From assembly GCA_039630415.1 (NCBI GenBank), contig JBCNVB010000013.1, forward strand, positions 174,492 through 238,491: 64,000 nt of DNA, written 5' to 3'. Origin of the DNA: a bacterium. GTDB taxonomy: Bacteria > DRYD01. The notes beneath the pieces were generated by a model that made no database searches, was not told where the DNA came from, and was given only the letters and a program-made list of their open reading frames with translations. The stretch's first letter is position 1, and every line of letters begins with the position of its first letter. Below are positions 1 to 64,000 of the stretch, piece after piece. Made by a program: the position numbers and the translations under genes.

Positions 1-1015
1 GGTAGTTATCAAAGCCCAGGTAAAGGTAGGTGGAAGAGGTAAGGCCGGTGGTATTAAAGTCGCCAAAAATAATGAAGAATTTATGAAATATATAAAGCAG
101 ATCTTAAATATGCAAATAAAAGGTGTAAAGGTGAACAAAGTTCTCATAGACCAGTATATCCCCATAGAAAATGAAATGTATATGAGTTTTATGATAGATC
201 GTAGTAAGTGTAAGGTTATATTTATTTTCTCTGCTTGTGGAGGTGTAGATATAGAGGAGATAGCGGAGAAAAACCCAGAAAAAATATCAAAGCAGTATTT
301 GGACAATAGAGATTTACTTGAACATCAAATAAGAGATACTATACTAAAGGTATACAATACTGATTTAAATATTGCCAAACAAATAGAGTCGATAGCAATC
401 AAGCTATACAGGTTATTTAAAGAAAATCACTGTGTACTTGCAGAGATAAATCCTTTGGTTACCTATGGTTCTGGCTTAATTGCTTTAGATGCTAAAATAA
501 TCTTAGACGAGAATGCTTTTGCATATATAGAGGATGAATTAGAAGAAGATGAGGAAAGGTCACCTATTGAACAGGAAGCAAAGGATTCTGGTATAGCATA
601 TGTTGAGCTTGACGGGAATATAGGAGTAATAGGTAATGGTGCTGGATTAGTTATGTATACGATTGACTTGATAAACTTGTATGGTGGTAAAGCGGCAAAT
701 TTTCTAGATGTTGGCGGTGGAGCAAGAGCAGAGAAAATTAAGCAGAGTATAAACCTGGTTATGAAAAATCCCAAAGTTAAGGGTTTATTCATAAACATAT
801 TTGGTGGTATAACCAGATGCGATGAAGTAGCTACTGGAATTCTACAAGCTTATCAGGAGAATAACTATACTACTCCTCTTGTGGTTAGACTTCAAGGAAC
901 TAATTATGAAGAAGGTAAAAGGATATTGCAAACTCTTAAAGAAAAGTTGAGTTTTGAAATAACAGAATCTGCAGAGGAAGGAGCACAAAAAATAGTAAGC
1001 ATCATCAATAAATGA
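1..1015 (+). CDS. sucC: Succinyl-CoA synthetase beta subunit (5'-truncated by window edge)
   Basis: The frame is open from position 2 (VVIKAQVKVGGRGKAGGIK); motifs EINPL, GNGAGL, NFLDVGGGA and NIFGGITRCD. Confidence 0.95.
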   Translation, partial: VVIKAQVKVGGRGKAGGIKVAKNNEEFMKYIKQILNMQIKGVKVNKVLIDQYIPIENEMYMSFMIDRSKCKVIFIFSACGGVDIEEIAEKNPEKISKQYLDNRDLLEHQIRDTILKVYNTDLNIAKQIESIAIKLYRLFKENHCVLAEINPLVTYGSGLIALDAKIILDENAFAYIEDELEEDEERSPIEQEAKDSGIAYVELDGNIGVIGNGAGLVMYTIDLINLYGGKAANFLDVGGGARAEKIKQSINLVMKNPKVKGLFINIFGGITRCDEVATGILQAYQENNYTTPLVVRLQGTNYEEGKRILQTLKEKLSFEITESAEEGAQKIVSIINK

Positions 1016-1470
1016 AAGGCATTGAATATCTAAATCAAATAGAGGGTAAGATCATAGAAATTCTGAAATTTTATAATCAGACTTCCTATTGTCCATATTC
1101 GAATTTCAGGGTATCTGCTTGTTTAGTGATAAGAAATAATAAACTTAACGAACTTAATTTTGTTGGTGGATGTAATGTGGAAAATTCATCGTATGGGTTA
1201 AGTATATGTGCTGAGAGAAACTTGATTTTCAAATGTATTTCTGAAGGCTATTTTCCTGATGGTAAAAATCTGGACTGGATATTCTTATGTTTATACGTAC
1301 CTGTCAAAAAATTTATTTCTCCCTGTGGAGCATGTAGACAAGTAATTTCGGAGTTTGTTGATGATATACCGATTGTTATCTATAACCAAGAACTTCAAAG
1401 GAAGGTTTTATATTTGTCAGAAATATTTAAGGAAAGATTTTCTCCAACGGACTTAAAAAATTTTCAGTAA
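1012..1470 (+). CDS. cdd: Cytidine deaminase (homotetrameric type)
   Basis: PYSNFRV, GCNVEN.SY, CAER and PCGACRQ zinc motifs. Confidence 0.92.
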   Translation: MKGIEYLNQIEGKIIEILKFYNQTSYCPYSNFRVSACLVIRNNKLNELNFVGGCNVENSSYGLSICAERNLIFKCISEGYFPDGKNLDWIFLCLYVPVKKFISPCGACRQVISEFVDDIPIVIYNQELQRKVLYLSEIFKERFSPTDLKNFQ

Positions 1471-1486
1471 AGAAAGGAGTATAGGT

Positions 1487-2878
1487 ATGAAAGGAATAGT
1501 AGTTACAAAGCTTATTTTAGTCTTATTTTTGGTTTTGATGATAAGTGGAGCTTCTGCAAAAGAAACAATAAATGTGGTTTCATATATTACAAATTCATCA
1601 ATAGAGAATATTTTAACTAAGCGTATTAACAGTGTAAGTCAGTCAAAAGTTTTGTCTTTATTTGAGGTTAGGTATCAGAATTTTAATAGTGTAAAAGATT
1701 TCATTGATAGAATTAGAAATAGAGATGTTGACATTGTTGTATGTCCTGTTGCAATGAAGGAGATAGTACAGAGAAAAATATCTGCTAATTATAGATACTG
1801 GAATGAGTATTTTTCTAAAGCACCAACTTTCTATGCTGTTTACAAGACATATACGTTTGATTTCATGAAAAAATTAAGTTATGATGGAGAAAATGTAGAA
1901 TTTTTGCCTCTTTTTGCCTACTCGTTTTACTATGATAGTTCTTTCCCAAATAATTTATCAAATCTAAATGTTATTGAGCTTCTTACAGTATATGATGTAT
2001 TTTCAAAAGCTACTGACTATGTAAGTTTTTACTTAAAATATATTGCTTCAAAGAGGGAAGAATCATATATTTATCCTCTTAACGGGACATTACCAAAGGA
2101 TAATGTAAAAATTTTGAACTTGAATGAAGGATTTATTAGGGTTGATACACCTTGTGTTGTTTACGGAGTTTTTGTTACGAATTTATCTGCAGATGTTAAT
2201 AAAATCAATGCAACAAATTTCTTAGCAACTAAGATATGGGATTTCGAAACACAGATAGATTTAACACTTGAAGTAGGGGTTTTGTGTTCAGATAAAAATA
2301 CTACTTTACACCCAGGATTTGTTCAAAAACTAAAGGATAAAAGATTCTCTTTATTGTATAACAGCAAACTGGGTAAGTTAACGGAGTATAAGATAAACTA
2401 TAACTTATTCAATGATGTTATTCTGATGATTTTGAATAATGTTAATGCTGAGAATATAGTTGGTTATTTGAATTCCTTTCTTTATAGTCCATTAGTTAAT
2501 ACAGAACTTCTCTATTCTAGCTATTCTAATTTGATTATACGGAGTGGTTTTAGGAACTATGTTCTAGCTGTATTCTCGGATAAAATGGAGATTAAAAAGC
2601 TAGTTTACTCGAACGATTTTATTAATCAGCAAATAGGAGTATTCGAAAAAGTAGTTAAACATAAAAATAAGCAAATAAAAAGATACCAATCGAAAAAAAT
2701 ATACGATATAATATTTTTGATTCTAAATGAAGATAAGAGAATATTTGATATCGAAAACTATGGTATAAAAGTAAAGGAAAAAAATCCGTTAACAATAATT
2801 CACACTGACAAAAAGCAAAATTTAGTATTCATCAAAAGAAAAACTCCTAATCATAATGTTGTACTAATCGCTAGGTAA
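1487..2878 (+). CDS. Hypothetical exported protein
   Basis: 463-aa ORF, AAGGAG RBS, N-terminal signal peptide (ASA-K); only a faint resemblance to solute-binding proteins. Confidence 0.6.
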   Translation: MKGIVVTKLILVLFLVLMISGASAKETINVVSYITNSSIENILTKRINSVSQSKVLSLFEVRYQNFNSVKDFIDRIRNRDVDIVVCPVAMKEIVQRKISANYRYWNEYFSKAPTFYAVYKTYTFDFMKKLSYDGENVEFLPLFAYSFYYDSSFPNNLSNLNVIELLTVYDVFSKATDYVSFYLKYIASKREESYIYPLNGTLPKDNVKILNLNEGFIRVDTPCVVYGVFVTNLSADVNKINATNFLATKIWDFETQIDLTLEVGVLCSDKNTTLHPGFVQKLKDKRFSLLYNSKLGKLTEYKINYNLFNDVILMILNNVNAENIVGYLNSFLYSPLVNTELLYSSYSNLIIRSGFRNYVLAVFSDKMEIKKLVYSNDFINQQIGVFEKVVKHKNKQIKRYQSKKIYDIIFLILNEDKRIFDIENYGIKVKEKNPLTIIHTDKKQNLVFIKRKTPNHNVVLIAR

Positions 2879-2894
2879 GTTTCGAGCATTTAGT

Positions 2895-3803
2895 ATGCAT
2901 GTAGTTAAGATTAGAAAGTACTCTGTTTATGTGATTATTTTTATTGTTGAATTTTTAATCTTATACGGATACTTTATTGTTTTGGATAAGATTAAGCTAA
3001 GTAGATATTATTTTCAGATGCAACAAAAATCTATTTACAATATTGATTATTCTCTTTCAAAGGGTTATGTTGATACGTTTTTTTTATCTGTGAGGGATTA
3101 CATTATTTGGGAGGGACAGGAAGGCAAGTTAATAGAAAGAAAGCAGAGAATAGAAGATTTACTTAGGAATAATTTTCTAACTTCTGATGCTTACTATTTG
3201 TCTAAAGCACTGCTAGACAAAGATAACAGACCTTTTTTTCTAAAGAATGCTATGCAATCAAATGATGTTTACATAAAATATATTGCCTCCGTGTATTACT
3301 ACATTTTGGTCAGTAGACAGTTATCAAAAGCTCTAGCAAGTAGTTATCAAGATTGGAAGGAGAATATTGATCCTAAATACAGATGGATTCTGGATTTGGT
3401 TGATAAGCCTCTTTTCAATATAGCCAAAAATTACCTACTTGTAAGTAAATTGAAGGATGTAGCAATCAAATCACCTAATCCAATATTGTCTTCTATATGC
3501 ATAGCTGCTTTGATAGCGGTTGAGTACAAAGATGAGACTTTTTACAGTCGTTTTTTAAGCTCTAATTATCCACTTCTATTCGTAGTTTGTACTGTTGGGT
3601 TATACGTAACCTCATCGAGTTCACAACTTAAAGAGCATCAGAAATATAGTTATTTTATATTTAATAAGCCAGATTTGTATAGGTATTATAGCATTCTACT
3701 GATTGTCAAGTATTCCAAACCTTCGATTTATAGATTTCTTTTAAGTTCTGATGTTAAGGATTATAAAGAGCATACTATTTGTATTTTGATGATGATAAAC
3801 TAG
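2895..3803 (+). CDS. Hypothetical membrane-anchored helical protein
   Basis: 302-aa ORF in operon context with one N-terminal hydrophobic helix. Confidence 0.6.
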   Translation: MHVVKIRKYSVYVIIFIVEFLILYGYFIVLDKIKLSRYYFQMQQKSIYNIDYSLSKGYVDTFFLSVRDYIIWEGQEGKLIERKQRIEDLLRNNFLTSDAYYLSKALLDKDNRPFFLKNAMQSNDVYIKYIASVYYYILVSRQLSKALASSYQDWKENIDPKYRWILDLVDKPLFNIAKNYLLVSKLKDVAIKSPNPILSSICIAALIAVEYKDETFYSRFLSSNYPLLFVVCTVGLYVTSSSSQLKEHQKYSYFIFNKPDLYRYYSILLIVKYSKPSIYRFLLSSDVKDYKEHTICILMMIN

Positions 3804-3825
3804 GGATAATAAGTCGGGTTTTTTT

Positions 3826-5493
3826 ATGGAAGACTTGATCCTGAATATCAAAAAAACAATAAACTATGGAGATTTTTTTGGTAAGTATTTGAAATTGAAG
3901 AGGGTAGGCTCTACGTATATGTCAATATGTCCGTTTCATGCTGATAGTCAACCATCATTATCAGTAGATTTAGAAAGGGGATTGTGGTATTGTTTTGGCT
4001 GTAACAAAGGAGGGGATGTTTTCAATTTTGTTATGGAGATGGAAAACTGTTCATTCAAAGAAGCTCTTTATTACTTAGCTGATATTCTTAATATACCACT
4101 TCAGGATAACCAGAACCTGGAAAGGTTGAAAGTTAAGATTGATTTTGAGTTGTATGAAAAGATATTGAGTTTTTATAGTAATGTTCTGAACAAAACAGAG
4201 GTTGGTCAAAGGGCTAGGAAATATCTGGAATCTAGAAAAGTGGGATCAGAAGTTTGGAAAAAATTCAGTTTGGGATATTGCCCCAAAAATATCAAAAATC
4301 TTCTAACTTTTTGTCAAAAAAAAGGAATAAGTATTGAATCACTGGTTAAAGTTGGATTAGTTTACAAAAAAGGAGAAGATTATCAGGAAATACTTAGTGG
4401 AAGAATTGTTATACCTATTTTTTCACACAATAGTAAGATATTAGGATTTGCGGGCAGAACGATTGAGGATGAACAACCAAAATATATCAACACTATAGGC
4501 TTAAATAAATCTTCTACTTTATATGGCATTAATCTTGCTAAGAGTTATATAAAGTCTACAGGTAACGTTTTTTTAGTTGAGGGATATTTTGATGTATGGG
4601 CTCTTCATAGTATAGGTATCCAAAATGTTTTGGGTTTGATGGGAACTTCTATAACTAACAATCAAATTCAATTAATCAAAAGATATTGTTCTGAGGTGAT
4701 ACTAACTTTAGATTCTGATAAAGCAGGACAAATTTCTACTTTTAATCAATTGGTTAAGTTAGTATCAGAGAACTTGGTTGTAAAAGTGGTTATAATACAA
4801 GAAGCAAAGGATCCATCTGAATTACTATCTATTGATTCCCAAAAGCTTATTGAAAATTTGAACAATATCAAGTCTGATATTGATTACTTAACTCAATGTT
4901 ATCTTTCCACTATTGATATATACGAAAGGCAAAAATTTTTGGAAAAATTCATAGTACTTTTCCTACAAAGTGTGAAAAAAGAAATAATAAGAGAGGAATA
5001 TATTAAGAAATTTTCAAAAGAATCTTCTTTACCGTATACTTACTTAAGAAGATTGATAAAAAGTAAAATTGTATCAGATATAAGTTTGCAACAAAGAATA
5101 GATCTAGAAATATACTTTGCTATTTTTTGCTTCGTTAACTTCGATATTTTTGAGAAGTATTATACAAGTGAATATCTAAAAGTGCAAAGAGATTACTTTG
5201 AAAAGGATAAGGCTTATATATTGTTTAAATATTTAGAGGAATGCGTTAGCAAAGGGATTCAACCAGCACAGAAAATCATTCATGACAATAATCTCACAGA
5301 AGAGCTAAAAATGGTTGTCAAAAACACAATAAAGCTAGATTCAAAAGAAAGGGAACTTTATTTTCTTGAATTATACAACAATTTAAGAAAAAAGTACTTG
5401 GTTAAGGATTTAAAGGAATATATCAAAAAGGGTAACTATGAAAAAGCAAAGGAAATTGAAGAAGAACTTAGAAAATTGTCAAGAAACAAATAA
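3826..5493 (+). CDS. dnaG: DNA primase
   Basis: CPFH...CFGC zinc finger, FAGR, PKYIN, TOPRIM VEGYFDV and LDSDKAG. Confidence 0.96.
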   Translation: MEDLILNIKKTINYGDFFGKYLKLKRVGSTYMSICPFHADSQPSLSVDLERGLWYCFGCNKGGDVFNFVMEMENCSFKEALYYLADILNIPLQDNQNLERLKVKIDFELYEKILSFYSNVLNKTEVGQRARKYLESRKVGSEVWKKFSLGYCPKNIKNLLTFCQKKGISIESLVKVGLVYKKGEDYQEILSGRIVIPIFSHNSKILGFAGRTIEDEQPKYINTIGLNKSSTLYGINLAKSYIKSTGNVFLVEGYFDVWALHSIGIQNVLGLMGTSITNNQIQLIKRYCSEVILTLDSDKAGQISTFNQLVKLVSENLVVKVVIIQEAKDPSELLSIDSQKLIENLNNIKSDIDYLTQCYLSTIDIYERQKFLEKFIVLFLQSVKKEIIREEYIKKFSKESSLPYTYLRRLIKSKIVSDISLQQRIDLEIYFAIFCFVNFDIFEKYYTSEYLKVQRDYFEKDKAYILFKYLEECVSKGIQPAQKIIHDNNLTEELKMVVKNTIKLDSKERELYFLELYNNLRKKYLVKDLKEYIKKGNYEKAKEIEEELRKLSRNK

Positions 5494-6505
5494 ACCTGCG
5501 GAAATCAAGGCAGATAAAATAGACTTAGAGGAGATATACAGTAAGGTTAAAATTGGTTCATTTAATGACTATGGTTGGGCTATAGAGAATTATAGAAATT
5601 TTAAGGGTATTACACGCGAGCAAGAGTTGAAAATAATAAATGATGCTAAGCAAGGGAAAATGGAAGCCAAAATAATCCTCATTTCTTTGGTTTTCCCATA
5701 TATAATTAAGCTGTATAAAACTATGAACAAGCAATCAGATTACATGGACTATATTTCTGACGGCATTGCTGCTTCTTTGGAAGCTATTCAAAGATACGAT
5801 CTAAAAAGATATAACGTAAGGTTTTCAACTTATGCAGCCTACTGGATATACCACTCAATTTTGAGAAGTACTTATCAAGAAACAACCGTCAAAGTACCTG
5901 TTTCTATCTACTCTGAGTACTCCAAATTCATAAAAGCATATAACCAGTATATTCATCAATATGGATGCAAACCAACTATAAATGAATTGATAGACTATAT
6001 CTTTGGAGAAGAAGTAAGAAAAAAAATAAAGCAAGAAAATCCTGAACTTTCAGAAAAAGACGATATTTTCAAAAGGATTTATAATTTGAAAATATCAGAT
6101 CTGAAGGAGAAGTATTCTAGAATAATAAATTTTATGTCTTTGAAGTCAGAAATTTCTTTACAGGATGTTAGATTTTCTAATAGCACTAAAACAATTGAAG
6201 AGTTTATAGAAAGTGAACAATATGATGAACCTGAAACTGACTTAACACAAAGGGATATAAAAGAAAACATAATAAGAAATGTAATGACCTATCTTGATGA
6301 CGAAGAAAAGATAATAGTTCTTGAGTATTATGGATTACTAGATAATGAAGGGAAAACACTTGAGCAGATAAGAGATATAATTTTTTCTGTATTTGGTAAA
6401 AAGTATTCAAAAGAAAGAATTAGGCAAAAACTAAGGAATGCTAACTTTAAACTGAGAAAAGTTTTATCAAAAGAGATGGAAGGATTTCTAAAGGAGGGGT
6501 ATTAA
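5438..6505 (+). CDS. Sigma-70 family RNA polymerase sigma factor, RpoD/SigA-like but divergent
   Basis: RFSTYAAYWI (region 2.3), TVKVPV, PTINEL (region 3), TLEQI...SKERIRQ (region 4.2); directly after dnaG. Confidence 0.85.
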   Translation: MKKQRKLKKNLENCQETNKPAEIKADKIDLEEIYSKVKIGSFNDYGWAIENYRNFKGITREQELKIINDAKQGKMEAKIILISLVFPYIIKLYKTMNKQSDYMDYISDGIAASLEAIQRYDLKRYNVRFSTYAAYWIYHSILRSTYQETTVKVPVSIYSEYSKFIKAYNQYIHQYGCKPTINELIDYIFGEEVRKKIKQENPELSEKDDIFKRIYNLKISDLKEKYSRIINFMSLKSEISLQDVRFSNSTKTIEEFIESEQYDEPETDLTQRDIKENIIRNVMTYLDDEEKIIVLEYYGLLDNEGKTLEQIRDIIFSVFGKKYSKERIRQKLRNANFKLRKVLSKEMEGFLKEGY

Positions 6506-7794
6506 TGAAAACATTTTTAAGAGATTTAAAAGCTTTTTGGGTTTTAGATAGTAGATCAAATCCTGCTTTGGAGGTATGGGCTTTCCTAGAAAGAAATGGA
6601 AGTATGTACTATGACAATTTCATAGTTCCCTCAGGAGCTTCTACTGGTGATTTTGAAGCTCTTGAACTTAGAGATAACGATCAAAATTTTCATGGTAAAG
6701 GACTTTCTAAAGCTATACAATCTGTGTATTACATAAGAGATAGACTTAAGGATCAGGTGGTGGACGATTTATTTGAAGTGGATAGAAAGATAAGGGAACT
6801 GGATGGAACGGAGAATAAAAGTAGATTAGGAGCAAATGCAATACTTGGGGTTTCAGTAAGTATTGCTAAAGCCTTATCCAAATCTTACAACTTACCATTT
6901 TTCAAATATATTAGCTTACTAAGCGGTTCAACAAAATACTTCTTGCCAGTTCCATTTATGAATATAATTAATGGTGGAGTCCATGCGGACAATCAATTAG
7001 ATTTTCAAGAATTTATGATATGCCCAATAAACTTTGATAGTTTTTCTGAAGCCTTAAAAGCAGGCAGTGAAATTTACAATCATCTAAAGAAAATATTAAA
7101 GCAAGATGGTCATAGTGTATCAGTTGGTGATGAAGGAGGATTTGCTCCCAACATAGACTGTCCTTTTGTAGCATGTGATTACATACTTAAAGCCATAGAA
7201 AAAGCGGGCTATACTGACAAAGTTTTTATAGCTCTTGACGTTGCTGCTAGCTCTATGTATAAGGATGGAAAATATGCCTACAAGAATAGTTATATTTCTT
7301 CTGAACAACTCTCTGAAATATATTCACAATTGATAGAAAAATACCCAATAATATCTATAGAAGATCCTTTTGATCAGGAGGATTGGCAAGCTTGGATCAA
7401 ATTCACTCAAAAATATGGCAATCGAATAAGAATAGTTGGTGATGATTTATTTGTTACGAATACTAAAAGACTTAGTAAAGGTATAGAACTAAAAGCAGCA
7501 AACTCTATCCTTATTAAATTAAATCAAATTGGAACTCTTACGGAGACAATAGATGCTATTAATTTGGCAAATAGTAATAATTTTAGCTGTATTATTTCTC
7601 ATAGATCTGGAGAGACGGAAGATAATACGATTTCTCACCTAGCTGTAAATATTTCATATTGTATAAAGTCTGGTGCCCCAGCTAGAAGTGAAAGAAATTC
7701 TAAATACAATGAACTAAGAAGAATTGAGGAGTTCTATAACATACCATACATATCTAATAAGTTTTTTGTCCAAGCCTTAGTATCAAAAATATGA
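6505..7794 (+). CDS. eno: Enolase
   Basis: DSRSNP, PSGASTG, NGGVHA, GDEGGFAP, GDDLFVTN, SHRSGETED and RSERNSKYN. Confidence 0.97.
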   Translation: MKTFLRDLKAFWVLDSRSNPALEVWAFLERNGSMYYDNFIVPSGASTGDFEALELRDNDQNFHGKGLSKAIQSVYYIRDRLKDQVVDDLFEVDRKIRELDGTENKSRLGANAILGVSVSIAKALSKSYNLPFFKYISLLSGSTKYFLPVPFMNIINGGVHADNQLDFQEFMICPINFDSFSEALKAGSEIYNHLKKILKQDGHSVSVGDEGGFAPNIDCPFVACDYILKAIEKAGYTDKVFIALDVAASSMYKDGKYAYKNSYISSEQLSEIYSQLIEKYPIISIEDPFDQEDWQAWIKFTQKYGNRIRIVGDDLFVTNTKRLSKGIELKAANSILIKLNQIGTLTETIDAINLANSNNFSCIISHRSGETEDNTISHLAVNISYCIKSGAPARSERNSKYNELRRIEEFYNIPYISNKFFVQALVSKI

Positions 7795-8510
7795 ATATAG
7801 GAATATATTCTGGAACTTTTAATCCAATCCACATTGGACATGTAACCGTTATCAACTACTCAATTGAAGAATTAAAACTAGACTTACTTTACGTGGTGCC
7901 AAATAAATATCCCGTTCATAAAAAAAGAAAGTACTTTCTTGAACCATCCTTAAGAATTCAAATGATCCAGTATACTTTGGAAGAATCAAAATACTATCAC
8001 AAGGTGCAGATATCGGACTTTGAGATAACAAGTAATCAGGATTCCTATTCCTATATAACTGTCGATTATTTTAGAAAGAAACATCCCATTGATACACTTT
8101 TTTTCATAATTGGTATAGATAGTTTAATTTTTCATTTTTGGCATAATTTTGATTCTATATGGGAAAAAATAGACTACTTTGCAGTTATAAACAGAAACAT
8201 AGAAAGTGAAGATTTAAAAATTTACATGAAACAGAAATTAGAGGACCTCAAAAATAAAGCGTTAGAATACAATGAAATTTTACTTAAAATATTAGATACT
8301 TACTTAGATATCGACAAAAAATTTATTTTGTTAAAAATCCCAAGAATAGAAATTTCTTCTAGTTTAATTTGGCAAAGACTAGAGGAATCAAAAAGTATAG
8401 ATTATTGGGTAAATGAAAAGGTAAAAAAGATATTGTATTCAATTCCGCTTGGGGGCGAAAAGCGGAATACAAATCCCCCACAAAAACAGAACTATGAACA
8501 TACTAGATAA
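7791..8510 (+). CDS. nadD: Nicotinate-nucleotide adenylyltransferase
   Basis: GTFNPIHIGH, FIIGID and ISSS motifs. Confidence 0.92.
   Translation: MNIGIYSGTFNPIHIGHVTVINYSIEELKLDLLYVVPNKYPVHKKRKYFLEPSLRIQMIQYTLEESKYYHKVQISDFEITSNQDSYSYITVDYFRKKHPIDTLFFIIGIDSLIFHFWHNFDSIWEKIDYFAVINRNIESEDLKIYMKQKLEDLKNKALEYNEILLKILDTYLDIDKKFILLKIPRIEISSSLIWQRLEESKSIDYWVNEKVKKILYSIPLGGEKRNTNPPQKQNYEHTR
8442..8480 (+). promoter_or_regulatory. Candidate pseudoknot-like leader element upstream of the PilT-like gene
   Basis: ATTCCGCT (8442-8449) pairs with AGCGGAAT (8461-8468); loop TGGGGG (8450-8455) is complementary to CCCCCA (8475-8480). Confidence 0.35.
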
Positions 8511-9555
8511 AATATTAAACCTACTCTTTCAAGAAAACGGCGAAGGACTGTTCCTGGTGGAAGATATTCCGCCTTTTATAAGATATAGGGATAAAAAAAT
8601 TCAAAACATCATAGATGAAAAACTAGAGAGAGATAAAATAGAGGAGATATTGAGAATATTTATGAATGAAAAAGATATGTCGGATCTAAAAACGAATGGA
8701 TACTGGTTGGGTAACTATGTTACAAGTAATGGTTTACCTTTCAGCTGTATAGTTTTTTCACAAAAAGCTAAAATGTCAGTAATATTTTCTCCCGCTGTAA
8801 TAGAAACTGTTAAGTTGTCGAGTTTAGATTTACCCGTTCAATATATTGAAGCTTTGAATAAAAACAAAGGATTAATAATAATAGCTGGGCCTAAAAAGAG
8901 TGGTAAAACTACTATTTATAACGCATCTATAGATTATATTCTTGAAAATCGAAGCGTTATGGTTGCTAGTATCGAAGAATTTATTGAGAAAGAATTTTCT
9001 AACAATAGAGGTATTATTTATCAATTTGTAATCGGTAAAGATTGTGGTTTAGTAAAAGATGCTTTGGGAATTGTAAGAAGACTAAAACCTGATATAGTTG
9101 CTATTCAGGAAATTATAAACTATGAGTATTTGGAAATGGCATTGGATTTAGCTCTTAGTGGATTGCTTGTTATTGCTACTATTAACGCGGATGGAATAGT
9201 ATCTGTACTAGAAAAAATTGCTGGTATGTCTGGAGAAAATAAAAACAAAGTATTTAGATATCTTTCTATGGTTTTGGAGATTGTTATATCTGGTAACTTG
9301 TTTACTTCTAATGAAGGTGATTTGAAGTATATTTATGATTTTTATTTCAATGATCCAGAATTTGTCAAACCGCTTTCAATGGGTGATATAAATGAGGTTT
9401 ACTTGAAGATGATTGAAAGAAGAGAGAAAGGGTATAGAGTACAAGAATATACCCTTAAAGCTTTAGTTAAGAAAGGGGTTATTTCAGAGCAGGAAGCTTT
9501 ACTTAAGGCTGCAAGAATTAATGATTTCAAGAGGATTATGTTGAGTCCTTACTAA
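8494..9555 (+). CDS. PilT/PilU-family ATPase, degenerate motifs
   Basis: Walker A GPKKSGKTT, SIEEFIE Asp box, PDIVAIQE Walker B; the ATG at 8494 (MNILDKIL) is a more likely start than TTG 8449. Confidence 0.8.
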   Translation: MNILDKILNLLFQENGEGLFLVEDIPPFIRYRDKKIQNIIDEKLERDKIEEILRIFMNEKDMSDLKTNGYWLGNYVTSNGLPFSCIVFSQKAKMSVIFSPAVIETVKLSSLDLPVQYIEALNKNKGLIIIAGPKKSGKTTIYNASIDYILENRSVMVASIEEFIEKEFSNNRGIIYQFVIGKDCGLVKDALGIVRRLKPDIVAIQEIINYEYLEMALDLALSGLLVIATINADGIVSVLEKIAGMSGENKNKVFRYLSMVLEIVISGNLFTSNEGDLKYIYDFYFNDPEFVKPLSMGDINEVYLKMIERREKGYRVQEYTLKALVKKGVISEQEALLKAARINDFKRIMLSPY

Positions 9556-9567
9556 GGGGGTGATTGA

Positions 9568-10218
9568 GTGATAATAATCATTCCCCTTCTTTTACTTATA
9601 CTTGTAATAGTATCGTATTTTATACCGGGAGTGACTTTTAATTTATTGTGGGTATATTTAGTAATAGCTCTTGGTGCTACAGGTTTACTTATTTTTTTGT
9701 TTTTTTTAGGTATGTTGGATTTAGGTGGAGATGGGGATGTTCATTCAGTAGCTGATCATCATTCGGTGCATCACGATACTTCAGGAGCTGACCATGGAGG
9801 TGGATTGCCGCTATTTGTTACTTCTCCTTCCGCGGTACTTATCTTGTCTGCTTTGTTCGGAGGATTTGGGTTAATCAGTCATAGTATACTGTTTTTTCTA
9901 CCTTCAAGGGTTAAAGATCTGGTGTCTATTTTTGTTTCTACTTTCCTATCTTTGTTCATATATGCTTATGTAGTAAAAGTGGTTTTGTCTTTTCTCAAAA
10001 CTAGTAGTATTGTAAAGAGTGGATCTTATTATGAAGGTAAGGAAGCAGAGGTTTTATATGATATACCTGAAGATGGATTCGGGAAAGTAAACGTAAAAAC
10101 TGAGGATAAAATAGAACAGTTACTAGCTAAAAGTGAGGATGGGTCTAGAATACCTGCTGGACAAATTGTAAGAATAAAAAAACATATGGGTACTTTTGTT
10201 ATAGTTGAAAAAATATAG
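9568..10218 (+). CDS. NfeD/YqiJ-like membrane protein with C-terminal OB fold
   Basis: Hydrophobic helices, a His/Asp-rich loop, FGGFG, and C-terminal G.EAEV..DIP.DG.GKV...IPAG..V.I. Confidence 0.75.
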   Translation: MIIIIPLLLLILVIVSYFIPGVTFNLLWVYLVIALGATGLLIFLFFLGMLDLGGDGDVHSVADHHSVHHDTSGADHGGGLPLFVTSPSAVLILSALFGGFGLISHSILFFLPSRVKDLVSIFVSTFLSLFIYAYVVKVVLSFLKTSSIVKSGSYYEGKEAEVLYDIPEDGFGKVNVKTEDKIEQLLAKSEDGSRIPAGQIVRIKKHMGTFVIVEKI

Positions 10219-10230
10219 GGAGGGTATAAG

Positions 10231-11352
10231 ATGATAAAGAGGAGAATATCTAGGATAGTAAGGATAGGAGATATTGTTATTGGTGGTGGAAATCCAGTAG
10301 TTGTTCAAAGTATGGTTAAATGTCCAACTACCAATGTGGAGGAGGTTATTAGGCAGTTAAATATTGCTAAGCAAGCTGGAGCTAGGGTAATGAGAATAGC
10401 CGTGCCAGATAAGGAAGCAGCATATGCTTTGAAAAAGATAGTTCCAAATTCTCCTGTTCCTTTGGTGGCCGATATACATTTTGATTATAGACTAGCTTTG
10501 ATGTCAATTGAAGCAGGTATACATGCTCTTAGACTAAATCCGGGAAATATACTTGATTCACCCCAGGGAAACCTATCGAGATATGATAAACTTGAGCAAG
10601 TTGTAAAGGCTGCGAAAAACGCTCAAATACCCATTAGAATAGGTGTTAATAGTGGTTCTCTTCATCCAAAATATCTTGAAAAGTACGGCTATCCTACTTA
10701 TGAAGCTTTGGTTGAGTGTGCTATTGATGAAGTAAGAATATTAGAGAACATGGGATTCTATGATATAAAAATATCCGTTAAAAGTAGTAATGTAGAGGAT
10801 ATGATATCAGCTTACATGATGTTAGCTGAAAAAGTGCCTTATGCTTTGCATTTGGGAGTTACAGAATCTGGTAGTGGATTGAGTGGATATGTTAAGAGTT
10901 CTATTGGTATTGGTACTTTACTTTACCACGGAATAGGAGATACTATAAGGGTTTCATTGACTTCTAGTGTAGAGGAGGAGATAAAATTAGGGTATGAAAT
11001 ATTAAAGGCTTTGGGGTATGAAAAGAGAGGAGTAGAGTTAATTAGTTGTCCTACCTGTGGAAGAATTGAGGTTGATCTGTTTGATTTAGTAGAGAAGGTC
11101 AAGAAAGAGGTGGAAAGTGTACAAGAGAATATAACAGTTGCAGTTATGGGTTGTGTAGTTAATGGTCCTGGTGAGGCAAGAAAGGCAGACATAGCTGTGG
11201 TAGGTGGAAAAGGTAAAGGAATAATTTATCGAAAGGGAAAAATGATTAAAGTTGCTCCTGAAGATAAACTGATAGATGCCTTTAAAGAAGTCCTCCAACA
11301 AGTGGTAAATGAGAAAGCAAATCAAAAGGTGGAAGTAGGTGAGAGTTCATGA
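10231..11352 (+). CDS. ispG: 4-hydroxy-3-methylbut-2-en-1-yl diphosphate synthase
   Basis: VQSM, ADIHFDY, RLNPGNI, RIGVNSGS, HLGVTE, GDTIRVSL, SCPTCGR and GCVVNGPGE. Confidence 0.97.
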   Translation: MIKRRISRIVRIGDIVIGGGNPVVVQSMVKCPTTNVEEVIRQLNIAKQAGARVMRIAVPDKEAAYALKKIVPNSPVPLVADIHFDYRLALMSIEAGIHALRLNPGNILDSPQGNLSRYDKLEQVVKAAKNAQIPIRIGVNSGSLHPKYLEKYGYPTYEALVECAIDEVRILENMGFYDIKISVKSSNVEDMISAYMMLAEKVPYALHLGVTESGSGLSGYVKSSIGIGTLLYHGIGDTIRVSLTSSVEEEIKLGYEILKALGYEKRGVELISCPTCGRIEVDLFDLVEKVKKEVESVQENITVAVMGCVVNGPGEARKADIAVVGGKGKGIIYRKGKMIKVAPEDKLIDAFKEVLQQVVNEKANQKVEVGESS

Positions 11353-11645
11353 GTTATCTGGGATTGATAAGTATCACCCCGATTGGAAGTAAGGAAAGTG
11401 TTTCTTCTGATGTAGCTAAAGCTGTAAAGATACTTTCTGAAAACAAGATCAACTATCAGTTAACCTCTATGGGAACTATAATTGAAACTGAAGATCTTGA
11501 TCAACTGCTAGATTTGGTTAAAAAGATGATAGCTAAAGTAGAAGAAGATAACAATAGGGTTAGTGTAATTTTGAAAATTGACTGTAGGAAAGGGCATAGC
11601 AACAGAATGAAATCAAAAGTTGAAAGTGTTCTTCAGAAATTGTAG
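11349..11645 (+). CDS. MTH1187/YkoF-family thiamine-binding protein
   Basis: SITPIG..SVS..VA, YQLTSMGT.IE and LKID.R pattern; 98 aa. Confidence 0.85.
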   Translation: MSYLGLISITPIGSKESVSSDVAKAVKILSENKINYQLTSMGTIIETEDLDQLLDLVKKMIAKVEEDNNRVSVILKIDCRKGHSNRMKSKVESVLQKL

Positions 11646-11654
11646 TATGATATA

Positions 11655-14552
11655 ATGTTAGTCAGAATATATAATTTTGCAAGGAATTACAACCTAGATA
11701 TTGTCTTTTTTTATACGGTTTTGGTTTTAATCTTTTTCACACCTATTGGTGGGAAAGTGATAGGTTGTGCTGATACGTTTAATCAGTATTTACCGTTGAG
11801 AGTTTTTTACAGTAATTGTTTAAGAAGTGGTGATTTCCCGTTGTGGTATCCTTATCAGGGATTAGGTTTGCCTTTTTTAGGTATAGTACAGGCTAGTGGG
11901 TTGTATCCAATTAATATTGTTTTATTTAAGTTTCTTGATCCTTATTTTGCTTACAACTTAGGTGTTTACATTCATTTTATTATGGCTCAATTTTTTGGAT
12001 TTCTGTATGCTGACTATATTTATAGAAAGATAGGATTAGGTAGGTTATATTCTTTTCTTAGTGGATTTTTGTTTGGTTTAAGTGGTTTGATTATATCACA
12101 TTGTGATTTTGTACCTTTTCAAAACTCTATTCCTTATCTTCCGTTGAGTTTACTGTTTTTGCACTTAATTATAGATGAATGGAATAAATATTGGAGTAGT
12201 ACGGGATATGGTAAGTTAAGATTATTTTTATGGTTTATGGGGTTGAGTATAAGTTTGGGGTATCAATTTTTGGCCGGATATCCACAAGCTTTTCTGTATA
12301 CTCTTATATTCCTTTTTTTATTTACTTTATTGATGAATTATCGTTTTATTTTAGTGGTTTTAGCTGCAATAGTGTTTAGTTTCCCTTTGACTTTTATTTT
12401 TTTATATGAGTCATTTTCTTTATCTAAAGGATCGATAAGGGATTATATATATTTTGAGACCTATAATCAGGGTAGTTTTCCTTTATATGGTTTACTTAAT
12501 CAGGTTTTACCTTTTATATATGGTGGTAGTATTAGCAATCCGAGTTATTATGGGCCTTCTACGGGTACTTTGCCTATGGAATTTTTCTTTTATATTTCTG
12601 TTTTTGCTCTTCCCTTAACAGTTTTTGCCTATATTAAGATATTTTCCAATCCTGAATTAAGAAGAAATTTATCTATTTACTGCATATTGGGAATTATTTG
12701 TTTTGTTTTAGCTATGGGGAAGTATAATTTGATTTTACATTATTTAATGTTTGATTTGCCTATTTATTCGAAGGTAAGGATAGTTGCTAGGCATTTTATG
12801 GAGATTGGTTTTATTCAAGCTCTAGTTATACCTGTTGGAATATACTTTATTTTAAATGGGTATACTCAGTTTATTAGATTTATCAAGGTTGCTTTCTTTA
12901 CTTATTTGTTTGTGGTTTTAGTTTCAATAGGTTTTTTGATAAATCCCGAGATTGGTAGTAAGATTTCTAAGTTGAGTGTCAAGAGTTATGATCTTTATTT
13001 TCCACTAGTTTTTGGTTTGCTTTTTTTATGTTCATTGCTTATATACCATTTTCAGAGATATATTAGATTTATCAAAGTAGACAAAACGGAGATTATTTTG
13101 GTAATGGTTATTATATTTTTTGTTGAGAGTTGGTTTGTTTTTTATAATTTATATCCATCGTATACTGGTAGTTGGTGGTCAAGAAGGGAAAACCTACAAA
13201 AATACTTGGAATACTTTTCCAAGTTTGATAAGGAATACAGAGTTTGTTATTTTACTGGGTTTCCGATAATATTTTCTGGAGTTGTTGAACAAAGAATGCT
13301 TAACTATTATGAACCAGTTATACCTTTTAGTTTAGTTGAATTTTTCAAAGTGTGGACTAATGGCTCTTTTATTTATCCAAACGATTATTTGTATATTCTT
13401 AACAATGCTATTATTAGTAAATTCTCAGTGAAATACTTGCTTATCAATAAAGAATTTAGAACTAAATACCGTAAGGTTATTGATGTTGGTTCTCTTAGGT
13501 TAGTTAATTGGGAATCTTTAAAAAAGGAAACTAAAAGGTCTATGTTTTCAGATTTTGATAGTTTACTTAAATTTTCAAAAGATTTGGAATTTGATTCTAA
13601 AAATCAAACTATTGTGTTATCAACTAAATCTAAGTTAACTGTTAGATTTAGTAATAATATGTTTAACAGAGTTATAATGGTTTGTTTCAAAGCTAATGTT
13701 AGTAAGATGAGCTTTTTGTATAGGTATAGGAGATTGGCCTTTGAATTAACAGATGGCTTAGGTATAGAGATTAGAGATTCTAAAGATAGGAAAATAGGGT
13801 ACTATTTCTTGAACGATTATTATATTCCGAATGTTGATTTTAAAAAATTCTGTATTCCCTTTATTTGTGAAATAGATGATTACAATGATTTAGTAGATTT
13901 ATATGTTGATATTTATGCTGTTAATAGCTATGGTAGGAAGTATGGGATAAAGGATTTGGAGATATATAGTTTCCCTTTAAAGGTTCCTACCTATAATTTA
14001 GCTACTGATAAAGAATTTATGGGAAGGGCTTATTTATATGATACTGGATTTATGAATTACGATTTGTACATTAATCCTCAGGCTTTACCACTAATTTTTG
14101 TACCTGATGGAATTCATTTTGTAAAGAGTGCTGATGAGATAAAGTATGGTATATTGACTTTAAGGTATGGTATAAAAGACATAGCAATTATGGAAAGTGA
14201 CAGGAGTATGTTTGAGGGAAGAAAATTTAGTAGACCTACTGTTAAGATATTGAAAGATTCATGGAATTATGTGGAGTTTTATTATAAGAATGATGGAGAT
14301 GGGATAGTTGTGTTTAATGATTTGTATTATAGGGGTTGGAGAGCTAATTTTAATGGTAATGAGGTTAAAATTTTTAGGGCTAATGGATTAGTTAAGGGTT
14401 TATTGATAGGTAGTGGAGAAGGTGTTGTAAGAATTTATTATGAACCTTTCCCGAGAATTTTGTTGTGGTTAAATATTCTGTTTATTTTTGGTTATCTATT
14501 TTTGTGGGTTGTACTCTTTCTGCGCTTGCACAATAACAAAAATAATAATTGA
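11655..14552 (+). CDS. YfhO-family polytopic (GT-C type) membrane protein, copy 1
   Basis: D...QYLP, PLWYPYQGLGLPF, LYP, LAGYPQ, many TM helices, C-terminal YYRGWRA...RANG. Confidence 0.85.
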   Translation: MLVRIYNFARNYNLDIVFFYTVLVLIFFTPIGGKVIGCADTFNQYLPLRVFYSNCLRSGDFPLWYPYQGLGLPFLGIVQASGLYPINIVLFKFLDPYFAYNLGVYIHFIMAQFFGFLYADYIYRKIGLGRLYSFLSGFLFGLSGLIISHCDFVPFQNSIPYLPLSLLFLHLIIDEWNKYWSSTGYGKLRLFLWFMGLSISLGYQFLAGYPQAFLYTLIFLFLFTLLMNYRFILVVLAAIVFSFPLTFIFLYESFSLSKGSIRDYIYFETYNQGSFPLYGLLNQVLPFIYGGSISNPSYYGPSTGTLPMEFFFYISVFALPLTVFAYIKIFSNPELRRNLSIYCILGIICFVLAMGKYNLILHYLMFDLPIYSKVRIVARHFMEIGFIQALVIPVGIYFILNGYTQFIRFIKVAFFTYLFVVLVSIGFLINPEIGSKISKLSVKSYDLYFPLVFGLLFLCSLLIYHFQRYIRFIKVDKTEIILVMVIIFFVESWFVFYNLYPSYTGSWWSRRENLQKYLEYFSKFDKEYRVCYFTGFPIIFSGVVEQRMLNYYEPVIPFSLVEFFKVWTNGSFIYPNDYLYILNNAIISKFSVKYLLINKEFRTKYRKVIDVGSLRLVNWESLKKETKRSMFSDFDSLLKFSKDLEFDSKNQTIVLSTKSKLTVRFSNNMFNRVIMVCFKANVSKMSFLYRYRRLAFELTDGLGIEIRDSKDRKIGYYFLNDYYIPNVDFKKFCIPFICEIDDYNDLVDLYVDIYAVNSYGRKYGIKDLEIYSFPLKVPTYNLATDKEFMGRAYLYDTGFMNYDLYINPQALPLIFVPDGIHFVKSADEIKYGILTLRYGIKDIAIMESDRSMFEGRKFSRPTVKILKDSWNYVEFYYKNDGDGIVVFNDLYYRGWRANFNGNEVKIFRANGLVKGLLIGSGEGVVRIYYEPFPRILLWLNILFIFGYLFLWVVLFLRLHNNKNNN

Positions 14553-14569
14553 TATAAACAAGCATCTCT

Positions 14570-17479
14570 ATGTTGAGTAGAATTTGTTATTTTGTTAGAA
14601 AATACAACATAGATATTTTACTTCTTTATTCAATTTTGGTTTTAATTTTTTTTGTACCTATTAAAGATAAGGTAATAGGATGTGTTGATACATTTAATCA
14701 GTTTTTACCCTTGAGGATTTTTTATAGTAACTGCTTGAAAAGTGGTGATTTCCCTTTATGGTATCCTTATCAAGGATTAGGCTTACCTTTTTTAGGTATA
14801 CTACAAGCTAGTGGATTGTATCCAATTAATATTATATTGTTTAAATTTTTTGATCCCTATTGGGCGTATAACCTAGGTATTTATATTCATTTCATTATGG
14901 TACAATTTTTTGGATTTTTGTATGCTAATTATGTTTATAGAAAAATAGGTTTGGATAGGTTATACTCATTCCTTAGTGGTTTTTTATTCGGATTAACTGG
15001 TATAGTTATATCTCATTGTGATTTTGTTCCTTTTCAAAACTCTGTAGTTTATCTTCCGTTAAGTTTATTATTCCTACATTTGATTATAGATGAGTGGGGT
15101 AAATATAGGGGGACAAAATATGGAAAGATAAGGTTGTTTATATGGTTTATGGGATTAAGTATAAGTTTGGGATATCAACTTTTGGCTGGCTATCCACAAG
15201 CCTTTGTGTATACCCTTATACTCCTTTTTTTGTTTACTTTACTAATGAATTTTCGTTTCATTCTAGTACTTATTAGTGCTATGGTATTTAATTTACCTTT
15301 GACGTTTATTTTTCTATATGAAGCATGGACTCTATTGAATGGTTCGATTAGAGATTACATTAGGTTTGAAATATATAATCAGGGTGGTTTCCCATTGTAC
15401 GGATTACTTAATCAAGTTTTACCTTTTATATATGGTGGGAGTGTGAATAATCCAGACTATTATGGGCCTCTTACTGGAACTATACCTATGGAATTCTTCT
15501 TCTACATTTCTTTTTTTGCACTTCCATTGACTGTTTTTGCCTATATTAAAATATTTTCCAATCCTAAATTAAGGAGAGAAATGGCTATTTACTGCATACT
15601 AGGAATTGTTTGTTTTGTTTTAGCTATGGGTAAGTATAATTTGATTTTACATCATATAATGTTTGACTTACCTGTTTATTCAAAGATGAGGTTAGCAGCT
15701 AGGCATTTTATGGAGATCTGTTTTGTTCAATCTTTAGTTATTCCTATCGGGATATACTTTATTTTGAGTGGGTACACACAACTTATTAGATTTATTAAGG
15801 TTGCTTTTTTTACTTATCTGTTTATCATTTTAGTTTCCATAGGTTTTTTAATAAACCCTGAGATTAGTAGTAAGATTTCTAAGTTAAGTATTAAAAGTTA
15901 CGACCTTTACTTTCCCTTGGTTTTGGGCCTACTTTTTATATGTTCATTACTTGTATACTACTTCCAGCGATATGTTAGATTTGTCAAAGTTAATAAAACG
16001 CAGATTATTTTAGTTTTAGTTATTATATTTTTCGCTGAGAGTTTGTTTGTTTTTTATAATTTGTATCCTTCGTATACTAACAATGGTTGGGCTAAAAAGG
16101 AAAACATACGAAAATACTTAGAGTACATCTCCAAGCTTGATAAGCAGTACAGAGTTTGTTATTTTACCGGATTTTCAGTGCTCTTTCCAGGAGTTGCTGG
16201 ACAAAGAATGCTTAATCATTATGACCCTATTATACCTTTTAGCTTAATTGAATTTTTTAATATATGGACTAATGGCTTTTTTGTTTATCCGTATGATTAT
16301 TTCTATATCCTAACCAACGCCATTATAAGTAAACTCTCAGTAAAGTACATCTTTATTAACAAAGATTTTAGAAATAAATACAATAACTTTATCGATGTTG
16401 GATCTCTTAAGCTAGTTAATTTGGAATCTTTAAGAAGGGAAACTAAGAGACTTACATTTTCTAATTTTGAGAATTTAGCCAGACTTTCAAAAAATTTACA
16501 ATTTGATTCTAATAATCAAACTATTAAACTATTAACTGGTTCTAAGTTGACTGTTAGATTTAGTAGCAACTTGTATAACAGAGTTGTGATGGTTTGTTTC
16601 AAGGCTAACGTTAGTAGGATGAGTTTTTGGTATAGATACAGAAGATTAGCTTTTGAATTAACTGACGGGTTGGGTATAGAGATAAGGGACTCTAAGGATA
16701 AGAGAATTGGATATTATTTTTTGAATGATTACTATCTTCCAAACGTTGGTTTTAAGACATTTTGTATTCCTTTTATCTGTGGAACAGATAATTACGATGA
16801 TTTGAAGGGTTTATATGTCAATATTTATCCTATCGATAGTTATGGTAGGAGGTATGAGATAAAAGATTTGGAGGTATATATTTTTCCTATGAAAGTCCCC
16901 GCATACGATTTAGTTGCTAATAAAGAGTTTATGGGAAGAGCTTATTTATATGATAGTAGATTTATGGATTATGATTTGTATATTAATCCACAGGCATTGC
17001 CATTGATTTTTGTACCTGAGAAGATTCACTTTGCGAAGGGGATAGATGAGATAAAGTATGGTATACTGACATTAAAGTATGGTATGAGGGATGTAGTAGT
17101 CATGGATAGTGAAAGGTATATGTTTAAGGGTAGGAGATTGAGTAAGCCTAGTATAAAGATGTTGAAGGATTCGTGGAATTATGTTGAGTTTTATTATAAG
17201 AATGATGGTGAAGGTGTGGTGGTGTTTAACGATTTGTATTATAGGGGTTGGAAGGCTAAGTTTAATGGTAAAGAGGTTAAGATTTTTAGGGCTAATGGGT
17301 TGGTTAAGGGTTTATTGTTGGGTAGGGGTGAGGGTGTTGTAAGGGTTTATTATGAGCCTTTTCCGAAAGTTTTATTATGGTTAAATATTTTGTTTATTTT
17401 TGGTTATTTATTTTTGTGGGTTACACTCTTTTTGCGCCTGCGTAGTGTTGAGCCCAATAGCCTTCAGTCAAGCTACTGA
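14570..17479 (+). CDS. YfhO-family polytopic (GT-C type) membrane protein, copy 2 (tandem paralog)
   Basis: Colinear with copy 1 along its whole length, with the same motifs. Confidence 0.85.
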   Translation: MLSRICYFVRKYNIDILLLYSILVLIFFVPIKDKVIGCVDTFNQFLPLRIFYSNCLKSGDFPLWYPYQGLGLPFLGILQASGLYPINIILFKFFDPYWAYNLGIYIHFIMVQFFGFLYANYVYRKIGLDRLYSFLSGFLFGLTGIVISHCDFVPFQNSVVYLPLSLLFLHLIIDEWGKYRGTKYGKIRLFIWFMGLSISLGYQLLAGYPQAFVYTLILLFLFTLLMNFRFILVLISAMVFNLPLTFIFLYEAWTLLNGSIRDYIRFEIYNQGGFPLYGLLNQVLPFIYGGSVNNPDYYGPLTGTIPMEFFFYISFFALPLTVFAYIKIFSNPKLRREMAIYCILGIVCFVLAMGKYNLILHHIMFDLPVYSKMRLAARHFMEICFVQSLVIPIGIYFILSGYTQLIRFIKVAFFTYLFIILVSIGFLINPEISSKISKLSIKSYDLYFPLVLGLLFICSLLVYYFQRYVRFVKVNKTQIILVLVIIFFAESLFVFYNLYPSYTNNGWAKKENIRKYLEYISKLDKQYRVCYFTGFSVLFPGVAGQRMLNHYDPIIPFSLIEFFNIWTNGFFVYPYDYFYILTNAIISKLSVKYIFINKDFRNKYNNFIDVGSLKLVNLESLRRETKRLTFSNFENLARLSKNLQFDSNNQTIKLLTGSKLTVRFSSNLYNRVVMVCFKANVSRMSFWYRYRRLAFELTDGLGIEIRDSKDKRIGYYFLNDYYLPNVGFKTFCIPFICGTDNYDDLKGLYVNIYPIDSYGRRYEIKDLEVYIFPMKVPAYDLVANKEFMGRAYLYDSRFMDYDLYINPQALPLIFVPEKIHFAKGIDEIKYGILTLKYGMRDVVVMDSERYMFKGRRLSKPSIKMLKDSWNYVEFYYKNDGEGVVVFNDLYYRGWKAKFNGKEVKIFRANGLVKGLLLGRGEGVVRVYYEPFPKVLLWLNILFIFGYLFLWVTLFLRLRSVEPNSLQSSY

Positions 17480-18302
17480 TAATTACTCCTTTTCTGCTAT
17501 TTGCTGCGTGTACAAATTTACCGTTTCCTATGTATATTCCTACGTGTGATATACCTGATGTATAGGTGTTAGCGAAGAATACTAGATCACCGGGTTGAAG
17601 TTGATTACGGCTAACAGGCATTCCAACATTGTACTGTGCGTCTGCTGTTCTAGGTATTTTTCTACCTAGTTTTTTGAATATCCAGTATACAAGTCCCGAG
17701 CAGTCGAAGCAATGTGGTCCTGCAGCTCCGAAAACATAAGGTTTACCCACCTGTTGTAGGGCTAAATTAACTATAGCTGAAGAGCCTCCACCAACGAAAC
17801 CCATTTCGAAGGAAGGTCCTTCAACTTGATTCTGAGGACCGTATGTTGGGAAACCATTTGTTGGTGGAAATCCCAAAGTACTGGGAAAACCTCCAAAATT
17901 TGGAAGAGGAAGCGGCATAAATGGCCCATTAGGTAGTTGCATTATGTTAGGATTCAACGTACTTTGACCCTGATTCATAGAGCTCATCATTAACATTAAC
18001 ATCAACATTAGTAACATAATTAACATCTGGTTATTTATCTGGTTAAAATTGGCATGTTGGGCCATGTGGGGGAAGCCTAGTGAAAGTGGAGAAAAACTGC
18101 TAAAAGGAAAATTAAGTATATTTATGTTTATGTTTGTGATGTTTATGTTTTGAGTCATGTTTGTTAGACTTGATAGATTTAGTGAATCTGTTATTCCTGG
18201 TAAATTTTGATTAATATTCAGTGTTGATATATTAGCTGAGAATGTGGATATATTTTGTAGGTGTAGATTTGAGAAATTGTTTATTAAGTTAACTCCGAAC
18301 AT
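17421..18302 (-). CDS. NlpC/P60 (C40) peptidoglycan endopeptidase with low-complexity N-terminus
   Basis: GKPYVFGA, FDCSG, PRTA, GDLVFF, HVGIY and FVHA; GAGGTG RBS before the ATG at 18302. Confidence 0.9.
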   Translation of the reverse strand: MFGVNLINNFSNLHLQNISTFSANISTLNINQNLPGITDSLNLSSLTNMTQNINITNININILNFPFSSFSPLSLGFPHMAQHANFNQINNQMLIMLLMLMLMLMMSSMNQGQSTLNPNIMQLPNGPFMPLPLPNFGGFPSTLGFPPTNGFPTYGPQNQVEGPSFEMGFVGGGSSAIVNLALQQVGKPYVFGAAGPHCFDCSGLVYWIFKKLGRKIPRTADAQYNVGMPVSRNQLQPGDLVFFANTYTSGISHVGIYIGNGKFVHAANSRKGVIISSLTEGYWAQHYAGAKRV

Positions 18303-18354
18303 ATTGATCACCTCTATTTATGGATATTTATTTCCTCGAGCTGAGAGTAAATAT

Positions 18355-18380
18355 ATTTTTTGTAAAAAATGTAAAAAAAC
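18355..18380 (-). promoter_or_regulatory. Tandem TTTTACA motif, copy A
   Basis: Minus strand reads GTTTTTTTACATTTTTTACAAAAAA; similar to 31643 and 50194. Confidence 0.35.
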
Positions 18381-18457
18381 TATGAAAGTCATAAAATTTT
18401 ATGTTATGGAGGATAGGTGTGTATTATGGTAGAATAAGAGAAGTAGAGTAAAAGAGA

Positions 18458-18530
18458 GCCGAGGTAGCTCAGGAGGTAGAGCAGCGGACTGAAAATCCGT
18501 GTGTCCCCAGTTCGACTCTGGGCCTCGGCA
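18458..18530 (+). tRNA. tRNA-Phe (GAA), CCA not encoded
   Basis: GCCGAGG/CCTCGGC acceptor stem, TAGCTCAG D arm, CTGAAAA anticodon loop, GTTCGACTC T loop; TGGTAGAAT extended -10 at ~18427. Confidence 0.97.
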
Positions 18531-18539
18531 TATATCACC

Positions 18540-18752
18540 ATGTCTAGATTAGTTAGATTTTCTCAAAAAGAACCGTTACCTATAGAGTGTGGAGATAAGA
18601 AAATCTGGATTTGCATGTGTGGTCTTAGCGATAAATTCCCCTATTGCTCCGGAAAACATAAATACACAAAAGACGAAGAAGAAGACAAGGACTACGTATA
18701 TGATCAAAGTTATCAAAAAAAGCAGGTAGAAAAGATTATTTTTGTTGAGTAA
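18540..18752 (+). CDS. CDGSH-type [2Fe-2S] protein
   Basis: CMCGLSDKFPYCSGKH fits CxCxxSxxxPxCDGSH with D to S; ATG at 18540 (the track start at 18501 lies inside the tRNA). Confidence 0.88.
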   Translation: MSRLVRFSQKEPLPIECGDKKIWICMCGLSDKFPYCSGKHKYTKDEEEDKDYVYDQSYQKKQVEKIIFVE

Positions 18753-19789
18753 TGACCAAATGGTTATCAGGATACTACGAGGATAATATAATCTTTGCGG
18801 CTGAGATAATAAAGAAGGGTGGACTAGTAGCTTTCCCAACCGAAACAGTATATGGACTGGGAGCGAATGCTCTAGATAAAATAGCTGTTGCAAGAGTTTT
18901 TGAGGTCAAAGGTAGGCCAGATTTTGATCCTCTAATAGTTCACATAGCTTCAAAAGAGGATATATATCTTTATGCTGAAGGGGTTGAAAAAGAGGTAGAA
19001 AAGTTAATAGATCATTTTTGGCCTGGTCCTTTGACGATTGTATTACCCAAAAAAGATTCTATACCCTCGATAGTTACTGCTGGTTTAAGTACGGTGGCTA
19101 TAAGGATGCCAAAGAATCCAATTGCTCTTAAATTGATAAAATACTCGGGAGTTCCTATAGCAGCTCCGAGTGCAAATCCTTTTGGATATATTTCTCCCAC
19201 TTCAGCTTTTCAGGTGGCAGATACTCTGTATGGTAAAATAGATTGTATACTTGATGGGGGAAAATGTGAGTTTGGGCTAGAATCTACGGTATTAGCTTTT
19301 GACAATGGAGAGTTTTATCTTCTAAGGCCAGGAGCTTTGGATCTCGAAACCATAGAAAAGGTAATTTGTAAACCTATAAGACTTTATGATAGCGACAAAA
19401 TTCTTTCTCCTGGGCAGTCACCTAGACATTATAGCCCTAAGAAAAATACTATTCTCATATACCCACATCTGGATCATGAACAAATAGATTTTACGGAGAC
19501 TATCAAGAAGATCTATAATTACTTGACTGCTAATCAGATTGATTCAAAGGACTTATTTTTAATCTTACCATGTAAGAATTTTGATATTAATGAAAAGAGT
19601 TTTGGGATGGTGGATTACTTATCTGATGAGTTTGATTTAAAGACTATGGCATCAAACTTATTTGAAAAGCTATACTTAGCTGATAAATCTTCGCAGAATA
19701 CTATAATGATTATTGGCGTTCCTATGAAACATCTAGGCTTGTCAATAATGAATCGTTTAGAAAAAGCTTCTAATATCGTAATAAGATGA
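18752..19789 (+). CDS. sua5: L-threonylcarbamoyladenylate synthase (Sua5 type, TsaC plus SUA5 domain)
   Basis: AFPTETVYGL, KGRP..PLIVH, FWPGPLT, AAPSAN, LRPG, SPGQ..RHYSP and NRLEKA. Confidence 0.95.
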   Translation: MTKWLSGYYEDNIIFAAEIIKKGGLVAFPTETVYGLGANALDKIAVARVFEVKGRPDFDPLIVHIASKEDIYLYAEGVEKEVEKLIDHFWPGPLTIVLPKKDSIPSIVTAGLSTVAIRMPKNPIALKLIKYSGVPIAAPSANPFGYISPTSAFQVADTLYGKIDCILDGGKCEFGLESTVLAFDNGEFYLLRPGALDLETIEKVICKPIRLYDSDKILSPGQSPRHYSPKKNTILIYPHLDHEQIDFTETIKKIYNYLTANQIDSKDLFLILPCKNFDINEKSFGMVDYLSDEFDLKTMASNLFEKLYLADKSSQNTIMIIGVPMKHLGLSIMNRLEKASNIVIR

Positions 19790-21288
19790 ACTTTTTTATA
19801 TTTTTGTTGGTTTTAGTATTGATCTTGTTTCCTTGCATATCTGAAAATAAAAGTAATCAAAATCAAGAGAATGTAAAGTACATATATCATACGAGTGACA
19901 ATTTGTTTTATGATGCTAAAAGTAAGGTTGTAGAGTTAAAGGGAAATGTAAATATTTATTATTCTGATACGAAGGTAAGAAGTGACTTTTTTAGGTATTA
20001 TGAAGAGAGAAAGTACGGTATAGCAGAAGGAAATCCCAGATTATACAATCCTAGGGCATATATGAGAGCTGAATTTGTCGAACTATTTTTTGATAATAAA
20101 CAAGCTATTGCAAAAAATAACGTATATATAAAGCTTAAGAATGATAAAAAAGATAAGGATAAAAAATGGGAATATTTTGAAATATTTTGTAATGAGTTAG
20201 TGTATAATTGGGAGAAACAGAACATATTTATTCCAAATGGTGTGAAAATAGTTTCAAAGGATTTATACTTAACTGCAAATCAGTTAATATATAATGACAA
20301 AACCAGAATACTTATTTTGAAAGGAAATGTAAATGGAAAACAGAAGGATCAGTCAATCAGAGCTGAAAAGGTAACCTATGATCTAGACAAAGAATTCGTT
20401 AAAATAGAAGGTAATGTCAAGTCTGTAATAAGGGTTTCAGAATCTGTGCAAACTACAGATCAGAGGGATTCGGAAACATCTGAACAAAAACTCATACACT
20501 TACAAACTAAAGAAATATACGATAATGTTCTAAGAGAAAATAGAAGAATTGTGGATTACTTTATTAGTTCGATGGGAGGTATACCGAATATAGACATATA
20601 TCTGAACTATTATACTAGGGTTGAGGTGTATAAACATCAAACCGAATACCATTTTTACAATGTAGACTTAGCTAATAAACATTTTGTTTTTTTACCTTTT
20701 TATCCCAAGATTAGTCTGGAGTACAGCTATCCAGACAAATTTGTTGGGCTATATGTATACCCTGCTAATGACTTGTTTTTTGAAAATTACAAGGAATGCT
20801 TGGAATTTATAAAGGATAAGCTAGGTAGCGGTGTACATAGTGATAAGGGTATACTATTTACCAGTTTTGATGGATTTAAAATAGTCAATTTTGAGGAGCA
20901 GGATAAAGTTAATTTAAACAGAGAATTTTTGTACCATACTTATAACAAAGTTGCAGGATATTTTTTCGAATTCCCTAAAAATATCGAGTTTTTTGAAATT
21001 TTTAAGAGTAGCTCTTACTCAAGAGATAAGAATATATTTTTCATTTTAGGTAAGAATTTTTGGCAGAATATTTCGGATTATGAGAGGATTGTTTTTAATA
21101 AGTATGATTTTAATGTTAACATTTTACTTGATGTAAATCAAGTTGAAAGTTTCAATTACAATCCGGATGAGTACTATAAGTTTCTTTTTTGGAAGTCTTA
21201 TCTTTATGGTTGCAAAATTTATGTGAATAAGATGATTTATTCAAAAGTACCGTACTTTAGAATTCTTACAAGAGGAGATAAGGAATGA
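19786..21288 (+). CDS. LptA/OstA-type beta-jellyroll protein with uncharacterised C-terminal domain
   Basis: Signal peptide; repeated L.GNV, A.GNP and A....Y strands over the first ~215 aa; near lptF/G. Confidence 0.7.
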   Translation: MNFFIFLLVLVLILFPCISENKSNQNQENVKYIYHTSDNLFYDAKSKVVELKGNVNIYYSDTKVRSDFFRYYEERKYGIAEGNPRLYNPRAYMRAEFVELFFDNKQAIAKNNVYIKLKNDKKDKDKKWEYFEIFCNELVYNWEKQNIFIPNGVKIVSKDLYLTANQLIYNDKTRILILKGNVNGKQKDQSIRAEKVTYDLDKEFVKIEGNVKSVIRVSESVQTTDQRDSETSEQKLIHLQTKEIYDNVLRENRRIVDYFISSMGGIPNIDIYLNYYTRVEVYKHQTEYHFYNVDLANKHFVFLPFYPKISLEYSYPDKFVGLYVYPANDLFFENYKECLEFIKDKLGSGVHSDKGILFTSFDGFKIVNFEEQDKVNLNREFLYHTYNKVAGYFFEFPKNIEFFEIFKSSSYSRDKNIFFILGKNFWQNISDYERIVFNKYDFNVNILLDVNQVESFNYNPDEYYKFLFWKSYLYGCKIYVNKMIYSKVPYFRILTRGDKE

Positions 21289-22430
21289 GGGTTGGTATAG
21301 GGTTTACTTTTCCTGGATCAATTCATTTTGAAGGGAAGGAGATTTATCCATTAAGGATAGCTGGTGATACACTGCAGGCATATTGGTTAATAAAACATCT
21401 TATGGATGATGTTAGTTTTAGTTCTGTTTCTGAAAATAACGATATAAATCATCTGTTCTATTTTGATTTTTCATACTTTATCTCCTCAGTGGATATCAAG
21501 CTGGGATTAACTCCTAATTTTTTTAACTTTTTGTACTATAATCTTTTTGTAAGTGCTTCTTATTTTACGAGATTTTTTTCGAGATATTTCACTGGTTTAG
21601 CTTTCTTATTAAAAAAACTTAAGTTTTTTTTCAAAAATTACGATGCTATAAAAAATTTTAGTAGATGGTTTATTGAAAAACAAAAGATAAAGTACGTAAT
21701 TTTTAGCTCAGAATGGGAAAAATCTCAATTTGTAACATTTCTAAAGGATTTAGGTATACATGTTGAAAGACTTAATCTAATTGTTATGGATAATTTTATA
21801 GATTTTGAAGAGATAGATTATGCATTGGATGTTAGTTGGTCTTACTTGAAGATTATTAAAGATTTGCCAAAGGAGTATATACTCATACTTTCCAGGTTTG
21901 ATAGAGTCAAGAATATACATCCTTTTATTATTAGTTACTATAGGAATAGGATCAATAGGGATTTACCTGTAGTTATTGTTGGAACAATTCAGGATTATGA
22001 TGTGGATTACTATAAAACTCTTAAATCTTTTGAGGGAAAAGAGGTAAAGATCATAAACGTAAATAGTTTTCTTGATTTTGTGGAGGATAGTAGAAAAAGG
22101 TATCTTGTAACTAGAGCTATTAGTTTAGGATTAATAAAAAGTTGTTATGTAGTAACTATACCTTCATTGGTTGAGAGTTTTGGTTATGTAGGGATAGAGG
22201 GGTTGTATCTTGGTAAACCTGTTGTGGTTACCCAAAATAGTCCATATCCTGAAATTTTAGGTCAATATGTTAATAAATCTCTAAAACTTATTGACCCCCT
22301 TAGATTGGATTTGAACTATGATCTTTTCTGCTTTAGTGAATATATTTACATTGGTGACTATCTAAGGCAAAGGTTTGATGCAAAGCAAATTTGTAAGAAA
22401 TACCTAAAAATATGGCAGGATTGTAGATAG
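21285..22430 (+). CDS. Glycosyltransferase family 4 (GT-B)
   Basis: SRFDRVKN and PSLVESFGYVGIEGLYLGKPVV (EX7E). Confidence 0.85.
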   Translation: MRVGIGFTFPGSIHFEGKEIYPLRIAGDTLQAYWLIKHLMDDVSFSSVSENNDINHLFYFDFSYFISSVDIKLGLTPNFFNFLYYNLFVSASYFTRFFSRYFTGLAFLLKKLKFFFKNYDAIKNFSRWFIEKQKIKYVIFSSEWEKSQFVTFLKDLGIHVERLNLIVMDNFIDFEEIDYALDVSWSYLKIIKDLPKEYILILSRFDRVKNIHPFIISYYRNRINRDLPVVIVGTIQDYDVDYYKTLKSFEGKEVKIINVNSFLDFVEDSRKRYLVTRAISLGLIKSCYVVTIPSLVESFGYVGIEGLYLGKPVVVTQNSPYPEILGQYVNKSLKLIDPLRLDLNYDLFCFSEYIYIGDYLRQRFDAKQICKKYLKIWQDCR

Positions 22431-22435
22431 GTGAT

Positions 22436-23950
22436 ATGTACGAAATAAAAGATCTTCTGTTTAAACTTGTTTCAATACCGAGTATAAATGGAACAGAAGG
22501 GGAGGTTAAAATAGCTCACTTCATATACGAATATCTTCTTGAGTGTAAGAAGAGCTATAACTTATATGATCAGGATCTATCTGTATTTTTCCAGCCAATT
22601 AAGCAAGATACTCTTGGAAGGAAGAACGTAATTGCGGTTATAAAGGGTAGAAAAAGTGAATCTAATAAGTGCATAGTTTTTCTGGGGCACTTTGATACAG
22701 TAGATATTGAGGATTATGGTAATATCAAACAATTTGCTTTTGATCCCATAAAGTTAAAAAGTAAGCTAAAGGAGATTTTACAAGAAAAGGGGTTGGAGTT
22801 TGAAGGATTTGAGTTTGGAAGAGGGATTTTTGATATGAAGGGAGGAATAGCGGTAAATATACAAGTACTAAACTATTTGGCTCAAAATATTGAGAATTTT
22901 TCAGGTTACGTTATTTTTTTATTTGTTTGTGATGAGGAAGGAGATTCTAAGGGTATGATTAATGCCCTAGAGTTTCTTAGGAATTTTCAGAAAGACAGAG
23001 GTTTGGAATTCATTTTTTGCATCAACACTGACTATAGTGTTGGAAAGAAAGTATATCTAGGAAGCATAGGTAAAGTTTTAGTTGGTATACTTGTAAGAGG
23101 AATTGAAACTCATGTAGGGCAATCATTAGAAGGTATAAATCCAAACTACATTCTGTCTTGTATTCTGTCGAATGTTGAAAACAATACTGATCTAATTGAG
23201 TTTTTTGAAAATGAATTTACTAGTCCTCCAGTAGTAATGAAAGTAAGAGATATGAGAGAAAGTTACAATGTGAAAACTAACCTGTATGCATTTGCATATG
23301 TAAATCATTTGTTTTTTCAACGGGATTTTTCGTATATTCTGGGTTTATACAAAAGTATTGCAAAACAAACTGTTGAGAATATTATTGAAACAAGAATGAA
23401 ATTAATTGAGAAATTGGGATTAGAATATCATATATCTACTATACCGGTTTACACTCTGCAAGAATTTTGTAGGATTTATGGTAAAAAGTTTAAAGTTGAA
23501 GAAAGTTTTGTGATTGATGGGAAATATCAAGACTATAGGGAAGGTCTTATTTATTTATTAAAGGATTGGATTGATAATTTGGGGGTTAATTATCCGTTAG
23601 TGTTGTTGTTCTATCTTCCACCATTTTATCCGAGTGTTAGAACTGATTTGGCTTTAAGAAAGCTTATACAAAGCTATTTTCAGAACTTGAATGATGAAAT
23701 AGAAATTAGATATTACTTCCCTTACATATCTGATTTGAGCTTTTTGGGACAGATAGGGGATTATGATTATCTAGAGGATAATATGGTGGGTAATTGTATA
23801 GATTTGAAGGATAAGATAAGTATGCCGTGTATAAATTGGGGTGTAACAGGATTTGATGCTCATAAATTTACTGAGAGGATTGAGATAGAGTATTCGCTTT
23901 ATAAATTGCCTAGGTATTTATATGAATTCGTTCTGCAATTTTTATGTTGA
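22436..23950 (+). CDS. M20-family metallohydrolase, RocB-like
   Basis: GHFDTV, GRGIFDMKGG, DEEGDSKG, ETHVG, PYISDLS and AHKFTER. Confidence 0.85.
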   Translation: MYEIKDLLFKLVSIPSINGTEGEVKIAHFIYEYLLECKKSYNLYDQDLSVFFQPIKQDTLGRKNVIAVIKGRKSESNKCIVFLGHFDTVDIEDYGNIKQFAFDPIKLKSKLKEILQEKGLEFEGFEFGRGIFDMKGGIAVNIQVLNYLAQNIENFSGYVIFLFVCDEEGDSKGMINALEFLRNFQKDRGLEFIFCINTDYSVGKKVYLGSIGKVLVGILVRGIETHVGQSLEGINPNYILSCILSNVENNTDLIEFFENEFTSPPVVMKVRDMRESYNVKTNLYAFAYVNHLFFQRDFSYILGLYKSIAKQTVENIIETRMKLIEKLGLEYHISTIPVYTLQEFCRIYGKKFKVEESFVIDGKYQDYREGLIYLLKDWIDNLGVNYPLVLLFYLPPFYPSVRTDLALRKLIQSYFQNLNDEIEIRYYFPYISDLSFLGQIGDYDYLEDNMVGNCIDLKDKISMPCINWGVTGFDAHKFTERIEIEYSLYKLPRYLYEFVLQFLC

Positions 23951-25023
23951 ATCTCGTTTTGTATAAGTATTTAATAGGTGAGATGGTAAAGCCGTTTTTC
24001 ATAGGTCTTATTGGTTTTATTATCTTTATGATAAGTGAGACAATGTTTATATTGGTTGATCATGTGATTAGTAGAGGTGTTGATATTGTAAGTGTTACAA
24101 AAATTTTGGTTTATAGAATACCTGCTTTTTGTGTGGTTGCTATACCTGTAGCTAATTTGTTTGCTGTTATAAACGCGGTTACTAAACTAGAATCTAGTTT
24201 TGAAATTACGTCTATGAGAATATTGGGGATTAGATTTTTTTTCATTATTCTTCCTTTTTTGTTTGTTGCTGTTTTTATGACTTTTGTAAGTTTTTTTCTG
24301 AATGAGAGTATAGTACCTGTGAGTATGAAGGTTTCGGAGCGGATAATAAAAGAAAAGATTATAGGTAGTGGTATATCTTTTATTAATTCTGATGTTTTTT
24401 TTAAAATGCCCAATGGGGAGATTGTTATAGTTAGGCAGGTTGATAGAAAAAACAAAGTTTTGATCAATGTTATGGTATCTGACATTAGGTTGGGTACTTT
24501 TGGTAGGATTATAACAGCTAAAAAAGGGTATGTTAAGAATTTAGTTTTGATCCTAGAAGACGGATTTTTGATTGATTTTTCTAATCGAGGATTTGTAAAA
24601 GCACAGGTTAAATTTAGAACGATTCAGATACCCTTTAGGATGTCTTTTGAGGAAATAATAAAGGAATTTAAGAATCCCTGGGAAATGAGTTATGATGAGC
24701 TAAAGAAAGAAGTAGACAATAGGGAAAGATTGGGTTGGAGGGATAATTTTCTAAAGACTCAATTATATTTGAAGTTTAGTTTACCTATTTCTTGTATTAT
24801 AGTAGTTTTATTATCTTTTCCTTTAGCTGTTATTTTTGCGAATAAGGGAAGATTTATTGGTTTACTTATAAGTGTTTTGTTAATATTTGCGTATTATACG
24901 TTGTTTTCTTTTTTTGTTGCTTTGGGTAAGAATAATTTGCTTGATCCTTTTTTAGCGGCTTTCGGAGCTAATATGGTTATGTTGACTGCTGGTATTATTT
25001 TGGTATACATTGTAGAAAGATGA
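23944..25023 (+). CDS. LPS export permease LptF/LptG family
   Basis: 3 TM plus periplasmic domain plus 3 TM; EITSMRILGI and KFSLPISC. Confidence 0.88.
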   Translation: MLNLVLYKYLIGEMVKPFFIGLIGFIIFMISETMFILVDHVISRGVDIVSVTKILVYRIPAFCVVAIPVANLFAVINAVTKLESSFEITSMRILGIRFFFIILPFLFVAVFMTFVSFFLNESIVPVSMKVSERIIKEKIIGSGISFINSDVFFKMPNGEIVIVRQVDRKNKVLINVMVSDIRLGTFGRIITAKKGYVKNLVLILEDGFLIDFSNRGFVKAQVKFRTIQIPFRMSFEEIIKEFKNPWEMSYDELKKEVDNRERLGWRDNFLKTQLYLKFSLPISCIIVVLLSFPLAVIFANKGRFIGLLISVLLIFAYYTLFSFFVALGKNNLLDPFLAAFGANMVMLTAGIILVYIVER

Positions 25024-26117
25024 ATATAGTGGTTAAGCTAAGTGTCCTTACAAGGTATGTCTTTGTGAATTTCATAGAATCATTTTTGATAGGTTTCATA
25101 ATTTTTAACTTTATAATAATACTAACTTCGCAACTTTATCAAGTTATAAAGTGGTTAGTTGATGGTGTTTACGGTTTATTTGATGTTTTGAAATATCTTT
25201 TATTTATATCTCCGATATATTTGAATTATGTTATACCTGTTTCTGTGGTATTTGCTGTTGTTAGTTGTATAGGTAAGCTTAGTAGTAACTTTGAGATTAT
25301 TGCTATAAATAGTTTTGGTATTTCTACTATGATTATATTTAGGAGGATTGTTATTTTGGGGTTTTTAATTAGTCTAGTGCATTTTATTTTTAACGAGTTT
25401 TGGGCTTATAGATTTATATCCATTGGGTTGGATATGTACTACTCTGCTTCTAAAGATTTCAAAGGTGTTATTAAAAACTTTTCTCATATTTCTCAAGGTA
25501 AGGATAGTGTAAGTTATTTGTGGGCTGAGGAATACATAGGGGATATAGAACTAATGAAAGGTGTTTTTATTGTAGTAAAAGATAAAATATCGAAATTGAT
25601 AAAAAAAAATATAGTTTCAGAGATAGCAAAAAAGAAAACAGACAATGTATGGGTTCTGTATAATGTTGTGATATATGACTATATTAGGGGTACCAAGATT
25701 TCGATCATGAATATTGAATATACTTTTGAGTTTTTGAACGATAAAAAAAGGAAAAAGCATAGAGAAGAGATGAATGTATTTAGTTTATATTCTATGGCTA
25801 AGGAGTATGAAAAAGCGGGATTTAAGGATCTTGCCTTTGATATGTATGTTAAGCTGAATTTGAAATTTATTTTTCCGTTTAGTGGATTTTTTTTATTGTT
25901 TTTGGTATTTCCTTTTTCTTTAACAAAGGTTAGAGTTAGTAATTTTCTGGGGATAGTTTTATCTATATCTGTTGCTATTGGATATTATGTTTTGCTAACC
26001 TTTTTTCAATTACTGTGTACTAAAACTGGTGTTTTAATATTTTTGTGGTTTCCTAATTTTTTATCTACCTTTTTAGGAGGAATTTTAATTTTTATGAAAA
26101 ATATACATTACGAGTAA
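25020..26117 (+). CDS. LPS export permease LptF/LptG family
   Basis: Same topology; LSSNFEIIAINSFGIS and WFPN. Confidence 0.85.
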   Translation: MNIVVKLSVLTRYVFVNFIESFLIGFIIFNFIIILTSQLYQVIKWLVDGVYGLFDVLKYLLFISPIYLNYVIPVSVVFAVVSCIGKLSSNFEIIAINSFGISTMIIFRRIVILGFLISLVHFIFNEFWAYRFISIGLDMYYSASKDFKGVIKNFSHISQGKDSVSYLWAEEYIGDIELMKGVFIVVKDKISKLIKKNIVSEIAKKKTDNVWVLYNVVIYDYIRGTKISIMNIEYTFEFLNDKKRKKHREEMNVFSLYSMAKEYEKAGFKDLAFDMYVKLNLKFIFPFSGFFLLFLVFPFSLTKVRVSNFLGIVLSISVAIGYYVLLTFFQLLCTKTGVLIFLWFPNFLSTFLGGILIFMKNIHYE

Positions 26118-26131
26118 CTAATGGAGTTCAG

Positions 26132-27202
26132 TTGATAAATATGTTGAGTTTTCTGGGTAGTAAAGAAATATACGTGGGATTGGATGTAGGTAGTTACTTT
26201 CTAAAAATTGTTGTTGCAGATTCTAATTGGCAAGATATGAAAAATTTGAAATCATGTAGGGTTGATTGGTTTACCAAAGTACCTGTGCAAAACATAACTG
26301 ATAAGGAGGAAATAAGTGCTCGGTTGTCTGAAATATTTTCTGCTTATAAAGCTCAAAAAAAGGTAATTAAGGTCATAGGTTGTATTTCAAGTCCAAATGT
26401 GATAGTAAGGACTATAGAAGTTCCTAAGAAGACAAATATGGATAAAGAGGGTGCAGAAATAGCTAGAAACTATATACCCTACAAAATAGAGGAAGCCAGA
26501 TATATTTTTTACACCCTTAATGAAGATATTCCCGATTCACCAGATAAAAAAGAGGTTTTGATAGTTTCATTCTTGTTGGAAGATGTTATTGCAATGAATG
26601 ATATTTTAGCTGCTGCTGGTTTAGAGAAGGTTGCTGTAGAATTCGATGAGTTGGGTGTTTGGAGATTATTAGAGGGAACCAATTATCAAAACTTTAGGAA
26701 CCAAAATAATATTGTGGTTGATTTGGGATATTCTATTACAAAAATAATGGTTTTTAACAACGGGAAATTAAAACAAATGAGAAACTTGAGGATAGGGGGA
26801 GAAGAAATAAGAAAGAGAATAATTGAAAAAACAGGAAGTTCTGATTTTACTGAAGATCAGTTTGAAAGAATATCTTTCAATGATCCAAGATTTGCTCCTA
26901 TAATTTCAAGGGGATTTGAAGCTATTACAAAAGAGATTAAGAGAACCTTAATTGCCTATAAAGGAAAACTTGAGTTTTCAAATGTATACATTATAGGTGG
27001 AATGTCTTACATTGAAGGTATTGCTGATTATTTTTCAAGGGAAACATCACTTAATGTCAGTAGTATTGATTTATCTAAGTTGTCGAATATAATAAAGATA
27101 GATAGGAAGATAGAGAGTGACTTTAAGAAGCAAATAGGTATATATATAAATGCTTTGGGGCTTGCTCTTGGACATGGACAGCAGAAATTCGTAAGAAGAT
27201 AG
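26132..27202 (+). CDS. pilM: Type IV pilus assembly protein PilM
   Basis: GLDVGS..LK, VDLGYSIT, IGG, GGMS and ALGLAL actin-like motifs; first gene of a cluster ending in a secretin. Confidence 0.9.
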   Translation: MINMLSFLGSKEIYVGLDVGSYFLKIVVADSNWQDMKNLKSCRVDWFTKVPVQNITDKEEISARLSEIFSAYKAQKKVIKVIGCISSPNVIVRTIEVPKKTNMDKEGAEIARNYIPYKIEEARYIFYTLNEDIPDSPDKKEVLIVSFLLEDVIAMNDILAAAGLEKVAVEFDELGVWRLLEGTNYQNFRNQNNIVVDLGYSITKIMVFNNGKLKQMRNLRIGGEEIRKRIIEKTGSSDFTEDQFERISFNDPRFAPIISRGFEAITKEIKRTLIAYKGKLEFSNVYIIGGMSYIEGIADYFSRETSLNVSSIDLSKLSNIIKIDRKIESDFKKQIGIYINALGLALGHGQQKFVRR

Positions 27203-27224
27203 ATAAGTATTAGGAGGTGTTAGA

Positions 27225-27818
27225 ATGGGAATTGTTATAGTTGATCAAGAAAAAACTATAAACTGGGCTAAGGAGATAATTATAGTAATTATTATCTTGG
27301 TTATGATAGGAATTGCTTATATTGTTCCATACTTCATGGCTCAGGAAAAGATAGCATCAATAAAAGCTATTAAAGAAAAAGTTGAAAAATATGTGCAAGA
27401 ATCGAGAAACTTTCAAAATCAACTACCAGCTATGGAAAACAGTATAAAGAATATTCAGATAATTAATAATGAGCTAAATACTCTAAGGTTAATATTCAAT
27501 GAATCGGTTCTTCAGAGGTTTATCATAGTGGAATTACCTCATATTTTGCCTCCTGAAGCGTGGATGACAAATTTAACAATTAACTTTGATGCAAAAACTG
27601 CTTCATTTAGTGTTAATATAGTAGGTACTAGAGATAAGGTTCTAAAGAATTCTGCTCAGCTTCTTGATAATATCAATAACAGTATAGTCTTCAAAAATCC
27701 CAAAGTTACAGGTATAAACATTCAGGAACAGGATAGAGAGGTTGTATCCAATTTCAACGTAGAGCTAAATTTTGAGTATTCAATAGATATTATGGAAAGC
27801 TACTATAAAAAGAGATAA
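27225..27818 (+). CDS. pilN: Type IV pilus assembly protein PilN-like
   Basis: TM plus coiled coil plus LP..AWMT ferredoxin-like domain; position after pilM. Confidence 0.75.
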   Translation: MGIVIVDQEKTINWAKEIIIVIIILVMIGIAYIVPYFMAQEKIASIKAIKEKVEKYVQESRNFQNQLPAMENSIKNIQIINNELNTLRLIFNESVLQRFIIVELPHILPPEAWMTNLTINFDAKTASFSVNIVGTRDKVLKNSAQLLDNINNSIVFKNPKVTGINIQEQDREVVSNFNVELNFEYSIDIMESYYKKR

Positions 27819-27831
27819 GGAGGGGTAGTCA

Positions 27832-28446
27832 ATGAATGCATTTGATTTAATTAAATTTTTGATTGGTATAGTAGCAGCAATAGGTGTATTTTTCTTGAGC
27901 TGGAGGTTTAATTATGATCCTTTAATTCAGAAGGAAAATGCTTGGAAGGAGGAGCTAAAGAAAGCCCAGGAATTGTATGATATGACTATAAAAGTAAGGA
28001 ATGACTATGAAAAATATCAAAAGATAGCTGAAGAATACGAAAAGCTTAAAGAACAGTTTTTCCCTTCCATGAAGGAAGGAACGAATGAAATGTTTATGTC
28101 TACAATCCTCAAAAGCTTGGAAGAAATAGTAACACGTGTAAGAAATGAATCTAAAGATAAAGACTTTAAGTTGAATAATATAAGTTTTGGAACAATATCG
28201 AATAGAAGTATAGGTTCTGGTGAAGAAGGTGAAGGTATAGCAGTTAGAAGTACTGAGATAACAATGAGTTTAAGTGGTAAATATGCTACTGTAGTAAGAT
28301 TCATAAAGGCTTTATCTGATATTAATAAGATAGGAGCTCTGATTAGGATAAAGAATATATCTTTCTCTCCTACTTCGAGAGAAGTTGGTAAATCACCTGT
28401 AAGTTCTATAAGTATCACGCTTGAAATGTTACAGATTATAAGATAA
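27832..28446 (+). CDS. pilO: Type IV pilus assembly protein PilO-like
   Basis: TM plus coiled coil, SGKY..VVRFI..L motif; position. Confidence 0.8.
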   Translation: MNAFDLIKFLIGIVAAIGVFFLSWRFNYDPLIQKENAWKEELKKAQELYDMTIKVRNDYEKYQKIAEEYEKLKEQFFPSMKEGTNEMFMSTILKSLEEIVTRVRNESKDKDFKLNNISFGTISNRSIGSGEEGEGIAVRSTEITMSLSGKYATVVRFIKALSDINKIGALIRIKNISFSPTSREVGKSPVSSISITLEMLQIIR

Positions 28447-28465
28447 AATGGGGGTGTGATGAATT

Positions 28466-29059
28466 ATGAAATTTTATACTAAAGTATTGGTTAGCTTAGC
28501 TTTAATGGGTTTAGTATTAAGTGGGTGTACAACTGACCAAATGTCGGCTATAGAGTCCCCCGGTGACTTAACAAAAGAGATAAAAATAGATACTTCTAAA
28601 TTAGGTACTCCTATACCGGATGTTGAGGAGGTAAGGAAAAAACTTGCTTCAAAACCTAACATACCTGAAAAAAGGGAAACAGTTGATTTAAAAGATCCTT
28701 TTATCTTAAAATCCTTAAAAGCTCTAGCTCTTCAAACTAAAGAAAAGAAGAAAGAAGAGGCAACTGAAGGAAAGGTGGAAGAAAAGATAGAAGATCCAGA
28801 ACAAGCTCAAGTTCAAAAAGATAAGGCTAGTGATTCTATAAACATAGCAGAAGAGTCACCTATGATGTTTAACTTTGAAGGAGTATCGGTATATGCTGAT
28901 CAAAGAAGAGCAATTTTAAGACATCTAGAAAACAATAGAACCTACATAGTTAAAAAAGGTGACATAGTTGGGGGATATACCATCACTGATATAACTGATG
29001 ATAGTCTAATTTTAGTTAAGGGAATGGAAAAATTAGTAATAACCAAAAAGAAAAAGTAG
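28466..29059 (+). CDS. pilP: PilP-like lipoprotein
   Basis: Lipobox LSGC, KDPF, and YIVKKGD.VG...I..I C-terminal domain; lies between pilO and the secretin. Confidence 0.75.
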   Translation: MKFYTKVLVSLALMGLVLSGCTTDQMSAIESPGDLTKEIKIDTSKLGTPIPDVEEVRKKLASKPNIPEKRETVDLKDPFILKSLKALALQTKEKKKEEATEGKVEEKIEDPEQAQVQKDKASDSINIAEESPMMFNFEGVSVYADQRRAILRHLENNRTYIVKKGDIVGGYTITDITDDSLILVKGMEKLVITKKKK

Positions 29060-29072
29060 GAGGTGAAATTAA

Positions 29073-31211
29073 GTGAAAAGGATAATACAGTTTCTTACCA
29101 TAGCGGCTATAATGATAAACATATGTCTAGCTGGAACTATATCCAAAGTAGAGATTAAAGAGATAGATGGAATGGTAAAAATAACGATTAATACTTCTGC
29201 TCCATACAAGGCTTTTTACCAAGAGAAAAATCTGAGGGTTGTTTTGAGAAACACTGATATAAATTTATCAAGTACAGAAGCTGAATTAATGCCTGGTGGT
29301 CCAGTTTCTAAAGTTGCGGTTAATAAGGAAAATGAGAACGCGGTATTGGATATTAATTTAAGTTATGGTCCTATAGTGTACAAAGTATATACTATTGTTG
29401 GTTTAACTGTGGTAGAAATAAAAGAGAAGGATCTACCTGAACCAGTGGGTCCAAAAACTGCATACAGCGAAGCTAAGGGTAGTATAAGAAATTATATCGT
29501 TCTATCTGCTCCGGAGGAAACTAAGCCGTCAGAGAAAGCTACGGAAAAGGTTGTAGAAAAGCAAGTACCACAAAAACAAACTGAGGAAAAACAAGCTGAC
29601 AAAAAAACTAAGGATCAAGTTGAAGTAAAAAAGGTGGAGGTAAAGAAGGAAAAGACTATTGCTGATATACTCAAGGAAATGAAAAAGAGAAAGAAGGAGC
29701 AAGCTAAACAAAAGGAAGAGAAAAAAGTTGAGCAAAAAGTTCAAAAAGAACATGAAAAACCTGCTTATACTCCAAGAAGAACGATTACGCTAGATCTTGT
29801 GGATGCTACTTTAGTAGATACTGTTAGATTGATAACGGAAAACTTGGGTTGGAATGTTATTTTTGCTCCTGAGGTTATAAAGTATCAAGAGAAATTGACA
29901 ATGAAGCTGGTAAATGTTGATCCTGAGAAGACCTTGAAAATGATACTTTTGTCTAATGGTTTTGATTATAGGATAGTAAATGATATAGCATATGTAGCAA
30001 CTCCTGATAAGTTGGAGAAGTTTCAACAAGACATTAAGGCTGCTGGTCCGACAAAATCGCAGGTTATAAATTTAGAAAATGCTTCGGCAAAGGAGATAGA
30101 GCCTATAATCAAGTCTAACTTTCCGGAAGCGAATGTTCAGGTAGTAGAGAAGACAAATAGTTTACTAGTGAAGGCTCCTGTACAAACAATAGTTGAGATA
30201 AAGAACTTGATAAGTCAGTTAGATGTACCACCACCACCTCCTCCTCCGGTTACTCCTCCAGTTACTGAGGTTATAAGATTAAACTATGCTCAAGCACAGA
30301 ATGTGGTAGAAATGATGGGTAATTTGGTTCCTAAGGAGTCGATAGCAATAGATCAGAGAATGAATTCGTTAATAATAACAGCAACGCCTGACATAATAGA
30401 AACTGTGAAATCTTTTGTAAAAGCGGTTGACGTTCCTTTACCTCAGGTAGCTTTAAGAATGCACTTTTTATCTTTAACAGAGGAAGCTTCCAGGCAGTTA
30501 GGGGTAGACTGGGGTAACCAGGCAAACAATATTAGCATAAAGGAAGTTAACGAAAGTTTATCTGGTACTAAGGGTAATAACGTAGATACTCCATATTGGG
30601 GTGTTAACTGGTTTACAAGGAATTCTCTTACTTTTCAAGCTACTCTTAATTACTTAATACAAACCAATAAGGGTAAGGTATTGTCTGCACCATATGTAAT
30701 GACTCAAAATAGGCAACAAGCTGAAATACAAATAGGTCAGCAAATACCTGTACTTTATACAGACTATAGAACTGGTCAAATACAGGCTCAGTATATAAAC
30801 GTAGGTATAATTTTAAGAGTTACACCTGATATTTCACCGGACGGATATGTTACTTTAAACCTATCTCCAGAAGTTTCAGAATTAGGAGCTCAAATACAAG
30901 GTACTCAATACTTTATCATATCTACGAATAGAGTACAAAACACGGTGAGAATAAAGCAGGGTGACACTGTACTTATTGGTGGATTATTCAGAAACATATC
31001 TAATGATTCTATAAAGAAGGTTCCTTTACTTTCGGATATACCTGTTATAGGTGAGATATTCAAGGCAAGATCTAAGAGGAATGAAAAAGCTGAGCTAATA
31101 ATAGCCATAACACCAATTGTTTTAATGGATTTACCAAAGTTAAACGAAACTATGCAGTATGAAAAGATGGATAAGAAGGGTATAAAAGTAGAAGGTGCAA
31201 CAAAGTTCTAA
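29073..31211 (+). CDS. pilQ: Type IV pilus secretin PilQ
   Basis: N0 and N3-like domains, LGVDW, I.IGQQIP, GIILRVTP, T.LIGGL, KVPLLSDIPVIG..F and ELII.ITP. Confidence 0.92.
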   Translation: MKRIIQFLTIAAIMINICLAGTISKVEIKEIDGMVKITINTSAPYKAFYQEKNLRVVLRNTDINLSSTEAELMPGGPVSKVAVNKENENAVLDINLSYGPIVYKVYTIVGLTVVEIKEKDLPEPVGPKTAYSEAKGSIRNYIVLSAPEETKPSEKATEKVVEKQVPQKQTEEKQADKKTKDQVEVKKVEVKKEKTIADILKEMKKRKKEQAKQKEEKKVEQKVQKEHEKPAYTPRRTITLDLVDATLVDTVRLITENLGWNVIFAPEVIKYQEKLTMKLVNVDPEKTLKMILLSNGFDYRIVNDIAYVATPDKLEKFQQDIKAAGPTKSQVINLENASAKEIEPIIKSNFPEANVQVVEKTNSLLVKAPVQTIVEIKNLISQLDVPPPPPPPVTPPVTEVIRLNYAQAQNVVEMMGNLVPKESIAIDQRMNSLIITATPDIIETVKSFVKAVDVPLPQVALRMHFLSLTEEASRQLGVDWGNQANNISIKEVNESLSGTKGNNVDTPYWGVNWFTRNSLTFQATLNYLIQTNKGKVLSAPYVMTQNRQQAEIQIGQQIPVLYTDYRTGQIQAQYINVGIILRVTPDISPDGYVTLNLSPEVSELGAQIQGTQYFIISTNRVQNTVRIKQGDTVLIGGLFRNISNDSIKKVPLLSDIPVIGEIFKARSKRNEKAELIIAITPIVLMDLPKLNETMQYEKMDKKGIKVEGATKF

Positions 31212-31236
31212 TAAACAGCCTGGATGTTAAAAGGTA

Positions 31237-31269
31237 AGAGGGGGTGGTACTAAACACCCCCTTTTTTTT
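31237..31269 (+). terminator. Rho-independent terminator of the pil operon
   Basis: AGGGGGTG-loop-CACCCCCT followed by a T run. Confidence 0.85.
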
Positions 31270-31279
31270 ATGGTAGCTT

Positions 31280-31570
31280 TTACTCCCACTCAATATTAGT
31301 TCCCAGAGCTTGTGACCAAGAGCTACATATGGATTGTTGCTTTTCATGCTTTGTGCTATTATCGTTTCTGAGTTGTTCAAATAATTTTTTATCTGTTTCT
31401 TTTCTTTTCTTTATTTCTTGGTAAATGATATCGTTAAACTCTTTTTGTTTTTGGTAGTGAGTTTCTACTTCTTGTTTATATCTTTCATTTACATTATCTA
31501 TTGCATTTTTTGCAGTGCTTATAACTGTTGGTAGCACGGTAAGAATTAGTTGAGGATTTATACCTGCCAT
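31280..31570 (-). CDS. Small hypothetical coiled-coil protein
   Basis: 96 aa with a strong GGGAGGT RBS. Confidence 0.65.
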   Translation of the reverse strand: MAGINPQLILTVLPTVISTAKNAIDNVNERYKQEVETHYQKQKEFNDIIYQEIKKRKETDKKLFEQLRNDNSTKHEKQQSICSSWSQALGTNIEWE

Positions 31571-31642
31571 ATACTTCTTACCTCCCTCTTTGTTATTATG
31601 TTTATACTATTAAACTCTCTTTTATGGTAATCAAATCAAATA

Positions 31643-31663
31643 TTTTTTACATTTTTTTCACAA
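31643..31663 (+). promoter_or_regulatory. Tandem TTTTACA motif, copy B
   Basis: TTTTTTACATTTTTTTCACAA in a divergent intergenic region. Confidence 0.3.
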
Positions 31664-31732
31664 CTAGTTTAATTGGTTAAAAGTTAAATTTTTGTAAAGG
31701 ATAACCAGAATATTTAGTGAATATAATAAATA

Positions 31733-32119
31733 ATGATCAACGTGAAATTTGGTTCGGATAATCAAGAGGAATTAGGTAATACTTTTAATAAAGTTCATCA
31801 GACCTTAAGGGAGAATGTTTTGGTGGAAAAAAAATACTTTATAGGTAATGGTTGTTGCATATATAAAATAATAGACTTTGTTGGTAACGAGGAAAAAATA
31901 TTTGTAATAGCTTTCTACTATGAAAAAACTTTGCACTATGACGTTAAACAAAACTTCCTACTTAAATTGATAAAAGATAATAGTCAAATAACTTGCATAA
32001 TGGAAAATGTGGGTTATATATTCATAACAGACTTATTCGTTAAAAGTTTTTCATTTTTTTGGAATGAAGTTTTTTCGGAAGCTTTTAAAAATGTGGATAA
32101 TATTTACAAAAACTTCTAG
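31733..32119 (+). CDS. Hypothetical protein (possibly leaderless)
   Basis: 128-aa ORF; TATAAT 5 nt before the ATG and no SD. Confidence 0.55.
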   Translation: MINVKFGSDNQEELGNTFNKVHQTLRENVLVEKKYFIGNGCCIYKIIDFVGNEEKIFVIAFYYEKTLHYDVKQNFLLKLIKDNSQITCIMENVGYIFITDLFVKSFSFFWNEVFSEAFKNVDNIYKNF

Positions 32120-32145
32120 CTTATAGGTGTGAGATATAGGTTAGT

Positions 32146-32691
32146 ATGGACTTTTATTTAGGTTGGAGTAAAAATATAGAAAGAAAGTTTAAGAGTGATT
32201 ATAAGCTGGCATTAGTTTTCGATAAAATTTCTTTCTATCCTGTAAATGCCTTACTAAAATTATACTTGATAAAAGATGATGAGAGGATAGAGGTTAATTC
32301 GGTAGAGGTATTTAAAAATAGAGTAAGGATAGAGAATGAGGAGCAGGCTTTAGACTTTGTTAGAATGTTTACTGAACCAGAATTGCATGTATTCTTTGAT
32401 CTACTTGCAATAGAAGTATTTAAATCTTCATCTAATCCTTATAGTCCATATGGAAGTATTGAGGATCAAGTTTTTGATAAGCTAGGTCTAGTTCAACCAA
32501 TAGTTAGAAAAATAGATAGGGACTTTGTAATATCTAGAACTCTATTGTTCTATCCAGATTCTGAAGGGATACTGGGAAGAAGGTTATGTATCGTAAGGGA
32601 AAATCTAAAATATAATGGAGAATATGTAATGGAAATAGCAAAAGAAATAGCTTACGACAAGATAGAAAGTATAAGAATGCCTGTAGATTAG
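32146..32691 (+). CDS. Hypothetical protein
   Basis: 181-aa ORF in operon context. Confidence 0.65.
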   Translation: MDFYLGWSKNIERKFKSDYKLALVFDKISFYPVNALLKLYLIKDDERIEVNSVEVFKNRVRIENEEQALDFVRMFTEPELHVFFDLLAIEVFKSSSNPYSPYGSIEDQVFDKLGLVQPIVRKIDRDFVISRTLLFYPDSEGILGRRLCIVRENLKYNGEYVMEIAKEIAYDKIESIRMPVD

Positions 32692-32696
32692 TTGGC

Positions 32697-33728
32697 ATGA
32701 AAAGTCCATTAGCAAATGTTTATGAAAGTTCGAGTCTAGTATATACTAACTTTTTTGGATATGATTGTCCACTGTACTTTACAAGTATCATGCAAGAATC
32801 AAAATTGGTAAGGCAAAATTTAGGGGTATTCGACCTTTATCATATGGGAAGAATATTCTTGTACAAGAATACAGAAATACAAAATTTGAATACTGTACTT
32901 TCTGTTGAAATAGATACAATAAAACCTTATCAAAATAAGGGTAAAGCTAAGTATGCATTAATACTAAACGATAGAGGAACAATAGAGGATGATGTAGTTA
33001 TATACGACTATATTGATAAGTATTTATTAGTGTGTAATGCTTGTAATAAACAAAAACTTATGAGAATTTTTGAGGGTTTACGAATAAAGTTTGAGGATGT
33101 TAGTAATGAACTTATGATGATAGCTGTACAAGGTCCTAGAGCTAGTGGTGTAATTAGTCAATTCTTTAATCTTGATATTTCAAATATTTATTTTTACGAC
33201 TATGTTATAAAAGATAACTATTTAATATCAAGGAGTGGATATACTGGAGAGGATGGTTTTGAGATATACTCTTCTATTAAGCTGATGAGAGATTTTTTGA
33301 GTTGGGTTTTAGAAAAATATGGACAAGTTATGTGTGGACTTGGAGCCAGGGATACGCTGAGAATAGAGGCGGGATTACCTTTGTACGGAAACGAAATAGA
33401 TGACAAAACAACTCCAATAGAAGCTAACTTAAATTGGGCTGTAAAAGTTGAAAGAAGTTTTATTAAAAATAAGTCTTTAAAATACTTTGAGGTTAATCAA
33501 AACAAGAGAATTCCAAGGAAACAAGATAAAGTTTACATGGATGATATTGAGGTTGGATTTGTTACCAGTGGTACTTTTTCTCCAAATCTACAGAAGCCCA
33601 TTGGGATGCTTTATTTGTATAAAGGTTTTGAGGATCATAGGGGGCAGTATAGGGTGAAAGATGTTATACTTACTTTGTATGAAAAACCATTAATTCAACC
33701 AAAATACTACAGAAAGATGGGTAACTAA
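32697..33728 (+). CDS. gcvT: Glycine cleavage system aminomethyltransferase T
   Basis: FDLYHMG, IAVQGP, SRSGYTGEDGFE, GLGARDTLRIEAG..LYGNE and VTSGTFSP. Confidence 0.93.
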   Translation: MKSPLANVYESSSLVYTNFFGYDCPLYFTSIMQESKLVRQNLGVFDLYHMGRIFLYKNTEIQNLNTVLSVEIDTIKPYQNKGKAKYALILNDRGTIEDDVVIYDYIDKYLLVCNACNKQKLMRIFEGLRIKFEDVSNELMMIAVQGPRASGVISQFFNLDISNIYFYDYVIKDNYLISRSGYTGEDGFEIYSSIKLMRDFLSWVLEKYGQVMCGLGARDTLRIEAGLPLYGNEIDDKTTPIEANLNWAVKVERSFIKNKSLKYFEVNQNKRIPRKQDKVYMDDIEVGFVTSGTFSPNLQKPIGMLYLYKGFEDHRGQYRVKDVILTLYEKPLIQPKYYRKMGN

Positions 33729-33731
33729 GGT

Positions 33732-36700
33732 ATGGAAGATATAAAGTTGATAGAAGAGAAAATAAAGTCAAATCCAAATGAGGTTGAACCGGAACTAATA
33801 TATCGAGTTGCTAATTTTTATTTTATAAATCACAATTTAGACGAGGCTTTAAAGTACTATAATTTGCTTTTAAAACTACAGCCAAATCACAAGATGGGAC
33901 TTTTTGAATTAGGTAGTATTTATTCAAACATAGGTAATTTAAATGAAGCTATAAATTTGTGGCAGAAGGTTATATCGATAGATCCTCATTTTACTAGAGC
34001 ACATTTTAATTTGGCTTTGGCTTATTCAAAGCTAAAGAGATACTCCGATGCTTTGTCTGAATTTCATATAACTTTGTCTTTGGTAAGGCAGAGTGGAGAT
34101 CCTATAGGATTAGAGAAAAGAATTCTACAGGAGATAAAAAGAATTCAAGAAATACAATCAAGTTTGCCTATTTCTGAGGCAACACAAGATATAGAAACTC
34201 AAAGACAATATGCTTTGATTTTGACAAAGAAAGGTGATCTTGATAATGCCTTAAATGCTTTCAAGGAAATAATAAAGTTTTTCCCTGAGGATAAAATAAG
34301 CTTACTTAACATAGGTATCATATACACTAAAAAGGGTCAATACCAAGAAGCTATAGAGTACCTTAACAGAGTAGTAGAAGTTGATTCATCAGAAGCTGAG
34401 GCTTACTTCTATTTGGCAACAGTTTACGAGGAAATGAATGATTATAAAAAAGCTGTAGAATATTATAAAAAGGCTATTTTTTATAATCCAAATCACTATT
34501 TTTGGTATTACAAAATAGGTAGAATACTGTATACTATAGGTTACTATGAAGAAGCTATAAATTACTATAAGAAATCTGTTGAGCTCAATCCTTTAGATAA
34601 TTATTCTCATAATAATCTTGGTATAGCGTATCTAGAGGTTGGTAATGTAAATGAGGCTATAAAGCATTTTTTAAAATCAATATATTTGGATCAGAATGAT
34701 TCATATGCTTATTATAATTTAGCTAAAGCGTATGTAAATTTGGGACAGTTAAGTAGGGCTTACAAGAGTATTCAAAAAGCGATAGAACTTGAACCCAGGG
34801 GTGTTTACTTTCTTGAGGCTGCTAAGATTTTATACAAGTTAAGGAATTATAGAGAGTCCTTAGTTTTTGCTGTAAAAGCTACTGAAATGGAACCTAATTT
34901 GCTGGAAGCATATGTTCTAATATCTAAGCTATATGCTATAGCTAAAAAGTATGATGAAGGTATATCGATTCTTGAAAAATTTGCAAGTCCAGAAAAAATA
35001 AACTTGTATCTGGAATTAGCACAGATGTATTACATAAAAGGCGAAAAAGAGAAATCTGTTTCTACTCTTAAAAATATTTTATCCCTATCTTCTGTTCCAC
35101 ATGACATATTCGTAGAAACTATAAGAAGGTTAATAAGGATTTATTACTCTTTTGGGGATTTGGAAAATGCTTATAAGTACTCTCTTGTGATGATTAACCA
35201 GAAAATCTTAGATCAACAGGATTATAAACTAATAATTAATCTATTCTTAAGACTAGCTAAGTATGAGGAATTATTATCTTTCTTTTCTATGCTAAATATA
35301 GATGAGCAGGATAGCGAAACAGTATTTTATTTCTCATATTGTAATATCAAATTAGGTTTTTACGAAGTTGCCAAAAAACATTTAGAAAGACTATATAATC
35401 TATATCCTTCCAATATCAAGATAGCTTATTATTATTTTTACTGCTTATTGAAGACTGGTGAGATTAATGCTGCTAGAAATATATTTGCAAGGATAGAAGA
35501 GGATCTATTTAAAAACCCAAAGCAATTTGATAGTCTATACGAGAATTACATAGAGTTACTGTATGTATTTAGTGATTTCGAAACGATGATGGAGAAGGGC
35601 TTATATTTTGTTAATTCTTCAGAGGTAGATGATACACAAAAGCAGAAAATTGTGGATATAATATATAAAAGTCTTTATGAAAGAAAACAGTTATTGAGAA
35701 TTATAGAGCTTGAGAATCTAGTATCAATCTCAAGCTATAATGGCCATTATTTTTATTTACTTGCCTTAGTTTTGACTAGGAACTATCAGAAAATAGATCT
35801 CTATTTACAAAAGTATTCTCTAATTTCAGACAATAAATATCGTGAAAGTTATATTTTGATTTACTTCATTTGTTTATTGAAGCTTAAAAAGATTGATCTA
35901 GTGGAAAAATTACTGGAAGAACAGAAACTTAGTCAAGAAAATTACATTTTTCTCAAAACTTTAACCGAGATATACAAAAAGAATATAAGCTCTGCTATAT
36001 CAATTGTTAAACAAAACATCTATCTTATACCAAAGTTGTATATGATTTTAGGTATAAAATTTGATTTTATCAATTCGGACCAAATAAAGAACATTTGGGA
36101 AAGTGTAGGAGACTATTTAAAAGACATATGGTATGTGTATAGTTTTGACTATCAGAATATAGATGATAGTAACATAGGAGAATTTAATAGTTTGTTAGAA
36201 AGATTAGAAAACTATGATTTAAACTTCTTTGATGAAGTCATATATTTTCTACCTGATGAGTTTGTTGAGTTTTATTTCTATAATCCGGTTATTCTATTTT
36301 TACATATGCTAACGATAGATATAGAAAAGAGTCTGGTTGAGGAAAAATGGGAAAGAGTAAATATATTCAAGAAAATCAAACTAAAGGACAGGAAACCTAT
36401 ATTTGATAAGCTTTCGAAAATAGTTAAGAAAATTGCAGATATATCAAACATTCAGGAATATTACCTAGCGTATATTCAGGCTAAGATAGCTTTAGTAATG
36501 GGTGATTTGGATAAGGCCATAAGTTATCTATTTGAAGCACTTAGTAGCAACAAATATTTTTACTCTACTAGAATATTGCTTGGATGTATATATTATCTTA
36601 GAGAAATGTACGATCTAACTATAGAGCAGCTAGTAGAGATTCAACATGATGAAAATGAGGATGTAAAGTATTTGCTTGGAAAGACTTATTTGGCTTCAAA

Positions 36701-37535
36701 ATCCTTTAAGCTTGCGGAGGAAGAATTCAATTACTTACTTAATAAGAATCCTTTGGGATACAAATATCTATACAACAAGGTTATAGCTAACATATACATG
36801 AGTAAATTGGGATATGTTGAAGAATTAGAAAAAGTTTATCAATACATGAGTTCAAATAAGTTTAAAGGTAGTCAAGATTTTCTTGATATATCCTTGTATT
36901 TATCGTTTGTATACATACTTATTAGGAAATATAAAGAAGCAGAACAGATTTTGACAGATTTAATTAAAGATTACCCCAATGTAGATACAACTTACAAGTA
37001 TCTTTCGTTAGTTTATATTTCTACTAATCAGGTAGCGAAAATTTTAAATGTATACAATATGGGTATAAAGAATTGTCCGTATAGCTCGGAAATATATTCT
37101 CAGCGGGGAGTGTTGTATTACAAGGCGGGTAAAATAGATCAAGCTGAATCGGATTTTTATAGAGCATATGAGTTGAATCCGCTTGATTTTATCGCTGTAA
37201 GCCATCTGGGTCTTATATCTCTTAGAAAGGAAAATTATAACCAGGCTTTAAATTATTTCAAAGAAGCTATATCTATTAAACCGTTGGCCTACGAAATATA
37301 CACTAACATAGGAAATGTATACGAAAAAATGGGTAAAATTATAGAAGCTAAAGAATACTTTGAAATAGCTTATGAACATAATCCATCGAATATTCAAAAT
37401 ATAAGAAAACTAATAGAAATCCTTAAAAAGCTCTCTGATACTCTGAAGTTACAAATGATAAAGGAGGAAATAGAAAAAAATCACTCCATAGATAGTCAAG
37501 TAAAATCGGAATTGATTTCTATGATAGTAGGGTGA
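33732..37535 (+). CDS. Large tetratricopeptide-repeat protein (1267 aa)
   Basis: Many 34-aa TPR units (AHFNLA, AYYNLA, NLG..Y...G...EA...F..AI.L.P) in N- and C-terminal clusters; no signal peptide. Confidence 0.9.
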   Translation: MEDIKLIEEKIKSNPNEVEPELIYRVANFYFINHNLDEALKYYNLLLKLQPNHKMGLFELGSIYSNIGNLNEAINLWQKVISIDPHFTRAHFNLALAYSKLKRYSDALSEFHITLSLVRQSGDPIGLEKRILQEIKRIQEIQSSLPISEATQDIETQRQYALILTKKGDLDNALNAFKEIIKFFPEDKISLLNIGIIYTKKGQYQEAIEYLNRVVEVDSSEAEAYFYLATVYEEMNDYKKAVEYYKKAIFYNPNHYFWYYKIGRILYTIGYYEEAINYYKKSVELNPLDNYSHNNLGIAYLEVGNVNEAIKHFLKSIYLDQNDSYAYYNLAKAYVNLGQLSRAYKSIQKAIELEPRGVYFLEAAKILYKLRNYRESLVFAVKATEMEPNLLEAYVLISKLYAIAKKYDEGISILEKFASPEKINLYLELAQMYYIKGEKEKSVSTLKNILSLSSVPHDIFVETIRRLIRIYYSFGDLENAYKYSLVMINQKILDQQDYKLIINLFLRLAKYEELLSFFSMLNIDEQDSETVFYFSYCNIKLGFYEVAKKHLERLYNLYPSNIKIAYYYFYCLLKTGEINAARNIFARIEEDLFKNPKQFDSLYENYIELLYVFSDFETMMEKGLYFVNSSEVDDTQKQKIVDIIYKSLYERKQLLRIIELENLVSISSYNGHYFYLLALVLTRNYQKIDLYLQKYSLISDNKYRESYILIYFICLLKLKKIDLVEKLLEEQKLSQENYIFLKTLTEIYKKNISSAISIVKQNIYLIPKLYMILGIKFDFINSDQIKNIWESVGDYLKDIWYVYSFDYQNIDDSNIGEFNSLLERLENYDLNFFDEVIYFLPDEFVEFYFYNPVILFLHMLTIDIEKSLVEEKWERVNIFKKIKLKDRKPIFDKLSKIVKKIADISNIQEYYLAYIQAKIALVMGDLDKAISYLFEALSSNKYFYSTRILLGCIYYLREMYDLTIEQLVEIQHDENEDVKYLLGKTYLASKSFKLAEEEFNYLLNKNPLGYKYLYNKVIANIYMSKLGYVEELEKVYQYMSSNKFKGSQDFLDISLYLSFVYILIRKYKEAEQILTDLIKDYPNVDTTYKYLSLVYISTNQVAKILNVYNMGIKNCPYSSEIYSQRGVLYYKAGKIDQAESDFYRAYELNPLDFIAVSHLGLISLRKENYNQALNYFKEAISIKPLAYEIYTNIGNVYEKMGKIIEAKEYFEIAYEHNPSNIQNIRKLIEILKKLSDTLKLQMIKEEIEKNHSIDSQVKSELISMIVG

Positions 37536-37541
37536 TAGATC

Positions 37542-39941
37542 ATGAATAGTTTTTTATCGGAAAAATATCTGAATCGATTCGCTTACTACTATAAGATATC
37601 CGATAAACTGGATAATAATCAAATAAATCAAATTATTTTGCAGTTAATGAAAAAACTCAATTTCCGAACTTTTTCATTCAAAGATTTAGATCAAATACAA
37701 ATCCATCAATTAATTCTACCTAAGTTTTTCATTTCAAATGATGAAAAGGACCTTTTCTTAGTTAAATTTTGTAAAGAAAAAAATATAATTGAATTGGATT
37801 TATATTCTTCCCAACAAATTGATTATTCCGATACTTTAAAATCTATTGCTAATGAACTATCTTTGTCTGAAATATCTTTTTCAGAAGTTTTTAGTGATCT
37901 TGATAGTAAATACTTAAAATTTTTTAAGCAGTATCATGTTGATACATCCAAGATAGATTTTGATAAAAATTTTTTAGATCAAAAATTTCTAAAAGTTTGT
38001 TATCAAGTAATAACTAGGAAATACTCTGAATTATCACTTGAAGATCTTAGCTACTTGGAAAATTTGGAAAAAAATGATTTCATTAAAATACATATAGTTT
38101 TTAAGTGTCAGGTTTCTGGATCTAGTATTTTCCAACTAAACAAGTTGATAAATAGTCAAACATTAATAGAGGGGTTCAGATGTCCAATCTGCGGTAAAAA
38201 ATTATCAGAAGAAAAGAAAGAAATAAATCTTACTATCTCTCCACAGTTCGAATTTTACTTTAATAATCATATATGGCTGAGAAATATCATATTTGACTAT
38301 CTAAAAAACAGATTGGGTATAACTATTTATGAATATGATAAAGATGTCTATTTAGTTAAATATCTCAGTACTATGTTTATATTTGTATTCGGTAATTGCG
38401 AAAATTTTGATGATTATCTTCTTTTTTACAAAGAAGCAGAGATTTTAAACGTTGAATACAGCTTTTTCTTTTGTCTAAATTTTGAGAACAAAGCTTTTTC
38501 GTATCCAATCGTAGGTAAAAGTAATCATAAATTTGATATTTTGCATATAGATCAACATCTTTTAGCTCCAGAGCATTTTAATGATATTTTAGAACGAATA
38601 AAGCAAAAAATGGAACGAATTTACACCATAAGAAAACTCACTACTACAACTATTATATTGGACTACGAAAAGTTTTTACCATATCCAAAAAGTGAAATAA
38701 AGCAAGCGGAATACATACAAAATGAGATTTTGCACGATGAAGCTGTGCAGAATGAACCTATACAAGCTGAACCTGTGCAAACTGAACCTATACAAACTGA
38801 ACCTATACAAACTGAACCTGTACAAACTGAACCTATACAAACTGAACCTGTACAAACTGAACCTGTACAAACTGAGTCTATGCAAGATCAATCAGAACAA
38901 ATCCAACAGATACAACAAGAAGAGGAAACTCTTGAATTAGAAAATATACAAAATGAAATAACTCAATTATTCGATAATATGTTTTATGGTCAGGAATTGC
39001 AACAAATATATGAAACGCAAAGTACTCATGAATTAAAGGAAGAGATAAAAAAAGAGGAGTATTTACAGCAAGAGGAAAAACAAATTGTACAAACTGAAAT
39101 AGAACAAGTACAGAGGGAACAAATAGATAAGCATACTATCCATGAAGTTTCTTTGGATGATTTGCTAACCCAAGTAAAAGCAAGTTTCAAAAACGAACTT
39201 GAAAACGATATTAACTATCAGGAATTGAAAAATGTATTTGATAATCTAACTGATCTAATTCAAAAGAGGGGAACAAACTTTATAGAAAATAATCTATTAT
39301 TTTTTGAAAATAACATAAAAAGACAATTGTCATTTATAGACTACTATGTAGTAAGCATTAAAGATGATTTGATTGAGATTTTCCCAAAAAACAAGTACAG
39401 TGAATTGATTAGTGAGTATTACAAAAATGTTTCTAAAGTTATCTGTATTGACTCTGTAATCAGTAGAGTTAAAAATATTTTCTGTATTAGTAAGAACCAG
39501 GTTTATGTGAGCTTTATTAGTGATTATGATAAAGGTTTATTAATTAGCTGTTTTGTTTGGGAATCAACTATTAAGGATAGTGTGATTTTGTCTTATCCAT
39601 TTGAACTGAAGAAAAATAGAATGGGTATTATAGGTAGAGTTTTACAAAATCTTGAGAATTTTAAAGTAGGTGGAGTAATAACTAACTTCTATGTTCTTAA
39701 TGAAGATTTTGAATTAGTATACAATGAAAGTAATGTAAATACGGAGGCTATATACACGCTGTACAAATTATACAGTTATCATTTGGATTTTGAACCGTAT
39801 GTAATAGGCTATTTTAGGGATGATTGCTATACAATGATATTCAAGGTAGGTAATATGTATGTAATTGTACAGAAGGAGAGTTTATCGTATAACGAGTTGG
39901 TTGAGATATACAATAGTTTGTATTTATTAGAGATAATATAG
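37542..39941 (+). CDS. Hypothetical multidomain protein: zinc ribbon, acidic repeat linker, possible roadblock-like C-terminus
   Basis: FRCPICGK motif, EP(I/V)QT repeats, Q/E-rich linker. Confidence 0.7.
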   Translation: MNSFLSEKYLNRFAYYYKISDKLDNNQINQIILQLMKKLNFRTFSFKDLDQIQIHQLILPKFFISNDEKDLFLVKFCKEKNIIELDLYSSQQIDYSDTLKSIANELSLSEISFSEVFSDLDSKYLKFFKQYHVDTSKIDFDKNFLDQKFLKVCYQVITRKYSELSLEDLSYLENLEKNDFIKIHIVFKCQVSGSSIFQLNKLINSQTLIEGFRCPICGKKLSEEKKEINLTISPQFEFYFNNHIWLRNIIFDYLKNRLGITIYEYDKDVYLVKYLSTMFIFVFGNCENFDDYLLFYKEAEILNVEYSFFFCLNFENKAFSYPIVGKSNHKFDILHIDQHLLAPEHFNDILERIKQKMERIYTIRKLTTTTIILDYEKFLPYPKSEIKQAEYIQNEILHDEAVQNEPIQAEPVQTEPIQTEPIQTEPVQTEPIQTEPVQTEPVQTESMQDQSEQIQQIQQEEETLELENIQNEITQLFDNMFYGQELQQIYETQSTHELKEEIKKEEYLQQEEKQIVQTEIEQVQREQIDKHTIHEVSLDDLLTQVKASFKNELENDINYQELKNVFDNLTDLIQKRGTNFIENNLLFFENNIKRQLSFIDYYVVSIKDDLIEIFPKNKYSELISEYYKNVSKVICIDSVISRVKNIFCISKNQVYVSFISDYDKGLLISCFVWESTIKDSVILSYPFELKKNRMGIIGRVLQNLENFKVGGVITNFYVLNEDFELVYNESNVNTEAIYTLYKLYSYHLDFEPYVIGYFRDDCYTMIFKVGNMYVIVQKESLSYNELVEIYNSLYLLEII
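38754..38873 (+). repeat. 15-bp in-frame tandem repeat, 8 copies (EP[I/V]Q[T/A])
   Basis: Consensus GAACCT(A/G)TACAAACT x8, flanked by degenerate units. Confidence 0.95.
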
Positions 39942-39942
39942 G

Positions 39943-39995
39943 AGCGCTTACGGGGCTGTGAAAAGGGAGCGCTATAGAAATACCCAAACCCCTGT
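39943..39995 (+). promoter_or_regulatory. GC-rich structured intergenic element (pseudoknot-like candidate)
   Basis: AGCGCT(T) pairs with (G)AGCGCT; loop ACGGGG is complementary to the downstream CCCC(T)GT. Confidence 0.3.
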
Positions 39996-40005
39996 CTAAA
40001 AAAAT

Positions 40006-40392
40006 ATGAGTATAAACGAATTTGATGGAACACTGGCATACTTTGTAATATCTAGAATGGCTGGTGGAGAAATTTTAGAAAGCTACTCAAAAAACCCAAA
40101 CTTTCTTCAACCACTTTTGGAATACTCTCTCAGTTATATAGAAAGCTTTCAATCAATAAAATCTGATATATCTTCATGGAATCAAAACATATCTCAATAT
40201 AACCATTCACTGATATTTGAAAATCTAAAACAAATAACCTTATCCTATAATAACATAAAAGTTTTTTTTACAGAAATAAAGGAAGATGACATCTTTGTTG
40301 TGAATTTTTTTGATTGCTCTTACCCAGAAGGAATTATCAAAATATTCTTGAGCGAATATCTGAGCTACGTAAAACAAACCTATAGCTTCTAA
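40006..40392 (+). CDS. Roadblock/LC7 (MglB-like) domain protein, putative
   Basis: 128 aa; G.LAYFVI....G.IL, helix, three beta strands and a C-terminal G.IK helix, the pattern typical of the roadblock fold. Confidence 0.55.
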   Translation: MSINEFDGTLAYFVISRMAGGEILESYSKNPNFLQPLLEYSLSYIESFQSIKSDISSWNQNISQYNHSLIFENLKQITLSYNNIKVFFTEIKEDDIFVVNFFDCSYPEGIIKIFLSEYLSYVKQTYSF

Positions 40393-40403
40393 TAGATAAT
40401 AAG

Positions 40404-40910
40404 ATGGATATAAAAGTTATAAATGAATTATTGACAAAAGCAACACAGGGTAAATTGAAAATATACGATAAAAATGATTTTAATAATGAACTAAGCAAAG
40501 TTAAAGAAAATTGCAGATTACAAAAAATATTTGAGATACTGTATAATGTTGATGTGTACCAATCTAGGCAGGAATTGGAAAAAATAATAAAGCAAAACTT
40601 TCCAGACTTGCAAAACCCAGGCTTATTCAATATCCTTCTAGTATTTAGTGAATTTGCAACCAATATGGTTAAACATGGAGGGGGAGGAAAAGCTGAAATA
40701 TTCATCCTACCTAATCAAATATTTATGCACTTTTCGGATAAAGGAAAAGGAATCGATATTGATAAAATCCCATATATAGCCTTATCAAATTACTCTACTA
40801 TCCAAGATTCACTAGGATTTGGATTTACTATATGTATACAATTAAGTGATTCAATAATAATGAATACAGGTCCTCAAGGAACAAATATTCTGGTAAATAT
40901 AAAGCTATGA
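40404..40910 (+). CDS. RsbT/anti-sigma-factor-like GHKL kinase
   Basis: N box SEFATNMVKHG, G1 DKGKGI, G2 YST..SLGFG. Confidence 0.8.
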   Translation: MDIKVINELLTKATQGKLKIYDKNDFNNELSKVKENCRLQKIFEILYNVDVYQSRQELEKIIKQNFPDLQNPGLFNILLVFSEFATNMVKHGGGGKAEIFILPNQIFMHFSDKGKGIDIDKIPYIALSNYSTIQDSLGFGFTICIQLSDSIIMNTGPQGTNILVNIKL

Positions 40911-41623
40911 TATATTCTACATATCCAAAAACGGAAAAAATAGATTTAACCAAATTACCATCTCATATAGCTTTTATAATGGATGGAAATAGAAGGTGGT
41001 CCAAATCTAAAAAATTACCTTTTTCTGTAGGACATAGAAAAGGTTTTGAAGTTTTTAAAAAAATTATACTTTTCTGTAATCAGTTAGGAATAAGAGAACT
41101 ATCCTTCTTTGCTTTTTCTAAAGAAAATTGGAACAGATCAAGGGAGGAAGTAGATATACTTTTCAAACTTATGCTGTTTTACGCAAAAAGAGAAATATAT
41201 AGAATTATTGAAGAAGGAATAAGGGTAAGAATAATAGGAGACAGGGAGAATCTACCTTCAGAACTATTAGAAGTTTTTCAAAAAATAGAAGATGAAAGTA
41301 AAAGTTTTGATAAGATGATTGTAAACGTAATGATAAATTATTCCGGACAATATGATGTAATTCAAGCTGTGAAGAAAATAATTAGCAGTGGATATACAGC
41401 AGAAAAAGTTGATTATAATCTTCTGTATTCCCATCTTTTAATAAGTTCTCCAGATTTATTGATAAGAACGGGAGGGGAGTATAGAATAAGTAACTTTATA
41501 CTTTTTCAATTAGCTTATACTGAATTATATTTTTGTCCCAAAATGTGGCCGGAATTTGAAATAGAAGACCTAATAGATGCAATAGTAGAATACCAAAGAA
41601 GAGAAAGAAGATGGGGAAAATAG
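40907..41623 (+). CDS. uppS: Undecaprenyl diphosphate synthase
   Basis: HIAFIMDGNRRW, AFSKENWNR, PDLLIRTGGE.RISNF and RRWG. Confidence 0.96.
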   Translation: MIYSTYPKTEKIDLTKLPSHIAFIMDGNRRWSKSKKLPFSVGHRKGFEVFKKIILFCNQLGIRELSFFAFSKENWNRSREEVDILFKLMLFYAKREIYRIIEEGIRVRIIGDRENLPSELLEVFQKIEDESKSFDKMIVNVMINYSGQYDVIQAVKKIISSGYTAEKVDYNLLYSHLLISSPDLLIRTGGEYRISNFILFQLAYTELYFCPKMWPEFEIEDLIDAIVEYQRRERRWGK

Positions 41624-42807
41624 CTTTAATCCATCTATCTGACTGCTTTTACCCCAGAATAAATGGTGTAACAATAGCTATAGAAACATTAATAGATACT
41701 CTACATGATCAGGTGTTCGATACTTATATTATAGCTCCTAATTATCAAAAAAGTATTTCAATCGAGGTGGAAGATTATAAAGGTTCAAAAGTTATAAGAA
41801 TACCTTCGATTATTTTTCCTTTTAGTAAAGAGGACCGGTTTATGAAAATCAACTTAGCTAAAACAATATATAGTATGCTTTCAAATTATGACTGCTTTAT
41901 TTTATTTTTTCATAATATAATGAATAGCTTCTTAATAGGTCAAAAAATAGCTGAATATGTAAAGAAAGACAGTAAAAGAGTAATAAAGATTCTGTACTAT
42001 CATACATTCTGGGAGTACTATCTACACTACCTACCACTACCGAAGGTAATTACTAAGCAAGTACTTAACCTAATAGAAAAGTTTTTTTTAAACGCAGTAG
42101 ATTACATAATGGTTGCAAATTCATATGTTAAGCAAAAAATTGAAAATAAGGTTGATTCTAAAAATAAAATAATAATAAATCCTCTTCCTTTGAACAAAAT
42201 TTTTTATGGTGCATCTCAGAATAAATTTTGCAAACTAAAAAATGATAATGATTTTCTCCTTTATGTTGGCAGAATAGGTAAAGAGAAGAATATATACTTT
42301 CTTATAGATGTTTTCAGGGAATTTTTAAAATTAAAACCTGACTGCTACCTTTACATAGTTGGTGATGGACCAGAAAAACAAAAATTGATCAAATACTGTT
42401 CAGATATAGCAGATAAAATCCTATTTTTAGGTTATAAATCCCAAGATGAAATAATACAAATGTATAGAGATGCTAAAGGTATAATTTTCGTATCCAAAAC
42501 AGAGACATTAGGTTTGGTTGTTGTAGAAGCTATGGCTTGCGGAGGAATAGTTTTTGCTCTCGATACACCTCCATTTAACAAGATAATTAAAAACATGGAA
42601 AATGGAGTTCTAATTTCCTACGAAGAACCCAAAAATTTTGCCTATGCTTTAGCAAACATATTATCTAATAACCAACTAGCTGAAAAAATAAGGAGAAATG
42701 CTTCTAGTATTACCAATCACTACAACCCGGAAAATTTTAGAAAAATTTTTATTGAATTAACTAACGTGCTTTATCCAAGTTCTATCATAGGTGGTCTATA
42801 TGGTTAG
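41611..42807 (+). CDS. Glycosyltransferase family 4 (diacylglycerol glycosyltransferase-like)
   Basis: YPRINGV, YHT.WEYYLHY, VGRIGKEKN, VGDGP and SKTETLGLVVVEAMA. Confidence 0.85.
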   Translation: MGKIALIHLSDCFYPRINGVTIAIETLIDTLHDQVFDTYIIAPNYQKSISIEVEDYKGSKVIRIPSIIFPFSKEDRFMKINLAKTIYSMLSNYDCFILFFHNIMNSFLIGQKIAEYVKKDSKRVIKILYYHTFWEYYLHYLPLPKVITKQVLNLIEKFFLNAVDYIMVANSYVKQKIENKVDSKNKIIINPLPLNKIFYGASQNKFCKLKNDNDFLLYVGRIGKEKNIYFLIDVFREFLKLKPDCYLYIVGDGPEKQKLIKYCSDIADKILFLGYKSQDEIIQMYRDAKGIIFVSKTETLGLVVVEAMACGGIVFALDTPPFNKIIKNMENGVLISYEEPKNFAYALANILSNNQLAEKIRRNASSITNHYNPENFRKIFIELTNVLYPSSIIGGLYG

Positions 42808-43873
42808 AATTAGCATAGACCTCATGGGAGGAGATAATGCGCCTATATCCGTTCTAGAAGGAGTGTTTTATTCCCTAATGGAAAATAATGACTTAGAAAT
42901 AATAGCAACACATCATAAATCGGTAGATATAGACCAGATAATAAAACAAATAGTCTGTTTAATTCCTAAGAGGAGCAAAATTAAGAGTTTTATTAAAAGC
43001 AATTCCTGGAAAAATAGACTGACCTTCATTTCTTGTGATAGCTATGTTAGTATGAAGGATTCTCCAAGTAAACTTATCAAAGAAAAGGATAATACCTTAA
43101 GGAAAGCTTTTGAATTAGTAAAGGAATCACAGGCAGATGGAATAGTATATGCTGGTAATACTGGAGCCTTTTTGGAAGGATCTGTGCTAGTAATAGGCAG
43201 GATGGAAAATGTTAAAAGACCAGCTCTATTAACAGCTTTACCTTTTTCTACTCCACCAGTTTTTCTACTTGACAGCGGAGCTAATCCTGAATGCAAAGCA
43301 GAATACTTCCTTCAATTTGCTATAATGTCTTCAAGTTACTACAAGATTATTCTATCTAAAAAACCCACAATAGCTATCCTAAACATAGGAAATGAAGAAA
43401 TCAAAGGAAATAGTCTGGTAAAGGAAGCTAACGCTATACTTAAAAAGTACTCTCTATCGAATAACTCACCCTTTAATTACGTAGGATTTGTTGAACCTTA
43501 TGATGTGGTCAATTCAAAAGTAAACATAGTACTGGCTGATGGATTTAGTGGTAACATAATGCTAAAATCTTTCGAGGGATTATCTGAATACATTATGGAA
43601 TTGGTAAAAAAAGAGTTTTCCAGAGGTATAATAAATAAAGCTCTTGGTCTAATGTTAAGATCTAGCTTTAGAAGATTGAGAAATTTCCTTGACTACTCCG
43701 AATATGGTGGAGCTATTATGCTTGGACTAAAGGGAATTTGTGTAAAAACTCATGGAAGAGCAAATTACAAGGCTATTAAAAACTCCATACTTTTCTCCTA
43801 CAAGCTAATAAAAAATAATGTAATCAACAAAATAGAAAGTGAATTAGAGCAGCTAAAAGTATGGACTACCTAA
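42800..43873 (+). CDS. plsX: Phosphate acyltransferase PlsX
   Basis: IDLMGGDNAP, AGNTGA, RPAL, LDSGAN, NIGNEEIKG, DGFSGN and KTHG. Confidence 0.95.
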   Translation: MVRISIDLMGGDNAPISVLEGVFYSLMENNDLEIIATHHKSVDIDQIIKQIVCLIPKRSKIKSFIKSNSWKNRLTFISCDSYVSMKDSPSKLIKEKDNTLRKAFELVKESQADGIVYAGNTGAFLEGSVLVIGRMENVKRPALLTALPFSTPPVFLLDSGANPECKAEYFLQFAIMSSSYYKIILSKKPTIAILNIGNEEIKGNSLVKEANAILKKYSLSNNSPFNYVGFVEPYDVVNSKVNIVLADGFSGNIMLKSFEGLSEYIMELVKKEFSRGIINKALGLMLRSSFRRLRNFLDYSEYGGAIMLGLKGICVKTHGRANYKAIKNSILFSYKLIKNNVINKIESELEQLKVWTT

Positions 43874-44613
43874 AGTATAATCTTAAGCAGGGATACAAGA
43901 AAATATACAAATTTTACGAACTTAATAACCATATAATGACATTAGGACTTGATATATACTGGCGAAAAAAAGCTTCAAAAATAATAAAACAAATACTAAT
44001 AAATGAAAATAGAGATGATAAGTTTATATGCTTTGACCTTTGTGTTGGAACGGGTGAGTTTCTAGAACAAATTTTTTATGATACATCTAAAATCTATTCA
44101 AATTCAATTTACTTAGGAGTTGATTTCAGTTTCGAAATGCTATCCATATGTAAACAGAAAAAAGTATATAAAAACCCAAATGTATTTTTGATTATAGCTG
44201 ATGTTGGTTTTCTACCTTTCAAGAATAACAAAGCTAAATTAGTAACTATATCCTTGGGTATTAGAAATTTGAAAAATCCTAATGATTTAGCTATAGATGG
44301 TATGTTTTATCACAGGTTTAAGGAGATATACAGAGTTATTTGTGAAGGTGGATATTTTTGCGGCTTAGAAACTAGTAGACCACCTAACAAGTTTATCAGA
44401 ACCATATCTGATTTTTTCACATTACACTTTTCAACTAATCTTGCTAAGATAATATCCGGAGACTTTAAAACTTACACTTATCTCGCAAAAAGTATAGTTG
44501 ATTTCCTTGATGCCCAAGAATTTAAAAATTTCCTTCTATCTATTAACTTTAAGAAAGTTGATTATTACCTATTCACTTTTGGAGTTGTTAGCTTACATAT
44601 AGCTCAAAAATGA
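43861..44613 (+). CDS. ubiE: UbiE/MenG-family quinone methyltransferase
   Basis: YE..NHIMTLGLD..WR, DLCVGTG, LPF, GIRN and Y.YL..SI..F. Confidence 0.85.
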   Translation: MDYLKYNLKQGYKKIYKFYELNNHIMTLGLDIYWRKKASKIIKQILINENRDDKFICFDLCVGTGEFLEQIFYDTSKIYSNSIYLGVDFSFEMLSICKQKKVYKNPNVFLIIADVGFLPFKNNKAKLVTISLGIRNLKNPNDLAIDGMFYHRFKEIYRVICEGGYFCGLETSRPPNKFIRTISDFFTLHFSTNLAKIISGDFKTYTYLAKSIVDFLDAQEFKNFLLSINFKKVDYYLFTFGVVSLHIAQK

Positions 44614-45047
44614 AAGAAGTAAAATATAATCCTGAAGCAGATATCGTATACATTATCGATCTATCAGATCTTATAAACCAAAAAGTAGATAGTTTATCTG
44701 ATTGTTTTAATATTATCATCCAACCTTTCCAAATAAACTCTCTATATAATACGCAACCATTCATCCTTAATTGCTACTATACGATAAAAAAAATTGCTGA
44801 TAGTTTTTTGATGAATTTGAAAATCGATTGTAGTATACCTACTATTTGTGATATATGTGGAGTAACGTTTAATTTTCCATTTCGCTTTCAGGTTCAGGAA
44901 ATATTTACTTCATACTTTGAATATACTAATAAATTTGATGATATGTATTATTTTATTTCAAACGATGATAAGATAGATGTTGGTAAAATATGTATCGAGA
45001 ATTTCATTTCAAACCTACCTATAACATACAGATGTTCTAATTGCTAG
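44610..45047 (+). CDS. DUF177/YceD family protein
   Basis: CDIC...E.F, D.ID....E....LP...C..C pattern. Confidence 0.75.
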   Translation: MKEVKYNPEADIVYIIDLSDLINQKVDSLSDCFNIIIQPFQINSLYNTQPFILNCYYTIKKIADSFLMNLKIDCSIPTICDICGVTFNFPFRFQVQEIFTSYFEYTNKFDDMYYFISNDDKIDVGKICIENFISNLPITYRCSNC

Positions 45048-45852
45048 TTTTTTTGTGTTTGATAGAATAGTAAATTTTATAGTAAACTATACCTACAAAT
45101 TCTGATAGAGCTATGTTTGTTGTTTCAAGGTTTTTTATTGATGGTAAGAAATCATATTTTGATATTTTATATTGGTATCTGTAGTTGCAGGGCACAAAAA
45201 TTATATTGTTTTGAACAAAATTCTTATCGAAAGTGTTTTTAATAGATATTTTAGTCCTTGTAATATGAAAAGCTGAAGTAACTATGGCTATCTTATCATT
45301 TGAATTTACGAAATTTTTTAGGTTTTTTACGTTTTGGTAAGTATCTAATGATTCATTTTCGGTAAATATGTTTACATCTTTTAGGTATTTGGGTTGTATG
45401 CTTGTGACAAGAAGTTTCATATACTTGGCTATGTTTGTATTGTATTGTATACTTTTACCTAGGATTAGAATCTCTGGTTCTTTATTAGAGTATTTTTTTA
45501 TAGCTTGATATATAAGTAAAGCTGTCAAGAGTCTTGATAAACTATCTTCAGATAGTTCTCCATTTGCTTTAATTCCTCCCGTCAAAACTACTATCTTATT
45601 TATCTCTTTAAACATAGGTATTACATCTTTGGGATTTGTAATGAGGGAATAGTAGAGATAGTAATTATTCAAATATGGTTTTTCCAAGTTATATATTGCT
45701 AAATTTGCTCCTATAGTGGTAGAAAAAAAATAGAATATTGCTAAGATTATGGCAATTAGTAACTTTTGTTTTCGAGGTAATAATATCAAAGTAACAAGTA
45801 AGAGTATAAAGATGATATTTAGGAAAGAGGAAAGTAGTTTTTTTAGAAACAT
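45037..45852 (-). CDS. YdcF/ElyC (DUF218) family membrane protein
   Basis: N-terminal TMs, VLTGG, E..S.DT.QN, VTSAFH..R and E..G. Confidence 0.85.
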   Translation of the reverse strand: MFLKKLLSSFLNIIFILLLVTLILLPRKQKLLIAIILAIFYFFSTTIGANLAIYNLEKPYLNNYYLYYSLITNPKDVIPMFKEINKIVVLTGGIKANGELSEDSLSRLLTALLIYQAIKKYSNKEPEILILGKSIQYNTNIAKYMKLLVTSIQPKYLKDVNIFTENESLDTYQNVKNLKNFVNSNDKIAIVTSAFHITRTKISIKNTFDKNFVQNNIIFVPCNYRYQYKISKYDFLPSIKNLETTNIALSEFVGIVYYKIYYSIKHKKTSN

Positions 45853-45858
45853 GAGGGT

Positions 45859-46302
45859 TTATTTTTGCTGGTTATAGTGTTTTATTAATTCAAGAACTTC
45901 TAGTGGATTATTCTGAGCCGATGCTTTTCTCCATATTTTGACTATTTTACCGTTGGGATCTATCAATACAGTGTCTCTTGAAAAAAAGATTTTACCTTGA
46001 ACACCGAATAATTTTGCTATTTGTCCAGCCTTATCACTTACTAGCTTTATTTTAAGATTACAATTTTGAATGAATTTTTCGTGAGATTTATTACTATCTT
46101 TACTTATTCCAATTACTTCTGCTTTTTGGTTTTCAAATTCTTGTTTCAATTTTGAGAATGTTTGTGCTTGGACTGTACAGCCAGGTGTATTATCCTTAGG
46201 ATAAAAGTATAAGACAATCCACTTACCCTTACCAACTTCTATTACTTCTCCATCTGAACTTTCTAGTTTTAAATCTTGGACTATATCACCCTCTTTGTAC
46301 AT
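45859..46302 (-). CDS. bcp: Peroxiredoxin, BCP/PrxQ type
   Basis: LYFYPKDNTPGCT, GISKD and R.T.LID. Confidence 0.92.
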   Translation of the reverse strand: MYKEGDIVQDLKLESSDGEVIEVGKGKWIVLYFYPKDNTPGCTVQAQTFSKLKQEFENQKAEVIGISKDSNKSHEKFIQNCNLKIKLVSDKAGQIAKLFGVQGKIFFSRDTVLIDPNGKIVKIWRKASAQNNPLEVLELIKHYNQQK

Positions 46303-46313
46303 GTCTGACCCTT

Positions 46314-46898
46314 CTAAATCTCTATTATGTATTTTTTTTGTTGATTGATATTCTTATTTTCATAAATTGCCACTAGTTCTATTCTACCTCTTTGATCTTT
46401 AGGAATTATTATCGAAACAGAATTGCTTGAAGTATAGTATATGGATACATTTTTTGTTATAGATTTTATTTCTACAAATGGTGAGAAATTGAAATACCAC
46501 GTAACATATAAAACATCATATCTATCAAAATCATATTTTCTTACGTTCATTATGCTAGGGAAGCAGTAAACATAGTTTGAGGGGGGGGATTCTGAAAAAC
46601 TCACAATTTTGTTATTTTTGAGTTCAAAATATAGATGTTTATTAAAAGGTTTAGAGTTTGTAAGTGCATCATAAACTTCCTGTGTTACGTAAAATCTTTG
46701 AAGGGAAGATAAGAGGATAAAAGGAGGGGAGTAAGAGGTAGATTTTCCTATATGTTTTATACTGCCTTCCGCTGTTGAGATTGTCTCGGCTCTGACATAA
46801 AAAAATGATAGGAAAATTGCAATAAATAAAATCATTAAAGCATTTTTTAAAATCAATTTAAGTTTGGTCAATCTAGATTTAATTTGTGAGATATTCAT
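46314..46898 (-). CDS. Hypothetical exported protein
   Basis: 194-aa ORF with an N-terminal hydrophobic segment ending VRA-E. Confidence 0.55.
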   Translation of the reverse strand: MNISQIKSRLTKLKLILKNALMILFIAIFLSFFYVRAETISTAEGSIKHIGKSTSYSPPFILLSSLQRFYVTQEVYDALTNSKPFNKHLYFELKNNKIVSFSESPPSNYVYCFPSIMNVRKYDFDRYDVLYVTWYFNFSPFVEIKSITKNVSIYYTSSNSVSIIIPKDQRGRIELVAIYENKNINQQKKYIIEI

Positions 46899-46908
46899 TT
46901 TGAATTTA

Positions 46909-47376
46909 TTATGTCCCAGCTTCTTCAGTTTCTATTTCTTCAGGATTTTCAAATTGTTCTATTATTTCCATTACCGTTAGTGTAAGATATAGTATCTCTT
47001 CTATCATAGATATTAGATTTTGCTTTTGGGTTTTTAAATTCTGCGAAAACATTTCTATTAGTTTATACGAGTAAGGATTGTTATATCTTGTTAGGTCCAG
47101 TAGATTATTTATCATGTTTTGTGTACTTTGAGTGAATTCTAGTACTCGAGTGTCAAGATCTATAAGATCTTCTTCAAGAGAATCATAGTAAATTTGTTTG
47201 TTACTAAACTTAGATTCGAGAAGAATATATAGACCTTGTTTCACTTTAGGATAGGCTTGTAGAAATTTTTCTAGTAGATTTTGTAGATTTTGTACATTAT
47301 GTATGATATCTTCCGAGGATAGGGCAGACTCTATATTTTTGCATATTTCTAGAAAATTTTGTAAAATTTTTATCAT
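46909..47376 (-). CDS. Hypothetical helical protein
   Basis: 155-aa ORF immediately downstream of tRNA-Ile. Confidence 0.55.
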   Translation of the reverse strand: MIKILQNFLEICKNIESALSSEDIIHNVQNLQNLLEKFLQAYPKVKQGLYILLESKFSNKQIYYDSLEEDLIDLDTRVLEFTQSTQNMINNLLDLTRYNNPYSYKLIEMFSQNLKTQKQNLISMIEEILYLTLTVMEIIEQFENPEEIETEEAGT

Positions 47377-47386
47377 ATAGTAGTAA

Positions 47387-47460
47387 TGGGCCTCTCTGGA
47401 CTCGAACCAGAGACCTTACCCTTATCAGGGGTACGCTCTAACCACCTGAGCTAGAGGCCC
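47387..47460 (-). tRNA. tRNA-Ile (GAT), CCA not encoded
   Basis: Minus strand GGGCCTCTAGCTCAGGTGGTTAGAGCGTACCCCTGATAAGGGTAAGGTCTCTGGTTCGAGTCCAGAGAGGCCCA folds as a cloverleaf. Confidence 0.97.
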
Positions 47461-47530
47461 AACCTATTTTAGAATTTTGATACCTAATACCCTTTCCCTC
47501 CTTATTCCCTTCTTAAAGATACTAATACTA

Positions 47531-49312
47531 CTAAAATCTTATTTTACCAAAAAATAGACCTGATAATAATTCTACATTTTTCATGAATTCTATCAACTTT
47601 TCAAGTACTGCCGTTTGATTATCCATATTCTCAATCATTTCTCTAATATCTATTAGACAGTTTTTCAGAACTACTGTATTCCTAGAATATTGCTCTAGCT
47701 CGGATATTTTACTTATGCTAGTATATAGTTTATCCAGTTCGTTGATACTTTGATTAACTTGAGACAAAGCTTTTTCTTGATCATTATTGATTAAATAATT
47801 CTCTATGATTGATAGGACATAGTTTTGGATTATTGGCGGAATTTTTTGAAGGCTTATTAAAAAAAGCTTCTCTATTGATAGTGGAAAAACTAGATTACAT
47901 TTTCTACATTTCTCACTTAAAAATTCATTCCCTTCTCTACATCTAGGACAGTAAATTTTGCTTGTCAGTAAACTTAAAACTTCTATTGAAAAGCTTCTGT
48001 ACATCAATAATGACTCAACAAAACATAAATACATACTTTCTATATTATCCTCGTAAATACAATAGCTAATGCATTCCTCTGCAAGATTATCCAAAACTGA
48101 AGGTAATTCGATTAATTTTTCTTTGAAATTTGTATTTATTATTGCTCCTATCTTTATAATGTTTTTCACATTTTGCAATATATTAATGAACACCGATAAA
48201 GGAAGATGAAAACTAGCATATAGAACAAAACTATTTATAAATTCTTTTATTTGTGAATTGTTGATATCCTGTTGGTTTGTATTTAAGCTACTTAATACAG
48301 CAGTAATAGATTGTAGTTCCTGTTCATCAAGATTTTCAAATATTTGTAGATAATCACCTTCTAAATTTCTATTTGCTATTATAAACTTTAGTGCTGTTAG
48401 ACGATTATCTTCCATGTTTTGTATACTATTTACAAACTCGGAATTTAAAAAAGAGGAAAGCAAAAGATCATTTAAGATATTAGCTAATAGCATTTTTGTA
48501 TCATCATCGTATTTGCTAAAATTACGCAGTAACTCATCAAATTTAATTTTCTTTAACTTTTCTTTCTCAGCTACAAAAAGACCATTTGAAGCTTGATTAA
48601 TTTGAATAAATATCTTATTTGCTAAATCGGGTTCCTCAGATAGATTTATTGAACCATTGATAAGTTCAAAACTTGCTCCTAAAGCATACTTTATTGCTTC
48701 TACAAAATCAATTTGCTCTTGTATTATTGTTTTTACTTCCTCTTGAGTTTCAAACAACACTTTCTCTAAATTTAGCTTCTTTTCAGTTTGTTGGATTAAA
48801 TTATAAACCCCAAAAAGGTACCTAATTAGTAAATCTACGGGGAAAGATTCAAGGTTAGTTATATTTTCTACATAGCTCCAGAAAATTTTGAGAAATCTGT
48901 CAACTATAGGGTAAGGAGAAATCAAGCTCTGTTCTTTTAGGATTCCAGCTACCTGATTGTTAACGTCAAGGATAGTTATTATCCCCTGTAGTAATTCTTC
49001 AACAAAATCACTGTTTACTGCCTTTAGGTCAGTATTTTCTAGTTTTTCAAGAACATTTTTCAATTGAGATTCCAAATTATAAATGGTTTGCTGTATTTTT
49101 GTAACAAAATCAGGTTCTATATTGACTGTTGCTCTTAGTAGCTTAAATTCATCTATAACCTGACTTTTTAGATCTGTTAGAAAAGATTGTAAATTATTTT
49201 TTTTAACACTAAACTCTTGATCACTTATATAGCTTATTCTGTCAGGGTAATATATTACTATCTCACATAAATTTAGGAATTTAGTTATGGATGGCGGAAA
49301 AAGTACTATCAT
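47531..49312 (-). CDS. Hypothetical helical protein with a zinc ribbon
   Basis: 593 aa; CPRC-x10-CRKC. Confidence 0.7.
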   Translation of the reverse strand: MIVLFPPSITKFLNLCEIVIYYPDRISYISDQEFSVKKNNLQSFLTDLKSQVIDEFKLLRATVNIEPDFVTKIQQTIYNLESQLKNVLEKLENTDLKAVNSDFVEELLQGIITILDVNNQVAGILKEQSLISPYPIVDRFLKIFWSYVENITNLESFPVDLLIRYLFGVYNLIQQTEKKLNLEKVLFETQEEVKTIIQEQIDFVEAIKYALGASFELINGSINLSEEPDLANKIFIQINQASNGLFVAEKEKLKKIKFDELLRNFSKYDDDTKMLLANILNDLLLSSFLNSEFVNSIQNMEDNRLTALKFIIANRNLEGDYLQIFENLDEQELQSITAVLSSLNTNQQDINNSQIKEFINSFVLYASFHLPLSVFINILQNVKNIIKIGAIINTNFKEKLIELPSVLDNLAEECISYCIYEDNIESMYLCFVESLLMYRSFSIEVLSLLTSKIYCPRCREGNEFLSEKCRKCNLVFPLSIEKLFLISLQKIPPIIQNYVLSIIENYLINNDQEKALSQVNQSINELDKLYTSISKISELEQYSRNTVVLKNCLIDIREMIENMDNQTAVLEKLIEFMKNVELLSGLFFGKIRF

Positions 49313-49318
49313 TTGTAA

Positions 49319-50137
49319 TTATAGGGCGTTTCTAATTACTTTTTCTAGATTTAATTGTATTTCGATCATACGATGATCAGAGAATTTGTGAACATTAGGA
49401 TACTCGTACCTACCTACAACATTGAAACTTCTCTGAACAACTGATTCATTAAAATGTTTTGAAACAAATATATAGTCTAAAACGCTTTTATACTTTCCAT
49501 AATATGTAGGATATTTTGTTTCTCGTGACATTTTGTCTAGATTTCTGACATCTGTAAAACCATTACTTTCTAAAGTTTTGATTGTTATTGAATCAGGTAA
49601 ATCATTGAAATCTCCCATTATTATAGTTGGAGTATCTGTATTTTTAGTTTTTTGTATAAGGTTTTCTACCTCTTTGTATCTTTGCTTATCCGCTTCTACT
49701 CCTCCTCTCTTTGACTTTAGGTGTACTGTAAAGACTTTCACTTGGAAACCAGGCATTATTTCTATAAGAGCTTCTACCGGTGGTCTTTTAAAAACTTCAT
49801 TATTCTCATTTATCGTGTAGTTTTTTATCTTAAATTTCTTACTTACCAAAAGTGCAGTTGCTATACCTCTCTCATCCGATTTCCCAACTATTACATTATA
49901 CTTATCTTTTAAACCAGCTGTTTCTAATAATTTGGTCAATATTTGTATATTTTCAACTTCTTGTAAAGCTACTATGTCTGCATTTGACCTTCTTATTATG
50001 TCTCCTATTCCCGCTATTTCACTCTCTTTTTTGGGAGGACCATCATTCTTCAACGGATCGTCTATATTATCAAACAAATTCCTAAGATTATAACTAGCGA
50101 GCTTTAGAGTATTGACTTTATCATTTATCATACTCAT
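49319..50137 (-). CDS. Endonuclease/exonuclease/phosphatase (EEP) family protein
   Basis: SYNL.NLFD, LQEVE, HLKS, GDFND, LDYI and SDH. Confidence 0.92.
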   Translation of the reverse strand: MSMINDKVNTLKLASYNLRNLFDNIDDPLKNDGPPKKESEIAGIGDIIRRSNADIVALQEVENIQILTKLLETAGLKDKYNVIVGKSDERGIATALLVSKKFKIKNYTINENNEVFKRPPVEALIEIMPGFQVKVFTVHLKSKRGGVEADKQRYKEVENLIQKTKNTDTPTIIMGDFNDLPDSITIKTLESNGFTDVRNLDKMSRETKYPTYYGKYKSVLDYIFVSKHFNESVVQRSFNVVGRYEYPNVHKFSDHRMIEIQLNLEKVIRNAL

Positions 50138-50193
50138 CTCCCTTTTAATTATTATATTCTTTATGTGTTAATTTAGGACCTTGTACCGATAAA

Positions 50194-50218
50194 TTTTTAC
50201 ACTTTTTTTACAAAAAAA
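50194..50218 (+). promoter_or_regulatory. Tandem TTTTACA motif, copy C
   Basis: TTTTTACACTTTTTTTACAAAAAAA between the divergent EEP and S8 genes. Confidence 0.35.
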
Positions 50219-50294
50219 GCACCTTTAAAAAGCTATCCTTTTCATTTCAAAAATGAAATCAAAAAAGTGAATAAAAATTTAATGGAGGTAAAAA

Positions 50295-51356
50295 ATGAAC
50301 TTAAAGAATTTAAACAACACAACTGTTAAGTATCATAAACCCATAGAAATTACAGAACAAAGAAATAAGTTACCACATCATATTAAAAGAATAGATGTAG
50401 TTACAGAAGTAATAGATGCAGACGAAGTTTGGAAAATGGGAATAACAGGAAAAGATGTAACAGTAGCTGTCATAGATACAGGAATATACCCACACCCAGA
50501 CATAAAAGATAGGCTTATTGAATTTGTTGACTTTGTAAAAGGTAAAAACGGTGTGCAAAATGCATACGATGACAATGGACACGGTACACACTGTGCAGGA
50601 TTAGTTGCTGGTAACGGCTCAAAAGCTAACTCCAAATACAAAGGACCAGCTTTCGATGCTAATATCATCGGAATCAAAGTACTTGATGAAATGGGTGGCG
50701 GAAGATTATCTAACATCGTAAAAGCTATATACTGGGCTATACAAAATAAACAAAAGTATAATATAAAAGTTCTATCCATGTCTCTCGGAGTAGATTCAGT
50801 TATAAAGGAAAAAGATGATATACTAGCTAAAGCAGTAGAAGACGCTACTAAAGCTGGAATTGTAGTAGTTGTTGCAGCAGGTAATAGTGGACCACTTGCA
50901 AAAACAATAGCTAGCCCGGCAATTAGTAAATACGCCATCACCGTAGGCGCTTATGACGACAAAAATACACCATCAAAACAAGACGATACCCCAGCCTTCT
51001 TCTCCTCCCGAGGACCAACTCCAGTAGACAAACAAAAAAAACCAGATATATCTGCCCCAGGAGTAGAAGTCGTAAGCCTTAGAAGCCCCAACTCTACCAT
51101 AGATAAAGAACCAGTCATTAGATACGGAGATTACTACATAATGCTATCCGGAACTTCAATGGCTACACCCATAGTAGCTGGAGTAGTAGCCTTAATGCTT
51201 CAGGCCAACCCTGACCTTACACCAGAACAAGTAAAAGAAATCATAAAACAAACCGCTACTCCCGTAAAAGACGCAGGAGAATACTCTGTCGGAGCCGGAC
51301 TAATTAACCCCCTCGAAGCCGTTAAAAAAGCTCTTGAACTAAAAGCAAAAAAATAA
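50295..51356 (+). CDS. S8 subtilase (AprX-like), no signal peptide
   Basis: Catalytic triad VIDTG, GHGTH and SGTSMATP; AAGNSG oxyanion Asn; GGAGGT RBS. Confidence 0.93.
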   Translation: MNLKNLNNTTVKYHKPIEITEQRNKLPHHIKRIDVVTEVIDADEVWKMGITGKDVTVAVIDTGIYPHPDIKDRLIEFVDFVKGKNGVQNAYDDNGHGTHCAGLVAGNGSKANSKYKGPAFDANIIGIKVLDEMGGGRLSNIVKAIYWAIQNKQKYNIKVLSMSLGVDSVIKEKDDILAKAVEDATKAGIVVVVAAGNSGPLAKTIASPAISKYAITVGAYDDKNTPSKQDDTPAFFSSRGPTPVDKQKKPDISAPGVEVVSLRSPNSTIDKEPVIRYGDYYIMLSGTSMATPIVAGVVALMLQANPDLTPEQVKEIIKQTATPVKDAGEYSVGAGLINPLEAVKKALELKAKK

Positions 51357-51374
51357 AAAAAACAAGAAAATAAA

Positions 51375-51424
51375 AAAAAGTAAAAATAAAAAGGGTGGGC
51401 TTTTAAACCCACCCTTCTCTTTTA
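51375..51424. terminator. Rho-independent terminator between the convergent S8 and groEL genes (likely bidirectional)
   Basis: AAGGGTGGG (51391-51399) pairs with CCCACCCTT (51408-51416); long A tract on the left (U tract for groEL) and a T-rich run on the right. Confidence 0.85.
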
Positions 51425-51434
51425 TCCCTTTAGA

Positions 51435-53087
51435 TTAGTAGTCCATTGGTGGATGACTATGTCCACCCTTTTCCTTTTCCTTTTCTGGTATTTCAGCTAT
51501 TACAGTTTCTGTGGTTAATACCATTCCAGCTACTGAGCAAGCATTTTCAAGAGCACTTCTTGTAACTTTCAATGGATCTATGATTCCTGCTTTGAACATA
51601 TCTACAATCTTTCCTTCAACTGCATCAAAACCATGTGTTGGAGAAGATCTCTTGACTTCTTCTGCTATAGATCCTCCGTCAAAACCAGCGTTTTCTGCTA
51701 TTTGTCTTAGTGGTCTGTCTAAAGCAGATTTTACTACTTTAATACCTATTGCCATATCTCCCATATATTCTTTTTCAAGATTTTCTAAGGCATTGATGGT
51801 TCTGATGAGAGCTGTACCTCCACCTGGAATTATTCCTTCTTCTACAGCTGCCTTTGTCGCATTAAGAGAATCTTCAAATCTAAGTTTCTTTTCTTTGAGT
51901 TCAGTTTCTGTTGGTGCTCCAACTTTAATTACTGCAACACCACCAGTAAGTTTTGCAAGTCTTTCTTGTAGTTTTTCTCTATCAAATTCACTATCTGTTT
52001 CCTTTATTTGCTTTCTAATTTGCTCTATTCTAGCTTTTATTTCAGCGTCGTTACCTTTGCCTCCTATTATTGTTGTGTTTTCCTTGGTAACCTTTACTTT
52101 TTCAGCTTTTCCAAAATAGGTGCTATTTTTGACATTTTCTAGTTTAACTCCTAGTTCATCATTTATGACTTGTCCTCCGGTAAGTATTGCTATATCTTTG
52201 AGCATTTCTTTTCTTCTGTCACCAAATCCTGGAGCCTTTACTGCACATACATTTAGAACTCCTCTTAGTTTGTTTACAACCAATGTTGCTAAAGCTTCTC
52301 CTTCTACATCCTCTGCTATTATTAGTAGTGATTTTCCTTCTTTTACTACTACTTCTAGTACTCCGAGTATATCATTAACAGATGCTATTTTCTTTTCGGT
52401 TATTAAGATATATGGATTTTCAAGTATTGCTTCCATTCTTTCTGCATCTGTTACAAAATAAGGAGATATGTAACCTCTGTCAAATTGCATACCTTCAACG
52501 TGTTCTAGGGTTGTTTGAGAAGATTTGGATTCTTCGATAGTTATAACACCTGTTTTACCTACCATTCTAATAGCTTTCGCAATCATTTTACCAATTTCTT
52601 CATCGTTATTAGCTGCTATAGTAGCTACTCTTTCGAGATCATCTACATCAGTTTTTGTTTTGCCTTCAAAATCAACTTCTTTTGCTTGCTTCTTGAGTTC
52701 CTCAATAACAACTTCTTTTGCCTTATCTATTCCTCTTTTGAGGTAGATTGGGTTTGCTCCAGCTGCTATTGCTTTGAGACCTTCTTTGATTATGTTATAA
52801 CCTAGAACTACTGCTGTTGTTGTACCATCTCCTGCTATGTCATTTGTTTTGGTTGCTACTTCTTTAAGTAGTTGTGCACCCATATTTTCGATTGGATCAG
52901 GAAGCTCTATTTCTTTTGCTACTGTAACACCATCATTTGTGATTAGAGGACTACCAAATTTCTTTTCTAGCACTACATTTCTTCCTTTTGGACCTAGGGT
53001 TACTCTTACTGCATCATAAACAGTTCTTATACCTCTTTCTAACTTTTGTCTTGCTTCTGTATTAAATAGTACCATCTTACCACCCAT
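51435..53087 (-). CDS. groEL: Chaperonin GroEL
   Basis: [32 protein letters not shown] and [10 protein letters not shown]. Confidence 0.98.
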
Positions 53088-53099
53088 TTTTTACACCTC

Positions 53100-53408
53100 C
53101 TATTCACTTTCTACTATTGCCAGTATTTCACTTTCTCTTAGGATTAAGTATTCTTCTCCTTTTATCTTTAATTCGGTTCCTGCATATTTACCGAATAGAA
53201 CTTTGTCACCCTTCTTAACGGTTGGTTCTACTCGGGTACCATTGTCCAGCATTTTTCCTGGACCAACCTCGATTACCTCTCCTTTTTGAGGTCTTTCCTT
53301 AGCAGTATCAGGCAAATATATCCCACTTTCTGTTCTCTCATCTTGAGGTATTGGTTTTACTAGTACTCTATCTTCTAGCATTCTTAGCTTTATTGTTTGG
53401 GTTGCCAT
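53100..53408 (-). CDS. groES: Co-chaperonin GroES
   Basis: DRVLV, T.SGIYLPDTAKE.P, VGPG and KYAGTE. Confidence 0.98.
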   Translation of the reverse strand: MATQTIKLRMLEDRVLVKPIPQDERTESGIYLPDTAKERPQKGEVIEVGPGKMLDNGTRVEPTVKKGDKVLFGKYAGTELKIKGEEYLILRESEILAIVESE

Positions 53409-53556
53409 GCTTTACACCTCCTCTCGTACTGTTTCTTTGTATCGTTCTTTCGTACCCTATGTATTGTTACTCTTTTTGCCTTACACCTATAATATACCCA
53501 CTTTAGAAAATTTTTATACAGGATTTTGAAAAATTTTTATAGGGGGTTTGGAGGTT

Positions 53557-54786
53557 CTATGAAAATTTTCTGAATGCAACTACTACATTATGTCCACCAA
53601 AACCAAAAGAGTTCTTAAGTGCTACATTTATCTGTCTATGTACAACTTTATTGGGAGTGTAATTAAGGTCACACTCTGGATCTGGAGTAGTGTAGTTTAT
53701 AGTCGGGTGTACAGTTTGATTGTAAATACACAGAATAGTTGCGATAGATTCTATAACACCGGCTGCTCCTAGAGTGTGGCCTATCATTGATTTAGTAGAA
53801 CTTATGTTAACTTTATATGCTCTTTCTCCCAAAGCAGATTTTATTGCAAATGTTTCAGTTTTGTCATTGTAAGGTGTGGATGTCCCATGAGCATTGATAT
53901 AGTCTATTTCTTCAATATCGATATTTTCTATTGCCTTTGAAATAGCGTATATGATACTTGATGCGCCTGGATCTGGAGCAGTAATATGATAGGCATCACA
54001 TGTATGATAATAGCCAACAATTTCAGCGTATATTTTGCTTTCTCTTCTAGATGCATTTTCCAAAGATTCCAGTATAATGCATCCTGCACCTTCTGCTATT
54101 ACGAAACCATCCCTGTTTAGATCAAATGGTCTGGAAGCTGTTTGGGGATCGTTATTCTTAGATAAAGCCCCCATATTCTCAAACCCTGCAATTGAAGAAG
54201 GAGTAATTGGAGCTTCTGAACCACAAACAATAGCTATATCAACAGTTCCACTTTTAACAGCTGCATAGGCTTCCCCTAAGGCATGTAGAGAACTAGAGCA
54301 TGCACTTACATATGTTAAATTCGGCCCCCGAATATTATATATGATACCTATCCACCCAGCCAGTATATTCACTATCATTTTGGGAACAAAATAGGGAGAA
54401 ATTCTTTTATTTCCTTTGCTAAATAATACCCCAACCTGTTCTTCAAATGTTTCAATTCCACCTATTCCAGAGCCTACGAAAACACCTACTCTATAAACAT
54501 CTACATTCGATAAATTAATCAAACTATCTTCCAATGCCTGATGAACTGAGGCTAATCCAAAATGAACAAACCTGTCCATTTTTCTTATATGCTTTTTATC
54601 TATGTAGTTGTACGGATCGAAGTTTTTGACTAAACCAGCTATTTTACAATCGAAATTGCTTGTATCTATCCTATCGTTAAATGTTATACCGTTTTTCCCA
54701 TTTACTAGATTTTGCCAGAATTCATCTACCGTGTTTCCCAAAGGATTTATAGTACCCAATCCCGTTACTACCACTCTTCTATTCAT
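53557..54786 (-). CDS. fabF: 3-oxoacyl-ACP synthase II
   Basis: RVVVTGLG, SACSS, NAHGTST, KSMIGHTLGAAG and NSFGFGGHN. Confidence 0.96.
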   Translation of the reverse strand: MNRRVVVTGLGTINPLGNTVDEFWQNLVNGKNGITFNDRIDTSNFDCKIAGLVKNFDPYNYIDKKHIRKMDRFVHFGLASVHQALEDSLINLSNVDVYRVGVFVGSGIGGIETFEEQVGVLFSKGNKRISPYFVPKMIVNILAGWIGIIYNIRGPNLTYVSACSSSLHALGEAYAAVKSGTVDIAIVCGSEAPITPSSIAGFENMGALSKNNDPQTASRPFDLNRDGFVIAEGAGCIILESLENASRRESKIYAEIVGYYHTCDAYHITAPDPGASSIIYAISKAIENIDIEEIDYINAHGTSTPYNDKTETFAIKSALGERAYKVNISSTKSMIGHTLGAAGVIESIATILCIYNQTVHPTINYTTPDPECDLNYTPNKVVHRQINVALKNSFGFGGHNVVVAFRKFS

Positions 54787-54828
54787 ACTTGTCTTCTCCT
54801 TAGTAAGTTAAACTTTGTAAGTTAATAC

Positions 54829-55515
54829 TTAGACTTTTTGGTTCAATAGGGAGTATTCTAGTAAACAATTTCTCAAACTATCTTCAATGTTTTCATAATT
54901 TAGTATAGTTTCAAATTTTTTCTTTTCTAACTGCTTGCTTTCAACTACTATTGCAGTGAATTTATCCTTTTTTTTGTCCAAGTACTCGATATAGGGGATT
55001 CTAAAGGACACCTCTATTACCGTTTTAGGAGGTATAGGAATTGAGGTAAATAAACTGATACCATTATGGAATATTCTGTAGGTTTTGGCTTTTTGAGTAT
55101 GTGGTACACCTACTGCATTATATTCAATATCAATCTCAACTTCCAAATCAAAGCTGGATATAAGTTCTTTAGCTTTACCAAACGGTTTATCTTTAGTTTT
55201 TGATGGCTTACTTATTACTATCACTCTATCTGCTAATACAATATCTTTTATTTGGGATTGAAAATTGTGAAGTTTTACTGTACCATCTTTTTGTATCTCT
55301 ATTAGATTAGTATCTGCAGTTTTTTCAGGTGTTATAGGAACTAGATTATTGGACATGTATTGTGAAAGAAGAGGAACTTTAAGTTCTATAGAATCTTTGG
55401 AAATGTTATCTATTAATCCATAAATATCTATCCATTTATCAGCTTCTATTATAGTCATTTTAACGGGGCTGTCCACCGAGAAATGAGGTTCTTTTTTACC
55501 AAATATGTTAAACAT
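54829..55515 (-). CDS. YcgR/PilZ-like two-domain protein, degenerate c-di-GMP motifs
   Basis: Two beta-barrel-like halves; C-half ..IFHNGISL.T...IP....IEV.F...A.VV........F.......L..Y follows the PilZ pattern. Confidence 0.55.
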   Translation of the reverse strand: MFNIFGKKEPHFSVDSPVKMTIIEADKWIDIYGLIDNISKDSIELKVPLLSQYMSNNLVPITPEKTADTNLIEIQKDGTVKLHNFQSQIKDIVLADRVIVISKPSKTKDKPFGKAKELISSFDLEVEIDIEYNAVGVPHTQKAKTYRIFHNGISLFTSIPIPPKTVIEVSFRIPYIEYLDKKKDKFTAIVVESKQLEKKKFETILNYENIEDSLRNCLLEYSLLNQKV

Positions 55516-56004
55516 CTACAGTCCCCCTTTTATTTTGTATATTATCTTTGTGGTTGATATATCAGGCACAAAAGTTAAAACTTCGTACCTAATCCTGTAT
55601 CTTTCAATAATTCTTATTTCTGGTATTTCCTTACCTTTATAATCGCCACCTTTGAAATACACGTCTGGTCTAAGATACTCAAGCAGTAGAATAGGTGTTT
55701 CTTCTTCAAATGGAACTACAAAATCGACAGCTTCTATAGAAGCAAGAACAATCATTCTATCTTCTAGAGTATTTATGGGTTTATTTGGACCTTTAATTTT
55801 TGCTACACTTTTATCACTGTTTATAGCTACAACTAACAAATCACAATATTCTTTAGCTTGATAAAGATAAGTTATGTGACCCTTATGAATTATATCAAAA
55901 CATCCATTCGTGAAACCTATAATCTTTCCTACTTGCTTGTACTTATCAATTACTAATTTTAGTCTTTCCCAATTGTAGAATATTTTATCGTTTGGATGTC
56001 TCAT
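55516..56004 (-). CDS. rfaE2: D-glycero-beta-D-manno-heptose 1-phosphate adenylyltransferase
   Basis: FTNGCFDIIHKGH, NSDKSV..KG..P, KGGDY and STT.II. Confidence 0.93.
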   Translation of the reverse strand: MRHPNDKIFYNWERLKLVIDKYKQVGKIIGFTNGCFDIIHKGHITYLYQAKEYCDLLVVAINSDKSVAKIKGPNKPINTLEDRMIVLASIEAVDFVVPFEEETPILLLEYLRPDVYFKGGDYKGKEIPEIRIIERYRIRYEVLTFVPDISTTKIIYKIKGGL

Positions 56005-57004
56005 ATGCAGTTTTTTCTAAGAATGTTAAAATATCTTTTGGTTTGACAGCAATTGTTCCAGGCTTAGATACACATATAGACCCCGCAATATTTGCTAACA
56101 TACCACTTTCTAAACAATCAAATCCCAGGTAGTTAAATAGCGCAAAAATCGATACTACGTTGTCACCTGCACCAGTAACATCAAAAACCTCTACCTCAAA
56201 TCCATCAACCTTAATTAATCTTTCTTTATTAACCAAGCTCAACCCTTCTTTACCCAATGTTACCAAAAGACTTGCTATATTGTATCTTTGTATAAACTCT
56301 TTCATACTGTCAAACATGCTCCTTTTATTAAGCCCTACAATTTTTGACAACTCCTGAAACTCCTGTCTATTTAAGGAAATACACTCTATCTGCTTTGTTT
56401 TCATAAACTCTTCAAATAATTCAAAGTTAGATGGCTTGGGAGAAAGATAAACTTTTTGCACTTTTATTTGACTTATGCAACCCATTAAGTTGTAACTAAA
56501 AAAACCTTTATTGTAATCTATCATAATTAGCAAATCATAGGGTTCTTGGAGTTGATTTATTTTATCCTCTATCAATTGGGCTGGAAATTTAAGTTCAGGT
56601 TTTTCCCTATCCACTCTTGCTATTTGTTGATTATTTTGAGCTATTAACCTAGTTTTTACTATAGTTTTATCGTAGGTACTAGTTATGGATTTTATATTGT
56701 ATTTTTGAAGTAGGTTCTTGACCCTTACACTGAATTGATCTTTACCAAGGAATCCCATTAAGGTTACATTTGGGCAATAATAGGATAGTATTTTGGCCAC
56801 ATTACCTGCTCCACCTAGATCATTCCATTCTTTTTCTACCCTTAGTACCGGTACTGGTGCTTCCGGTGATATCCTCTCAACTACACCTTTTAGCCATCTG
56901 TCTAGTATAATATCACCCATTACCAAGATTTTCAAATCTTTTATCTTTTCTAATGCTTTGATAACTCTATGATACAAACTGTGAATATCAATATCTGGAA
57001 TCAT
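55985..57004 (-). CDS. rfaE1: D-glycero-beta-D-manno-heptose 7-phosphate kinase
   Basis: GD..LD....G...RISPEAPVP, GGAGNVA, DYNKG and DVTGAGD. Confidence 0.92.
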   Translation of the reverse strand: MIPDIDIHSLYHRVIKALEKIKDLKILVMGDIILDRWLKGVVERISPEAPVPVLRVEKEWNDLGGAGNVAKILSYYCPNVTLMGFLGKDQFSVRVKNLLQKYNIKSITSTYDKTIVKTRLIAQNNQQIARVDREKPELKFPAQLIEDKINQLQEPYDLLIMIDYNKGFFSYNLMGCISQIKVQKVYLSPKPSNFELFEEFMKTKQIECISLNRQEFQELSKIVGLNKRSMFDSMKEFIQRYNIASLLVTLGKEGLSLVNKERLIKVDGFEVEVFDVTGAGDNVVSIFALFNYLGFDCLESGMLANIAGSICVSKPGTIAVKPKDILTFLEKTAYETSKR

Positions 57005-57999
57005 AGTTGTTTATGTATTCTGGATGGATTACCAACTACAACTGTATTTTCTGGAACATCTTTTGTTACCACAGTTCCTGCTCCTACATAGGAATTAGGA
57101 CCAATTACTTTGGGAGATATTATTACTGCATTTGATCCTATGAATGAATTATCTTTAACGATAGAAGTATATTTTGTTTTGCCATCGTAGTTAGCAAAAA
57201 CCACTCCTGCTCCAATGTTAACATTCTTACCAATTATAAGATCACCCAAATAAGCTAAGTGTGAAGCTTTCAAATTACCCTCAGCATTAACATTCTTGCA
57301 CTCAACAAAAGCTCCAATCTTAGAGTCTTTCAAAATATTACCCTCTCTTAAATGACTAAACGGACCTATATTGCAATCCATTAGTTTATTTTTTCTAACA
57401 AAACTAATCAACAATTTATTATTGTCTGCTATTACAGAATCATATATCATTACATTTGGACCTATCCTATTCGAATTGCCAATAATAGAGTTTATAATTA
57501 CCACGTTATCAAACAGCACATTATCTTTACCTATACTAGATAAGGGACATATGAATATGTTGTCACCCAAGTAAACATTGCCGCTAAATCTTTTTGATAG
57601 TTTTTTAACTTGCTTGTATAGCTTTTCTATATCTTCTAAAGTTCTTATTCTGAAACTAAATTCTCTAATTTTTGTTAGTTTGCTTATTTGTTTATTCTCT
57701 ATAGCTTTAATTATTTCTGAGGCTTTATAAAACATGAGAGGAGAGTTTAGATCAAGAAATAAACTATCTCTATCTAAAATTTTGTCTGACACTAATTCAT
57801 AATCTAACTTAAGACCATAAGCTTTAGTTAAGTCATTTATTAAACTTACTGTGTGATCGTGGGAAATAAAAGTAATCTTAGATTGAAAATGAGTTTGTAA
57901 TTTTTCTAATAACTTAAGATTGGGAAGACATATGGGATATAGAAAGTAATCATCATTGTATTTCCAAACTTCTTCAGTTGCTTTTACTACAATCCTCAT
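57001..57999 (-). CDS. GlmU-like glucosamine-1-phosphate acetyltransferase with reduced N-terminal domain
   Basis: IGPFSHLR, FVECK, KASHLAYLGD, NIGAG...NYDG, FIGSN and GAGTVVTKDVP; the uridyltransferase LAAG.GTRM motif is absent. Confidence 0.8.
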   Translation of the reverse strand: MRIVVKATEEVWKYNDDYFLYPICLPNLKLLEKLQTHFQSKITFISHDHTVSLINDLTKAYGLKLDYELVSDKILDRDSLFLDLNSPLMFYKASEIIKAIENKQISKLTKIREFSFRIRTLEDIEKLYKQVKKLSKRFSGNVYLGDNIFICPLSSIGKDNVLFDNVVIINSIIGNSNRIGPNVMIYDSVIADNNKLLISFVRKNKLMDCNIGPFSHLREGNILKDSKIGAFVECKNVNAEGNLKASHLAYLGDLIIGKNVNIGAGVVFANYDGKTKYTSIVKDNSFIGSNAVIISPKVIGPNSYVGAGTVVTKDVPENTVVVGNPSRIHKQL

Positions 58000-58011
58000 C
58001 GTTCACCCTAC

Positions 58012-60519
58012 CTATGTTTTCAGTTTTACTATTTGTTTTATGGGTTCAAAACGTATGGTAAAGAATCTAAGGAAAGGAGGTTCGTAAACTATGTTTAACC
58101 CACTTATCTCGTGTCTTATGTCATAGACGCTTTTTATTACCTGACAAGTATATTCCATATGTTCTTTGGAGTAAACTCTTCTGGGAATAGTGATTCTGAC
58201 GAGTTCTAGTTCTGGATATTTGTGTTTACCTGTTTTTGGATCTCTACCTGCTGAAACTATTCCTCTTTCCATGGTTCTTACGCCACCGTATAGGTATATG
58301 TAAGCTGCGAGTGTTTGGGCCGGAAACTCATCTTGAGGAATGTGCTCCAGGAATCTTTTGGCATCCAAGTAAATTGCGTGTCCTCCAATGGGTTCAACGA
58401 TGGGTATATTGTTTTGTTTTAGCAAATTACCTAGATATCTGACTTGCTCAATTCTGTTTTTTAGATAATAAAAGTCGGTCATTTCTAATATTCCCTGTGC
58501 TAGCATAGCTATATCTCTTGGGGCTAAACCACCGTTGTAATATTCTCCTTCGAATATGTTAAGCATCTTTACCATTTGTTTGTATAATTCTTGAGACCTA
58601 ACAAGTATCAATCCACTTATGTTGGTTAGGGGGTCTTTTTTAGCTGATATAGTTGCTGCATCCGCTAAACTCATGATTTCTCTAATTATCTCTTTAATGG
58701 ATTTATCTTGGTACCCTTGTTCTCTTTCTTTGATAAAGAAAGCATTTTCTGCTATTCTAGTAGCATCGAGTACAAGAGGGATACCGAAATGATCACATAT
58801 TTTTCTGATTTGTTTGAGATTATCTAGTGATACTGGTTGTCCACCTGCCATATTAACATTGTTTTCAACGCAAACATATGCTATCTTTTCTTTTCCATTC
58901 TTCTCTATAAAGTCAACCAATCTATCTACATCTATATTACCCTTAAATGGATGGTACACTTCCGGTTTGTAAGCTTCTTCGATTATCAGATCTACAAAGA
59001 TTCCTTTTGCATACTCTTGATGGAATCTAGTAGTAGTAAAGTACATATTATTGATAACATATTGAGAAGGTTTTATCATTGTCTGAGATAGTATATGTTC
59101 AGCTGCTCTACCTTGATGTGTAGGTAAAAAGTATTCAAACCCGAAGACTTCCTGTATAGAATCTCTCAACAAATTGTAAGCTCTTTTTTGATCATAAAGA
59201 ATAGCTTTACTCCATTGTTCATCACTTATACTACTTGTTCCACTATCGGTTAGAAAATCTATGTAAACTTCACTAGCTGGAATCAGAAAAGTGTTATACC
59301 CAGCTTCTTTTAGTACTTGTTCTCTTCTTTCAAAAGAGAAAAGCTGTATTATTTCTATACCCTTAAAGTTATGTGATACGTATTGTCTTGGATCTATTAT
59401 GTTAGTTATATTAGGATCACTTAGATATCTTTCAAACGTGTCTAAGAAAAGTTCTAGATTTTGCTTTTGATATCTTCTTGAAGGTAGAAAAATAAAAAGA
59501 TGATTGTCCAGATTATATCCTCTGACTTGGCCTATAATAAATAGAGTATTGTTTATATTAGGATCTTTGTGGGATATATAAAAATAATGTGGAGTATAGC
59601 TATCTGTTAGTTTAAAGTTTGAATGTTTACTTGAAAGATGCTTTAGATTATTGTATAGAAAGCCCATAGAATTGAATTTGTATTCCCACATTTGTTGATT
59701 TTGAGCTTCTATTAAACCTGCATTTATTACTTCCATATCTCTACCTGCTAGGCCACCGTAAGTATGAAGTCCTTCAAATGCCACTACCCACTCCGTAAGA
59801 TACTCATAATACTTAAAATCATTTGTAACTAAAATTGCACCATTATTGCACATTAAATCAAAACAGGCATCGATTACTATAACATCAAAAAGTTTGCTTA
59901 AGTGTTTTATTTTATTTAAATCTGCTCTGGTTAGAGAGAATATACTTGAAAAGTCACCTATCATTAGTGCTGATCTGTCTCTTATGTTCTCAACAAGCTT
60001 AGTTATATCGCCGTATCCAAAAATTTCTACAGAATTGAGCATTAGTATAGATATCAGATTATTCTGATTTTGAGATCCGTTTGACAAAGAATTGTTTGCA
60101 TTTGTACTATAAGGTATTTTATAATAGTTGATTAAGTTTGTAAGATGGAAGTGTTCAAAAGGATTATAAAAAAATATTGCTAGTTGATGGTTTGGATATT
60201 TTTCAAAGGTTTTAATAACTAAATTCCAAGCTCCTTTAATATTATGGCAAGGTAGAACATAATCTTTTTCGAAGATGTCTTTTACTATTTTATTCATCTT
60301 GATAAAGTTCTCACTGCCAGCGTAGGATTCGTCACCTAAAAATAACGAAGAGTACTGATTTTCACTTAGAGCGTTTAAATCTATCCTCGATAAATCTGTC
60401 CATACGTACTCTTCCTCTATTAAATTTGCATCATTCATGTTTTTTTGGAGAATTAATTTCCTTTGTGAAAGATCTAAATACTGGGGGAAATAAATTATTT
60501 TTCCCTTGTATGGTTGCAT
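58012..60519 (-). CDS. tpl: Tyrosine phenol-lyase, tandem double-domain fusion (~835 aa)
   Basis: C-half has AGYNTF, DFLTDSGT, THQGRAAE, NMYFTTTR, DATR, SAKKD, MERG..SAGR and LRFFT (TPL-type rather than tryptophanase-type); N-half is a diverged second copy. AAGGAG RBS before the ATG at 60519. Confidence 0.9.
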   Translation of the reverse strand: MQPYKGKIIYFPQYLDLSQRKLILQKNMNDANLIEEEYVWTDLSRIDLNALSENQYSSLFLGDESYAGSENFIKMNKIVKDIFEKDYVLPCHNIKGAWNLVIKTFEKYPNHQLAIFFYNPFEHFHLTNLINYYKIPYSTNANNSLSNGSQNQNNLISILMLNSVEIFGYGDITKLVENIRDRSALMIGDFSSIFSLTRADLNKIKHLSKLFDVIVIDACFDLMCNNGAILVTNDFKYYEYLTEWVVAFEGLHTYGGLAGRDMEVINAGLIEAQNQQMWEYKFNSMGFLYNNLKHLSSKHSNFKLTDSYTPHYFYISHKDPNINNTLFIIGQVRGYNLDNHLFIFLPSRRYQKQNLELFLDTFERYLSDPNITNIIDPRQYVSHNFKGIEIIQLFSFERREQVLKEAGYNTFLIPASEVYIDFLTDSGTSSISDEQWSKAILYDQKRAYNLLRDSIQEVFGFEYFLPTHQGRAAEHILSQTMIKPSQYVINNMYFTTTRFHQEYAKGIFVDLIIEEAYKPEVYHPFKGNIDVDRLVDFIEKNGKEKIAYVCVENNVNMAGGQPVSLDNLKQIRKICDHFGIPLVLDATRIAENAFFIKEREQGYQDKSIKEIIREIMSLADAATISAKKDPLTNISGLILVRSQELYKQMVKMLNIFEGEYYNGGLAPRDIAMLAQGILEMTDFYYLKNRIEQVRYLGNLLKQNNIPIVEPIGGHAIYLDAKRFLEHIPQDEFPAQTLAAYIYLYGGVRTMERGIVSAGRDPKTGKHKYPELELVRITIPRRVYSKEHMEYTCQVIKSVYDIRHEISGLNIVYEPPFLRFFTIRFEPIKQIVKLKT

Positions 60520-60619
60520 TTGAGTACTCCTTTCTCTTTTTGCTATAGATAGTATTAACAAAAATACGTTTTACTCCTCTTTCGGAAGGTTTGAGATCAA
60601 CTTACAGAAATTATATAAA

Positions 60620-61075
60620 TTGAGCATGCTGATAGCCTTCTATATCATTTTGATAGGGTTACTTATTCTTGCAGATCAACTAAGCAAAAAAATAATTTTG
60701 GAAGGGTTTAGGTTTAAGTGGAATTGGTTTGAAATAATACTGGTATATAATGAAGGTAGCGCTTTTGGTATTAAATTACTTAAAAACAACGAATATATTC
60801 TAGTTAACTCTTTCATCCTTCTTATTCTTCTTATATTTACCCTTTTCAAAGCTCGTAATAACAAATTCGCAAATTATTATTACACTTCTTTCTCTTTCAT
60901 AGCTGCAGGGGGAATAGGAAATCTAATAGATAGAATTATACACGGAAAAGTAGTTGACTTTATAGCTGTATACCATTTCCCTGTTTTTAATCTCGCTGAT
61001 AGCTTTATAACCATAGGTTCAAGTTTGTTAATACTAATCATGCTAATAGACAAACAGTCAAAAACTGGTAAATAA
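60620..61075 (+). CDS. lspA: Lipoprotein signal peptidase II
   Basis: DQLSK, N.GSAFG, GGIGNLIDR, VVDF and FNLAD. Confidence 0.96.
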   Translation: MSMLIAFYIILIGLLILADQLSKKIILEGFRFKWNWFEIILVYNEGSAFGIKLLKNNEYILVNSFILLILLIFTLFKARNNKFANYYYTSFSFIAAGGIGNLIDRIIHGKVVDFIAVYHFPVFNLADSFITIGSSLLILIMLIDKQSKTGK

Positions 61076-61085
61076 ATCAATAAGA

Positions 61086-63104
61086 ATGTTCAAAGTAGAG
61101 AGTAGTTTTGAGATAACAAAGGCTCAAAAACAAGCTGTTGAACAAATAGTTGAAAGTCTGAAGAAAAATAAATTTACCACTTTGTTAGGGGTAACTGGAT
61201 CAGGTAAAACATTTGTAATGGCAAAGGTTATAGAAAGGCTTCAGAAACCAACACTTGTTATTTCTCATAATAAAGTTCTTGCTTCCCAACTATTTGGAGA
61301 ATTCAAAAATTTTTTCCCTAATAACCAAGTGGAGTACTTCATTAGTTACTATGACTTTTATCGCCCTGAAGCTTATATACCTCAGCAGGACATATACTTG
61401 GAAAAAGAGGCTGTTATAAACATGGTAATAGATAAATTAAGGCATAGAGCTACGCAGGCGGCAATATCTAACCCGTACTGTATTGTAGTTGCAAGCGTAT
61501 CGTGTATATACAATCTCGGATCTCCTGAAGAGTATCAACGCTCTTTCATTAATCTCTATAAAGGTCAAAAAATAAATATAACCGACTTTACAAGAAAATT
61601 AGTAAGCATATATTACGAAAATAACGAAAATGATTTTAAGCAGGGATGTTTTAAGCTAAGAGGATCGACTGTATATGTTTTCCCTTCAGGTGAAGATAAT
61701 ATCCTAAGAGTAGATATCGAGGAAGATGTGGTATCTAACTTATATATTGTTGAAAATACAAGTTTTAAGAAAATAACTGAAGTAGATTTTTTTACAATAT
61801 ATCCTGCCAAACTGTTCATATCTTCATATGAGATTTTCAATCAGGCTCTGAAGGAAATAAGAGAAGATCTAGATAAAAGATATCAAGAATTGATAAGTAT
61901 GAATAAAATACTAGAAGCGGAACGTCTAAAAACCAGAGTGGAATACGACTTAGCAATGCTTGAAAAATTTGGTACCTGTCCAGGAATTGAAAACTATTCT
62001 AGATATCTTTCGGGCAGAGAACCAGGTAGTACACCCTATACTCTACTCGACTATTTTCCAAGAGATTTTGTTGTTTTTATTGACGAAAGTCATGTAACTT
62101 TACCACAAATCAGAGCCATGCAAAAATCAGATAGAAATAGAAAAGAAATACTAATAGAACATGGTTTTAGATTACCTTCTTGCCTAGACAATAGACCTTT
62201 AACTTTCGAAGAATTCCTAGAAAAAACTAATAGAATTATTTTCGTATCTGCTACACCCGGAGAGTTTGAAATTAAAAACTCTAAAATCGTAGAATTACTC
62301 GTAAGACCCAGTGGAATAGTAGATCCAGAAATAATTATCAAGCCAAATCAAAATATAACCCAACAACTCCTAGATATAGCTAAAGAAGAGATACAAAAAA
62401 ATAACAGGGTAATAATAAATGTTCTTACTCAAAAGCAGGCGGAAGACCTCAGTGAGTACTTGGTTCTAAATTCCATACCATCTTCTTATATACACTCAAG
62501 AATAAAACCACTCGAAAGAATTAGAATACTTTTCGATTTTAGAAAGGGATTGTATAATGTTTTAGTAGGTGTTAATCTTCTAAGGGAAGGATTGGATTTA
62601 CCCGAGGTTTCTACGGTTATAATTCTTGATGGAGATAAGCAAGGATTTTTAAGAAGTAAAAATAGCATAATTCAGTTGGCTGGAAGAGCTGCAAGAAACC
62701 TTACTTCAAAAGTTGTTATATTCACAGATGTTATAACCCCAGCAATTCAGCAAGCTGTTGATGAAGTAGAAAGAAGAAGAAAGTACCAAATACAGTACAA
62801 CCTTGAAAACAATATAACTCCTCGAAGTATACCTCCCAAACCAAAAGATATCCTGAAAATTATCTTCAACCTAATAGGGAAAGATAATGTACCTCAAATA
62901 ATTACTGTCCAGGATCTGGTATATCTAGAAGACGAGGATTTCATAAAATACATAGAGAAATTGAAAAATAAACAACTAGAGGAACTAAAAAGAAACTTGC
63001 AAAAACAAATGAAAGAGTTAGCGGACAAAATGGAGTTTGAACAAGCAATCATTATCCGCGAAAAATTAAAAATAATCAACGATATACAAAAAACTTCTAT
63101 CTGA
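61086..63104 (+). CDS. uvrB: Excinuclease ABC subunit B
   Basis: GVTGSGKT, SYYDFYRPEAY, GIENYSR, DESH, NLLREGLDLPEV, GRAARN and C-terminal UVR motif. Confidence 0.97.
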   Translation: MFKVESSFEITKAQKQAVEQIVESLKKNKFTTLLGVTGSGKTFVMAKVIERLQKPTLVISHNKVLASQLFGEFKNFFPNNQVEYFISYYDFYRPEAYIPQQDIYLEKEAVINMVIDKLRHRATQAAISNPYCIVVASVSCIYNLGSPEEYQRSFINLYKGQKINITDFTRKLVSIYYENNENDFKQGCFKLRGSTVYVFPSGEDNILRVDIEEDVVSNLYIVENTSFKKITEVDFFTIYPAKLFISSYEIFNQALKEIREDLDKRYQELISMNKILEAERLKTRVEYDLAMLEKFGTCPGIENYSRYLSGREPGSTPYTLLDYFPRDFVVFIDESHVTLPQIRAMQKSDRNRKEILIEHGFRLPSCLDNRPLTFEEFLEKTNRIIFVSATPGEFEIKNSKIVELLVRPSGIVDPEIIIKPNQNITQQLLDIAKEEIQKNNRVIINVLTQKQAEDLSEYLVLNSIPSSYIHSRIKPLERIRILFDFRKGLYNVLVGVNLLREGLDLPEVSTVIILDGDKQGFLRSKNSIIQLAGRAARNLTSKVVIFTDVITPAIQQAVDEVERRRKYQIQYNLENNITPRSIPPKPKDILKIIFNLIGKDNVPQIITVQDLVYLEDEDFIKYIEKLKNKQLEELKRNLQKQMKELADKMEFEQAIIIREKLKIINDIQKTSI

Positions 63105-63119
63105 AGGGAGGTCATATAA

Positions 63120-63842
63120 ATGCTAAAAAGGATTTTCATCCTCCTGATAACCATTGTATGGCTTTCAACAATTTCCTATCCATTACAATATATGGTTTTC
63201 ATGGAAGAACGTGATAATTTTGGAAGTACTATATTAACTTACGAAACAAGAGATTTGCATTCTTTCAACTTAAGTCATGAGGGATATCTAAGTCACACCA
63301 TAATTACAAACAAAAAAAACAAAACAGTAATTCTCATAAATCACTTGGAAGAAGGTTATATAATTACAACGAAACGAAAAATAGAAGCATACATGAATTC
63401 TCAATTAGTGCCTTATATGCAGGATACTCAAAGTCGATCTATTAAATATAAAGAAACCACCGAGGTAGTTAAGGTCAACGGTAAAGAAATACAGGCTCAA
63501 AAGATTACAATTCAAGGGGCAGGAACTGATCAGTTGAGTGTCTGCTATATAAAACTATCCTCTATCCTCTCAGAGTCCGAAATTAAGCTACTAATGCTTA
63601 TAAACCCCAAGAGAAATAGTAACCTTTCAATTAGAGAAGAGCTATTTTTTGGACACCTTATGAGGCATATCAAAATACCACCTAATACCATAATCGCGAA
63701 AATATCCTACACTAACCTATATGCCAAAAAGTTAATAAGAGTTAAGATTTTACCCTACTCAGAAGAGTATTACAAATACTTTACAATACCTAAAGGATAT
63801 ACGAGAAAGCAAAATATAGATCAAAGATATCTACCTATTTAA
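63120..63842 (+). CDS. Hypothetical exported protein
   Basis: GGGAGG RBS and signal-peptide-like N-terminus. Confidence 0.6.
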   Translation: MLKRIFILLITIVWLSTISYPLQYMVFMEERDNFGSTILTYETRDLHSFNLSHEGYLSHTIITNKKNKTVILINHLEEGYIITTKRKIEAYMNSQLVPYMQDTQSRSIKYKETTEVVKVNGKEIQAQKITIQGAGTDQLSVCYIKLSSILSESEIKLLMLINPKRNSNLSIREELFFGHLMRHIKIPPNTIIAKISYTNLYAKKLIRVKILPYSEEYYKYFTIPKGYTRKQNIDQRYLPI

Positions 63843-63882
63843 GGGCAATATGAAGATAAACATAAAATTGGAGGTGGTGTAT

Positions 63883-64000
63883 GTGATAAGACTGATATTG
63901 GTAGTATTTGTTTTACAGTTGTTGTTGATACCGTTGTTGTTGTCATCATGTGGTAGAAGTGGATCTCCGTTTGGGCCAATATCGATTGGCGGAGGTAGTG
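63883..64000 (+). CDS. Putative lipoprotein (3'-truncated)
   Basis: GGAGGTG RBS, GTG start, MIRLILVVFVLQLLLIPLLLSSCGRSG with lipobox LSSC; open to the window end. Confidence 0.6.
   Translation, partial: MIRLILVVFVLQLLLIPLLLSSCGRSGSPFGPISIGGGS

Follow-up and report, generated by a model that had tools for sequence, protein, structure and literature searches.

The 64,000-nucleotide stretch of DNA analysed here, hereafter called the window, contains on its minus strand one open reading frame that encodes two copies of a tyrosine phenol-lyase (TPL)-like domain, which we call the N-half and the C-half (Table 1). The frame is preceded by a strong ribosome-binding site; an alternative, longer start at a TTG (60561) is not required.

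Table 1. The fused TPL-like gene and its features, with positions in the window
Feature	Residues	Position	Strand	Basis and reading
Whole CDS, fused double Beta_elim_lyase protein		58012..60519	-	One ORF; 835 aa plus stop
Ribosome-binding site AAAGGAG		60527..60533	-	Read directly in the sequence; 7 nt 5' of the ATG at 60519
N-half, degraded TPL-like pseudo-domain without the PLP lysine	1-380	59380..60519	-	Profile, alignment to solved TPL and model
N-half Tyr71-type loop GDESYAGS	62-69	60313..60336	-	Alignment to solved TPL
N-half DACFD at the position of the S-x-K-K-D PLP-lysine motif	217-221	59857..59871	-	Alignment; F220 at the Lys257 position
N-half Tyr291-type loop EGLHTYGG	249-256	59752..59775	-	Alignments
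C-half, catalytic TPL-type domain	381-835	58015..59379	-	Match to solved TPL, profiles and superposition
C-half TDSGT	424-428	59236..59250	-	Equivalent to TPL Thr49-Thr53; 119/119
C-half degenerate Tyr71-loop equivalent AILYDQKRAYNLL	439-451	59167..59205	-	Four residues shorter than in TPL; no catalytic tyrosine
C-half SAKKD	625-629	58633..58647	-	Alignment; K628 is the PLP lysine (TPL Lys257); S, K, K and D 119/119
C-half degenerate Tyr291-loop equivalent FEGEYYNGG	656-664	58528..58554	-	Alignments; N662 at the Tyr291 position

Profile searches place the protein among the beta-eliminating lyases. It matches PF01212 (Beta_elim_lyase) in two stretches with 256.8 bits (cut-off 27), and the N-half alone reaches 35.2 bits. 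The profile of the tryptophanase/TPL subfamily, NF009709, gives 656 bits for the whole protein and 554.5 for the C-half (cut-off 285), while the N-half alone stays under the cut-off with 106.3 bits (E 1.6e-30). The TPL equivalog TIGR02618 scores the whole protein at 697.3 bits and the C-half at 604.6, below its cut-off of 720.7, and the tryptophanase equivalogs TIGR02617 and NF053783 give 473.4 and 562.8 bits against cut-offs of 825.8 and 750.

In the window, the gene has as neighbours lspA, uvrB, and genes for a hexapeptide transferase, a PfkB kinase and a cytidylyltransferase. Comparison of the window with two other loci that carry the fusion (L010 and L011), whose surrounding genes are unrelated, revealed no conserved neighbours. 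The promoter and terminator scan was not above shuffled sequences (17 versus 13.9 ± 4.3). One DNA sequencing run, labelled as a hot-springs metagenome, contains this DNA and may be the source sample; no RNA run is listed.

Complementary loss in the two halves

Both halves match solved TPL structures, in agreement with the earlier note, which had described two TPL-like copies in a single frame and whose motif coordinates were all correct on re-reading. The C-half aligns with E 4.5e-147 and 48–49% identity, and its four-residue gap falls exactly at the Tyr71 loop. Its model superposes on C. freundii TPL (6dvx_A) with Z 57.4 and an rmsd of 1.1 Å over 446 aligned residues. Further motifs of the C-half begin at residues 467 (THQGRAAE), 491 (NMYFTTTR), 585 (DATR), 750 (MERG), 756 (SAGR), 774 (VRITIPRR) and 817 (LRFFT).

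Which of these residues matter is reported for TPL, where Tyr71 acts as general acid and Arg381 as base, Lys257 is the PLP lysine and Thr124 is required (PMC10170061); Thr124, Arg381 and Phe448/449 are reported as residues needed for tyrosine (PMC10170061; PMC5054688). The C-half has the equivalents K628, T495 (Thr124), R752 (Arg381) and F819/F820 (Phe448/449), as do the C-halves of all 119 fused proteins that we collected, and it also has the equivalents of Asn185, Asp214 and Arg404. At TPL positions 124, 381 and 448 it thus carries Thr, Arg and Phe, in contrast to the Asp, Ile/Val and His found both in E. coli tryptophanase (TnaA) and in the paralogue of the same genome. This paralogue is a separate, single-domain, tryptophanase-like protein of 441 aa.

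The N-half is far more degraded. Only residues 14–125 and 214–293 align with solved TPL (E 1.5e-23), and its identity to the C-half is 21% (E 2e-10). Modelled alone, it matches TPL and tryptophanase with Z 30–32 and an rmsd of about 3.1 Å over 341–343 aligned residues. What it keeps is the two loops that the C-half has lost: GDESYAGSENF (residues 62–72, nt 60304–60336), in which E64 and Y66 occupy the positions of TPL Glu69 and Tyr71, and VVAFEGLHTYGGLAGRDME (residues 245–263, nt 59731–59787), in which Y254 occupies the position of TPL Tyr291. In E. coli TnaA, Tyr74 and Tyr307, which align with Y66 and Y254, are described as forming hydrogen bonds across the subunit boundary, to the phosphate of the neighbour's PLP (PMC2770544). 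The chain has two homologous fold-type-I halves, and the PLP lysine is present in just one of them.

Conservation and spread of the fused family

The earlier note had proposed a search for double Beta_elim_lyase proteins with a conserved reciprocal pattern, and this search yielded the 119 fused proteins, which have 821–955 aa and come from several phyla. The hosts are Calescibacterium relatives, Nitrospiraceae including Nitrospira calida, WOR-3, Elusimicrobiota, Riflebacteria, Eisenbacteria and Deltaproteobacteria MAGs. Nine other genomes of the same family were checked, and all nine carry the fused gene. In the profile search of genome contigs, most of the 80 loci kept are single-domain, and only L010, L011, L012 and the partial L026 are fused; the candidates L016, L054 and L087 each proved to be two separate adjacent genes. 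The 465-aa "tryptophanase" of Nitrospira calida in RefSeq coincides exactly with the C-terminal portion of an open frame of 923 aa.

Searches of proteins of 209–665 aa and of 1.84 billion representatives turned up no free-standing N-half. Among the former, only a fragment of 510 aa, from a contig of 1747 bp, matched strongly, the others being canonical TPLs with E about 1e-23; the latter gave 399 matches at E<=1e-3, four of them at <=1e-30. The candidate free N-halves P0254, P0252 and P0279 are truncated or frameshifted pieces of fused genes. The ESM Atlas neighbourhood holds single-domain clusters only, and none of the best 50 structure matches listed is a solved chain that spans both halves.

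Across the family, the C-half keeps TDSGT, HQGR, NMYFT, D-x-T-R, S-x-K-K-D, N633, MERG, R775 and LRFF in 119 of 119 proteins each. Its Tyr291 position, on the other hand, is never Tyr (Asn in 52, Asp in 25, Ser in 22, Thr in 13, Gln in 5, His and Cys in one each). The four-residue shortening of the C-half Tyr71 loop that the earlier note had described is present in the protein of the window, but it is a clade feature (26/119) and not a rule of the family: 90 proteins have a loop of full length in which Tyr is replaced (it is never Tyr), and the loop of the other three has 19 residues and reads GDER[VI]G.

The N-half shows the mirror image. In its Tyr71-type loop, G, D, Y, A and G are each conserved in 117 proteins and E in 116, and the two homologues without the Y66 equivalent have gaps there; in its Tyr291-type loop, E, G, L, Y, G and G, including L251 and Y254, are invariant (119/119 each). 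Lys stands at the Lys257 position of the N-half in five proteins and at the Lys256 position in one, and all six of these N-halves lack the Phe123 and Arg404 equivalents, most also lacking that of Asn185 or Ser254. The pocket positions of the N-half vary freely across the family (equivalents of Thr49, Phe123, Asn185, Arg217, Ser254, Arg381 and Arg404), while some lineages retain those of Gly99, Arg100 and Asp214. In the clade of the window, the N-half has 372–380 aa, compared with a family median of 446, and pocket-bearing segments are deleted.

Position by position, the mean frequency of the top residue is 0.98 in the N-half loops and 0.43 in the remaining N-half; at the equivalent positions of the C-half it is 0.33, as compared to 0.68 in the remaining C-half. 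Moreover, 18 of the 28 N-half positions conserved in at least 95% of the proteins fall within the two loops, which together have 27 residues (hypergeometric p 1.7e-17), while the C-half has 136 such positions. At the level of sequence, the reciprocal pattern of motifs is far beyond chance. The complementary loss claimed in the earlier note, with one live and one dead site, is borne out by a partition conserved throughout the family, and the random decay of the N-half that it had named as a test is not what the homologues show.

Mean pairwise identity is 33% for the N-half and 58.5% for the C-half, and the two sets of identities are correlated (Pearson 0.92). In the tree, N-halves and C-halves each form one clade, with support of 99 and 96. 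The free tree groups the C-halves with the canonical TPLs, as sister to those sampled, and leaves the N-halves outside, on the TPL side and not the tryptophanase side; a tree in which N-halves and C-halves are held together is not rejected (AU test, p 0.143), the N-half branches being long. The halves may thus stem from a duplication in place, as the earlier note had supposed, or from the fusion of older paralogues.

Predicted pairing of the halves and alternative readings

How might the two halves form an active site? The predicted complex of N-half and C-half with PLP scores 0.88, compared with 0.01 for the best of three controls; since the halves were modelled as separate chains, this score is silent on pairing within or between chains, and the prediction may draw on memory of solved TPL and tryptophanase homodimers. 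Of 157 solved complexes, 116 attain the mark used for this score, as do 2 of 215 mismatched pairs. At least 93% of contacts are shared between runs, with a partner pLDDT of at least 88. N-half residues 63–70, 246–252 and 256–261 face C-half residues 423–428, 468–472, 633–634 and 820–821; around TDSGT, residues 423–424 and 426–428 lie in the interface. In the model, this interface is the catalytic-dimer interface, consistent with the proposal of the earlier note that the retained N-half tyrosines act in trans, for which the E. coli tryptophanase data also speak.

E64 contacts G427, T428 and N633 in the predicted complex. In TPL, Glu69, Gly52 and Asn262 take part in cation binding, and Met288 also has a role. 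Y254 is absent from the listed protein–protein contacts, in which residues 253–255 are not named, perhaps because it touches PLP instead of protein. When the N-half is folded alone, confidence drops precisely at the arm and in both loops: pLDDT in blocks 1–10, 51–70 and 251–260 is 34, 34/49 and 53, as compared to 95, 96/85 and 76 in the full-length model, a contrast confounded by alignment depth (8 rows versus 119).

We consider it likely that the protein is a single-chain pseudo-heterodimer of the TPL/tryptophanase family, in which the PLP site of the C-half is completed by the loops of the dead N-half. The C-half would bind PLP at K628 and contribute all of the own-side TPL residues, including the tyrosine-specific T495, R752 and F819/F820. 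The two loops that are normally inserted by the neighbouring subunit, and that the C-half is missing, would be supplied by the N-half. Y66 would then serve as the general acid, E64 would be the donated equivalent of Glu69, and Y254 would contact the PLP phosphate. The N-half itself would be a catalytically dead copy, under selection almost only for loop donation. With cis residues from the C-half and trans residues from the N-half, each chain would therefore possess one live site and one dead site, and should hold one PLP. [quoted passage not shown]

The same contacts could be made between chains. In such a domain-swapped arrangement, the N-half would complete the site in the C-half of another chain, with the halves of one chain meeting only at the non-catalytic interface. 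A complex predicted from separate chains says nothing on connectivity, and the linker is short, with residue 367 closing the last helix of the N-half and the alignment of the C-half to TPL starting at 377/378. Furthermore, both halves retain the N-terminal arm strand (residues 4–10 and 384–390 in the full-length model), which is described as used at the non-catalytic interface of tryptophanase (PMC2770544). The full-length AlphaFold model, however, is compact, with pLDDT 93.4, pTM 0.92 and pLDDT 89–97 in the linker blocks, and the swap is unlikely in our view. Because the arm strand is kept in both halves, two chains probably assemble into a pseudo-tetramer.

A different substrate, such as an S-alkyl-cysteine, a modified aromatic amino acid or another beta-substituted amino acid, is a possibility to be taken seriously, if a doubtful one. 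It would fit the sub-threshold TIGR02618 score, the position of the C-halves in a clade of their own beside the sampled canonical TPLs, and a gene neighbourhood without any link to tyrosine metabolism. The invariance of the Thr124, Arg381 and Phe448/449 equivalents, at which TnaA and the same-genome paralogue differ, and the close superposition of the C-half model on C. freundii TPL argue for tyrosine. The faster evolution of the N-half would also be expected if it were what remains of a tandem duplication and were decaying neutrally, with C-halves pairing together as in normal TPL. In none of the 119 proteins would such a C-half dimer have either trans tyrosine, and Y71F TPL is reported to have undetectable activity on tyrosine (PMC5054688). 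The near-invariance of the N-half loops across phyla and the intact N-half reading frame in all 119 proteins and all nine related genomes make this reading highly improbable.

Finally, the dead N-half pocket could have become a regulatory ligand-binding site, as the earlier note had suggested. The models indicate that the N-half fold is retained, some lineages keep the Gly99, Arg100 and Asp214 equivalents, and the N-terminal half of glycine decarboxylase (GLDC) is proposed to bind PLP non-catalytically (PMC7259800). We nevertheless regard this role as improbable, because the dead pocket is not conserved: its positions vary freely, its segments are partly deleted in the clade of the window, and the conserved N-half positions concentrate in the two trans loops.

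Taken as a single-chain pseudo-heterodimer, the protein likely represents a widespread family of obligately asymmetric TPLs, with an internal pseudoenzyme domain as the permanent donor of both tyrosines. Mutations in ordinary TPL or tryptophanase strike cis and trans roles together because the subunits are identical; here, a natural single-chain system would allow what each side contributes to a fold-type-I active site, in cis or in trans, to be mutated separately. This would open half-site questions to test, namely the trans roles of Tyr71 and Tyr291, the cross-talk of the catalytic-dimer sites and the minimal partner subunit. The family would also exemplify cleanly how reciprocal degeneration can lock a fusion in place, as its halves have co-diverged across phyla and no split or single forms were found. 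Annotation can mislead here: RefSeq names the C-half alone, and if our reading is right, the 465-aa Nitrospira calida product lacks the catalytic tyrosines. The family may help TPL engineering for L-DOPA and tyrosine analogues.

Comparison with known systems

Among the closest known enzymes is TPL (EC 4.1.99.2; C. freundii and E. herbicola; TIGR02618), with which the C-half shares nearly half of its residues, the PLP lysine and the specificity residues. TPL is a homotetramer of 456-aa subunits, each of which carries Tyr71 and Tyr291 itself, whereas the fused protein is an 835-aa chain of two unequal copies with both tyrosines only in the dead N-half, and it would have one site per pseudo-dimer instead of two. 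Tryptophanase (TnaA of E. coli and P. vulgaris) has the same fold, belongs to the same family, as the NF009709 score indicates, and likewise uses two tyrosines in trans (Tyr74 and Tyr307; PMC2770544), but the specificity residues of the fused protein are of the TPL type.

The earlier note knew of no characterised example of such a fusion. For TPL and tryptophanase this agrees with the openly accessible literature searched, which yielded no description of a double or fused form; it does not hold for other fold-type-I families, for which the GLDC P-protein and fused serine palmitoyltransferase provide precedents. In serine palmitoyltransferase, the LCB1 subunit has no PLP lysine and serves to complete the site of LCB2, and the viral fusion has the order LCB2-LCB1. 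The two subunits LCB1 and LCB2 are reported to be encoded by a single fused gene in most Emiliania huxleyi viruses (PMC5371807). This enzyme differs in being a membrane-associated member of the alpha-oxoamine synthase family.

The GLDC P-protein is described as a fold-type-I PLP enzyme that is either a single long chain or a heterodimer of alpha and beta subunits, with homologous halves of which the N-terminal one has Gln in place of the lysine (PMC7259800). GLDC/GcvP and the fused TPL-like protein thus share a dead N-half and a live C-half. They differ in family and chemistry. No sequence relationship of GLDC to the fused proteins was detected, as it is absent from the family and structure matches listed, and it exists in a split form, of which we found no counterpart in the fused TPL-like family. 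If our reading is true, the fused family would reflect an independent repetition, among the beta-eliminating lyases, of what gave rise to the glycine decarboxylase P-protein.

The two halves of the fused lyase

The ATG of the lyase gene, at 60519, is preceded by AAAGGAG with a spacing of 7 nt. A TTG lies 14 codons upstream and is probably not the real start, because the homologues share a consensus start at the same EPYK-type motif. [quoted passage not shown] In NCBIfam, the whole protein scores 697.3 bits on TIGR02618, the tyrosine phenol-lyase (TPL) equivalog, below the cut-off of 720.7, and 656 bits on NF009709, the tryptophanase/TPL subfamily, above the cut-off of 285. The solved TPLs match the C-half (residues 381–835) across its full length (E 4.5e-147), and the sole gap is one of four residues inside the GDEAYAGS loop. 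The same TPLs match the N-half (residues 1–380) with E 1.5e-23, aligned only at residues 14–125 and 214–293. The halves are 21% identical to each other (E 2e-10). The earlier note had read the gene as two fused TPL copies with complementary loss of active-site parts, and all of its motifs and coordinates proved correct on the window protein.

Coordinates of the lyase gene, its surroundings and the single-domain paralogue
Feature	Location	Strand	Remarks
Fused lyase ORF, 835 aa	58012..60519	-	One uninterrupted frame
Hexapeptide-repeat transferase, PfkB-family sugar kinase, cytidylyltransferase-like protein	55516..57999	-	Tightly packed, directly downstream of the lyase gene
tRNA-Ile	47386..47461		Within the GC-skew switch region
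Single-domain paralogue (L002), 441 aa	Contig C8, 1378..2703	+	Same genome (G000), outside the window

Which half supplies which part of the active site? Alignments with the solved TPLs convert C-half positions into C. freundii numbers by subtracting 375 before the loop and 371 after it. T424–T428 thereby correspond to Thr49–Thr53, T495 to Thr124, K628 to Lys257, N633 to Asn262, R752 to Arg381, and F819/F820 to Phe448/449. In the N-half, E64 corresponds to Glu69, Y66 to Tyr71 and Y254 to Tyr291, while L251 occupies position 288 and F220 the Lys257 position. We take Glu69, Gly52 and Asn262 to have cation-site roles, and Met288 presumably has a role as well. In a direct alignment, Tyr74 and Tyr307 of E. 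coli tryptophanase (TnaA) fall on Y66 and Y254. According to published work, the hydroxyls of these two tyrosines bond the PLP phosphate of the neighbouring catalytic-dimer subunit, and the Y74F enzyme has negligible activity (PMC2770544). For TPL, Lys257 is identified as the PLP lysine, with Tyr71 acting as general acid and Arg381 as general base; Thr124 is called crucial, Phe448/449 are said to touch the substrate ring, and the active site is placed at the interface with a neighbouring subunit (PMC10170061). Tyrosine elimination by Y71F TPL is given as undetectable (PMC5054688).

Reciprocal conservation in the fused family

Of 8000 candidates scored from among 5.8 billion protein clusters, 7996 matched with E ≤ 0.001. 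The best 120 of these are all 821–955 aa long, except for one 510-aa fragment, which was left out of the family alignment (n = 119, query included). In the N-half, G62, D63, Y66, A67 and G68 of the Tyr71-type loop are each present in 117 proteins, with the remaining two gapped there in the best-match alignment, and E64 is present in 116. E249, G250, L251, Y254, G255, G256, G259 and R260, around the Tyr291-type loop, are found in all 119. The C-half is likewise invariant in TDSGT, H468–R471, N491–T496, D585, T587, R588, S625, K627, K628, D629, N633, M750–G753, R775, R780, R781 and L817–F820 (119/119). The retention of the N-half trans loops and the C-half cis residues is thus conserved across the 119 fused proteins, and on this alignment the reciprocal pattern characterises the family and is no peculiarity of the window gene.

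The C-half never has tyrosine at the Tyr291 position (Asn 52, Asp 25, Ser 22, Thr 13, Gln 5, His 1, Cys 1). Its Tyr71 loop is of full length in 90 of the 119 proteins, with Pro (37), Glu (21), Leu (16), Ala (6) and others, and no listed Tyr, at the Tyr71 position; it is four residues shorter in the 26 of the window's clade and 19 residues long, with GDER[VI]G, in three. The four-residue deletion that the earlier note had described is therefore real as a clade feature but not family-wide, whereas the tyrosine has been lost throughout. The loop of the last three (P0027, P0030 and P0033), which keeps Gly-Asp-Glu, has one residue deleted and lacks the tyrosine, may be an intermediate in loop decay.

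The N-half varies widely at the Lys257 position (Glu 51, Gln 34, Gly 9, Phe 6, Tyr 5, Lys 5, His 3, Ala 3, Leu 2, Asp 1). Six N-halves bear a lysine, at this position in P0014, P0015, P0016, P0019 and P0068 and at the Lys256 position in P0038; all six lack the Phe123 and Arg404 equivalents, and most also lack that of Asn185 or Ser254. When 66 N-halves, 66 C-halves and 38 canonical TPLs are aligned together, the cis positions show no variation among C-halves and TPLs but are free to vary among the N-halves.

Only 28 N-half positions are conserved at 95% or more among the 119 proteins, against 136 in the C-half, and the mean pairwise identities are 33% and 58.5%, respectively. Eighteen of the 28 lie inside the 27 residues of the two trans loops (hypergeometric p 1.7e-17). 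The mean top-residue frequency in the N-half is 0.98 in these loops versus 0.43 in the remainder; in the C-half it is 0.33 at the loop-equivalent positions versus 0.68 elsewhere. This concentration indicates that selection on the N-half acts chiefly on its two trans loops and its fold, and that the dead N-half pocket, as the sequences compare, is not conserved. The N-half measures 372–380 aa in the window's clade, versus a family median of 446, and the segments absent there are the Phe123/Thr124 loop, the Arg381 insertion and the C-terminal Phe448/449 segment.

Distribution, origin and likely chemistry

By source name, the fused members among the best 120 matches come from Candidatus Calescibacterium (70% identical to the window protein), Nitrospirae, Elusimicrobia, Riflebacteria, Eisenbacteria and 'bacterium HR21'. 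A contig scan finds fused genes also in Deltaproteobacteria and Nitrospiraceae MAGs, and further members occur in candidate division WOR-3 and Nitrospira calida. All nine other genomes of the window's taxonomic family carry the gene, with frames of 835–842 aa in the same genus (one cut at the contig end) and 899–900 aa in a second genus; in the 31 genomes searched outside the family, there was nothing beyond weak matches of single-domain type (E at least 2.7e-13), and some had no match. No free-standing N-half was found, either among proteins of 209–665 aa or in a separate search of all 1.84 billion representative proteins.

In an IQ-TREE tree of 55 rows, the N-halves (support 99), the C-halves (96), the sampled canonical TPLs (99) and the tryptophanase-like sequences (98) each form one clade. 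The first three are split from the tryptophanase-like group (99), and the C-halves are sister to the sampled TPLs (98); a FastTree tree of 172 rows agrees. The N-half branches are long. A tree constrained to hold N- and C-halves as one clade is worse by 18.8 log-likelihood units, which the AU test does not reject (p-AU 0.143). These comparisons support a single origin of the fusion, whether by duplication in place or by the joining of older paralogues. The divergences of the two halves are correlated (Pearson 0.92), which argues against domain shuffling.

Two separate, complete single-domain genes stand side by side in three MAG loci (Saprospiraceae, Bacteroidetes and Kapaibacterium; L016, L054 and L087). 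In L016 and L054 one gene is tryptophanase-like (ending LRHFT) and the other TPL-like (ending LRFFQ); in L087 the first gene has the LRFFQ ending and the contig stops within the second. We rejected them as family members, as the genes adjoin but are unfused.

Public annotation gives the C-half only, as a 'tryptophanase' of 465–467 aa, where an uninterrupted fused frame has 923 or 831 aa (P0406/P0407, Nitrospiraceae/Nitrospira calida; P0028/P0388, WOR-3). The RefSeq 'tryptophanase [Nitrospira calida]' of 465 aa corresponds exactly to the final 464 residues of a fused frame of 923 aa, its first residue being rewritten as Met, which in P0407 stands in for Ile. This frame has GDEAYAGS at 79, EGLHTYGG at 293, TDSGT at 516, SAKKD at 721 and LRFF at 913. 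The WOR-3 467-aa entries share a 90% cluster with 831-aa forms. If the fused reading is true, the short annotated products would lack the catalytic tyrosines.

At positions 124, 381 and 448, the C-half has the TPL-distinguishing Thr, Arg and Phe, in contrast to the Asp, Ile and His of E. coli TnaA. The single-domain paralogue has the full motif set with tryptophanase-type Asp, Val and His (525 bits on NF009709), and similar genes of 442–468 aa occur in related genomes. TPL chemistry is therefore expected of the fused protein. Our confidence in this prediction is moderate, because the equivalog score is below its cut-off and the gene neighbourhood, at the window and two other fused loci (L010 and L011), is uninformative on function. 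The kinase and the cytidylyltransferase-like protein downstream presumably each resemble one half of a heptose-activating enzyme; no link between the three downstream genes and the lyase was seen at the window locus. Elsewhere in the window, the GC skew changes sign at ~44000–48000, from positive (1 to ~46 kb) to negative (~46 to 60 kb), with a cumulative peak near 46 kb; this switch may be replication-related.

Predicted interface and known systems

The AlphaFold model of the full-length protein has a pLDDT of 93.4 and a pTM of 0.92. In it, the C-half overlays C. freundii TPL with Z 57.4 and an rmsd of 1.1 Å over 446 residues (model residues 378–827; Foldseek TM 0.94–0.95). The N-half modelled alone from an 8-row alignment (pLDDT 80.3) matches tryptophanase and TPL with Z 30–32 and an rmsd of ~3.1 Å over 341–343 residues, aligned to TPL residues 9–434. 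The pLDDT of the arm (residues 1–10) and the two trans loops is 34–53 in the lone N-half versus 76–96 in the full-length model, a contrast that fits an ordering of the loops by the C-half and is confounded by the shallower alignment of the lone N-half.

We also predicted the complex of the C-half, PLP and the N-half as separate chains, with a 119-row alignment for each half. It scored 0.88, versus 0.01 for the best control; 116 of 157 solved complexes attain this mark, as do 2 of 215 mismatched pairs. The runs share at least 93% of contacts, with partner pLDDT of at least 88. N-half residues 63–70, 246–252 and 256–261 contact C-half residues 423–424, 426–428, 468–469, 471–472, 633–634 and 820–821, and E64 touches G427, T428 and N633. 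At the mirror site, the degenerate C-half loops (443–446, 654–658 and 664–669) contact the degenerate N-half site (92–99, 128–132 and 225–226). The interface in this model is the catalytic-dimer interface; built from separate chains, the model is silent on pairing within versus between chains. The score may come from the predictor having memorised solved dimers of TPL and tryptophanase.

No description of a double TPL or tryptophanase was found in the literature covered, which leaves out most subscription journals. Glycine decarboxylase (GLDC) is either a single chain longer than 1000 aa or an alpha-beta heterodimer; its halves are homologous, and Gln replaces the lysine in the N-terminal one (PMC7259800). 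Similarly, most coccolithoviruses are described as having a single fused gene for the LCB1 and LCB2 subunits of serine palmitoyltransferase (PMC5371807). Given these precedents in other fold-type-I families, the single-chain live/dead design read from the fused sequences is a variation on a kind already known, and is new within the beta-eliminating lyases.
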